Part shown: positions 1 through 64,000 of the stretch, one piece after another
How positions within the stretch are numbered: the first letter of the stretch is position 1
Layout of the letters: every line of letters starts with the position of its first letter
DNA from: Tubulanus polymorphus
Taxonomy: Eukaryota; Animalia; Nemertea
Length of the DNA stretch: 64,000 nucleotides
Assembly (NCBI RefSeq): GCF_964204645.1
Contig: NC_134029.1
Coordinates: forward strand, 1,922,001-1,986,000
Direction: 5' to 3'
Translations under genes and position numbers: made by a program
The notes under the pieces: model-generated
What the model saw: the letters and a program-made list of their open reading frames with translations, nothing else
Told to the model about the DNA's origin: nothing
The model's database searches: none

Positions 1-3000
1 CATTGATTCCCAGTACACTGGTCACATGACCACAACGGGCCAGGGACAGATACCGATCTTTGGATAGATAAAATATCCGAGAATTCTGTAAACTTTAAGA
101 GAGCGAGAGAAAGAGATGTAATCGATTCAGTTGAATGACACTGTGTCACACAGACTTCACGTTGATTAATATGTACTGTACATATCGAACCAAGCATCAA
201 TTTAGCTAAGTGCCCCTATACACAAATTCCTAATTTCGCACGAGATAATGTCTTCGTGAAACATGAAATTGTTAAACTGTAACACAATATAACGTTGTAA
301 AAGTTAGTGGAACCCTCTTGTTGGTAAACTTGACTTGACGGCACCACTACAAGGGTGCGGACAGTTCCAACGATGAATCGGAGAAAAGTTACGCGGGAGA
401 AAACGGTGTTGCAAGACCTGCAATTCCATTTCAGTATCCCATCAGTTCAAATTCTAATGATTTAAGCTGATTTAGTATTTTGACCCACGGGGAATTGGTC
501 AGTCAGAAGATGGAACCATTCAAGAAGTTACCCTTGATTGAGAGAAGCTAATCAGATAAACTAGAACCGTAATTACGCTTCAATAACAGCTGAAGGGAAC
601 GTAGTTTCAGAGTCAAACGAGTTACGGCAATAATGCGATGTTGTATCTCCGCACCAGAAAATTCCACACGAAACAAAATCAACCCAAGCGAAAATATCAG
701 CTATTGACGACATCATTTCCGTGGATGCTAAAAAACTCAAGATTATCAACGATTTTTTAAGTACATTTATATATTTTAGCGGCATTGATTCGATGTGAAT
801 CTTGGTATTGATCGGCGGATCGATGGTGTGTATTTAGAAGACATTGATTTAAAGTCACCCAGTAAGACATGTTATACGTAAATCTAATGTCAAATCAATG
901 AATATTAATTAATACCTTCAAAAACAAATAAGTATGACCACGTTTTAGACCACGCCATTTTTTCGTATCCTTGTAACCATTTCAGATAATATTCGATAAC
1001 AACCATTCAGGACCACGAAACCTTTCTCTTTTCATTCGAACTTAGAACAATGTGGTTACCAACCCAGGGTAGGTTTTGACCCAAATATTAAAAAAAAAAA
1101 AAAACAAGTTCAAGCACAAAATTCTGAAGGTATGAATATTGTATTCCACGCTTACATTAGGAAATATACCTGGCAAAATTTGGGCTAGGAAAAAATGAAG
1201 CTATACATAGTATACATAAAAGAATCATGGATTTTTGATTGAATCCGTGCGGTGGGGGAGGGATCGGTATGGGCAACCACTTAAGACAACATGAATCTCT
1301 TTTCTCCATCAAAGTAAGACTACATTAGTCTTCTCTTCTTATGATCTAAAATTCCGTGTCCTTCTAGATTATCACAGAAGACCAATCCCCTAACCTTAAT
1401 AATCAATTCGCTAACACCACAGTAATATTGTTTCTGTTCCTCAGTGCGGGACGCGGGTGGGTACTATACTCCTCTTCTCGCAGGGGAATAAATCTCACTT
1501 GCAATCACGCATTTCCATTGAAATGACAAGCTATGGCTTTATGGCTTCACAACACGCTGCGAGCTTATACTGTGTGGACAATGTAGTCCTATCATTGAAA
1601 TGATGAAGAGAGAATTTATATCCTGAATAATACAGGGATGAGCTGTGAAAACGTCACTTATTCATTGCGTGGGCTGACTGTGTCGTATGGTTTTAAAAAT
1701 CACAGAAGAAATCGCACACCAAACAGCTGTAGCAGAGTTTGGGACTGATATTTCAAACTATAAATTCGAGCAAAAACATGATATTCCCTATTGAACCCGC
1801 TATCAACTCAATTCATAGATTATGAGGTCATCCAACTACCATCATAATCCAAACGACAACCAAGCCGAGGTGAAAAGCGAATGAAATAAGTATATTTACC
1901 ACTAGGGTCAGTTTTCAGGCATGACCTTAACCCCAAGGTTGATCAACTATTTTAGTCAGCCCCTACACATTGGTAGGCCTATATAGAACCATGGACTAAA
2001 AATGAATCGATTAATAGTCCATGATAGAACCAAGGACTTATGAGAACTGAGGCAGGGGTACAACCAATTGACCACACTTATCATACACTCAGAACGCAAA
2101 CCTTTTATGTTAGTCGCTTGTTCCGATAGATTTTCAGTTCTCTGTAACTCTTCTGTGGGAAACATGTATCTAATAGGAAGACTCGTGTAAAGACGGAGTG
2201 GATCCTCTAGGATATTCAACCTACTGAAAGCGACAAAATCCAGAAAGCTGTATATATTATCCTCTCGACCAACCCCCCCCCCGTGTTAGTGATTAATAGA
2301 CTGACTTGAAAGACTTGAAAAATGGATTGAGTTCCACAACAATCTACGAAAATTAATTGAAATTTCACAGTAAATCACGATTGATGCATGCATGTAAATC
2401 AATCATTAAATTAACAAACATGGCTATACTGGGTATAAACAAAATCGCAATTCTTCTGAATAATTCAAATACCCATAAGGCACAAAAACTTGTAACGACT
2501 CTAAATTGGAATGCTCCTTCGCTCCAATCATGTTCCATAATCCATATATTTTGATTTTTATTATCTGTTTCAAAATAATCAACCATTAAGTTCATTTCTA
2601 ATTTGTTCTATTATTAGTTAAATTGAAAGACACATTTTCAGTACTTCAGAAAACAGATTCTTACTTACTATATATGGTATATTTATGATTGTAACGGTAT
2701 GTATGTTCCGTATTTGAGGTTGAAATATCCTGATTGTTTTTACATATAACCACAAGCGGTGACACACGTGTGAATGATAGCTAGTCAGCTAAGTGTTCTA
2801 CCATCTGTACTGTCGTCGCAGTAACATTGCGTGCTGCCATCAGGTGGCCAAATCCCAAACTGTCGACCGGATTATGCAAAATTGATAGCATCGGAACAGA
2901 TGTCAAGAGTGAAGATTTTGAATTAGCAATCATCAGAATAACGGTGTTTAAAGGAAATGCATGGAATTGTTGTCGAGAATTCATACGTAGTCAAATCCCA

Positions 3001-4000
3001 AGAGTTAGAGAAACATCGTTTTGAATGCCTTCATTAAGAGATTCAAGGGAGGAAATTAGAATATATAAATCAGTTCTGGAATGACTTTTATTGCTCCCTT
3101 AATGGTTTAACTAATGACCTTCTATAATTACTCATCCTCTGGGTTCATATCATTGATATTTAAAAATTGAATAAAATCCGATGATTTCCACTGAGAATCT
3201 GCAATTAACTAACGTACAATATTATGTTCATTCACTCAATCAATCAGCGGCTTTAATCTCTGCAGCAGCGGTACTGGCCAGATAATTATTGACTTGTTAC
3301 GACAGTTGAAGTGGTCCTAATGTAGAAGTCGAAAGAGGATTAAGGATCAAGGGTAGACGAAATAAAGTCAAATCCTGGATTCCTCCACAGTATGACAGCC
3401 ACAGACAATAAATGAAGATGTTTTCTATTAGGATGTACATGTACATATAAAACTTTATTCGACCAAAAAGATATAAATGAATGAATGCATGTGAGGGTAA
3501 CATGATAAATGCATAAGGAACCAGCCTCACACACAAGGGGTCTATATACATAAGTGAGCTGCTTTGAATCCGTTTCGAGATGTATTTCAGCTGAATTATT
3601 TTACTAATAGACACAGCACAGACAAATCGATTAATAAGTTATTCATAAAATTGAAAAAAGCCGCTGCAATAAACTAAAGACATAGACTTTAAAACTAGAG
3701 CTATATATACAACATTCTACACAAGGTAAATTGAAGTTTATAAAACTATTACATGTAAATTACTTAAAGCACGGACCTGTTCCTCAGTAAACTCAAAACA
3801 GTTGACTCCATACGAATTGAATTAGTTCATTCATCAGACAACCGTGAGGGTCCATATCAAATCCATTTTTTGCCATAGCTTAATATTAGAAACTCAACCA
3901 GTTGTCATTCCGATAAACTAGAGATTTATAACTAATACCGACAAAATAAACTATAAAACTGATTAAAATCATTGAAAATACTATCATCAATATCATGTGT

Positions 4001-4157
4001 AGGATCATTCATTCATTACGTACGAAAATTGAATTTTTCAACCCTCCCCCTCTGTACGCAAAATCGGCCATTTTTTCATATACATTAAGCATTACAGTAC
4101 GCAATTGCACCGACCCCTCCCCCTCCCCTAACGTGTACGTAATAAACGAATGACCCC
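4001..4157. mobile_element. Short non-autonomous DNA transposon (MITE) just downstream of the CEP120 stop, probably in its 3' UTR
   Basis: Imperfect ~23-bp terminal inverted repeats: aggatcattcattcattacgtac ... gtacgtaataaacgaatgacccc (4 mismatches). Internal C-rich tracts, no coding capacity. Superfamily not assigned. Confidence 0.7.
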
Positions 4158-4335
4158 AACAGAGAAAGAGAATACAAGTATAAAACTAACCCCATTTACC
4201 ATAGATACATTCATATCGTAGATTAAGTACAAAGAGCCAACAGAATATATAAATGCTTACATAACTAACAGACCAGCTGTAAATCATCGTAAATGCTTTC
4301 ACAGTTTCTTATTGGGTTTAAAACAAACGAAATAT

Positions 4336-7300
4336 TCAAGCATCAGCTTTGTTCGTTTGGATAGCTTCACGAATCTGGCGATCTAATTCAGAAATGATTC
4401 TATCTTCGTTCGTATAAACACCTGTTCTCAGCAGAGCATCTCTCTCTTCAATCAGTCTCGCGATGTGATCATCAAAACTGGCGTCTAAATCCGGTTTTAA
4501 TAATTCCATCTCGTCGCTCTCCGGACTCACTGACTTAGATCTCTTTTCTTCTTGTTCTTTCAACCTATAGATCAAATAATTTCCTACAGTTGTAACTAAT
4601 CTATTCGAATTTGACTAGATTTCATTTGTTACGACGATACTCACTTATTGATTTCATTTTTAATATCTTCCAATTCTTTCATTTCTGATTTGACGACCTC
4701 TTTCTCCTCGGCCGCCAGATATCTCAGTCTCATGTGTTCTAATTCTTGGTGTTGTTTTCTCAGTAAAGCCTTCGCGTGTTCTTGCTCTTTTTGTTTTAAA
4801 CGCGCTAACTCTTTCAACGCTCGACCCCACTGCTGTTTGTAGTGTACTTTAGATTTAGTGATAGCGTCGAGTTTCCTCTCTAATTCCACCTGGATAATCA
4901 ATATATGAGATTAGAGAAACCAGACTCCTTCCTCAGGGATATTACCTTCTAATAGGATTAGAGCACTGAATCTTACCTTCTCGAGCGTAAGCAGATTGAT
5001 TTCTGATTGTAATCGTACTTCTGGTTTCGTGTTCTGTTGCTCTTTATACAATTGAAATTCACGGTCCAGATTTTGGTTTTTTCTTTCGGCATCTTCCAAC
5101 TGAAAATAGACGCTTTATACTCAACAAACGTCCGAATAAGATTTCATTCATGTTTGTGTGAATTTTAAATAATACACTTACCTGTGTTTTACATTTATTG
5201 ATAACTTCTTGCAGTTCTCTGTTCTTCATTCTGTAAGAAATTCAACAGTTATTCAGTATTTTAACCAGTGAATTGTAAAACTCAAACGCAGCCGTTGAAG
5301 CGTTACTCACTTCTCTATTTCAATCTGATGATCGCAATCCTCTTTCATGCGTCTTGACGCTTCTCGCGTTTCGAGAATTTTTCTCTCATGCTGACGTTCT
5401 AGATCTGAGCGATGTTTGGAAACCTGAAGAGAAAATTCATTTTCAATTAAACGATCGTAGAATGAATTAGAACCGAAGAACTGCGGAACTGGATCCAGTT
5501 CGAGGTGTTGTAGTTATCTCATACCTCCTGTTCACCATCAGTTAATGCTTTCTGTCTTTTCTCAAAATCTGCAATTGTTCGTTTCAAATGTTCTTCAAGT
5601 TGTGTATATTCAGCAACCTGTATAGATGAGACCAGGAATATGTTAACTGAAACAATGACTGCAACTACTTTTTATTAACACATTAAGGATGTAGTGTTTT
5701 ACCTTCTTTTTGACGAGTAATTCCCTTTCTCTGTCCCTTCTCTTCCACTCTTCTGCCAGTGTTTTCATATGCTGGAATTCTTTCTCTTTCAACTAATTTA
5801 GAATGAGTTTACATTCAAATGAGTGATAGTTCATGTAAAGACATGTAGATGTCAGCACTAGTCTGGTAACAACATACCTTGTTCTCGAACATATTTTCCT
5901 GTAATTCCTTCCACATTTCTAGTTCCATGGCTGCCTGATATTCAGCAGTTTCTCGCTGTTCAGTTACAGTCGGTTCTGTCGGTTTCGCAATTTCTTCTGA
6001 CAAAGTCTAATTGAAAATTTACAACTATCAGAACACATTTTACTAACTTAAGCATGAATCAGAATGGAATATTTACTTACTAGTGATTCAGATGGGTATG
6101 TGACCTGTTGGGTTTGAACACTACCTTTATCTTCAAGGTTCAGAGTTACAAAAAGATCAGCGATTTTCTTTTGGGCCCTGAAGATGGATGGAGAATAGTT
6201 TATAGTATCAGCTCGAGGTTTTCTAAGTCTGTTTTGTTCTCCAAATCTTACCCCGATTTAGCATTAACGGGAACTAAAGAACTGAATGCCTGCCTCCAAC
6301 CAATAGAACTGTTAGGTTGCTAGAAAATAACAAACAGGGAAGAAGCCAATCAGAAAGGAGGAATTTGACAAGTCTTCGGTAAACTATTTCACATAATCAG
6401 TTAGGTTAGATTCATACCTGAACTCTAGATTTATCAGCGGTCAAAACACTTTGCAATGGTAACTGACACAAACCAATCATAAAATCCTGTGATTTCTGTC
6501 GATCTCGATCCCACACTTCAACAACTAATGGTAAACTATAGAAAAGAATTCATCATTAGAAACAGAGATTGAAAAATAATAATAAGTTACTTTCTTCATA
6601 TAGCGCAACATCTTCAATGTTATCTCAGCACTTTACATAAGGAGACAAAAATTCAGCAAGCCTTAGACAATTACTCAACATCAAATTATCAATCAATTTG
6701 ACAAAGAATTAAGATGAATAATTTCGTTTTAAAACTCAGACTGAAATCAGAAGCCGATGACTATCCACTACTCAAATACAGTAAAAACTCGATAAACTCA
6801 CGTTCTGAATGTATCCTCTAACTGTTTCACGGTTGTGGCAAAATCAAACGCGCAGAATGATTGCGGAAGAGCGACTTGCATTCCTTTACGCACTTCTACA
6901 GGAGGACTAGTCATTACTGGCGCAGAACTCCCGAAAAATGGATACACATATCTACAATATCAAAACGTTCATTTGATAATTGCCTGACAGAAGTCTGTGA
7001 ATTGTAAGTGATTAAACTCTAACTGACCTCGTATAAACATTCAGCGGTACGTTTGAATCGAGATTTGAAATCAATCTCAGGTCAATAGAGAAGTTAAAAT
7101 GATGAGCCTGTGGTGGGATAGATACGTGGTGTTGTGTGGCACTACTTTGAGAAACTGCATCTGAAAATATATAACATTACATTGTGCAGACAAACATCAG
7201 CTGTTGAGTAAAGTGTGAATATAAAATTGTATTTACCATGAACTACTGAGTGTAGCGTAGGTAGAACTGGTGAACTAGGAGGTAATGCTGCTGCTGGAAC

Positions 7301-10300
7301 CACGTGAACAGTTTTTTCAGGTGTTTGTTTCTTCTGTTCTTCTCGAATACTGGGAACATTCTCTTCTGTTTTCTCACTAATGAAATCCTCGGTATAATCA
7401 TCATCCGTTCGAGGTTTCGTTGTTGGAGCAGGTTGAGGTTTCGATTCAGTCGTTTTAGTTTTTGATTTTTGTTTCTTTTCGTCAGTTGGTTTTGGTGGAG
7501 ATTTCTTCTTTTCTTCAGTTGCTCCTGCTACTGCAGTGGCTTGATCTGCTTCTTGTTTTGATGGACTCGGCGGCGACACCTAGTAGAATTACATACCAAT
7601 GATACTTGAGGGTTCTTACAGTCCAGGGAATCCAAAATTACTGCGATTAAATCATAAAATATTCTCAGTGGGGACGGTTTCTCTTTACGAGGTTCTACGT
7701 GCCACTTGAAACCAGCAAGAAAAAGACACCAAAAGTTCAAATTTACTGACTTTTCAAGAAGAGTCAGAATTCCCTGATCTTTAAGAACCATACAGTATTC
7801 CTACACCCAGAGATATTGAAATACTAATTTACTACATTTATGATATCATGATCGATCACATATTTTACCTGTTCTTCCTTACGAAGCATGATTGAAATTC
7901 CCACAGACGGAGCTGTGTCCGGTGCAATAGGCGCCATCTGGCTGCGAACTCGAGCGGGTGCCAATAACTAAAATCAAATCAAATCATAAAAGATCACTTC
8001 ATAAGATAACGACATAAGCTTCACTACTAAACATCTATTGAGAGATCATAAGTAAATACCTCGAATATACTTTCAATCAGCACAGGTCTCATGTATATTT
8101 CAGTGCTGTCTTTCTTCAACAGTTGATTCAGACTGATGTTAGTACTACCAAGAGACTGATCCCCGCAACAGAGATGAACCTGTAAGCCGGGCTGTTTCTC
8201 GAGAAACGCTCGCAGCACGTCGAGACTGCTGCGCACTCGCACGGTCGAACGCTCCGCCGCGAATTTAGCGTCCAACAAATCGTAAAACGGTTCGATTGTC
8301 ACGTCATTTCCTAGCAACGAGTAATAGAAGAAAAATCCACCCGGACCGGCGGGCAATGGCTGACTTGATGGAACCAACTGGAAAATAAATTTAACCGATT
8401 TTTCGCATAAAATTCACCAAACTTGTCGGAAGTTGAAACTGGATAGCGATTCGAATAATACGCACTTGTGTTAAATTTGAAGCGAATGCAATCGTTACGC
8501 TTAAACAAAATAATTCCGAGCATGAATCATCGGGACCGATCTGATAATAACCTTCTTCTTCAATCAATACCGGCTTCAATAACTGTACATCAATATTCTG
8601 AAGTGAAGCCGCTCCTGAAGTCGGCGCTACACAGAAAAATGAAGAACAATAATTTTTTAGCATCAAATACAGTAAAATGGGCAGCATATTCATAGAAATT
8701 GTGAATTTGTGAAGTTTTTTTAAAGTGTAAAAGTAAAACCTTGTCCAATTCTGCCTGGAGCGTTTCTAGCTTTGAATCCTTGTTGCTCAGTATTAGAATC
8801 ATCATCGATATAAATACCGATTCTAACTTCCGGTTTCGATCGACTGTATTTACCATGAAGCAGTGGATACCATTTAGCGGTCTGAAAATTTCAATTACAG
8901 CCTATCGATAAGTTCAACTTTACTATGGATATTGCTTCATTCATCCCTCCAAACCCACTAAAAGCGTCACTCAGGGCATCATTGACTCGTTTGAGGTTTC
9001 AACCCGCTGAGCGTCACTCAGGGCATTATCAACAGGTTCAAAGTTTCTTCTCCAAAATTAAGGGGACAGAGAATAACTTAGAAACTCTACCACAACCAGC
9101 AGTCAAACCCATAATTCCTGAATAATGAGTCCAAGACAAATTTGTAGCCTATGCGAGACAGATTTAAGATATATCAGAATTAATACTTGACTTGCTGTAT
9201 CCCTGACCACACCCTGATATGCACGCCGATTTCCTCGACTGCTCATTAACACAATCAAATACAAGAGAGAAAATGGTTTGATTATACAGACACTAGTAAT
9301 CGCAACTAATGTCCCTGACTTTTTACTTAGCTTTAAACAAAATTCCTTGACTTTTTTTAAAGAAATGAAAATTCCCCAACTTTCTCCCGATTTCCCGGTA
9401 AGTGACCACGAAACAGCCAGTTCTACTACTCACCTGAACATTCGATGCAGATCGTAAATCAAGCATCACATACCCGACTGGTTCCCTCATTGTACTCTGA
9501 GTATCTACAGCATAATACTGAACTTTAATAGAACTCCTCTGTAAACGGTGCTGCGATAAACCTTTCTTATCTAATTCCCACGCGATCTCTTGAGTAAAAT
9601 CAGGATTCTCCGAGTGTTCCACGGGGTCAGTAGCCAGCAGTTCTCCGTCGAATCGAGCTTCCGCTATCAATTTATGTTTCGGCCGACGGGGAAACTTGCG
9701 CCCTGCATAACAGAATTTAACAGATACAGCACGCCAGCTGATCAACAGCCATAACTAATGAATGGGGAAGTAATTAAAGCCTTCTAGTATGGCTACAGAA
9801 TATTGCTACAGTCCCGCTAAACAATGGTTAGATACTCGAGGTGTTCTTATTAAGCAACTCGTATTAAATCGCTTTTATCCGTCAATTACTTTCATGTGAT
9901 ACGAATCAAATCACCTTAAATAAATGACTCTCTAGAGCCGTAATCTGAATTTTCTGCGATTGAAAAAGCCGCCATTTTGTTTTTCGGTGTACAAATGATC
10001 TCTACTGTCACGGGCACCATCATTCAAATCGAATCAAAGCGCTATGAGGTACGATTAGGTTACGTTTTACATAAATTGACGGGGTGAGCAAATCCTTGTA
10101 ATCGCGTTGCTTAAATGAACGATTTGATCCATGTTCATACACGAGTTGCTATTATTCCTCCAGGTCAGGAGTCACACTCTTTATCAATCCTCACCCTCTG
10201 TTCTCTCTCTCCATCCCCAACCCTCCAACTCAAATTCATTTTTCCTCACTTGCTCTCGGTCCCCCCTCGGCCTCACTCGTCTCCAGCCATGTTGACTGTT

Positions 10301-10415
10301 GTTGGACTTTTTTTTGTTGGCTCGACCACAATTTTCGCGCGGATTAGGTCGAATAGAATAATTTCTCACCTTCTAAAACTGCTACAACCACTAAAAAACG
10401 TTCTTTAATCGGCAT
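4336..10415 (-). CDS. CEP120: Centrosomal protein of 120 kDa (N-terminal C2 domains, C-terminal coiled coil); about 20 coding exons
   Basis: Exon 1 (10370-10415, [16 protein letters not shown]) joins in phase 1 to exon 2 (9434-9702, [29 protein letters not shown]...[10 protein letters not shown]...HRLQRSSIK), then exon 3 (8740-8881, [12 protein letters not shown]). Later exons include [22 protein letters not shown]...[60 protein letters not shown] and [29 protein letters not shown]. These match remembered vertebrate CEP120 motifs in order. Not every internal boundary was verified. Confidence 0.95.
9915..9979 (-). promoter_or_regulatory. YY1-type motif (CAAAATGGCGGC) and candidate alternative non-coding first exon in CEP120 intron 1
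   Basis: Minus strand reads aaacaaaATGGCGGCTTTT...TTTATTTAAG|gtgatt. The motif is at 9968-9979, a 19-codon ORF ends at TAA 9916-9918, and a donor follows 9915. Confidence 0.4.
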
Positions 10416-10780
10416 TTTGTATAAATTGGGGGGCTTTATGTTGTAGTGTATTGTAACCAGATACAAATATAAATCTGCAACAAACGGACGGAAACTCTCT
10501 CAGATATCTCGATATATTTTGAATCGATTCAAATTTCCACCTAAAGCCAAGGCGAACTGTTGCACATGGCGTCACGAGCTCACTGCCTCGTTCTAGGCTT
10601 GTCGGGGCCTTGCGCGCCATGTGGTAACCAATAAAAGGAAAATAGAATGCCATATGCAGCTGATGCTTTATGTACTTTATTCATTGTCGGGATAACAAAA
10701 ATTCGAGTCAATAGTAGCAAAAATATCGTAAATCCGGATTAGGATTCTTGAATATGCATCCCCTGCTCCTTGTCACCGAT

Positions 10781-11460
10781 CAATTCAATTCAAGATTTAT
10801 TGCATCCGTATAATGACAAAATTACATGGGACCGACACGGCAATAAGATATTAATACAAAGAGACACCGACTAATGATAACATAACATAATAGGAGAGTC
10901 ACTTTTTAAACTTGAAAATACAATCTACAATGCATAGGCCTATACATAATCTACTGCGTTTCAAGATCGAGAAAGATCGAGATCGAGAATTGTCGAAAAG
11001 TTACAATTTAGGCGACCAAATGAGTCCGAGTACCGGCAATCCGCAACGTGGGGATTTTTGTGTAGAGTGTGAACTGATTGTGGTCAGATCCTCATGATTA
11101 AATTAGACAAGAAACGGCAGAATTTCCGAGGATCCGCCTGCTCCAATACAAACATACATAACTGAGGATGGACAGTAGTAGAATCTGACTCGTGAAGATC
11201 AGGATATATTTTTGTTAAAACAGGTGGATGAATAATAATCACGACGATTACAATAGGTTTTTTCTGTGAAACAACATAAAAGCCTAATAACCACCAGACT
11301 GAAACATCCAGACTGGGCGGCTTAGGATACAAGAGAGCTACATAAAAAGAAACTCCATCGACAATCTCCTAAGGAAACCACCAATTTGTATTCAAAACGC
11401 TAACAAGACCTGGGCAGACAAATCAGAAAAGTCTGCCGCATGCAAACCCAGATGAAATGT
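10781..11460 (-). mobile_element. Possible decayed 3' end of a non-LTR retrotransposon
   Basis: Minus-strand AATAAA followed by a (TTGAA)n tail at 10781-10803; a similar tail is on the plus strand at 12501-12523. Upstream sequence holds only broken ORFs, and no RT motif was recognised. Confidence 0.3.
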
Positions 11461-11491
11461 GGTCAACCTTCCGAACAATGACCAAAAAACT

Positions 11492-11791
11492 CATGGCCGG
11501 CGGTGGCGGCCTTGGCCGGACCAAAACTTTGCCGACCATGTTTCACTTTTTGACTTAATATATGTTAATGCTGATAATAATCGTACTAAATTTTGCATAA
11601 AATCTATAGTATCATCTTGCCGTGAATTGTGTCCCGATGTAAGGGGATTTATTTCATATATCTCATGCCAGAATTTCGTTAAAACGCTCCTCCTGGTTTT
11701 AAATATTTCAAAAGCTTTTTCAAATAGAGGACCCCCGAATCCCCTACCAGTGCTTGGCCGGACCAATGTGTTTTTCCTTCCGCCGGCCCTG
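11492..11791. mobile_element. MITE-like element with GC-rich terminal inverted repeats
   Basis: catggccggcgg (11492-11503) ... ccgccggccctg (11780-11791), 11/12 inverted match. Subterminal direct repeat cttggccggacca at ~11511 and ~11753. No clear TSD. Confidence 0.6.
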
Positions 11792-12257
11792 AAACAGTCA
11801 AGACGAAATACTGCAGTCATAAAAAATCTTCTTAATAAACAACAGCCTGGAGCTCTTAAACATGTCATTTGTAAGCGGCTGGTTGATGTATCGGCAGGCT
11901 GGCTGGGGAACTGGCATTTACACCAGCGGTACAGGATTCCATCCAGCAGGAACAACAAGGCAGTTAAACCTTATATGTACAATCTTTATTGCATCCCGGA
12001 ATGAGAAAATGATTATCATAGCTTTACATAGTCTTTATATACAGAATCATGAGTATAATGTGAGAACTAGGTGTCAGACAAGTTGTAGACATCAGGACTC
12101 ACAAACAAACACCTAGTGACATGTTTGAGAGACATTAATTAATTATCGATGAGCACTGACTAATAGCTAATTATCGTGAAAACATGTTGAGTAATGTCAC
12201 ATGTTGATTACGACCTTAAAGCACATATTGACACTATAGTCATAAGTTATATTATAT

Positions 12258-12765
12258 TATTATTAGGGTTTTCTGACTTTCGTCGAAAACCCTCTTGAAA
12301 TTCTGTTGATTATTATTATTATTATATATTTTCCGCCGATTTCGTCAAATAAAATTCATCTTCATTCAGATTCGGCAACTGACAGCTTCGAAACGAAATG
12401 TATAAATTGATACTGTAATAACGGTCTCTCTGAACCAACAGATTGTCTGAATGTACTTTCCATCCTATTTGAAACTTAAAATTACTTATTAGGTTACTGT
12501 AAATAAAGAATTGAATTGAATTGTTAGACAACAAGCACCGGCGAAATAACAGTTTGTGACGTCATTTAGTAAGTAAATAAAGGAGGGCTCCGAGAATTTC
12601 CAAATCACGGGGACTTTACTGGGTTAGACCATTCAACCAAAAAGAGGATTGCTCCGATAATATCCAAATCATCTCATTTTATTTTTTCCATCGAATACCC
12701 GGTAATTTTTCATTTCGATCACATGCATCCAGAAAACCCGTTATCGCTGCTTTGCAGCTATATTT
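12258..12765 (+). mobile_element. Non-autonomous Helentron/DINE-1-like (HINE) rolling-circle element
   Basis: 5' subTIR agggttttc (12265-12273) pairs with a nearby inverted copy gaaaaccct (12285-12293). There is a short internal (TAT)n, a 3' subTIR cagaaaaccc (12730-12739), a 3' hairpin gctgc-ttt-gcagc (12746-12758) and a T-rich end. This is the known HINE architecture. Confidence 0.7.
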
Positions 12766-13217
<452 letters not shown>

Positions 13218-15254
13218 TAATATGTAGTAGAGCTATGAAATATTATGAACTGTTCGATATGACATTGTAGATCTATATGATTATGAAATATGCAAATTAT
13301 ATCAGGGTGACAGATGCCCCCTTGTCCAATTAAATTTGGTCCTCCAAATTTGCGGAAAACGCAGATGCTATAACTTCATTAAAACCCCTTCCACTGCGAG
13401 AACGTGTAAAATTGAGTTCCACCGTGCGAAAATGTGCAAACGTTGGACAGTAATATCCGGATTCTCAGTCATTCACGAAAGAGTCACATGTTGTCGTTAT
13501 TTACGGACGATGCGATAATACGTTAACTGTGATTTTGAATGATCTGCAGAGAATCCCCGAATTCTGGTTGGTTCTGCGACGAACAGAAGTAGCGACGTGT
13601 TGTGTAGTTATAGCGTCCCGAAGATCAGTTGGTGATGCAAGTTGCAAGTAATGCAAGTGCATTTCTCTGTTTTGAAGATCTTTCGATTACTGACTGGAAA
13701 TAACTTCGTGACACAATGATAGTAACATGCAACATTTGACATCAGAGCAGAGTCCAGGCAATGACACAACCCAAATACAGTTACCCTTGTAAACCAAAAG
13801 GAAAAAATTATCATCATCCAAAATAAGTGGCCAGGTGTAACTGAGATTATATATTTGTCCACATAAAAATTCAACCAATTCATCTTCATGTTTTAGTTAT
13901 ACTAACAAACAAAAAAAAAAACCTATGAAAATGAAGTTGGAAGTTGGACTAGTCATTTTTGAAAGTCCACGTGTTTGAGGAGCTCACATTATAATTCCTC
14001 AAGCACTCCTGGCATTTTCTATAATTGTTGTATGAGAATAAATATGATTTTGAAATTTGTCATTCGTTTGGTTGAATTTGATAAAGCAACAAGTCAAACC
14101 CCAGTAGTCAGACCGTGACTGAAATTTTGAATTTTGAATTTCGCCCTGACATTTTATAATGTCTGTTTTGTATGGAAGACCTGAGGGACATGCTTGTTGC
14201 AAATTGCCAATTGCACCTTTTTTAATCTGTCAGGGCAGGGCGCCAAAGGCACTCATGTTTTAATATTTACCATTTACCAAGGGTCAGACTCGGTGCTGCC
14301 AGAACCCCATCAAATCGTACGAGCTTTATTCGTTTTGTACAGATACTAGCCTACTCCAGACGAGTCAATGAACCGAAACCAGTAAAACTGGTATTTTTTT
14401 AAAATATAAGTTTAAATCACGCTATCATCAATAAGGCCACACGATATACACCTAAGTCACGGTGTAGCAGGCACCAGCAAAGTTCTTTCCCCGAGGCAAA
14501 CATGGAGGCAATAAAGTTGCAAACCAGCTTACCCACTTCAGTGTCATTCTGGTTACATGACATGATAAATTTAAGCTGGTCATCATGATAAACTCTGTAA
14601 TATAGTGAAGTCAGAGATTTGGGAAAAAAAGGAATTTTGGCCAAGTTTGGAACAATCTAGGAGGAAATGCGGCTCATCCTCAATCGAACCATTTTTGCAG
14701 AGGAGGCATACTCTCTATTTTCTATCGGGATTTTTGGTTTTTTATGACGATCCGTTTCAATTCGTAACTTGTGATTACTGACTCTTAATTTTGAAAATAA
14801 ATAATAATAAATTCACGTTACGTTTGTGTTTTGATAAATTGCACCATATTGCATTTAAATGAATGACAGAGATGTCGTGGCGTGTCGTGACCCTGACATC
14901 TCATATCTTGTATGTTGTGTCTTATATCTCGTATGTCGTTCCATAATATAAGTTATGTCACAGCGAATGCCAACTGATAAGCCAATCGCATGCATCCAAA
15001 AATTAAAATGAAACAACATTTTCTTTATAAAAGAGACAATTTCCATTTATTTACAAAGTTACACAGATATTCAATACGTTCTAAACAAAAATGATACATA
15101 ATACAATGACAGATATCTATAGCACCTTGATATATTTTACTGAACACTTTAACCATAACATATTGTTGAACACCTATAAACTATTAATCGAGAAATCATC
15201 AATGGATTTTTTTGAGAATATTTGAAGAGTATTTGGGTCGTCGCAATCGTTTAC

Positions 15255-18200
15255 TCATAAATGTTCAGCTCTGTTACTACGCGTCGTACCGTTATTAGTT
15301 TTACGATGTATCGAATGCACTTCACCTGTGTCAGTCATTACTGTAACCGTTGATGATGGTGGTGGAGGCGGAGGACTGTGTTTACGTCTGTGACAGTACA
15401 ATCCAACCGCAATAATCACTAAAATCACTAAAAATCCTGAGATTCCTAAAACTATCGGTAATAATTTCGACATCATATTGTTTGAGTCAGCGGAGGAGTA
15501 GTTATAAACGCTGTATATTTCTAATGCTTTTGCCGTATAATTCAACGATATACGCGCGATGTTTCTTCCTTTCGTTTGCAATGAATTTGCGTCAGTTTTT
15601 TGTTCACGTTCGATTGAATCGCGTCGAGTACGAGATTTTAATCCTAATTCATGAGTTATACTCCTTTTCCTCACATTATTACCGACGCTTATTGTATAGA
15701 TTGCGTGTAAATACCACTGACGTCCTGCGTCAACCTGAAACGAGAAACGTTTAATGACGATTAGAAGCGAGGAAAGCAATTAATGGAGCAAAATGAATGG
15801 ATTTTGTGGACTTCCCTAAGGAACATTGCAGGGCGGTTCCACGGTGCCTCACGTGAGGTACTCAAAAAATCTAATCCCCTTCTTCAAGAAAAGCATAAGA
15901 TGTTCAAGATGACTTTAGAGCAATTTCATGACGCAAAATTTCCAAGTATATACATACTACATCCGATGGGTTTTTGGGTCGGAGTTTGATGGTGTGCCCT
16001 TATTTCCCAAACAATCATTTCATCGGGAACCTGAATTGCCAACATTGCACTTGTTGAGTATGGCTTGGGTTGATTCCTATCACTGTGCCTTTTTTATTTG
16101 GTGTGGTTATCTAAATTGGACCCTGGATCCACCCGTGCAATGGTTTGATGATATAGGCTGTATACAGCGAGGAGCTATTTACACTTACTTCAAACAGAGG
16201 TCGTGCATCCATGCTGAAACCATCAACACCTGATAATTGTCTCAGTATTTGCCGAGCTTCAATGTCATCCCCCGCTAACATGGCATTGAACTTTATATCT
16301 CTGAATGACTTTTTAACTGTTTCTGGTGAATCTTTGTCCTATTAATGACAATGAAAACGTATTTTCTCAACATCCATACTGGTATTCACATAGTTGAATG
16401 TGGATGAAAATATGATGATTTAAACTTACTAGAATTTTGAAAGTATATAGTAGCTCAGGTGACTGCTCAACGCAACCATATTCACCATTACTAGGATCAT
16501 ATTTAGGCACATATCCATCTTCACCAGTGCAGATAAAAACCTTTTCAATCGTAACTTTGAAAGGAGCATTGACTGCTTTAACAGGATCCATAACCACCCG
16601 GCCATGAATACGGTCATCTACAATATACAAAGTGCATAAGGATGATATTTAGTTTATATTTATATTGCTGGGTTTTATTCAAGAAGAATACAAACCAGGC
16701 ATAAACATTGAATTAGAACTGGTAGTTAATGACTGTACATCATCTGCAACCCATTTATCTTTAGATTTCACCAGTTGAAACTGAGTATCAAGTGTATATT
16801 CAGCAGGAACCGGATCGCTAACTTGCTGGAACCGAACTTTCAAGTCGAAACTGAGAGCACTTCTCGGGGTACACTGTAGCGGAAGACTGTACGGTTGATT
16901 CCAGTTCGTTACACACGGTAACAATTGAATCAAATACTTTCCTGAATAATCGCGAACCTACAAAACATTTCAAATGAAATTTACTTTTGATATGTGCAAT
17001 TATATTCATACAAGTTTTAAGAGACACTCACTGCATAATCTGAGGTGAACCTCCAAGTCTGTTCTGCTTGTACAAATGTAGAATCACTCTGAAGCAATTC
17101 TAATGTAAATGTCATGTCTGGATGATCAGCACATGTAACTACTGACATCATACTAGTTCCTACAAACACAATCATATCACAAGTGATTAAGGTAATTTAG
17201 CATGTGTTGTCTATTTGTTGTAATTCTTGACTTACGTGAATGTGACAGCACGAACTGACCACGGAACCGAGCTACAGTCCGAAACGTTACGACCAGACGA
17301 TTATCTTTACGAATTCTCATACTAGTAGGATACAAATGTCCTGCAGAAAATACCAGATTTTATCAAAATTGAAAACTTAAAAGAGAATCATCAGTTCCAC
17401 AGTTTTGACTCTACTATTTAAATAAGTTTAAGAGTCAAATATGTTACCAGGTTTAGGGTATTATTACCTTGAAGATCAGCACTCGCTGGTGTACTGACTC
17501 CATCTTGCCACAAGACAGCGGTATCATAAACAAATGACATCACAAGTCTTGTATTGAGGTCATAGTTCGCCCATCCACCACGAGCGGCAGGAGAGTGAAA
17601 TATATAGGACAGATAAAACGGAACAGTCACGGCTACGTACGACTGTATTTCATCTTTAACCTGTGAATCAGTAGTAATAGCACCGCCGCAGTCCTTCACC
17701 AGTTCAGACATTGTGTAATAGTTCACAAACTCCCAGCGACATGATTCCAGATTCAGATTCCTAATAAAGAAAGAGTTCCAAAATACTTCATGAATCAATA
17801 TTTTTTAGCTGGTATAATTTCTACTGAAGCGAACAGTTTGAAAATAGGCACTATAGTCTATAGTTATAAATATAATTACTCACTTGTAGAATTTGAGTGT
17901 TTTTGCAGTGCGCAGTGATTTACTGAACTCATGAGGCTGCCAGGAATCCTTACTATTCTCAACCGGTACATAGTTTGTTATGAAACTGAACTTATTGCCA
18001 TTACGAGATGGTATGACCAGGTTTGAACATTTGTGTAGACCTTTACTGAAACTGCTACGACTCAGTGTTAATTCAAAGTTTGACAGAGTTTGAGTAGAGA
18101 ATACTGGTAGCATACCATCTCTATGTGGGATAGATACAGATATAGCTATTGTATTAGGATGCTGAGAGTCCTCTGGACCTGAAAAATATTACGCATTATG

Positions 18201-21200
18201 AAATTCAAGTCTTCTTTTCTTAGCTACACTGCAACTAGTAGAGGTCTCCTACCTGTATATTTTAGTTTAGCGGAGTATGGATCAGCACCGTACGTTCCTG
18301 GGTTCTTTGGCTGACAAATTCCTTTTACAGGGTCGATAGTGACAATATTACTGATAGATTCTAATCCTGGTTCTCCTAATTCATTGACAGCTGTAGCAGC
18401 ACACTGAATCCTACTACCTAAACAATTATAATCAAATAGGTTTTGGTAAAGAAGAATGAATTCATTGTAAAATGAAATTTGCAATGCAACACTTACCTGG
18501 TGAAAAGTAAATGCTGTCCAATACAATTCCTTTTGTAGAAGTGAAAAAAGTATCAGAATCCAAGTTCTTCATCGGAAATGATACACCATCTTCAGCAGAC
18601 GGAGCTGAGGTTTTCCACCGGAATGTAGATAGAGTATCATTGATACCTTGTTGGGCGCAGTGTTTAGTCGTTTTCACATATTCAGGATGGTTGATATTAC
18701 AAGGCTGAAAATATGAAATATCAAGAAATCCGATGAACAATTGATGTTCAGAGATGATTTAGATGAATTTCAACACTTTCAGATGAATAAATTTATAATC
18801 AATATATCATAAAATCTGGGATTGTTCATTATCTTCTACACTGAGAATACATCAGTTTTTCCTTCATCATGGATCCTATTCTTATATTCAAAATATTCTA
18901 ACATTAAGAAAATTCTCATTTGCGCCGTAAAATCAGACTTACAGTGATACAGACAACAGGGTAACCATGTATGGGTGGCTTAGCAATTGCCGCTTCTTCG
19001 TAATCCATCAGTGAAACAATAACTGGTTTCAAAGGAAACGTTACTTCAGTTGGTTTACTCTGGTCTTCTATAAAAACCATCACACGGTTTGTCTGTGCAA
19101 AATAATATCACAGCATTACAGATACAAATATTAAAAAGCATCTCAGACCTGAGTAACCGAGAGACCTACCCCTATATCAGCAATCATAATACGATCTGGC
19201 TGCACGTGAATCGAAAAGGTTTCCGTCAATTCGCGTCGCTCGTCGTGAAGTATTTCGAGAGTAAGAATGTGTTCGGTTACATTCGGCATGAATTCGAAAT
19301 CTATAAAACCACCAAATCATTAAAGAAGTACTGTAGAAATATCTGCAATGAGATTCTTAACACTCATAATATATTACCTTGAGTAAACCCACTATAGTCC
19401 ATTCCAGATTTTGCCGATCCATCTCTAGTGAATACTCGTACAACTGAAGTTTTACTCAGATCTCCCATTCGTTTTAACGGAATACGCAAATACTTTCTAG
19501 AATTTGAATTACTCGGTTCTTTTACGACGTATTGCCTTTTACCGAATCCAATAACTGCTTCTGTAAAACGAAATTAACGCTTGCAGTTTGTATATGTACT
19601 TTCTCTCTCTCACGTTAGTGAACAGTCAATACTTACTGTCCCTTTCATCATTGATTGTAATTACAGTTGTGTTTGGTGATCCAAAAATCACTGAGTTCGC
19701 CACTGATGTCATCCCCAATAATAATCTGAATTCTTCATTTGCTTCATACAAATCATCATTTATCATTTGAACATTGCAAGATTTCTCACGTTCTCCTGTT
19801 AAATGTATATAAAATACGTGATATTCAGTAATCGAACCTAAAATAGATTCATGAGTATTTTTCTATTGAGAGACTCACCGGGATGAAAGGTGATCAGGGA
19901 AAGGTCTGAATTAGGACGTTCGACAAAATCCCGGGCGACCTGTGCTGACCCCTGGCGAGTGTAACAGCGAATTTGATTTGTAAAACTTCGATCCCCTGAA
20001 CGTAATATCGGAACCTGTACCTGACCGGCGGCCTCGTCGAATTCATATTTAGATTTACCGAACTGGAATCGCGGCACTGAAATACAGGAAACGTTTGAAC
20101 CAGGTGAACCACAATTATTCATAATATGCATATTCTTAGAACTGTAATATGCAGCATAATCCTTGCATCGGTTCACGGGTAAAAACAAAGTAAACAAATG
20201 CGATATCGATGAACTTACAAAAAAAGAACAACTAATACTTAGAAGATTTAGGAACTATGTTGTGTTAACATATCGTTTACCAGTTATATAGGTATATACG
20301 AATACAGGTGATTTCTAAAAAATTTATTGAGTCACGGTTTTGGTTTTTTCCTCAGCTGGTTTTTAAAAAGCCAAATTCTAATCAAAATCTCCATTAGATT
20401 TTACAATACTATTAAGAGGCAGTGTAAGTGATTTTTGTGCTAGTGATGTTGGAAGTAAATCCCGTTTACTTAACTCGACCAAAAGTAATTTGTCTGAAAT
20501 ATGACGTAGATTGTAGTTGTAATTGTTAGACAGCTCATTAGTTTGAGACAGGTGCCTCTTAGAGTTGGCATCAAACTATTATACAGCCATCAATGAATAT
20601 AAACAGAACTTTAATTAAAATATACTGAATATTGCCGAGATTTACCTGAGTATTAATAGACCATAATTAGAAACATTGAACTATATATAGACCAGGTTTA
20701 TATTAGCACTGGTACTTAATGCATTGTCATGTCTTCGAACTAAATATAGAAATTAAGCATAGAAAAATAACCTTAGTTGTAAATTTCCTGATGTTATGAA
20801 GACTTAATTAAGTAATTCAAGATATCTAACACTATGAGATGAGTTGGATCGAAGTAACTCTATTTAGGTAACCACAACACAAGGTTACTGTGTAGAATTT
20901 CACGGTTGATTGAACTGAATGAGATTCATGTTACTTCTTTGCAGAGCTGGTATACTGAATTGAATACATCAACGCATAGTTTTTATATTGAATATTGAAT
21001 AAATGTAGTTTTGTTCTATATTGGTGAAACCAGGGGTCCTAATAAATCAAACTAATTTAATCAATATCAGTTGTTGAACATCGATAAAATGATACTAAAA
21101 CAGAGGTTGAGGTCTGTAGAGGTGTACTGAGTAGTTTCCAGGTCTAAAATAGTTGAACTCATAACTGCTGAAATAATGCAAGATCATCATTACTCGTCAA

Positions 21201-24200
21201 TAAACACTTGAGCTCGATATATAAACCTATCAATGATTGATTCCGGCAGCTTCTGAGGTGATAAAATTTCTAAACAAAATATACACCACTGAAAGAAATA
21301 ACTGATGAAGTTCTATTCTAGAGGAGGTGAATGTTCTGACCACCGTAAGGTTAATTATAGTGATATCTCCCTTCTTAAATTAACTTCATAAGATAGTTTT
21401 CAGTAGCAGCGAGCGTGTTTTTTCTATATCAGTCTGGTATGGTTCTCAAATACCGAAGTCATATGAACTATTGAAAAACTTACAGTCAGACTTAGAGTCT
21501 GTAATAATGATCGTAGCTTTGCCCGGTTCACCGATTTCAGCGCCTTCGGGAACGCGTAAAACTACGCTGAATAATTCTTCCCCTTCAAGTTTTGCTCGAG
21601 CCGCGTCGTCGATGATTTTCACGCGTATTTTCTGACGTACGACCCCCGGAGGAAATTCTACACGACGCTGAATCGGGACGTAGTCAACGTTAGCTGAAAT
21701 ATCGAACAATTACGGTAACTGTTTACTGGCGAAGAGAAAAGAACTTTATTAAAACTCGAATAATTTTTTTCGTAAATGTGCAGAAATACAGGTGATTATA
21801 GAAGCGCAAACTGATATATTATCTAAGCAAACAAACTCAGTTATTCCAGAGGAATATCGTGGTAACTTAGACGCATTTTCTAGATTCATGTATAGCAACG
21901 GGTAAAAGAAAAACAATATCTTCATAGAAAGAGTCAATGTAGAGATGAAAAACTGCTCAATATCAGACAGTTTCAACTGTTCTGCTATCTTTGGTCATTT
22001 ATGGTCTGGATTATGAATCATTTTAAGGCAAAATAATTGTAGTTATACCTTCAGCAGTTTGATTATTAGTTTCTCGAGTTCGTACTAAAACCGATGCAGA
22101 CTTAGTGACATCCGGACCGCTGCGAACAATTATCACTTCAGCATGACCTTCACTTTCATCTACAACGTACTCGGCTGAACTAAAATAAACCTGTGGCTCT
22201 AAAACAAAAACAAAATGCAGCATCAGAAGAATATGTATGCATTTTAAGTCATTAAAACATTTCAGCTAATTTCTGTAGGGTTCTAAAGATCAGAGTGAAT
22301 ATGTGATACGAATGGACAGAGAAGGCCAGTAAATGTGGTCCCTTATCTTTCTCCTAGTTTATATCTCTCTTAGTTAGCCAACTGAGTTGAAGATAACTGA
22401 GGTAATGTAAGTGCTATTACATATGTTGAAGTAATATATTACGACATTAATAGCCTATTACTCTGCACCGTAGTTATAGATACCATAAAACTTTACAAGT
22501 GGTCGAACATATAGATCCTAATTCCTACAATGTTTGAGAATCTGGCTTGACGTTGACTTATTGCCCTTTTGTTTCTCTACGGATCGGTTTTATTTTCAAA
22601 CAGATCTCGGTTGATTTTAGAAGATTTACACCAGATATAAACACAATGAATTCACTAGATAAGCTCAGTCAAGTTTCATTTTGATCAAACGTTTACGAGT
22701 TGAATGTTTGACCTTCAGAGGTTCTAATAATCAATAACACACAGTATTTGAAGTATGATCTTCGATTATGGAGGTCTTTCAGATTCGGCTTCATTTAACA
22801 AAATGCTAGAATTGAAATGTAGCATCACATACCAATTGACACAATTTTATCGCGTGGAATCATCGCAAAAATGTCAACTGACATAAAAATACCAACAATT
22901 ATCAGATATAAAACAATTAAGCCTGATGCGGAAAATAAATAAAAATCCCTATAATATGAATATACTGATACCTCTATAAACAGTAACAGTAATTACAGAT
23001 ACGACCTGTAAATTATCGCGACCTGTCTCATCATTTAATGATCTATAATCACTTGTTACGACTAATTTTCACAAACAGATCTCGTTATTTTAGTAAATAG
23101 TTTCTATCTCATTCACTATATACGGTCAACAGCAGTCTGACTACAACTGCATTATATGATTTCAACGTGAGATTATGATACATTCCTCGATAGATGATTG
23201 GCACATTTTCTGGTGACGATGAACATCTAATTCATTGAAAAAGAGAGACCACTGAACATCAAACATACAGTAGATTCCTCTCAAATGCTTTCAAGTTGAA
23301 TTTTTACTAAACCTGAACACAAATCTTAGAACCATTAAGCAACAGAATGTAAATCAAATTCCAATCTATTACAGGCAGTGTCTACTGTGTCACTTTAATC
23401 TTCGCTGCACATCAAAGAAAACTCAACACTTGGAATTATCAAATAAACTGTAAACTCTGACTCTTCATTTTCAATCCTATAAAGTAATATCACATTCTAC
23501 TTACTGTCATTCTCATCTGGTTTGATAGTTATAATAGTAGTATTAATGAGTCCTAGTCGTCCACCGATTGGAACGCTCAATCGAACTCGAAACGATTCTT
23601 GCTCCTCGAATAACGCGTCGTCTATGATCGTAAGACGACATGTTTTCTGTTTCTCGTATCTGTCAAATCTGATCGCGCTCGACTGATCTTCTGGACGCGT
23701 AATATAATCACTGTAAGACGTTACAGTACCCGGAATAGTTCCAGTCGCTGAATCTGTGATGAAAAAAATTACAGATATTGATCGATACTGTCTGAATGAT
23801 TGGTTTAGAATTCTAGCGCAGTAAAGAGATTTCCATCTCGGGTCATTGTATGAAGGGTACCTTTTTGCGTCATAAGGGGCACCCCAACAAAGCGAGCACC
23901 AAAGGCGCATAGCTAACAAAGGGGGTTCAGAAATTTTAGTGTCTTCTGAAGCCATTTCTAGGCATCCGAAACTGAATTTTTATGATGAATCATGAAACAA
24001 ATTCACCAGAAATTAAAAAAGATTTTTGTCAACATTTTTTGGGGAGTCTCAAATTTAAGGGGAGGCCAGACCTGATGTTAACTTTAACTCAACTCATAGT
24101 CATGAAATCAGCCCCTGAGAGAATAACCATAGGAATTTATGAAGTAGCCGAAACCCAGGGTTAAAATAAAAAGAGAAATTGTTATTAGTATTCAGGTTTC

Positions 24201-27200
24201 AGCTTTGTTTTGAGTTATATAAACAGACCTTGTTCCGTAGCACAGATAACCATAAATTCATTCATCAGATCACCAGACCGATGAATCGGCACTGTCAATA
24301 CACCGATATCTTCTGATACATTGTACGCGGCTTCTCTGAACGATACTGTCGATTCTGTAAATATACCATCATTACTTATCAAAGAAAAGCATTTCACAGA
24401 TACAGAAATTATTTAAAAATGAAGAGTATCTTCAATAGGAGAGCTGGCTAATGGAGACTTCATATTATGAATACTGCAGAAGTCAGGACTGTATGCGTAC
24501 CATCTTCAGGATCCCTGACTGTGATCAAAGCCGTAGTTGGTTCCTCAATTAAAGCCATTATCGGTTCACTAATATGAACCCTGAATTGTTCTTCTTTCTC
24601 AAACTGATCATCATCAACCATTCGTAACCTCCATTTCTTACTAGTTTGACCTGTAAACAATAAAACATCTATTTACCACAGAACAATATCGAGTTTCTCT
24701 TATTCCTAATTGTATTGTTTAATGGTATAAACAGCCCACATCACTTAGTGTTATCTCAATGCTGAGAGTTTTACTGGTCAGGTTTCTGTAGAAACATTCA
24801 TAAAGGTTCTCTCATATCTATAGGATAAACATCTAAACTGCTTCAATGCAATTTACATGAACTTACATTTCTGAGATGGTTGAAAAATATAAAATCTATG
24901 CAAAAAAGATTTTATCTTAGAAATTCATATCAGGGGATGTTAGTTACCTGGATTAAATTGAACTTGAGTGGCATAACGAGGCTTGAAATCTTCACTCTTT
25001 CTGGCAGAGCCATCAATGGGTCCGATACCTGATCAAAAACAACATAATACACTTTATCATCAGTTCATATACAAAGAAATTATGTGAAAATCACTTCTTT
25101 TCTTCGAGGCCAACATCGAAAATAAATTAAACATTCCTCCGCGGCTAACTTACTTTTAGAGGAAGCAATATACGCTAAAACAAACTAACAAAATCCATCT
25201 TCAACAAAGGAAGTGTTGTTTAGAAAAAGCTACGAATCTTAAGTTGTTACTTGAAGTTTTCTTATAAACACTCTGTGCATTACGTTCATCTACTAAGACA
25301 TTAGCATTCAATGTTGATGGGGTGGGATAAAAATTTGGATAAACCAGCAGGTATAACATCGGAGCAAAAACCTGATTATCACGCAAAACCACCCACTAAT
25401 ACTGAAACTGGAATTCAAAACATAACACGCAATGTTGATAGCTTCATTCATAATAAAACAAACAAACGTGTATCAATCATTGCTGGGTAGATTCAGGGAG
25501 CACTTTAATTATGCCAATGATAATGGATGTTCATTTTCTCGCTGCAATACAAATCATCAAATTGATTTGTCATTCAAAATTTCCCTGATCCCAACATTGT
25601 TGTATTTGAATGAATGTATCAATGGTAGTTACGATATGAATGACAAGATGACCAACGAGTGGCTGAAAGGGGAAATCCGATTGGCTAACCCTAGTCTTGA
25701 TGTGGTTGATGAATGCCATGCAGTGAACTGAGGTCATTCATGGCAAGTCAGGGGAACTTCCTCGCTATTCCAATATTAAAGTCATACTCTTTACAAACAT
25801 ATCGAGTTGAACCAATGTGTTTATCACAGAAATTTAACTTAACACTTTCAACGATTGACAAATAACCTAAATATCTTAACCATAGATCTTTAAGAATACC
25901 CCGTGACTATGGGACACATCATTTTTATCAGTTTGGGTTACAATATACCTTAAATTATTTATATGAATGAAACATAAGTAAAGTGAAGTAATATCAAAGT
26001 GCTGCAAATGAATACCAAATAAACATGAAGTAAAAACCTAGTACACAGGCACACCTGCCCAAACAAACCCCACACTACTAGACCAAATATTATCCACGCT
26101 GAAGGCTGTCTAATCTATACCTCCCTAAACCAATCCTATCAGTAATAAACCCCAATCTAATCCCTTCAGGGAGGATAAATGATAATCTCTCGACTGCTTG
26201 GTTTTATAACTCAGAGGTCAGAAAACAGCTGAACGTTAGTAATTTGGATAAAGGAAGAGAAAGTAAACCCTCCTTGGATAAAATAAACTTCAGAAATTTC
26301 AAAAATACCAATTCCTGGAGTTTCTGTAAGAAAAATTCAGCAACCAAGGTAAATAAACGGTCTGTAGAAATAATTAGAAAATGCTGATATTCTACAATAC
26401 AAAAACTGAATCTTAAGTCGAGAAAATATGAGAAATATCTCACACATAGAGCCTGAAATGATTACCTGACTGTCAGCACTAAAACACCTTCCATTCGGCG
26501 AGAGGTGAATCACAGTTAAACATAGCGGCAGAAATTTCAAACAGATTTTCAAAACTTTTGAGAAAGTAGTTAAGCTAATGAGTACAATATGCTACTAATT
26601 GGAACTAGTGCCCAGATAGCTGCATAAACTGTGCACTGAAAAAAACCAAATCAGTTCGAGATGATGCTATGTAGGTCTACGAGACTTCTCAGAAATCTAG
26701 CAAATCCTGTACATAATGTTTACTGTCAACAAGCTACTGTGTTTGCAATACGATGGTCTCCCCAAAGTTTTTGTAAATTTCCAATTGAGTAATTGCTTAC
26801 ACAAGGAGGGAAATTGCTACAAACATTTAGATTCATGAAGGGACTTTCAGATAAATGCTCTTACGTTATTGTAAACACGGTCGATGAAGTGTTTAAAACT
26901 GTACACCTGGTGCTGGACCAAACCTCACCTGTGCTGCACATACGATTTTCAATCTGAATTCATCGTGTAGCCTTTAAACCTCGAGTAGTAACCCTTTCTT
27001 ATCGTTTGTCAGCTTTCTTGTAAGCAAGCGTGTTTACATTGAACTATCAGGCATTTACTTCACACATTTTGATAGTCATTAAACATTAAACATTAAAAAG
27101 ATCGACAAGAACCAAAACTAACTCGGCTAATCATTGCTGGATTAAAAACAAGAAACACAAATTTTTAAAAATCTTGTGGAATAACAAACAGGTTGTAAAA

Positions 27201-30200
27201 ATGCTATCAACAACTTGCTCAATATCAGGGAAAGTTTCTCCTCTGATCGCTGCTGCTGCTGCTGCTGCTGATACACGGAGCGATATTTAAACCTCCCGTA
27301 GATCTCTGTAGAATAGATTAGCGCTGCTTTCTTGACAATTCATGCCAATCTGAATCTTATTGAAGGATCGCTCGCTGTTTTGAGTGGGAAAACTGCGATA
27401 ACAGAAAATGAGTTGCCTAATCAACCACAACATATAAAGAAACAACTAGAAACTGTTGCATGAGTATGTACTACTGCGCGTTTGAACTAAAAAATTACAA
27501 ACAGCGCATTTCTGAACTCGACACAGGATAATCAAACAAGTCACACAATTCGAATTTTATATGAAATAATTTATCATAATGGAAGCACAACATTTCGCTT
27601 GATGAATAACAGCCATCATCAGGTGAAATGCGATAGTGGATAGAGGATAGTGGACTAAATATTTGTTCAAAAGTAAAAACAAAATGTCATATAATGAACT
27701 GTACTTACTGACAAATGACGTTTCTTTCAGATATCCTCTACGTTTCAGGGTCAACTCGAGGTGACGCTTTGTTTCGAGAATTATGTATTCACTTTTCTCC
27801 AGCGAGATCCATGGCCAGTTCAATGTAAATCTTTGCTTTTCTAAACTGTTACCTCCTATAAGAAATACATTTCATCAGAAAACAAAATAATTTAACGGTT
27901 AAACTTTCTTAAGTCGTCATCTCCTTTTTGAGTCTTAATTAATATTTTCTATTCAATCTACTAAGCGTAAGTCATCATTTGGATAAATGGTTAACATAAT
28001 GATTGCCATAATCATGGCATTTCAAGAAAGTCTGACTGTATTATCAGTAACATTAGCCCAGATGTATGTTTCATCTTTGACATTATGCAGGATCCTGTGA
28101 TTCAAACTGAAGCTCTTGGTTCTCAAAGGGTTAAACCTATTTCGAGGGACATTGAAGACATTCTGATCAGATAATTACAACCATTGCCAATATTCCAAAC
28201 ACGTCTGTGAGTTGTAAATTACACAGTAATTATAGGAATCTTTTCAATTAAGACTATTAAACAGCTACCACAGACTGCGGTCAATCACAGTTACGAGCGA
28301 GCGCGTAACTCACGACTGATCATTGCTGCATAGATCACCAGAAAACATCATCAAAATCATGTTTTATCGAAGCGATTAAAAAGTTGTAATTTAATTTCCT
28401 GACAAGAAAATCGATCTTATCCGCAGCATAAGCCGGGAGCCAGTATCTGAGAATCCCGGATGGATTCACGGTGGTGGTTCCCACCCGGGTATTATCTCGA
28501 TGAAAAAACAAATTACTTCTCGAAAGAGAGAGTTTATGTTGAGGGGAGTATTTCTCGTGAAGATTTAATCACCTTAATCGGCAAAACTTATCACCTGGGC
28601 TTCGAAGAAGCAACTCGCAAAGATAAGTTTAACGTGATAAAACGTTCTTAAAAACGTGAATGTTATCGCTTTGATAAACTAAACATTAGTTTACTACACA
28701 ACCTCAATACAAACTTATGCATGTAGTCTCAACCTTTCAGTCGTTTACATCGTAAAATGATAGCTGACAACTTATTAATTTCTAAATGTTGTAACGAACT
28801 GATGCATGACTTTATTGATCGAGAATTTACTGGAGTCATCTCTCCTCTCTCTATCTCTCCTTGGGAAGTACGACCCATATATCCACAGCGATAGATTTTA
28901 ATTATGGATAAGATCGAAATTTGAAGGGTTTGAATGACAATGTAGAAATCTGCTCATTTTAGTTCAGTGAAATTCCACAGATTGTTCTTGCCTTCGTTAA
29001 TCTAATTTGAATAGAAAATTGTGCGTAGTAAAAATATATAGTAAAATTCCATTCCACCAAAAAACCTGCAAGGGTCAAAATAGGAATGTTTTGAAGGTAT
29101 AGAGTTAGAACCCCACATCCATCAAAGTCAACAATCCTTCTCGTTAGAAAAAAATTACCCCTCCTTCAGGGAGGCGGCAACTCCCTGTAGTAGAACCACC
29201 TGTTGTTGGTGTGAGTGGATTGAGCAATATATTCTCGATAAAAATACTAAACAACACAGAAAGTTTAAAACCCTTATGAAGTTAAGAAATATGCGTCTCT
29301 AGTCTTCGATAAGACTGCAGTTGAGAACCACAAATACGTCTAAATTACGTAAAACATATAAATGTGGCGAGCAACAACATTCGTCAACCGGGAATATTTG
29401 TACTTCATAGATTTCCTGATGATTCATTAAACAACTGATGTAGAAAAAACTCTGCCATATTTGGCTGATGATGGTAATGACTGATCTGGGTAACTAGGTG
29501 ACTCTTTAGTCCACAATAGTAAAGTAGTAACTCATTTGTTTTTTAGATGTATCTCGATCTAGCACAGAATGAATGAAAATTAAAAAAACAACTTCTAGTA
29601 CCCGTATATCCTGGTCTGTGCCCGGGAGCTGAGTTAAAAATCAACCACAATTACATAATCATTGTCTCAATGGATGCATATATACCAGCAGCACTTCACT
29701 GCAGATTACTCTCTCCTCATAATAATCTCTTTTATACTCATATTCATAGAAGGCAATATTACCGCTCCATGTTGTTTACTACAGAATTTCATTTTTAAAT
29801 ATCATTTGACGTGATGTAGTAACCAGCGACGAAAAAATCATTTATGATTTATTCCCATTCATTATATATAGTTGTATAATTAATTCAATTAACATTTGTC
29901 ACTAATAAATCTCCCATTTCCTTATTTGGGATAGATCACAATTCAGTAGAACATTTACAGCAAGTAAAAAATTTGTTCCCAATGCGTGTAAAAGTCTTTG
30001 AATTGGTAGCATTTCGACATTCATTGGCTGATAACTGATTCAATAACTCGTACTTACCCTTATCAGTGACTTTAAATATGAATTCATCACTCGTAGCATT
30101 AATACCTCGTGTTAAAACATATTTGATTCTCGATCCATCGATATCATCTACAAAAATAAACAAATCATTTATTTCAACAAAACTGTCTAAAAAAACTCCA

Positions 30201-33200
30201 CTTACAAACCCATCCCATTTTTGTTCAAGACTTTCGCATTTTAATTTCAATAGTAAAAACAGCTGAAAATTATTCAAGGTTAAAAGACAAACCAAGCGAA
30301 AATAAATGATTCAAAGGATAAATACACGTAGGGCGCACCTGATAATAGGTTAGCTTACTAACTAAATATCAACCTCATACCTAATTAACCTAATAACATA
30401 AACATAGATTATAGACCAGTAACTCATTCAACACCAGTACTATTACCCTTCATACTGAAATTACTCAGTTCAGAGTACTATTAATTTCTTCAGTAAAAAT
30501 GCAGTTTCAGTATCAGACATATCAATGAATCATAGAATTCCCATATTTGGTAGTGATTTTAAACGATAGAATGCACAAAACAACATAATTTCATTCGTAT
30601 CAGGTCTGGGATGATTCGGAAAGAAGATTCCACCTCACAGATAGCACTTTGATACACTCACAACACTTCCATCTAAAATCTGTTAGGACAGTGGGGGGAC
30701 CTTTATGTTTTCGTAAGAAACATTCACTTTTTTGTTTTTGTGGTAAAACAACATCACTAACAACGCGATGATACAGTTTTTCTATTGTGCCCGAGATACA
30801 AATAATATTTTTTCGGCGGCGCCAAGCATCGAGTAACGAAAACATTCGGCTTTTAACGTTCGTCCCTGGCGATGATGATGATGAAAGCGCTGTTTATCAA
30901 ATTGCGAGAGCGCAACGAAATTATAAGACAAGAGAAAACAGATGAAAGATCGATATAATGAGATTAAGAACGTTGATTTTACAGCAGAATGAACATCTAT
31001 TCCAGCAGAGATAATTCTGAGCAGGAACTTATCTCGTTTGCTTCACTGGAAATCTCGCCGAAGCTGCGAGGATTCTATGTCAATTTATCATTGACTTGTT
31101 AATCCATGTCAGGCTTTATTCGTACAATAATGGACCGAATGAAACATCTATCACGCTATTTGATGGTCAATCTTTGATACTCGTAGGCTTCGGCGCTGAT
31201 CAATAAATTTTCACTATCGCAACATTTGATCAATACTAAAATCTAGCCTCGAATCAAATCTACGGATACGAAAAATACACGACTAAACTACATTCTATAA
31301 TCAATAACAAAAGTTTTTAAAGTGGGATGAATTTTTTAAAGAAAATGCGTGTTATGTCTGGATTAATTTTTTTTAGGTGCGAGGTCATCTTATGAAAAAC
31401 AGTCAAACTACGCAGAGATAACGGCACTAATTATTTCAAAACGAACAAGTAGGAACAGGTAGGTGCGCTGAGAAAGAATCTGGTGTAATGATATTCACGT
31501 GTAAAAATCATCATCAAAAGCAGGTTGATGAGAGACTGGGAGTGGAGGAAGAGTAACAACACAAGGTGCTAATACTCGTGTAAGTTTTAACAATCATCGA
31601 GCTGTGGCCCTGGACTGAAATTTGGAGGACTTCATCGAGAGGATAGACTGAACGTTTTTGAATCAGTCAAAACGATAGAATTTCAGGAAAAGAATGTATA
31701 ATTTACAGACAGTATAGAGAAACAGTAAGCGCACATGATTTGTTGATATGACAGGAATTTAAGAAGCTGAGTTGTTGTAAAGAGTAAAGAATGAAACAAC
31801 TGTTTTTTCACATCAGTTCCATTCACATACAACACACAACCACTTTAACTAATACTGAGCTTCTCAAGCACCGCGTTCGTTCGCAGTTCAGTTTCAAGTA
31901 TTCTGTAGGAAAACTTGAAACAATTTGTTCTCAGTAAAGGAGCGTTTTGACACGATTTTCCTTCAGATTTCAGAAGGAACGCTTCATGAACTGGATAGAT
32001 GAAAGATTGCATTCCCGATATTCCCGATACATCTGCTTCAATTGAAGCGCGAAATGAAACCATCGTTCCAGATTTACAAATGAATTAATAATAGGAATAA
32101 AATAATCTCAGTTTCTGCATCGATGAACGACAAAATCCATCAACAAATCAGACAGACTGAATTCAGCAACAGTTGACTGACTGCTACGACTCCAGGGACT
32201 TCGAGATCTGTTGTTTTTATCAGCGAATTCATCAGCACCGATATATCAAATATTATGACATCTCGAGAAGACCGGTATGAGTCACCCCAATTATAAAATC
32301 TCCGTCTAAAGTCTACACGACAAATAATTGTCATCAATGATACCATTTACTACGACTAGGCAAACATTGACGACTAGCAAATATTGACTAGCGCCCGTAT
32401 AATCCTAGTCAGTACAACAATAACGTCGCTTTCATGAATTACAAGAGTCCGCACGGGAACATAGATCGGTTTTTTCGAGTACCCTCATGTTCTATTTCAA
32501 ATAGTTACAATAGTTTCTTCTGCGTTCATCATACCTCGCCGTAAATGTATTATAAGTGGATGATGGTTTCCAAAAACATTTGTAGCATCGGAGCAGGATA
32601 TTGAGCTAACAAAAATCAAAGAGTTGAACTTACAGTGAACTATATAAATCCTCTAGAATATCTACAACGTAAATAGAATGATGCCACAAATTTTACATTC
32701 ATTAAAATGTAACCAATGTTTCCACTGTTGACACAGGTATCATCAGAAACAACGAACTTGTCTTGTGTTTCATCGCATAAAATAAAGTGTTTCATTCGAC
32801 TTCTAGATGATATTTTGAAAAACGGTTTTTTCCCCGATCAAGAATTCGCTGCAGAAAACTTTCCCTAAGCTTCAGTTCATCGCGTCCTCGTAGCATCACC
32901 TGCCTAGAAACTTTTGAACTTTCAGCCCTTCGGAAAACAGTCTATTTCAAAACAATAACCTTTTGTAGTTTAAACGAAGCGTGAAACCGGGTGATAAATA
33001 AATCTAAGTGTGAGATGATGAATATCTGTGTGAGATGGATAGATTGAAGAACATACTATAAGAGATTTCAGTTGTAATGAAAACACTTGTTTTACAAGTT
33101 ACATGTACTCACACCTGACTAGACGGATTTAACACTATCTTATATCCTGTAGCATAAAACTTGTATCTTCACCTCTTTCATTCTGTTCTATCACTGATCA

Positions 33201-36200
33201 TATCGCGCTTCTAACTATTTCAGTTTTGCTCACGGCAATAGTCAAGAATCATTTGAAATTGTTCTTACCTTGGCTCCACGACGTTGTATTCAGGCCGCCT
33301 TTACCCAAATCCACCAATATCCCATATTTTGGCGAATGCGTGACTTCGAAGTCTAGCGATTTCGGAGGACTGTCTCTGTCTAAAACATTCAGTTCCCTGT
33401 TAGAAATGATTGCTCCGTATCGCTGCCCATTATCGTCGAGACTCAGAGATGAAACTCCGAAGTTCGCTCCTATGTAAGGAACGCCGTTATCGACCGGAAT
33501 GATTTTGATCTGTAATAACTGAGGTCTTCTGGTCGTACTTCTCGTGTTCGGATAAACGTAAAAGTCGTAATGCGAACCGTCGGTGACAACGAACATGAAT
33601 TTATCTTCGATCGTTTCCGTTCCGTCGTGTTCGTAACTGATCAGATTCTGATTTAAATCGTCCATAGTAAACTGATGAGTGCTGGGTAAACCGGCTTTTA
33701 ACAGGCGTCCGTGCATCGGAGACTGCGTCACGTGAAACTTTACTTTATTGTCCTCCGTGTCGCGATCTACGGCTTTTAGATTAAACGGAGTTATCAACTT
33801 CGACTTTCCTTCTTTCACCGACAACGGACTGAACATCAATACGGGTTTTTTATTATCGATATCGCTGATTGAAATGCGGAAAGTTTGAACGATCGTATTG
33901 AATCCATCGGTGACTTTAAACTCGAAACTATCCATCCTTTCTTCATCGTCGCTTGTGTGAACGTATTTGATTTTATTACCGGCGAGTTCTAATTGCGTAA
34001 ACTGCGTAATCCTTTCTCCCGGTTTATCGACGGATTCGAGGTGACCGCTGCGCGGACTGCGACTGATCGTATAAATCAGGTTCTCGTCGGGACTGTTCCG
34101 ATCGGAGGTCGACAGAACGTCGGTCGTTATGACGACGTCGCCGCCCTCGGCGAGTTCGACTCCGCTGTTCACGACTTGAGGATAAATCAGATCAACTCCA
34201 TCGACTACGATATGAAAATACTGATCGACCAACGGATTAAAACCATCGGTAACATCGAATTTAATCAGATCACGATAATCTCCGGATCCTTTATGGAAAT
34301 AACGTAACTGACCGGCGTCGAGTTCTCGCTGAGTGAAGTTCATCGAAGTCGTCAGGTTTTCAGTGATCTGGTTTTTAACTCGTTGTAGTTTACCGTGAGT
34401 CGGTTCTTTCCAAATGACGTAAAGAAGATTCTCGTCGTCCGAGTCGAGGTCAGTCGCTCTGAGGACGTCGTTACTGATCAGACGCATTTTACCTCGTTCT
34501 ACGTGTAAACCATTATTAACCTCGAGAACCGGTGTTTCGTCGTCCACTGGTATCACGGCGACCACGACTTTATTGTCGACGCTGTGAATACCGTCGGAAA
34601 CCCGGATCTTGAATTCGTCGGACTTCGTTTCGGAATCATCGTGTTCGTAAACGAGTGTCGAAGCGACGGAAATATCGGCCAGCGAGAAATTATGAGCGAG
34701 GACGGCTCCGGTCGGTTTCTGACGGAGAATACTACCGTGCGTCGGATGTTCTAAGATCGTAAAGAAGAGTTTATCGGGAGGAACGTCTCGATCTAACGCG
34801 TTCAGTATCGGAGTATCGATCTGTAAACTTCGTCCTTCTAAAACTACGAATTCTCGTACATAGATTTCGGGAGGTTCGTCGTTTTGCGGGAGAATGATCA
34901 CCGGGAATTGATATTTCGGCGACGAGTTAACGCCGTCCGAACATCTGAATGAGAATTTATCTTCTACCGGTTCTAAACCTTTATGAATACTTTGAACGTA
35001 GTTTATTTTGCCGCCGTAGATTTCTTTAATAGTGTAAGAACTGATCATGATCCCGAGACGTGGTTTCTGTGAACCGGGAGCAGGCGAGATGTTCTCCAGG
35101 TATCCGTGCTGCGGTTGATCCGTAATCGTACACACGATATCGGTCATCTCCGTGTCCGTATCACTGGCCATTAAATGCGGAGACATGATGGCAGCTTTAC
35201 CTCCTTCTTCAACCGTAAAAACATGTCCAATTACGATAACAGGTGCTTCGTTATCGATAGGAAGTATAGTTATATAAATAGTCACTTTATTGATCTTGTT
35301 TCCGCCGACTATCCAGTCATGTGACATGTCCGAGATCGTTAGATTGAAACTGTCTTTGCGACTTTTCAGTCCGATTTCTCCCCCGACGTGACGATAACTG
35401 ATGCGACCTTCGACGACATCTTTCTGCGTAAACTGACGAACTCTTCTTCCGTTCAAAGCCACAATTCCTTCTCTAGGTTGGACGTCGATTATGAAGGTCA
35501 GTAGAAGGTCATCCGTGTCTCGATCTATGGCACGGATTTTATCGGTAGTTAAAGTCACCGACTGACCTTCACCGACCTCCAGGAACACGCTCAGACTTCC
35601 ATCAGGAACTTCTAAAGTTGGAGCTTCATCGTCGATACTCTTTATTTCTATATTAACCGAACCCTCTACGTGGTGAATGCCATCAGTTACATCGAAACAG
35701 AAATTATCGAGCTCCATCTCGACTCCTGTATTCACGTAAACCATTGCCCCGCGCTGGATGTCGTCGCGTTTAAACTTGTCACCGACTTGTAACATTTTAC
35801 CATCAAGTTGAATCCGTCCGTGGTCGGGTAAATCAGTGATCGTAAAGATCAGATTATTCACATCTGTATCGGGATCTACGACATCTAGCACGTCAGTTTT
35901 CAGCACGTAGAATCCGTTCTCCATTACTCTAAATTTCCGATGTAAAACCGTCGGTGGTTTATTATCGATCGGTCTCAAACTGATCTTAAACATCTGATCG
36001 GGTAAAGCGTTACCATTCGGATCCTCGACTTTATAGTTGAATATGACGACTCTGGTTGCGATTCCGAGTTCTTCGCTAGGTGGTTTATAAGCGATTAGAT
36101 GATGGTTCACCTGCGCCTGGTTGAAAGTTGTCACTTCTACGCTCGGATTGTCGGTTAGAACAATTTTTCCAGCGTTCGAACGTTTCGATTCGTCGATATC

Positions 36201-38267
36201 GTGCGGTAGTTTAGTGATGGTATATTTGATATCTCGATCGTGAGTAGTTTCGTCCGTATAGCGCAGGTGATGTTTACCAAACGGCGTCAATATCGACTCC
36301 TGTACGACCATCTGCATTTTGGCATCGGGATGCATCTGAGGTGGACTGCTATCGTACGGTAGAACTTTGATAACTATTTCCTTATCGGACGATTCGTTCG
36401 GTGGCACGTTATTGTCGAGAACGTGAAAACGTAGTCGATCCATGAACGGATGAGAACGTTGATCTCCGACGTGTTTATAATAAACTCGCTCGTCGTCGAT
36501 GTCTCTTCGCGTCCACTGCATCACCGCGCGTTCGTAATGATCGTTCACTCGTCGCCAGGTCTTCGGTTCAAACGGAGCCTGCGTCTGCCGGAACACGACC
36601 TGACTCTCGCGAGAAAATGGCGGCACCAAACGGAACCGGATACTGGAATCCTCGCTGTCGACGTCGGTCGCGCTGAGAATAAACCGAGATATCAGGAAAT
36701 AGTCACCGCGTCTGATAGTAATACCGGTGTTTATATCGACGACTGGCGCCGTGTCATCGACTGGGTAGATTATAACCGCAAACAGAAACTCAACTTCATT
36801 CGTTCCGTCCGTCATACGAAACACGATATTATCGCTGTACGTATCGCTACCATCGTGCTGGTACGTGACTAACCCCGATGCCAGATCAGACGGAGTAAAA
36901 TATTCCCTCTTTCCACCCAGAATGTGTAATTCACCGTGTCTTAATCCACCGATAACCGAAACCCGAACCAATCTCAGGTTATCTTCATCGGAAATTTCTA
37001 GATTCAATAATTTGATCGTGCGCGACTGTCCTTCGTATAGTGATAACCCGGTATTTGTGGTTACTATCGGAGCGAGCGTATTCTTCGGTTTAACGACGAT
37101 CATCAGAGTAAACGGATCGGATATTAACCCTTCCTCGTCCACAGCGACCATCTCCGCCTGGAATATTCGCTGATTATTCGAATCAGAACTCGGCGGTGTG
37201 TAAGCGATTTTCAGATCCTTTACATCACTCTGTCTGAATTCGGTAATCTCGCGTCGTCTGTCATCGGTGCTGACAATCATCCCTCCTCCGTTAGGCAGCC
37301 GTCCGGAGACGCGAAATACTAAATTACTAGCCGGCGTTTCTAAGTCTTCAGCGGCGAGGATTTTAGTGGTAATTGCCGTCATCACGAACTGATTGACTTC
37401 CATTATCAAGTGAGCTCGAGGGTTCGCTTTAGGTTTCGTGTTTTTGTGGCCGCTTTTGATTTCGACTGTGATTTGAAAATACTCGCGCCTGACGTTGCCC
37501 ATATTATCGGTAACTTCCGCTAACATTGGAATGAAATCTTGTTGAGGAGATCTGAGAGTTTTCGTGTGACGGTACCGATGTCCCGACGTTATAAACTCCG
37601 TACAACTTTTCTCGATCAAATCTTCTAATTCTCCTTCGAGTTTTCCGTATCGAGGAAGATTGCCGATATTGCCGTCCGTTAAACTACCGATCACGCTTAA
37701 AGCGCATCTTTCATTTTCTTTGTTGAAATTGAAATTTAAAACGGTATTATCGATGATTTGACTGAATCGCTCGTTACGCGGTACTTCTAAAGGCTGGTTT
37801 TTCTCGATGATATCGAACGGTTCGAAAGTGATTTTAACTGTCATTAGAAATGGAATGATTAAAGTTTCTGCCGGGGAATCGTATTTGATCTGTAATTTAA
37901 TGGTGTCTTTCACCGGGCTACGCGCCCCGAAATGAGAATAATAAACAGCCCCCGGAGCAAAACGACAAGGAAACTCACCACTAGGGGGCGCAAACATTAA
38001 TCCCGGTTTCCACGGATTAGTGACATCGTGCAAGATTTTCACAACGCAAGAATCTCCCGGTTCGACGTGAATTCCTAAATGTCTATTCGGATCTAAATAC
38101 ACAGTCCGCCCGAATGGTACCGATAATTGTCTGTTTACCCGTAGTATATTCTGTTCCAATAAGTGACTGTAATCTTGCGTAAAACTTTCTCCGATCAGTA
38201 AAAATACAGTCATCTCGACGAATCGGATGAATATCAAACTCACGTTCGAAAAATTCGGTCCATTCAT
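15255..38267 (-). CDS. FREM2: FRAS1-related extracellular matrix protein 2/3 / ECM3-like (CSPG repeats, Calx-beta repeats, C-terminal TM helix)
   Basis: A giant exon (33269-~38480) encodes a hydrophobic leader after M at 38267 and a run of CSPG/cadherin-like repeats (FTQxxV/L...YxHxG..., DxFxFxVTDG, PVDDExP). It is followed by phase-consistent exons 30058-30147, 27709-27855, 24948-25028, 24501-24650 and further Calx-beta exons ([34 protein letters not shown]). Then [11 protein letters not shown] and [18 protein letters not shown], and a last exon 15255-15735 with VDAGRQWY, furin-like [34 protein letters not shown] and a short tail. Start codon uncertain (several in-frame ATGs 38267-38315). 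Probably co-orthologous to vertebrate FREM2 and FREM3. Confidence 0.93.
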
Positions 38268-38816
38268 CTTCGTGTTCCTGGATGCTGGAATCATGATCAA
38301 CATCATCTCCCGCATCAAAGTAAAGCTACACTCACAGATTGTGCCATGTAGTGACACTGAGAGAGAGAGAGTGGATGTAAAGTGGTGCACACTCAGCGGT
38401 GGTTCACTGTGTAATAACAGTGCAGCAACTTTGAGAGAAGCGAGAAGCACATGGCTACTCAGGGTGTAGGAATACGCTGTCTAAAGATAAACAAACTAAA
38501 AACCAAATTTACACCTACAATTCCCATATCAATCCATCATAAAGAAAACTTACTTATTGAAACCATCAATATTTTCACGAAATAACTGTTTTGAAGCGAA
38601 AGACAAAAGATACAAGATAAAACTACATTCACCGCGTTGGAATATTAAGTACTTCGCCCCGATCATGTAAACATCGCGGAATTGCTCTTACTTATCATTC
38701 AAATTTAAAGCATCCTTAACCGACAAAGATTTAAAAACCCGTCTCATATAGCCGGAGAACACTCGAAGCAACTATAAGAAATGCCAGATTAATGAATATA
38801 ATGCAAATATACTTAC

Positions 38817-39230
38817 CAAATCGATGATAATCAATAGAGCGTTAAAGCTGCAGAGCGTAACTGAAGCGACTCGTTCGCCATCTATCGTAGAGCGAAGGTG
38901 AGCGATTCTCCGCGCGCACACTCACTTGCCAGGGCCAATCTCAGAGTATTCAATTTAAATAGCATACTTTATTGAGATTTACCCAAAAGATCAGCTGTTA
39001 CACAATGATTCACAATGTGAATATACAACGAGGGCATATATAAAATAAAAAAAAAACAGAATATAAGATTCAGGTTTAGTATCGACGTATTATGAGGCGG
39101 ATATGGGTGTACTGAAGTGAATTCACTTGCCAGAGCTGGCTTCAGATAGATCAAAGATGGCGGCCGCAGCAGCTTATCACCAGAGCATTTATTGCGAAGA
39201 ATAACACGTATAAAATAAACGTTAGTCGTT
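38817..39230. promoter_or_regulatory. Candidate compact bidirectional promoter between FREM2-like (minus) and FBXW7 (plus)
   Basis: A minus-strand donor (ttg|gtaagt at 38817) marks a likely FREM2 5'UTR exon. CpG-rich patch at 38870-38920, CCAAT at ~38935, TCACTTGCCAG repeated at 38922 and 39123, and a YY1-type AAGATGGCGGC at 39154-39164 on plus. TSS positions are inferred. Confidence 0.55.
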
Positions 39231-40113
39231 TTAGATTATTATTTTCGTAATTTGAGAATCGAGAATCTCATTAGAGATTTAGGATTTACTTCATATACCA
39301 GAAATAGAATCAGATAGGATCGAAAAACAGCGCTTCCAGGGTGAATAAAAAGTTCAATTCAATCAAATTCATTTGTTCTTCGCTTCATTCAACTTTTCCT
39401 TTCGTTGTGTGTAGGTCTAATTACCCTTTCTTGAGCGAGTCCTTAGTGATTTCATCAATAAGAACTAAACCACTTCATCTTCGAATTTTAAGGCGTTTGA
39501 TAAATACCTTCCCTTTAATGAGGCAGTATCACTTATGATCAGGGATACTACTACTAACTACTAATCTAATGAAAACAACCAACAGAAGGGTGTGCCACCC
39601 TTCCTTTTAGCTTGAAGCAAACCACAGGGGATCATATTCGGAGGTTGTGCGTAAATAGTAGCCCTCAAATTATCCAATATCCCAGGTTCTATAAAGTAAT
39701 ACATAGGCCTACCACCAAGTTAGATCAGAAAAAAACACTTACCTTGAACAAATTGAATTATGACGTGAGATATCTTAAAGTTAAAGAAGCAAGTCTTATG
39801 ATGAGTAAATGGACTGTAGGTATTTTTTAGGCCTACCTTTGATATCATCGCAGTGATATATGGGCTATGAGAGTGAGATTTTCATTTATCACTAAGTTCC
39901 TGTTGATAGAAGATTCCTCTGAGACACTATTATCAGGTCTTGCACCTCCTCAAGATTTTTAAGTTTTGATAAATGTGACGTGCCCCGAGCTCTTAATTCA
40001 GACTGCATAATAATTACTTGTAAACCTTTCATTTTGCTTTACTTGCAAGAGTTTCTCAATTAGAGATGTCTGAATTTGAATGTCTGTCTTTATTTTAGAA
40101 ATGAAACACAGAT

Positions 40114-40215
40114 ATGGATGATAGAGTTGATATAAATACAGCAAGCTGCAAAGACTTAGAAGCATTGATAGGAATTGGTCAAACTAAAGCCAATGCCATT
40201 ATCAGTATGAGGGAG
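40114..40215 (+). CDS. FBXW7 5' coding exon: first half of a ComEA-type (HhH)2 domain, [34 protein letters not shown]
   Basis: Acceptor ttttag| at 40098, upstream in-frame TGA (40102-40104), ATG at 40114, strong donor GAG|gtaag in phase 0. The translation fits the 'INTAS..EL..LPGIG..KA..II..RE' pattern. Confidence 0.85.
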
Positions 40216-43200
40216 GTAAGAATATTATGAAACGCGTATAAATTTTTCAAAGTTATTAAAAGAAGGTATCTTAATACTCCATACCGTAGCTCAGTTGGAT
40301 AAAGCGTGATGCTGACGAGTGGCCAGGGAGTTGAGTCATGCTAGCTGCTTACAGTATGCAGGCAACACCCCTGTCTTGTAGATACAATATTGTTAATGTT
40401 GGGCAACCAAGATTTGAACGACAGAAAGCAAGAGAAAATAAACTAATAAACTTCAGTTGCATCACATAATTAAGTCTTAAATAGTTAGATTAGCTGTATG
40501 GTCAAATTGAAACCAACTAAAATGGATAGGCCCACAGTCCTCGGTCTTGGTTGGCCATAGAACTAAAATGGTCTCATTGAAGTTGTTAGAAATCTAAGCC
40601 TTGGCTGTAAAACTGAGTGATTGAGGGTTTTTATTTGCAGGGATAAAATGCACTCAGTAATCTCTGCTGGTTATTTTTTATATAATCGGAAATGGTTGCA
40701 AGTGCATCATGTATGAATTCATGTAGTATTGATTATGGAATTAAATTGCTCGAATAAGATACATTATTAACGATTAAAATCTAGCTGATGTTATTTGAGC
40801 CGCAGGAAAATCTATACTTGTCGCTCGTCGAGCAGCGTGTATGGCTGCTGTGTGTGAGAGGGAGAGAGTTGAATAGGATTAGTCTAGGATTGGTTGAGCG
40901 AAGAAGAAGCAACATTGATTTGAAGCTACTAAGTTTTTTCAAGGATTATACAACAATATTTGTAAGCTGAGTTAAAATCTGAAATCGGTTTTTGATTAAA
41001 ATATTTAGACCGTCGTAATTGTGGGAATTTCTTATTCATGTCTGGTTTATTTAATCTGTTCAGGCTTGTCTTGGCTGAAGAAAAAATTTCTAAAAAAACT
41101 AGTTTGCAATTGCAGGTGGTAATTTCTATAGAAATGTTGACAGGTGTATTTATTTCTTTATAAATCGAATATCGGCAATGAATTTCTTCGGATTTTATTT
41201 TAGTGGAACGTTAAATATTAATCACTTTAATTTTCGTGAGCGTGTTCAAATTATAAGCGATGTACAGGATGAACGAAATATTGACAATACAGTGTAAATA
41301 GAAGAGGACAATAGACTGCAGCGCGCCTATTGTGTATACCTGATGCTATACAGTTTTGACTCAGAGCATTATGCATATTTAATCAGTTTTATTGTGTGTA
41401 AAATGTTTAAATTAGATCTCGTCAACTGAGCTAGCTGTGAACATAATGCGGGCCCTCAAACAGTACAGCTCCTTTAGATATAGCGGTATAGTGTACATGT
41501 GAAGTTGTGTTGCTGAGTTGTCAGTTGAGTAGTTGTGGTCCTGGTTGTATAGTTACTGCGCTCACTCGCTCACTGGCGTCGTGCAGTCATCAGCGTTTTG
41601 AAAGGTTTTTTCTCGAATTGTTCTTATTACTTGTGATGATCGATTTATTGGCACGTCATTAGTAGAAGCTGTAGAAATGGATTGTTTAGTCGTACATGAC
41701 AAGTTGGGATTACCGTTATTTTTACCATACCAGGTTCGTGTTCACTACAATCATGAAAAAGTCTATATTTCATTTGTTTATGTCGTTAGTTTTCTTGATT
41801 TTTCAAAGATTAATGTTTATTATTGGTTTAAATCAGAGTAAATTGATGTTTAGGGTGAAATGAAATAGATACCTAATATTCATAGGTAAGAGGAATATGT
41901 GGTAGACTGTAGTTTGTGATAATGAACTGTCTATTTCTTTTCGCACTGCAATCTGCCGCCTACAATTGTCTTACGTATCACGGATTTCATTGTCAAATTT
42001 TTTCGAATTGGAAATAACTGGTAAATAAGAATACGTCTGAACACGTATTTTGGGTATTATTTTTCATTCCTGTTGTCAGCATCTATGTGTGTGTATGATA
42101 GGTATAATATGCTGGTCTCGTTGCTTGTTTCAATAGAGCGTATTGAATTGTCAACTAAGTGAACTTGACTGATTTTCACAAAGAACTCAATTCTCGTTTC
42201 AGAGTATAATTGCACCTGTACATTGAGTTAGATGCAGGTCTTTGTATGACTTTTATTCCTATAAATTTCCCTTGAAAAAGTGGATTTCTGGGTTTTCATA
42301 AATGCATGAATATGTTATCAGGACATTGTAATTCTGCTAGCCAGATTTCTTCGACTACGTATAAACTATTTTCTGAGCCTTACATTCGGAACCTATTTCT
42401 ACTGGGAGCTTTTCATCTGCTGAGAACGTCCAACCTAACATCAATACATTATACAACCAGTAATGGTCAGAGAAACATGATATAAGTTGGATTGAAGATA
42501 AGAATGGATGGGAAATCAATTCTCATCATGTATATAAGAGAGATATTTGTTATTATTTTGTAGGCGTCTGGTGGATTCAGTAGTATCAGCGATATATTGA
42601 AAGTTCCCGGTATTGGTTCAGGAGTATTGGATCAAAATCGTGTGAAATTGATGTGTACAACAAGTCAGCCGTCCCCTAGACCCGGTACTTCGACTAATAA
42701 TATAAAAAGGTGCGTCATTTGATTAAATCAATCTATACACAATTCAGATATGAATTAATTGATTTTTCCGATGAATAAACCGTTCCTAACACTGATTATA
42801 TGAATTTTAATGAAACAGCTGCATGTGAAAGATTTATCAACCTTTCAACTGAATTAATTATTAGTTCTCTTTGCTCTGAGGAAATTATATATATCGAGTA
42901 ATCTTGATGAAAAGCTCTCTCCGTATTGTAATGACAATATCATAAAATTCCATAATACAAATGAAAAAAGAGTCAAAAAAGGTTTCCTTGAGATCTTTAT
43001 AAATTCATCTTCAGAAATATACTAATGTTTCAGCATGATACAGATGTGTATATATGATTTTGTTGTAGTCAAAAAAGGTTTCCTTGAGATCCTTATAAAT
43101 TCATCTCCAGAGATATACTAATGTTTCAGCATGATACGGATATATGAGTATATATATAATTTTGTTGTAGCCTTTAGTATGAAGATGACTTGAATGGCGT

Positions 43201-46200
43201 TGAAATATTAATTAAACTACAGCTGAAGGAAACATTTCTTACTCGTTTTTCCTTGGTATTCTTGCATTTTATTGTATAAACATGTATTGAGTATTGGGAA
43301 AATATGTGATTCAGTTTTATTGCGATGGATGCATTTTCTCTGTAAATATGATTTCGTCTCGGGTACCGCTTAAGCCGCTTATATCCATCCATACTCACAG
43401 GTCACACACTGTACAGTAGTGGAAAAATGAATGTCGTGTCTTTTGTTTTTATAGAGAAAAATCAGAAAGCGATAAACCTTCTACATCAACATCATCAGAA
43501 TGCAGTGATATTACAGTCTTACAAGGAGTTAGCGCAATCAGTGGAGGTAGCACCACCACGCAACAGATACCGGATAATCATAGGATAACTCGTAATAATA
43601 GTGATAACATTATCATGCCGCCATCAACCGCAACAACCACTCATCAGCGAACTACGACGACGACGACATCAGTAGATAACAGTTTAATCACGCGTTCTCG
43701 TGCGGCACGTATTAAAAAAACTGAAAATAACGACAGCGATGAAATCATAAACAACGTTAGTTCAGGAGGAGCAGGAGCAGCGGGAACTCACACTAACAGA
43801 CGTTATTCTACACGTTTAGGAGCAAATAATACGATTGATAACGATCGTAATTCAAATAGCAATACAATCTCATTATTACGCACCCCATCATCATCAGCAG
43901 CGGCAGCAGCAGCAGTAGCAGCAGCAGCTGCATCGCTGAGTGCGGAAAATCATGTAAATACAGACAGAAAAACTGTACAAACGAAAACATCCGACGAGAG
44001 CAATGATTCATTGGAGGAGGACAGAGCGACTGCTGCTCCGCCTCATCTTAAATACAGTCATCTGAATGAATGCTCGAATGATAGCCATACGACTGTCAAT
44101 GATGATGACGACGAGGATGATGATATCGTTGAAAATGATGAGAATTCAACCGGTAATAAAAACGATGATGAGGATGTCGAGGATGAAGATGATGGTGAAG
44201 AAGATGATGTGGATATGCATAATCTGCTACAGGTTGATTTATCCGCTGGACATTCTTTACGATCAAAGTTACTGGTGAGATTTACTCAGATTCGATCAGT
44301 TCATATTTCAAGTTGTCCGATTGTTATAAATACTTTATTGATGATTTTCAGATGAAAATATAAGAATCTCACAATAATGATGAAAGAATAAAGTCTGATA
44401 GTTTATTCGATGTTTTGACTATAAACTAATTGTCATTATTTTAATTTTTCATCATTTGTAGGATTCTCGTTATATTATCGTCACAACTCGGATATAGCGT
44501 TTAATCATTTCTTTATTTCAGATGAAGCGTAAATCAGATGACGAGGCTCTTATAACGAAAGCTGTTTCTCCTGAGAAGAAGCCTTGTTTTGAACAGTGCC
44601 AGTAAGTTCAGCGTGTCTGTAGTAATTCAATTGGTCGTGCGTTGATTCTGACGGGTTCTAATGAACTGTGGTTTGTTTGTATTTGATTAGATCTGGAGTT
44701 AGTTGCGTTAAACCACCGGGCCGAATCAGTCGTCCACGCATTCCATCGAAAAACAACCCACCTTCCGGAATGTTTGATTGGATTCAAACATTTCAGGTGA
44801 GAATTTTCAAGCTGATTTTATGAAGTTTAATACGATAGATATAAATCAGTTGATTACGATGAGTTTTTGATATTAAAGGCATGGAGTAACGCGGAACGTA
44901 TGGTGGCTTTAGACGATCTCATCGAACACTGCGAACCGACACAAGTGCGCCATCTAATGGCCGTGATCGAACCTCAGTTTCAACGAGATTTCATTTCACT
45001 TTTACCCAAAGAGGTGAGAAGATTATTTACATCTCTTTATTTGTATATACTATTCATTGATACACAGAAACTATATTGGTACAAAAGTCAGTATGTACAT
45101 GAATTATATCAAAACTTTTAGAAAAAAAGGAAAAATTGTGTCACAAGATTAATTCACCCAAGAGAAATCCCACAATAACGAAGCCAAGATTAAAAAATTC
45201 TATATCAGAATGATTATATTTGAGGAGCGACGTTTCGGCTAACAACTGTTAGCCATCATTAGGCGTACTGAGAACAAAAAAAAATCGTCGCTCCTCAAAT
45301 ATAATCATTCTGATATAGAATTTTTCAATTTTGGCTTCGTTATTGTGGGATTTCTCTCGTTATCATCAAACACGGATATTGTGTATCTTCTCGTCTTAAG
45401 ATTAATTCATTTTAAAATTTGTGAGTGTACGATAGGAAGTGTAGCTCTTTTGAGGAATTGAGATGAATTGAAAGGAATGTTTAATGTGTTTCAGCTGGCT
45501 CTTTACGTGCTGTCATTCCTCGAGCCGAAATCATTACTCAACGCTGCCCAGACGTGTCAATACTGGCGAATACTAGCTGAAGACAATCTATTGTGGCGCG
45601 AAAAATGTCGGGAAGAACGAATCGACGAATCTCTCGTGTTCGGAAACAAATTACGTCGCAAGAATCCAGCATCGATTCGCAGTCCGTGGAAACATTTATA
45701 CATGAGACAACATCAAATCGAGAAAAACTGGCGTATGGGTCCGATTAGACCATCAAAGGTAATTATTACAATCTTAGCGTTTTACGGTCGGGGTATTCTG
45801 ATAAGCTGCGATAACACGGAGACAATTTTTGGCCCGGGTGAAACTGCACCAAATCAGAACTGAGTAAAATGTCACTCGATGCTATAAAACAAAGATTTGT
45901 TCGTTTAGGTGCTAAAAGGTCACGATGACCACGTGATCACTTGTCTAGAATTCAGCGGTAACAGAATAGTCAGTGGTTCAGATGATAATACGCTGAAGGT
46001 TTGGTCAGCTATTACTGGTAAGGTATGTATCCTACCTTGATTAACAGAAATCATTCGTTGACATTCATTACTCCATTCTGTCGCTGTGTTCCTGCATAGT
46101 TAGAGATATTAGTTCTATCAGTCTTAGTCATGTTGGAACTTGTAGTGTAAATAACAAAGCGGATGATATTGATTAGATGAAGAAGGGAAAAACAGTTTAT

Positions 46201-47816
46201 TATTGTAATTATTTGTTTCAGTGTTTGCGTACATTAACTGGACATACAGGTGGAGTCTGGTCGTCTCAGATGAAGGAACATATCGTTATAAGTGGCTCAA
46301 CTGATCGTACGTTAAAAATCTGGAACGCCGATACTGGAGACTGTTTACATACATTATACGGTCATTCATCTACTGTTAGGTGTATGCATCTTCATAATGA
46401 CAGGTGAGTTTATTCATACTTTGACCACCTTCATAAAATCCATAATTGAATTGTGACATCTAATCGGGGACACCTCTTTTGGAGAAGGCAGGTTTCCATT
46501 GAACATATTCCCCGTTTCAGGATGGCAATTTCAGATTACAAACTCTACTGGGTTTCTATCGATTTTAATGATTATGCTAGTCTGGAATCGATAGAGACCG
46601 ATTGAAACCTGCCTAAATATTAACTAATCAAAACAATTGAAAGTGAGTGTTATAGAACGATGTGCAGTAAATAAGCGTAAATGAAAACAAGCAAAAACTA
46701 TGAATTTGTTGTAGAGTTGTAAGTGGTTCTCGGGACGCAACGTTACGTATGTGGAATGTTGAAACCGGTGAATGTTTACATGTCTATATGGGACACGTAG
46801 CAGCAGTAAGGTGTGTGCAATATGACGGTAGTCGCGTGATCAGTGGTGCGTATGATTACATGGTAAAAATCTGGGATCCAGAAACTGAAACGTGTCTGCA
46901 TACGTTACAGGGTCATACAAATAGAGTTTATTCACTACAGGTAAGTCAAATTAACCTTATACATCCGATATACATTGTTCGAGGTACTGATAGGCTTTAT
47001 AACTGTGGTGTAAGGCGTGATGATGTTGCATTAAGCGGCTTCGAGTCCTACTGGCTGCTGACAGTGTGCGGGTGACACTTCAAAAAGCAGTTTTGTTGTA
47101 AGGTTCGATACGAACATTCCAATAGGGTTAATCACGAGAAACCAAGGATCAAACGATGTATTGCAAGATAAAGCGAACAGACATATGAAGGAAAGCTGAA
47201 AAAGTTTCTCATTTTATTTATAGTTTGATGGATCACACATAGTCAGTGGTTCATTAGATACATCTATACGTGTGTGGGATGTGAACACTGGTAACTGTTT
47301 ACATACATTAGTCGGACATCAATCATTGACCAGTGGTATGGAGTTAAAGGACAATATTCTAGTATCTGGAAATGCCGATTCTACTGTGAAAGTTTGGGAT
47401 ATTACAACTGGACAGTGTTTACAAACTCTTCAAGGTTCGTATTTCATCGAATGCTTCAAGATGAATCGGATACATTTTATGGAAATGAAAAATGATTTAA
47501 AAGAATTTATATTTTTTTTTCAGGTCCAAACAAACATCAGAGTGCGGTAACGTGTTTGCAGTTTAATAAGAAATTTGTAATCACGTCGTCCGATGACGGA
47601 ACTGTTAAAATCTGGGATTTAAAGAACGGTGATTTCATTCGTAATTTAGTGACACTGGAGTCCGGTGGTAGCGGAGGGGTTGTGTGGCGTGTCAGGTGTT
47701 GTAATACTAAACTCGTCTGCGCAGTCGGCAGCCGTAATGGAACCGAGGAAACTAAACTACTGGTGCTCGATTTCGACATCCAGGATGAGAAAAAGCGCGA
47801 AGCTAGTCTCGTTTAA
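40114..47816 (+). CDS. FBXW7: F-box/WD repeat-containing protein 7 (SCF substrate receptor); longest predicted isoform ~892 aa with an N-terminal HhH domain
   Basis: Exons: 40114-40215, 42564-42709, 43455-44274, 44522-44601, 44691-44796, 44879-45013, 45495-45758, 45909-46022, 46222-46403, 46715-46940, 47224-47434, 47524-47816. Total 2679 nt, all GT-AG and in frame. D-domain/F-box ([47 protein letters not shown]) and WD40s ([49 protein letters not shown]) are near-identical to remembered human FBXW7, including the three phosphodegron-binding arginines. The core from 44522 is very secure; the first three exons are inferred from splice phase. Confidence 0.95.
40284..40372 (+). mobile_element. 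tRNA-derived SINE remnant (copy 1)
   Basis: A-box-like TAGCTCAGTTGG, degenerate B-box gagttgagtc, then atgctagctgcttacagtatgcaggcaacac, which resembles the copy at ~47045-47078. Confidence 0.5.
41038..41118 (+). CDS. Candidate alternative first coding exon B of FBXW7 ([26 protein letters not shown][V])
   Basis: ATG at 41038 is open to phase-0 donors CAG|gtggta (41115) or GTG|gtaatt (41118). Preceded by a GA/GT-rich leader-like stretch at ~40820-40870. No homology support. Confidence 0.4.
41677..41733 (+). CDS. Candidate alternative first coding exon C of FBXW7 ([19 protein letters not shown])
   Basis: gaaATGG context at 41677, 19 codons, donor CAG|gttcgt in phase 0. A CpG-containing promoter-like patch lies at 41558-41595. 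No homology support. Confidence 0.4.
42564..42709 (+). CDS. FBXW7 second coding exon: second half of the (HhH)2 domain, [31 protein letters not shown] plus S/T/P-rich linker
   Basis: Acceptor tattttgtag| in phase 0 and donor AAG|gtgcgt in phase 2, matching the phase-2 acceptor at 43455. The translation fits the 'G.F.S..DL.KV.GIG...L......I' pattern. Confidence 0.85.
42971..43170. repeat. Tandem duplication of a ~96-bp unit (2 copies) in an FBXW7 intron
   Basis: agtcaaaaaaggtttccttgagatc...gtttcagcatgatac...ttttgttgt starts at 42971 and again at 43067, with a few substitutions and a small indel. Confidence 0.9.
45157..45397 (-). mobile_element. Penelope-like retroelement remnant: ~72-bp inverted repeat, degenerate minimal hammerhead, 12-bp TSD
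   Basis: Direct repeat aagattaattca at 45145-45156 and 45398-45409. Arms 45161-45232 and 45286-45357 are reverse complements with about 2 mismatches. Minus strand 45262-45229 reads CTAATGA-T-GGCTAAC-agtt-GTTAGCC-GAAAC-GTC. Confidence 0.75.
46994..47080 (+). mobile_element. tRNA-derived SINE remnant (copy 2) in an FBXW7 intron
   Basis: gcgtgatg...cttcgagtcc (B-box-like) followed by tactggctgctgacagtgtgcgggtgacac, alignable by eye with 40304-40368. Confidence 0.45.
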
Positions 47817-49683
47817 TACAACGCTTCTCTTACATTAACAGTTTTAATGCAGTCTTTTTATCGTTTGGTGGTGGACTTAGGCTTTGAACCTTTAGATTTT
47901 TCTAGAAAAAAAATACATATATATATAAAAAAAGATGTGGATGAATGGTAAATGAAGAGGAATCTAAGGTTAGGGCTCGAAGTGGTTCTTGTGTTAAGAT
48001 AAAGCAGTATTCTTCCCAATTGGTTAACAACAGAGTATAATGAGAATCATAACTGAAGCGACTTCATTACTTTCTCAAACAATTCCAATAATTCAATAGT
48101 TCAGGGTTTGCTGTGCTAGAGAGTGTAAGTGTAGAGAGGCATGTCGTGTCCACATTGCCAGTCAAAATGCTCACACTTCTACTTGAATAGATTGAATTTA
48201 TCTAGTGGAAACTATTTAATTCAGTACGACGTTATAATTGTCTCTTAAATCTGATAAAAGCTCATCAATAATGACGACGACATTTTGAGTGTTTTAGTGA
48301 TTGATATGACACGTAATTAAGCAATTTAGTTTTTGCAATTCGATTTAAAAGCAATTAGATAATTCTGTCTCTCACTAACTGTGTTATTCTGTTTTTATTA
48401 ATGATTACTGTATCGTTATAGACTAGTACAAAAAATAGCGTTAAACGTAAATGTCTATTATATATGTATCGAGGCCTGGGGCCTTTTATAACTCATGGCA
48501 GAAATTAAATCTATTCTCAATGAGAATAATAGATGATGCTTTAGTGTTTTATACAACGGATGTGGAACATCTAGTATTTCGTGTTTCGTGGAATCTCTGC
48601 CAAATGAACAAAAGTTAATTGAATTTAGTGAACTACGTATCATCAGCTCGTCACAAACGTCGCCATTCGTTATTCCGTTTGGAGAGTAAATAAAACAACT
48701 GCAAAATGTATCACAAAATAAATAAAAAACTATTATTGAGTTTTTATTACGAGCATTGATTGGTCATTTTGTAGGTTCTCTTAACGTATCTAAAAATGGT
48801 AAACTGAAATGAATATCCCACCTATTAAAACTAACTCTAACTGTATTTATGTATGGTATGTCTTTATGGTTTAGTATTGATTTTATTCATTCCTTTTTAA
48901 ATTCATCAATAGTGATATCTTAGTGCGGTCGGTACCTGTGTGTATCAAAGTATCTGGCAATTTTTTTAAGCGCGAAGTGTTTATTTGTCCATTGTTCATA
49001 CTGTGACAATTTTATCAATGATTTTCCGGGTTTTTTCTAAGGTATAGGTCAACAATATAAGATTCTAGATTCTAATAAAGGGGTGGATGGCAAAAATAAT
49101 CAGTCTATAGCCGCATTGACACTTCAATCTAATTCGTCCAATTTGAACCAACCAAAAAAACAGATTTTAGAACAGATCATTTCTCTGTGTGTGAATACAC
49201 TTTGTAGGACCAGTGATAACGTCTGATTTTAAAACATGTGTGATCACATATTACTGATTTGATCCGTTCTAAATTGGTCCATTTTAGGTATGGGCCAAAT
49301 CGAAATGGATTAAATGGTGATAGCTGAACACGGCTTATATTTTCTAGAAGAATTAGAAATGGTTCGGTGGAATGTTTCTGCTGTTATTGTTTTCAATCTG
49401 AAATGATATAAGTGATGGTGTTTGTGATGATCATGGCTTTCGAGCACTTGATTTTGCATTTAAAACTTACAACGAGGGGCATGTAGATATTTGCTTGGGA
49501 AATTAGAGTGATTAACTTGTGTAATTTGAGATTATTTTCGAGGGCTGGGGGTCGTGGTTGAATGAAAGGGATTTTCTTTTTAATACTGGTGTTAGTGTTT
49601 CGTTGTTGTTTACTGATGAAATACATTAAACTGAACAAATTGGGATTAATATTAAACGAAGGCAGTGGGATGTATACCGAGAT

Positions 49684-49795
49684 AGATCCAGTTCTATAGT
49701 TGTGAGTTTCATTTCACTCTTTTTGAGTTAAATCAGCTCATTTTCAATGAGTTAAGTCAGGTCAAATCTGAAATAAGAACTGTGGAACTGGGTCC
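49684..49795. mobile_element. ~110-bp MITE in the probable FBXW7 3' UTR
   Basis: Imperfect TIRs agatccagttctatagtt ... aactgtggaactgggtcc. Related TIR fragments occur at ~5479-5501 (aactgcggaactggatccagttc) and ~17392 (cagttccacagtt). Confidence 0.6.
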
Positions 49796-52700
49796 AGTCA
49801 TTTTAGTTATTTACTATAAACATTTGGTGCTGTTATTATTTTCTCTTTATTTCTAGTATTTCAGTTACATTGTTTATGTATAATTAAGTTTTGTACGCAT
49901 CGGTAAAAGTCAATTGATGTCAGGAACTGTGAATCGTCACTCTGATCAGCGGATGTTCTTTCATTATAATTTTATTTTGAAAATGCTCCTATTTTTGGCT
50001 CAGGGTTTGAGTTAATTTCATTAATAGTTCTCAATAGGCCTATATCATTTCACATCTGCTGATCTCAGGATGCGCCGGATTTGAATTCTAATGACGTAAT
50101 CTCTGAAATCCTAACTGTATGAAATTCATCGTAATTATTGTATAAATCTTGTCACAATTTTTTATCGAGTCGAGTACTTAAAATATCAGTTTAACATTTC
50201 TGTGATTTGTGTGAAAGAGTGTATTTAAAGTGTTGTATTAATGTAGTGAACGTTTCACCCGTTTTTCAAAAAAAAAATGTTCCTTTTCTGTTATAAGCAG
50301 AGGTATATTATTAGGAGGTGCTGTACGCTATATTTTGATTACTTAAAATGCTTTGAATATTAAATGGTAACTGTGCTGTCTTCTACAGGACTCCTTCAAA
50401 AGCTGGGGAGAGTTGAATGCGAAATGGAGTAACAAAATAATGGATATTCTTCTTACTGGGAAAAATGTTCTTTTGATACTACTAGATTTTATGAATATAT
50501 TTACATGTAAAAATTAAACACAAGTACAGTGTTAATGGTACGCTCCTATCGCAGTGGTAATCCTTTCCCACTGTGTACCGCACAACACTGACACTTGTTT
50601 TTTATGGTAGTGGTTCAGTTTTATTTGTTTGTTTGTTGTTACGAGGTAAATGACAGTGTGTACAGGTATATTTTGCAGTCTTGGTAAATAAATGATCAAA
50701 GATATTAAAAGGTTTACGTTTAGTTATCTCTGTTTATGAGCTGCCTGCATTAAAGATTGTGTTGCAAGACTCACTTGGGATCAAGGAATCTAAATAACCC
50801 TGCTGTGGATAGACTTGCTACTTTTTGGATTAGCCTTCGATACAAGCAGAATATCTGTGACCTCATATAGTTGCGCATATTATTTACTGTCAGAATATAA
50901 ATACCGGAATCCTTGGACTTTTAACAAACAATATAAGTGATCTGATACAGATCCACAAAATCATCCGTAATAGCACAAAGAAAACTATAAGATCTTATTT
51001 GGGTATAAATTCACCAGTCTTCCAGGGTGTATATTTTTAGCTAATATTTATTTCCAAGTACAATAACTAAATCATAAGCATTAGCGTTTTGAACACAGAA
51101 TTTTACCAGTGAAATAATAACGACAATGTTACAAAGATCGAAACAGTAGAACCCAGAACAGCAGACTTGAATTCTAACTATTGACCAAATCATCATATGA
51201 ATTATGCCGGATTATGTTTAGAATCAGTTCTGAATTTGAAATACGCTGATCTGAAGATCAATAGATCATTGAATTCAAACAGTTGTTCATGATTATACGA
51301 TAAAACATAAGAAATCAATATGTTTTGCACCGGATGCTCATCCGAAATGATGTTACATAATAAAACGAATTGTTCCCCAGTTAAAGAAACTATATCCCAT
51401 CTTAAATATTTCCATTCAAACCAAAGCAGCGAAAAGCACAGGAAAATTCATAGGATGCTGCGTTGATACAATAAACACACAATCTACGTGAAAAATATAA
51501 AAATAAAATGAGTCTTTCAAGGGAATGATTTTAAAATCGAAATCTAGAATGTATAAACCTGAAGAGGCACAAATAGCATATAGATATTACTTCAATTGTT
51601 TGATCTCAGCATCTTACATAATAATTCACTCTTTCTATTTGATCTGTAAAGAAATTGTTATAGCAAAAAAGTAGGGGAAGCACAAGGTTTAGATGATGAA
51701 CACGAAAGATGACACTTCGTGATTGAGTTAGTATGAAATTCCGATCTTACAAGACCCAACAAAAGTAACAGGTATCATCCGTGATAACTCGAGGTTCTAA
51801 TAAAAACCTAGCAAATGTTTCAGGTTACAACGTTATAGAAATAATTGTGTGTTATCATCATTTCAATGAAAATACGTATGATGCTGCTAGGTTTTTTTTA
51901 AATATTTGTTGGAGTGATTTCTTTGTGACTAGCTTCTAGATTGTAGCACTACTATAAAAGCCCATTACATCCAGAGATATTAGAATAACCTTCTTTAGCC
52001 CGACGTTATTAAATACAACATTATATGCTACGTGTCCTAACTGCAGCAATAAAAATTCTCATCCCCTTGTCCAGTAGAGTTACTTTTTTTAATTTCTTTT
52101 TTTCCAATTGCGCTGTAAATTTAATATTCTTGCGATGATGTTGTTAAATCTTTATTTATAACTAATAATGTACACTGACTAATTAATTAATTAATTAATG
52201 ATTTTAAATTAACTTTGATCGCACCTTCAGCGAAAAATATGCAATGTGTGTATAATGAATTATATATAATGTATATAACCTTCTCCAGTTTCACTAAACA
52301 AAATATTGGATAAAATACATTCCACGTTTATAACACAAAATGCATGCAAAAATATACAATCAATGACCAGTTTATCAGACATACAATTGCCCTGGTTGTT
52401 TTCATGACCAACTTGCTGAATTTACACAAAGGAAAGCTGATAAATGCTACGACTGATAAACTGGTCATCGCTTTAAAATGCCAGTAGCTAGCTACTTCAG
52501 TAATTTCATTACTCTCCTACCAAATAAGCATTTACCAGCACACAGTTCAAACTTGACTGTGTCTTGGAAGTTCTTTCTGAGGTAATAACTGTAAAGCTCA
52601 TTTAAAATATGGTACAATGGCATTCGTAAGTGCAATTCAATAACCCACCCTCCACCATCAAAAACATTCATGACTTCACATTGATTATTAACACAAATTT

Positions 52701-55169
52701 TTTTCTTTTTTTTCCATAACGTGAAGAAGTGACCGGTGCCCATAATATGTATAATGTACATTAGGTATATGTCATATGTGTTCTCCTATTTTAATAGATA
52801 ACTAGGTATAACTTTATTGTAAGACCTAATTTCTAAAGTTGATAATCTAGACGTTTCAAATCAAATGTCACTTTATTTTGACACTGATTAGTTTTTCGGC
52901 ACATATTGATGACAATATAAAATGTACAAATGCGTGCAGATCAGTTATTACCCCTAATTAAACCCCACATTGAAATAGCTAGCTTCTCAACTGTGCAATT
53001 ATCTGAAGGCCGCGATAAAGGGAGAGATAACTAAACACATATTCACTACAACGCTACGAGCACAGTGCTATGTGTGCGCCCACAATGAAACAGAGCAAAA
53101 ACATACTACACAAAATATCGACAACAAACCACCTTCATCTATAAACAAACCGACCCTAATGGAAATAATCAGTTTAAAATGAAGATGGTCTTAATGTGCA
53201 TCAGGCTTGAACTAGACACAATTCATAAAGCGTGAAGATAATAAAAATCTGCTTTCAAGTCTAAGCTACGTAAGAAACTGACACGTAAAAGTTTTTTTTT
53301 TAATACGAGACCACTTCCAAAATCAAGGGTTTAATTTGTCCGAAATATGCTACCTGTAATGGGCTTTCGTGTACAATCATCACTTCAAAAACATTGAAAT
53401 AATCATAAAATAAGCTAAATCACCAAATTCGTGAAATCAAAATATTAGCACATTGTTCGACTAGAACTTAATCTAAAAATCTCAGAATTTTAAATCCTTT
53501 GTCTTTCCTGTTATGTTTAGCGAAGTAAAGCAAAGCACATGGAAATAGACAAAAAACAAGAACAAACATAAAATCCCTACTTTATAACATTACTGTACAA
53601 ATAAACATCTATAGACCTCATTTTGATAGTTTCAACTTTAACTAAATCTAGTCGTTAAAGATTAAACTTTCAAATCAAGGTAAGTAAAATTTCATGAAGT
53701 TTTCAACACAATAAATAAATATATTAAAACTATAGCAAATACTATGATATATTAGATACATAGAACCTTTTGCCTTTTCATTAAGAGAATAAAATCATGC
53801 AATTCTATCACAAAATGATCTTCAAGAAATTCAGATTTCTCAGTGATATGTACTGAATATTGAAATAGATACCGATCAAATGATGGTATGGAATGTAATC
53901 AAAACGTACTGATAAAACAAAGCAAATCAAAATGTTCTCAAACTACCGGTATTTCATAAAAGAGTCAGGAATGTGTTTAGAATGTGTTTAGTAGGAAAGT
54001 GATCTCAGTCTGTATAAGAAGAGGCACTTGTATTTGATATGTATCTTGAAAGACGATTATAATGAAATAAACTAAAAACACAATTTCCACGCATTAACAT
54101 AATTCATAGACTAGAAACAGCTATCCAGCATCGAGACAATGCATAATCTCTGATATGTAGAAATCTATACTTGTAAGAACTCCCTCCAATACAGACATCA
54201 TCATCAGGTGTATGTATTAGAAGCATAGAGTCACTACATGCACAATTAATATAATCACTAACTGAATCTTTGTAAGATTCAAAACAATATTACCACCATC
54301 ATAATCATAATCATTATAAATCATAACAACATAATATACGAGTAATACATAGTTTAATACGGTGCCACTTGGTGGCGTTACCATTCATATTCATTGATAA
54401 CTGATGATGATAAATTAAGAGGCTGATGGAACGCATTCGTTTTAAATTCAGACACATTTCGTTTTGATCAATATTTCAACATAAGATTGAAAGTTCGTTT
54501 TGGTAAATCGCGTTCTATTCCAATCCACCTGTCATCATCGATTTGAACAGATGTCTTCTCATTCATTGAGGGATACTCTCATGTCTGAGATTGTCACATT
54601 CACTTCGGAATTGACTTTTCAATATTTTGGTCAACATTGATATGCGATAGTATCCCTTTAAAAGTGAATTTGTTGCTAAATGAAGATATACGACTACTGC
54701 TTTAAGCATTTACATTGATTTGACATGAGCATGCAAATCATGAACACAAAGAACAGAGATTTTATTTTGTACATTATGAACAACTGACCCTGATCACAAG
54801 TTATATGAATAAATAACATCTAATGTTAGTGTGTGTGTGTATATTACCTGACCCCAACAGTGTTTTTATATCGTGATGAAAGTCAAATCCCTCACCGAAA
54901 AGATCGCAAAGTAAAAACTGTGTTGATATTATGTTTTTCATTTTCGAGAACGTCCACTTCGGTAAGGGGTACATAACACGTATTACATCAGTAATTTCAC
55001 TCATGGTCTACAAAAATAGAGCGTAGAGCTCAATACTGTGCAAATGTGATTTGTATGCAAATTACACAAACAAAGTCTCTCATTCGAAAGGCGCAAAACA
55101 CACTTCAAAACTCTTACTGTGTCTCGAGCGTGAATTGCCATAAATTGTGTCTCTTTTCAGTCGAAAATT

Positions 55170-57878
55170 TTACTTATTCGCGATTTTGTTGAAATTGGTG
55201 ACGACGAAACTGCGAACGGGATCGTAGACCTGATGTTGAAAGGCGACAATTTGCTGCTTCGCGCGCATATCTTTCAGCGCAGAATTGTCCGTGCGCAACT
55301 CGAAGAATATCACAACCAAAACGGTTAAAAATACGACCAACATGACGCTCGTGCCGAACGTGATCAATATCGGTTTCATCACCGAACAACAACGACTTCG
55401 TTTTTTCGGGACGACTGCCGCCGCTTTCTCCGCTCCATCTACGACATCTTTATCAGCTTCAGCAGTACTCGTACAGACAATCTCACCATTTTGTTTCTCT
55501 ACAGGCGTGCTCTCGCGACGTCTCATCACGACCGGCTCATCAACAACAACGTGATTCGAATGGAAGCGAGCTTGTTCTAATTCTTTCTGTAACGACTCAA
55601 TCTGCGCGTCGAGATTCTCGTGTCTCATCAAAGATGGAAAAGCTTTGTCTTTCTTGACGTTAATCGGAATAATTTCATCTTCGAGATCTTCTTCATCGGC
55701 GAGCGGAGCGTCCTGACTCTTCAACGGTTCATCGATATCGGACGTCGTATCCATTTCTCTATCGAGTAGATCGGGATTACTGAGCTTCGGTTTAAGTTGT
55801 ATTTCTGCTGTGATTGAGACAGGGGGAGGGGAAGACACTGCTGTTGTATTATCTTCAGGAATTACGAACTCGTTCAATCCACCATTCGTTTCCTTGTGTT
55901 CAGACGACGGTCTCTTCATCGATTCATAACCTACAAAAAACCACAGATAATCCCTCAATAAAACAAGTCTCTTAAAAAGTAAAGTGCTATCGTTTGTCTC
56001 GTTTGTCTGTGACAGTTTTACTACAGTAAACGGCTATCATGTCTGAATTATTATTCAGCACGCATAAACTCATCATCTCTTGTAAGATTTAACACCGATG
56101 CAGGTGACTAATTTCACACCATCATATACACACTACCTGCCTAGCATCTCTCTCTCTCTCTTCTCAATGTTTATTTTCGACTTGTTGAAAACAACTTACC
56201 TGGATCATGAGAAGAATCCCTGTGGTTTACTCTAGCAGGAAGAGTCTGAGTCTTCCTCCTATTGAAATTCGGGTTGGAGGGAGTTCTGAAACAAGAATTA
56301 CAAGTTATCGTTTTTTTTAAATTGCAATTTTCTACATAGAGACTTATATCTAGGTATCGAGGACATGCTATAAAGATATACCTTGAAAAGTTTGGAGGTT
56401 CGCGTGAAATATTCTTGGCTTCAGCAATCACTTCTTTCTGACATCGGCCACTGAAAACAAAATATTTAATTTCAATCATTGCACAAGTTTTTTTCTATGC
56501 TGGTATCTATGTGAACTGTAATAAGTCAGTAATTTCATAAAACTGATCAATCACACTGTGGATATTTATTGAATAAATTGATTGCTGTCAACCGTTTAGA
56601 TCGCATTCAAAGGAAAAATTGATAAATCATTGCAGCTGCTGCTGCTGCAGCTAGTGCGATGTATGGTTCAATATTACCACCGATACAGGGAGCCACTTGA
56701 TGCATATCCTGTGTTGGATGCTGCAGTAGAGTGGACCGGTAGACAGATGGATGACTTAAGCGAGCAGTAATATTTCTAAGGCTGAGGCTCAACGAGACAA
56801 GCTCGACGAGATTAGTTTTGACGATATAAATAACCTCTATACCAGACCGGATAAAATAGGAATAACATAAATGACATCATACACGTATCGCTCTATATCA
56901 AACCAGTGACATATCAATTTTTCACAGATGGTATATGAACAAATGTGGTGTAATATATATCATATCATTCCCCCTAAAATACGTAGTCATTTTATCAAAC
57001 AGACTGGAATTATTGAGTTAGCTTCACAATCATATTTTTAGGTAATTTCTGTATAATTGGTATATATATATATATATATGTCCGTCGAAGTGAAGAATTT
57101 TATAGATTATATTTTGAATGGAAAAAGTGACTACAACGATATGATTGACACTATATCAAATAACCTTTTCAAGACCTAAATGACATTCATATCATGCTGT
57201 GCTGAATGATTATAGATTTTTCATAATTTTATATTGCTAACGAGGAAACTTTGGTATCAGAAGCAAAACGAATATGAAATCTTATTACTATTAGCCACGC
57301 GTTTAGGAGATTTTCAGGGATGGATTTTCAACTCACAATCCATATAAAATAGTTCAGAAATCTGTGTATCATCGATTCAACTTCTGCAGTGATAGAATAT
57401 CAGATATCTTTTAAAGGACTATAATAGATTTCAGCGTCGTATTCCAATATCTAAGATCCGTGGAAAACAATATTTCAAAGAAACCATTTCATTTCTACTA
57501 CAGGGGAGCTTCTTATTTCAATCTAGTCAAATCTAAGGTAATAAGACTACCGACAATCCCACATGAATGACGTCTTATTTAATTTCTGAAAACTTACCTG
57601 AATCTGAATTTGGCACCTCTAGTGAACAACCCACCTCCAGATGAGACTTTCGAAGCCTCCGACGCTTTCGTGAGCCTGCAAATGAACAAGTTATAAGTGT
57701 CTTGAGATGAAATAAGATGTTCACTATTCAGAACATGAAGTATGTGGGAAATTGACATATCTTCCGTTAGCAGTTTTTCAAGGACTTACGTAAAGAAAGC
57801 TTGCTGTTCGACAGCGACCCTCCACAGTTGACGACACGCTGCATACGACTGACATTTGAATCCACACGCATGCTTCTT
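55170..57878 (-). CDS. FRMD5: FERM domain-containing protein 3/5-like, 3' part (end of FERM-C, FERM-adjacent region, C-terminal TM segment); 5' exons lie beyond the window
   Basis: Phase-consistent exons: 57790-57878 (KKHACGFKCQSYAACRQLWRVAVEQQAFFT), 57598-57675 (..SSGGGLFTRGAKFRFS), 56382-56450 (GRCQKEVIAEAKNISREPPNFSR), 56200-56285 and 55170-55930. The C-terminal TM plus 'ELRTDNSALKDMRAKQQIVAFQHQVYDPVRSF' resembles the remembered FRMD5 tail '[32 protein letters not shown]'. FRMD3 versus FRMD5 cannot be resolved. Confidence 0.85.
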
Positions 57879-60800
57879 CTGTAAAACATCAACAAAACTC
57901 ACATTACAAACAGACATACTTTCCATAGAGCCAAATTGGCGCTACATTATTCAAGACTTTACATGATTTGAATGTTCCCGAAATGCACCGTAGGAACCAT
58001 AAGATAGATAGCGAGATATATTGTGGATCTAGAATCAATGGGTACAATTTCTAATGAGTCTTAAAATAAATTTTGATAATAGCATTAGATGATTAAGATT
58101 CGTTTGATCTGCTAGATTGATAATCTTAGACTGTGGTGATATTCATGCTGTATATCTATGTTGTGTGTATTTGATCAGGTAACAGCTGAGTTCATCAATA
58201 TTCTGTTATTCTGCATTCTATGTGGGTTTGCCTTGTTGTCACCCAGTTTAGTTTTTAAAATAAAACCATACATCACGGCAGCTTGCTTTTCATGACGCTT
58301 AGAAAAAATATGTCTGTAATATCTATTTATCTATTTAGCATTTCCGGTTAATTCGCCAACATTCAATGTCTGGACATAATATTGCCTACAAACCCCAATT
58401 ATCATTTCCTTGCAATTCTTAAATTTGAAAACAAACACTATCATTATATAATACGAGCCAAGTTTTTTTTTAACATCCAGGTTACAGAGATAGAGGTCCA
58501 CATCGAAGAGCTAATGGAAAAATCCAGGGACATCATCATGTTAATATAGACACCACTGTTCATCTGTATAGAACACCATGTGCGCGTGTTGATTTCAAGT
58601 GACTTGATATGTGATGAGTCAAAACACATTTAAAAATCTGCAAGTGACATTTAAATTCATGAAATATGCCAAAATAAACCAAAAGTGAAGGCCATATCCC
58701 TTACATAACTATTCTAACAACTTAAACCATTGAGAGATGATGATGTAGCTTTGAACATGCCGATAACCAAAATACCATATTCATGTGCGAGATGATATGC
58801 CTTCAACCACAAAGCACATTGCACCAGCATTCATCTAACTAATATCATAAAATGAAATTCCACATTTGGGATGAAAAGGACCAGGGTCTGTAGGCTACAG
58901 CAGGTAATTCTGGAGAACTTTCCGCCGAAACTCAGAATTCCATTCATTGCCTAAGAGACATTTTACAAATCGTTTTAAACAGTATCAAACCCTCAAACTA
59001 TAGCTAGTTCTATTTGTAAACATCTACACTATTCTAGAAGACCTTTGAGATAGAAATTAGAATGTGAAGCAAAAAATAGTAGAAAACACATGAGTATAAT
59101 TGCAAGGATTCAATAGACTAACTAAAAAACCCACTGAGGAGGTTATATTCTGTGTGACGCAATCAAACCCACAAAGAATGCATGGATATAATAGAATAAT
59201 ACATATATAATAAATATTACCGGAGGTTGTTTAGAAAGTTTATTCAGCGTCCAAAACTGCAATATATAGTTCGATATGAATATTGCAGTTAGATGTTGAG
59301 TCAAGTAATGACATTTTATGTTAAAAATCATTGCAGATAATCTCTATTTCATGATATCAATAGCAGAAGAATGGAAGCATGAAGAATGCATGCAAAAATT
59401 CTCATCGATACCGAACTCCCTGGTGAGATATGGGTGAAGAATCAGTAAGCAGTGCAAGTATAACAAACACTGCAGACAGATATAGAAAAAAAACATGATT
59501 GTTCTCATCTTAGTCTTTAGCGTTCGATTATCAAACTAACAAATCAGAATAAACCTCCCACAAGCGACTAGGCGCTCTAAACATCAGCCTTGACAAACTA
59601 TTTATAGCAACACAGTTAAAAACAAACATTTCCTGAAAACATTTATCTCATAAACACGTTAACTTGATTTTGACGTAGCGAAGTGCTTTAACAAATGAGG
59701 AGCAACGCCACAGGACATCCATCACATGCGCTATAACAACTGAAATGGAAACTATACCCTACTAACAAATCGATTATTGACGAAGAAAAAGACGCAGGAA
59801 GGCAATTTATATTTTCGTCGAGACTTGTGATTTATTCACAACTGAAAAAGATATTTCCTGAGGTGACACAGGGATCACGTGATATATAACGCTGTAGTGA
59901 GTTTGAATCTACAGAAAAAAAGTCTAGCCAAAATATAGTATGAATCATCTCTTTACAATTTCCAAACAGACAGTTGTTACTCTGATTATAATCACTTTTC
60001 ATTTTCTTCATTTCATATTATACATTTAATCTATTTCTCAAGATTCAAGCTCCCTACACACAAACATGGAAAGCATTCTTCTGATAGATACACTTTGTAC
60101 CTAAATGATTTTTCATAGTTTATTTCACAGGTTTTATCTTCTACTTGGCTCCACATTTGATTGAAATATTGAGACATTTGTCAGGTATTTATAATGACTG
60201 GTATAATAAGGTATATACCATGTGAATAGCTATATCAATAAGAATACTGAGTAACAATTCTATATCTATAATATAATATGGGATAATAATTGCTGATAGG
60301 CCTCCCAAGCTACGATTGGCTTCCAGTCAGATGACCTAGGGTTAAGGTTCTGATTGGCCAACTCAGTTCTGGTAGGTTTCCAGTCAGTTAGGCTAGGCTA
60401 GGGCTATGAAAAATCAACTCAGTTCTGGAAGGTCGGCCATATCATAGGTTGACTTCTAATATGAATGAGACCAGACAGTCCATTTTGGCAGAAGGTTATG
60501 GCAAGTAGTCATAACAAACTATACCCATTACCATGTATGGGCCTTGTTTGCCTAAAACTATGAATTAGTGAATTGTCTTTGCGAATGGAGGGCTTTAGAT
60601 AACACGAAATATAGAGTTAATCTAAAACATTAGCTATCAAAATGACTGTATTTTTTCACTTCACAGTAACAAATAATTAAGCAGCTAGCACTGACATTCT
60701 GTTACATACATATATGCAATCAGTGCATTATGCATACAGCACAACATTAACCTATAGCAAACTACCGATCAGGATTGTTTAAATATTCAACTTCAACAAG

Positions 60801-63800
60801 ACACTAGTTTTGAATATTTCATCTCTTGCAATGAGTGATTCGCAAAGCACGCATCATGCATGGTTTACTGTAACTAACAGTAACATCTTCAAACATGTTT
60901 GAAATTGATCCCTTCACTACTTTCAAACATCTCCAACTTCCTTTTGCCTCTTCAGTACTTTCATTTCATTTCCTAAATGAATTCATTTCAAAGGGATATA
61001 TAGTAAAGGCATCAGCAGTGAACAGACCAAACACATGAGACAGACAATAGAGAGATAGTAAGATACCGTAGCGGCACTTGCACAGCTAAAGAGGCTGGTC
61101 GAAGGCTAGAAAAACATGGAGAAATATTGTTTATATATAAAACATATAACATAACATGAGTATGAATTTCTGATTAGTTAATAACATCGCGAATAGTAGA
61201 ATCTGCAGACTGCAGTTTACCTATTACAACTAACATTGAGTAGGCCCTTTCCTATGTATGAAGTTAATAATTAATAATGACAGCCGCCGATATTGAGAAA
61301 TTACTGAATATTCTTTCTGCTGAAAAGAGATACAGGTTTTTTCCATTTACGGCTCCGAGGTGTTCTAATAATCATCGCAAAACTGATTATGATATGAAGC
61401 GTGAAGCCATGGGCAGATTGAAAGGGCCTTTCGAATGAAGCGCTGGGAATATAAGCGAAGCAGGGGACTAGTTCAGAATCTGCAGTGGATACAGAATCTG
61501 ATAACAGAAAACGTTCATATACTAATATCATTTAAACAATCAAACCGTTAGAGTGAATCAATGGCTCTCGATTCAGTGATTGTGAAATTGTGTGTATCAA
61601 TCTAATCTCAAAACGATTCTATATCCTTCACAGTAAATACAGCGTGAAATCATCTCATTATGATCGAGATCTTTAGGTAAAATCCATTTATAAATTGGGT
61701 TGTCACTTTTAGTGTTTTAATAGCAGCCTCTCGTTCTGCAGTGAGAGACAGGGAGATTGTTTCTCTAGAAATAAAAACTATCATTCGAAGAGTCATTTAG
61801 CGCAGAGAATTGCCGAACGGTGTCTACGAATACTGTCATAAATCAGCCATACTGACGGTAATGATAATACAATTGCTGAAAGTTGATGGTGGTCTACCCC
61901 TCGCTACTGTTCACATGACTTGACATCGGTCAGTGTCTGCGCGTAGAGAATAATGATTCTATTCATTCAGAAAGAACACATGCCGCATGAATTCATATCG
62001 AGTGCGAAAATAAACATCGACGCAGATTAAAAAACATGCAGCCACATGAGTTTTATCGAATATGACAAAAGATGACCATGAACCGCGCGATAAGCTTCAT
62101 TTAAAATCAACTTTATTCGATTGTTGGTAAAAATATCAAATTCAAGAATAACAAAATACATGACAAATACATGGAGTATATGAGAGACTTGGAGAGTGGT
62201 AATGAGTGACTGGATCGCTCTTTTACGATCTATTGGCAATCTTCATCCCTTTTGACCAGTATTGTTAAATATAAATAGCTATTTTCTGTTCCGAGACGTT
62301 CAGACACTGAGAAGATTAGTTCAATTTCCACCAGAGACAATTTAAGCCCAATCATCAATAATGTCTTATTTCCTTTCAGAGAATGCTCATTTTCTATTTT
62401 TTTGGCTCTTATTCGATATATATTTTTCACAGGCATCTTCTTATCTGCATCCTCGTTAGATATTGATAACAAGTACTAAACTATTTGGTTTTTTCTTCAG
62501 ATCCAAATTCAAGCGCATAAAAAGAGCCCCAGTCATAGATTGCTTTATCTTCAATAGTGTTTTTCAGTTGAACTGTTTTTCGCATGCAGAGATTCCTTAC
62601 CACCACATTCAGAAACCATGATGACACTGACACAGGGCGGTAAGAAACCTGTATAATATCATATCATTTCAAAGAAATAAAATGTAAGGACTTAGCATAA
62701 CAAACTAGTAGATCCATGCTGTCGTTATACCAACATACATCTGAGCTTTGGATATATATATACATATATATCAATTAATTAAATCAAGAGATAAATAATT
62801 GAGTAAATATTAATGATATGATTGACAAAGCTCACCACTCCAATGCTTTTCTGCGAATGGTTACCGATCAACCGAAGTTGTGGAAATTTAGGCCTCCTGC
62901 CATTACCCAGAAATGGTACCTAATACACAATAATTGAGAAGGGCTATGAATACCATATTCATTTTTATTCAAAATCGTAAATTTTCTTAGAAATTCGAAT
63001 TATTTGCTTTTAATGTTATTTGAATTTAGAAGAGTATATGGTGCAAGCTATGATAGAAATATGACTGTGCTAAAGAAATAAGAACCCCCCCCCGGAATAA
63101 AATGATCCCCAGACGACAAAATCCGTTCTTCCTTCTATCAATGTGGTTGTACCCTTTACAGCTCAGCAAAGCCAGTCACATTTCATATTACACGGGTATC
63201 ATCATGGTACTTCACATTAAATGAAGGATAATGTATCAGATCACAATTTGCAACATAATTTTCGATTTGTCCTTGGACCCGAAATCGAAACCAACTGAAA
63301 GAAATTCATCATAAATCGGCCCAATTTAGCACCAAGCATACTGATCCTCACTTAATAAAACTACCTATTAACAATAGCACGAAAACCTATAGTTTTAAAA
63401 CTAAACAAATAAAATATAACTCAAGCCGCAATTGAGAACATAAGCGAATAGAAGTAGCATATGAAAAAAGCGTACTTGACTGAAATGAAAAGAAAGCTCG
63501 TAAATAATCGTGAGAACTTAGATATATTAATCATAACAACCTAATCATAAACTCTCTATAAAACATAGAAAAATTGTACTCGCAAAACGTGACGACCTTA
63601 ACCAAAAATTCATTAAGACTTTATGTTTGATAAAACTTAGTCAACTATGGAGAATAATTCTATCTTATTCATTTATACTTTTAATTTTCAGATTGTCAAC
63701 TAATGATGGTTTGTGTCAATGAGCGATAAATGTTTTTCATCAGTATAAATACACCTAGTTAGTATTATGTAAATAATTTCTCTATGCCGAGTGGTGCATT

Positions 63801-64000
63801 TTTAAGTGATTTCACTAAAGAAACTATTACCAAGAACTAAATTCATATAGAAATGAATCCCGATAAAACGATAGTAGCAGCAACGGAGAACAGCAGCCGT
63901 GAAATAACAAACCAACAGATAAAAAACACTGATAAACCGACTTACCTTCTACAATCGGTGAAATATTCAAACATAGAAATTAAATAAACTTGTTAGTTTC

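Follow-up and report, generated by a model that had tools for sequence, protein, structure and literature searches.

An N-terminal ComEA-type helix-hairpin-helix domain in FBXW7 of the nemertean Tubulanus polymorphus and other protostomes

FBXW7 is among the most studied of the tumour-suppressor ubiquitin-ligase receptors, and the substrates open to it depend on its cellular location. To our knowledge, all functional work on it comes from organisms without a helix-hairpin-helix (HhH) domain in this protein, and we know of no such domain in the FBXW7 proteins of human, fly (Archipelago), worm (SEL-10) or yeast (Cdc4). In the 64,000-nucleotide stretch of the Tubulanus polymorphus genome analysed here (the window; contig NC_134029.1), two short exons 5' of an FBXW7 gene had been predicted to encode a tandem (HhH)2 domain of the ComEA/EEPD1 type, which raises the questions of whether the domain is genuine, whether its exons belong to FBXW7 and what it might do in a ubiquitin-ligase receptor.

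The coding exons (Table 1) were placed from the sequence, with joins deduced from coordinates, phase and splice-site sequence. Exons A and B have exactly the translations and phases of the original prediction, with donors and acceptors where it had put them: exon A, in which an in-frame TGA (40102-40104) lies 5' of the ATG, ends at the donor GAG/gtaaga, exon B runs from the acceptor ttgtag/ to the donor AAAAG/gtgcgt, and exon C, entered through tttatag/, holds 1 nt and 273 codons, its open frame reaching 53 codons 5' of its first Met. Stop included, the 12 coding exons total 2679 nt (892 aa), which is the length of uninterrupted frame that had been foreseen; the 106-nt exon 5 has to be part of that figure. 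Further downstream, the F-box exon gave 144 matches, all but a few of them with both Pfam F-box families, and the WD40 exons are about 64–86% identical to those of Owenia, Ridgeia and Procambarus, an identity high enough to make it likely that the propeller has its phosphodegron-binding arginines. Judged by its dimerisation region, F-box and WD40 propeller, which follow each other in that order, the gene is the nemertean orthologue of FBXW7. The HhH exon is single-copy in the genome as searched, and ARAGORN found no tRNA in a tRNA-like stretch of intron 1. Three sequencing runs for the genome, none recorded as RNA, gave contig totals of 219, 108 and 87 Mb against the 268-Mb genome; since these totals track word shares of 0.98, 0.37 and 0.22, the three runs are genomic DNA, and their contigs, which cross intron/exon borders without splice joints, are uninformative on expression.

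Table 1. Features of the T. polymorphus FBXW7 gene (positions in the window).
Feature	Position	Strand	Description
Coding exon 1 (exon A)	40100..40215	+	ATG at 40114; Met and first helix-hairpin-helix (LIGIGQTKA...R); phase-0 end
Intron inside HhH domain	40216..42563	+	phase 0; between the two hairpins
Coding exon 2 (exon B)	42564..42709	+	second helix-hairpin-helix (VPGIGSG...NR..L.C); short linker containing TTSQP, not conserved; 146 nt; phase-2 end (AG/gtgcgt)
Coding exon 3 (exon C)	43455..44274	+	820 nt, low-complexity, acidic; third base of junction Arg codon; phase-0 end
Coding exon 4 (MKRK exon)	44522..44601	+	MKRKSDDE...KKPC; first exon common to FBXW7 core
Coding exon 5	44691..44796	+	106 nt, between MKRK exon and exon 6
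Coding exon 6	44879..45013	+	dimerisation-region exon; 74-82% identity to relatives
Coding exon 7	45495..45758	+	F-box
Coding exons 8-12	45909..47816	+	WD40 propeller: 45909-46022, 46222-46403, 46715-46940, 47224-47434, 47524-47816 with stop

Scored separately against Pfam HHH_3, exon A matches profile positions 5–35 of 65 with 36.1 bits (E 6.9e-9), above the curated cut-off of 27 bits, and exon B matches positions 37–63 with 17.9 bits (E 0.0034). The two exons are complementary halves of one HHH_3 (ComEA-type) (HhH)2 domain, as had been claimed. When a profile built from orthologues was run against the six-frame window, exon A scored 43.4 bits and exon B 40.6 (E about 1e-11 and 8e-11, respectively), the next best stretch reaching 5.6 bits, and nothing else in the window matched. 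Each exon contains a G-h-G hairpin at the usual spacing (LIGIG in exon A, VPGIG in exon B) with glycines that are invariant or nearly so; identity to orthologues of other phyla is 42–56% over exon A and 31–53% over exon B, the motif positions being invariant. An HMMER search with exon A against 1.84 billion representatives gave, as its best 150 matches, only multi-repeat proteins, which crowd out the single-domain animal orthologues; all ten of these 150 that were looked up are bacterial or metagenomic, and six are named ComEA.

The four-helix (HhH)2 fold was assessed on the Owenia orthologue only, which stands in for the T. polymorphus domain. The AlphaFold model of its N-terminus (pLDDT 82) has helices at 15–22, 26–39, 45–50 and 56–65 and superposes on ComEA with TM 0.80 and rmsd 1.4 Å (8dss) or TM 0.82 (2duy), and the structure matches in the Atlas were ComEA clusters and EEPD1. 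In V. cholerae ComEA, K63 is needed for DNA binding (PMC3879209). Its equivalent in the T. polymorphus domain is K25, while R33 is the equivalent of V. cholerae R71; the R71-equivalent Arg is found in all nine aligned sequences and the K63-equivalent Lys in eight, with Arg taking its place in Ridgeia. With a modelled ComEA-like fold and these key Lys and Arg residues kept, tethering to DNA or chromatin through this putative DNA-binding domain is plausible. The original prediction had gone further, reading a TTSQP motif after the domain as a possible ATM site and the long acidic tract as an intramolecular ‘DNA mimic’. The motif is present, but seven of the eight orthologues in the alignment lack it at this position, leaving the ATM-site idea without comparative support, and it is inconsistent among the decapods; the acidic tract might conceivably act as proposed.

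Five other genomic loci (L002, L006, L017, L018 and L020), which include those of a Ridgeia-like annelid and of the crab Eriocheir (L018), also have the HhH exon pair 5' of FBXW7 and on its strand. A phase-0 intron interrupts the domain at the same position in all five; this intron, present in annelid and crab alike, excludes contamination or recent bacterial transfer, against which the original prediction had already used it. Exon A ends in phase 0 in L002, L006, L017 and L020, and the lengths of exon B there (140, 116, 155 and 140 nt) are, like that in T. polymorphus, all 2 mod 3. Exon C equivalents are present in L002, L006 and L017, where a polypyrimidine/AG acceptor was placed with the acidic ORF in frame; the codon at the B/C junction is Arg in T. 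polymorphus and in these three loci (AG/A, AG/G, AG/G and CG/A). For L020 the acidic ORF alone was located; the MKRK exon is kept in L002, L006, L017 and L020. The crab locus has no B/C intron, HhH2 and a downstream region of about 270 aa forming one uninterrupted exon. Exon C used as a query gave no sequence homologues, and the acidic exon changes too fast for homology search. Four further loci (L003, L007, L008 and L019) yielded no HhH exon within 10–18 kb 5' of the F-box exon, which is no sign of absence because the obligatory MKRK exon was likewise not found there (longer introns).

The combination of HHH_3, F-box and WD40 occurs at full length in at least nine annotated proteins in RefSeq/UniRef, named FBXW7-like or F-box domain-containing, from Ridgeia piscesae, Owenia fusiformis and six decapods (Eriocheir, Portunus, Homarus, Procambarus, Petrolisthes and Panulirus), one of the decapods being represented twice. 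The whole HHH_3 domain scores 48.6–62.5 bits in these nine orthologues, and the decapod, Owenia and Ridgeia proteins have their parts in the same order as T. polymorphus (Met, (HhH)2, L.C motif, low-complexity/acidic region, [MIV]KRK, F-box, WD40), although the acidic regions cannot be aligned between lineages. Some public models are imperfect, that of Ridgeia skipping the dimerisation exon. On the evidence of these sequences the architecture is old, ancestral at least to protostomes, and occurs in Nemertea, Annelida and decapod Crustacea; the suggestion that it was private to one lineage is not supported, nor is the architecture new to the databases. In the literature searched we found no paper describing the HhH-FBXW7 architecture or a function for its domain; the case shows that domain architectures overlooked in publications can be present in gene models of non-model animals.

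We consider it very probable that the main long form of FBXW7 carries, as an arrangement going back at least to the protostome ancestor, an (HhH)2 domain encoded by two exons, followed by the acidic alpha-like exon, the MKRK exon, the dimerisation region, the F-box and the WD40 core; isoforms without the HhH exons may exist. The claim that the HhH exons belong to FBXW7, in frame with the acidic exon, is upheld by the same arrangement at other loci and by the annotated proteins. The sequence past exon B could be read otherwise: unspliced, the frame beyond 42709 gives RCVI and then a stop, with an AATAAA about 50 nt further on, as would be expected if exon B closed a small gene of its own, coding for about 87 aa and lying 5' of FBXW7. 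Such a gene is nonetheless very improbable, given that exon B keeps its donor consensus and a length of 2 mod 3 in five loci despite indels of 6–39 nt, that the acidic exon follows in matching phase with an Arg junction in the four loci where its acceptor was placed, that HhH2 and acidic region share an exon in the crab, and that nine annotated proteins join HhH and FBXW7 core. It is scarcely credible that the exons are what is left, decaying and unused, of an HhH sequence that was captured or came with a transposon, since their frames and splice sites are intact, they are single-copy, their conservation across phyla contradicts decay, and the nearest paralogue is only distantly similar. This paralogue, a separate gene elsewhere in the genome with tandem HHH_3 domains, which we take to be EEPD1-like, is 39% identical over exon A, below the range for orthologues, and recent copying from it was rejected on that comparison. 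The stand-alone gene and dead exons were likewise discarded on the conserved phase, the junction codon and the fused exon of the crab.

As part of FBXW7, the N-terminal (HhH)2 module would most likely contact the DNA backbone without sequence specificity and could thereby hold SCF-FBXW7 on chromatin, beside DNA-bound phosphorylated substrates, in a manner comparable to the vertebrate isoform-specific first exons that set the cell location of FBXW7. Alternatively, HhH-FBXW7 is real but its domain serves to contact proteins or RNA, or is just one of several isoform-specific localisation tags, and no DNA tether. The fold matches of the Owenia model do include PsbU and the TEFM N-domain, (HhH)2 folds with no known DNA-binding use, the T. 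polymorphus domain is not basic overall by residue count from the translations, and vertebrate FBXW7 is generally known to have alternative first exons. Set against this, the nearest relatives in both sequence and structure are DNA-binding ComEA domains, and conservation extends to the GIG hairpins and to the residues equivalent to K63 and R71; on balance we regard the alternative as unlikely, if by no means negligible. That nemerteans, annelids and crustaceans conserve a module of DNA-binding type at the N-terminus points to a possible ancient route for placing the ligase on chromatin. More tentatively, and as less likely than not, we suggest that the ancestral protostome, possibly bilaterian, FBXW7 was a DNA-anchored receptor whose ComEA-type domain kept SCF-FBXW7 on chromatin, where phosphorylated transcription factors bound to DNA would be destroyed in place. 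Flies, nematodes and vertebrates would then have lost the domain, its vertebrate replacement being isoform-specific first exons and recruitment by other means. If this were true, those losses would be why the domain went unnoticed.

The T. polymorphus protein resembles human FBXW7 alpha in its MKRK exon, dimerisation region, F-box and WD40 propeller and differs from it in the two extra 5' exons that encode the N-terminal (HhH)2. Exon C has the position of the FBXW7-alpha-specific N-terminal exon, a long acidic exon preceding the MKRK exon in the alpha isoform as well. The closest relatives of the domain itself are bacterial: ComEA (PDB 8dss, 8dfk, 2duy) gives the best sequence matches, with 50–62% identity over exon A, and the best fold match to the orthologue model. 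The domain is all that the two proteins have in common, and T. polymorphus FBXW7 is not a ComEA as a whole, being encoded in the nucleus of a eukaryote by a gene that has spliceosomal introns and fuses the domain to a ubiquitin-ligase receptor, with neither membrane anchor nor SLBB domain and no role in DNA uptake. EEPD1 and KIF22 share the domain type (PDB 9yi2 at E 0.026; 2edu; EEPD1 cluster) and differ in its partners; in EEPD1 the HhH is followed by an endonuclease/exonuclease/phosphatase domain, which is absent from T. polymorphus FBXW7. F-box proteins with a DNA-binding module of their own are known in KDM2A/KDM2B and FBXL19, which have a CxxC finger, and in the helicase FBH1. These embody the same principle, an SCF receptor able to sit directly on DNA, but with a different DNA-binding fold, with LRR or helicase in place of WD40, and with no relation in sequence to HhH-FBXW7.

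Re-reading the sequence reproduced exactly the exon coordinates and translations of the original prediction, and the summed lengths of the twelve exons come to its 2679-nt frame. Exons A, B and C, the first three coding exons of the FBXW7 gene, carry the first helix-hairpin-helix (HhH1), the second (HhH2) and the acidic region, and exon 4 is the MKRK exon. The open frame of exon C reaches 53 codons upstream of its own first Met, a hint that the start of translation lies elsewhere. At the other end, the candidate acceptor just before the exon A start codon points to an additional 5' exon, upstream and non-coding; an acceptor directly precedes the start codon in the FBXW7 loci of other animals too.

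Features of the FBXW7 region in the window and of related loci (positions without a prefix are window positions; / marks the splice site)
Feature	Position	Strand	Details
Exon A	40114-40215	+	From ATG to GAG/gtaaga; 34 residues incl. LIGIGQTKA; in-frame TGA 9 nt before ATG
Exon B	42564-42709	+	Acceptor ttgtag; VPGIGSG second hairpin and short linker; donor AAAAG/gtgcgt, phase 2
Exon C	43455-44274	+	Acceptor tttatag; donor CTG/gtgaga; low-complexity and acidic; 273 codons, preceded by AGA junction codon completed by exon C first base
Nine further FBXW7 exons, first five	44522-44601, 44691-44796, 44879-45013, 45495-45758, 45909-46022	+	Sequence reading
Nine further FBXW7 exons, last four	46222-46403, 46715-46940, 47224-47434, 47524-47816	+	Sequence reading
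Candidate acceptor	40098-40099		
Upstream ORF	40101-40121		ATG 40101; 6 codons, out of frame, overlapping main ATG
FREM-type extracellular matrix gene	33249-38450	-	Single 1733-aa open exon; Frem_N and 11 Cadherin_3/CSPG repeats
Palindromic MITE-like element	45161-45357		Intron before F-box exon; 75-nt arms, 96% complementary, 47 nt between
Dispersed repeat	44422-44618		Intron just before MKRK exon; many loose contig ends at 44456, 44497
Tandem HHH_3 gene, same genome (L011/L012)	G000:C3:6461791-6462240		336-aa open frame, two tandem HHH_3 domains
Single HHH_3 match, same genome (L010)	G000:C5:20830839		Strong, 70.9 bits; on window's own chromosome-scale contig
Crab HhH2/acidic exon	L018 2092-2979		Residues 37-332
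Ridgeia piscesae model (P0276)	L017 9853-9910, 13677-13805		Later acidic-exon acceptor, skipping conserved ETRRST
Polinton-type packaging ATPase ORF (Pox_A32)	L007 1569-2270		Upstream of FBXW7
Tyrosine-recombinase and reverse-transcriptase (DIRS-like) element	L020 16958-20462		Downstream of FBXW7

The FREM-type gene and FBXW7 are arranged head-to-head, with ~1.6 kb between the upstream end of the former and exon A, and the two genes may therefore share a promoter region. Contig depth over the MITE-like element is ~12,000x, compared with ~35x nearby, and the element is thus a very high-copy repeat; another dispersed repeat (221x vs ~37x) adjoins the acceptor of the MKRK exon. In the three public sequencing runs, contig totals match word shares as genome fractions and none is recorded as RNA, while their contigs cover introns, cross exon borders and contain no splice joints. 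These runs are genomic DNA, and we therefore infer the splicing of the FBXW7 exons in Tubulanus polymorphus.

Against Pfam HHH_3, the ComEA-type tandem helix-hairpin-helix or (HhH)2 profile, exon A scores 36.1 bits (E 6.9e-9, profile positions 5-35), above the cut-off of 27 bits, and exon B 17.9 bits (positions 37-63). The predicted tandem domain is thus recovered by profile search, in which exons A and B represent complementary halves of one 65-position HHH_3 domain with a phase-0 intron between them. An orthologue profile, built from annotated N-termini of HHH_3, F-box and WD40 proteins, was run on the six-frame window and gave exactly two matches, exon A (43.4 bits, E 1e-11) and exon B (40.6 bits, E 8e-11), the best score elsewhere being 5.6 bits. 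ComEA (8dfk, 8dss) and EEPD1 (9yi2) were closest to exon A in a PDB sequence search. Exon A has a copy number of one in the 268-Mb genome; other HHH_3 genes are present, the nearest being a tandem-HHH_3 gene only 39% identical to exon A, which we take to be EEPD1-like.

A search with the F-box exon gave ORF-level matches in public metagenome assemblies, on long contigs that come from other animals, and the surrounding DNA was fetched and scanned with the window's exons. The same HhH exon arrangement was found upstream of FBXW7 in four loci (L002, L006, L020 and the Ridgeia-like annelid L017). In all four, exon A opens with Met, a few residues ahead of [VI]D[IV]N, and its end is in phase 0. Exon B takes up the domain at the same point, closes with a donor consensus and, despite indels, keeps a length of 2 mod 3 (140, 116, 155 and 140 nt in L002, L006, L017 and L020, respectively; 146 nt in the window). 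A polypyrimidine/AG acceptor in L002, L006 and L017 puts the next acidic exon in exactly the required phase, followed in phase 0 by the MKRK exon; the acidic open frame and MKRK exon were also located in L020. The B/C junction codon is Arg in the window, L002, L006 and L017 (AG/A, AG/G, AG/G and CG/A), and conservation of a codon that is split by a splice site makes sense only if exons B and C are joined. The motif ETR(R)ST right after this junction is common to L002, L017 and the Owenia protein.

Annotated proteins have the same architecture. The L017 acidic-exon ORF shares a 90% cluster with KAK2182136.1 (NCBI; tubeworm Ridgeia piscesae), a 770-aa model spanning the HhH exons to the WD40 propeller (HHH_3 48.6 bits, residues 3-62). 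This public model is imperfect: besides its later acidic-exon acceptor, it leaves out the dimerisation exon, which the DNA does contain, and cuts the F-box exon short. A query with its first 68 residues returned eight further full-length proteins that combine HHH_3 with F-box and WD40, from the annelid Owenia fusiformis and the decapods Eriocheir sinensis, Portunus trituberculatus, Homarus americanus, Procambarus clarkii (two entries), Petrolisthes cinctipes and Panulirus ornatus; against HHH_3 these N-termini reach 58-62 bits, and most of the entries bear the name F-box/WD repeat-containing protein 7-like. The Eriocheir gene has a phase-0 intron after residue 36, as in the window, followed by one uninterrupted exon that encodes the entire acidic region together with the second hairpin. 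This exon is a physical link between the HhH domain and the N-terminal region of FBXW7 that needs no splice prediction. The B/C intron of the worm-like loci has therefore either disappeared from the crab or arisen in the other lineages.

The fold was predicted, using the orthologue alignment, for the N-terminus of the Owenia protein, which stands for the window's domain. The model is ComEA-like, with four helices as two hairpin pairs (pLDDT 82), and superposes best on Geobacillus ComEA (8dss: TM 0.80, rmsd 1.4 Å) and on a Thermus ComEA-related protein (2duy: TM 0.82), with Tex, PsbU, KIF22 and TEFM lower in the list of fold matches; an Atlas structure search agreed. In Vibrio cholerae ComEA, DNA binding requires K63, directly after the first GIG hairpin, and function needs R71 (PMC3879209). 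The window's FBXW7 likewise has Lys and Arg at these places (GIG-Q-T-K-A…R), the Arg being invariant (9/9 aligned sequences) and the Lys present in 8/9, with Arg in Ridgeia. Given the ComEA-like fold and the kept Lys and Arg, the HhH domain would most likely bind the DNA backbone and keep the FBXW7 ligase on chromatin. Against DNA binding count the overall character of the window's domain, which is not basic, and the existence of some (HhH)2 domains that are not known as DNA binders. The SQ motif proposed to follow the domain did not hold up among orthologues, TTSQP being missing at that place in seven of eight aligned, and a role of the acidic tract as DNA mimic is pure speculation.

The architecture occurs in Nemertea, Annelida and decapod Crustacea, so it is not the lineage-specific invention originally proposed, and by this distribution both it and, equally, the intron inside the HhH domain are at least as old as the protostome ancestor. 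The architecture is already in databases as annotated annelid and decapod entries; a full-text literature search for FBXW7 with an HhH-type domain or in crustaceans found no paper mentioning it. FBXW7-type proteins of human, fly, worm and yeast have, to our knowledge, no HhH domain. The HhH-bearing FBXW7 is a real, conserved and undescribed variant of a well-known protein, and the principle has precedent in KDM2A/B, FBXL19 and FBH1, F-box proteins that carry their own DNA-binding module.
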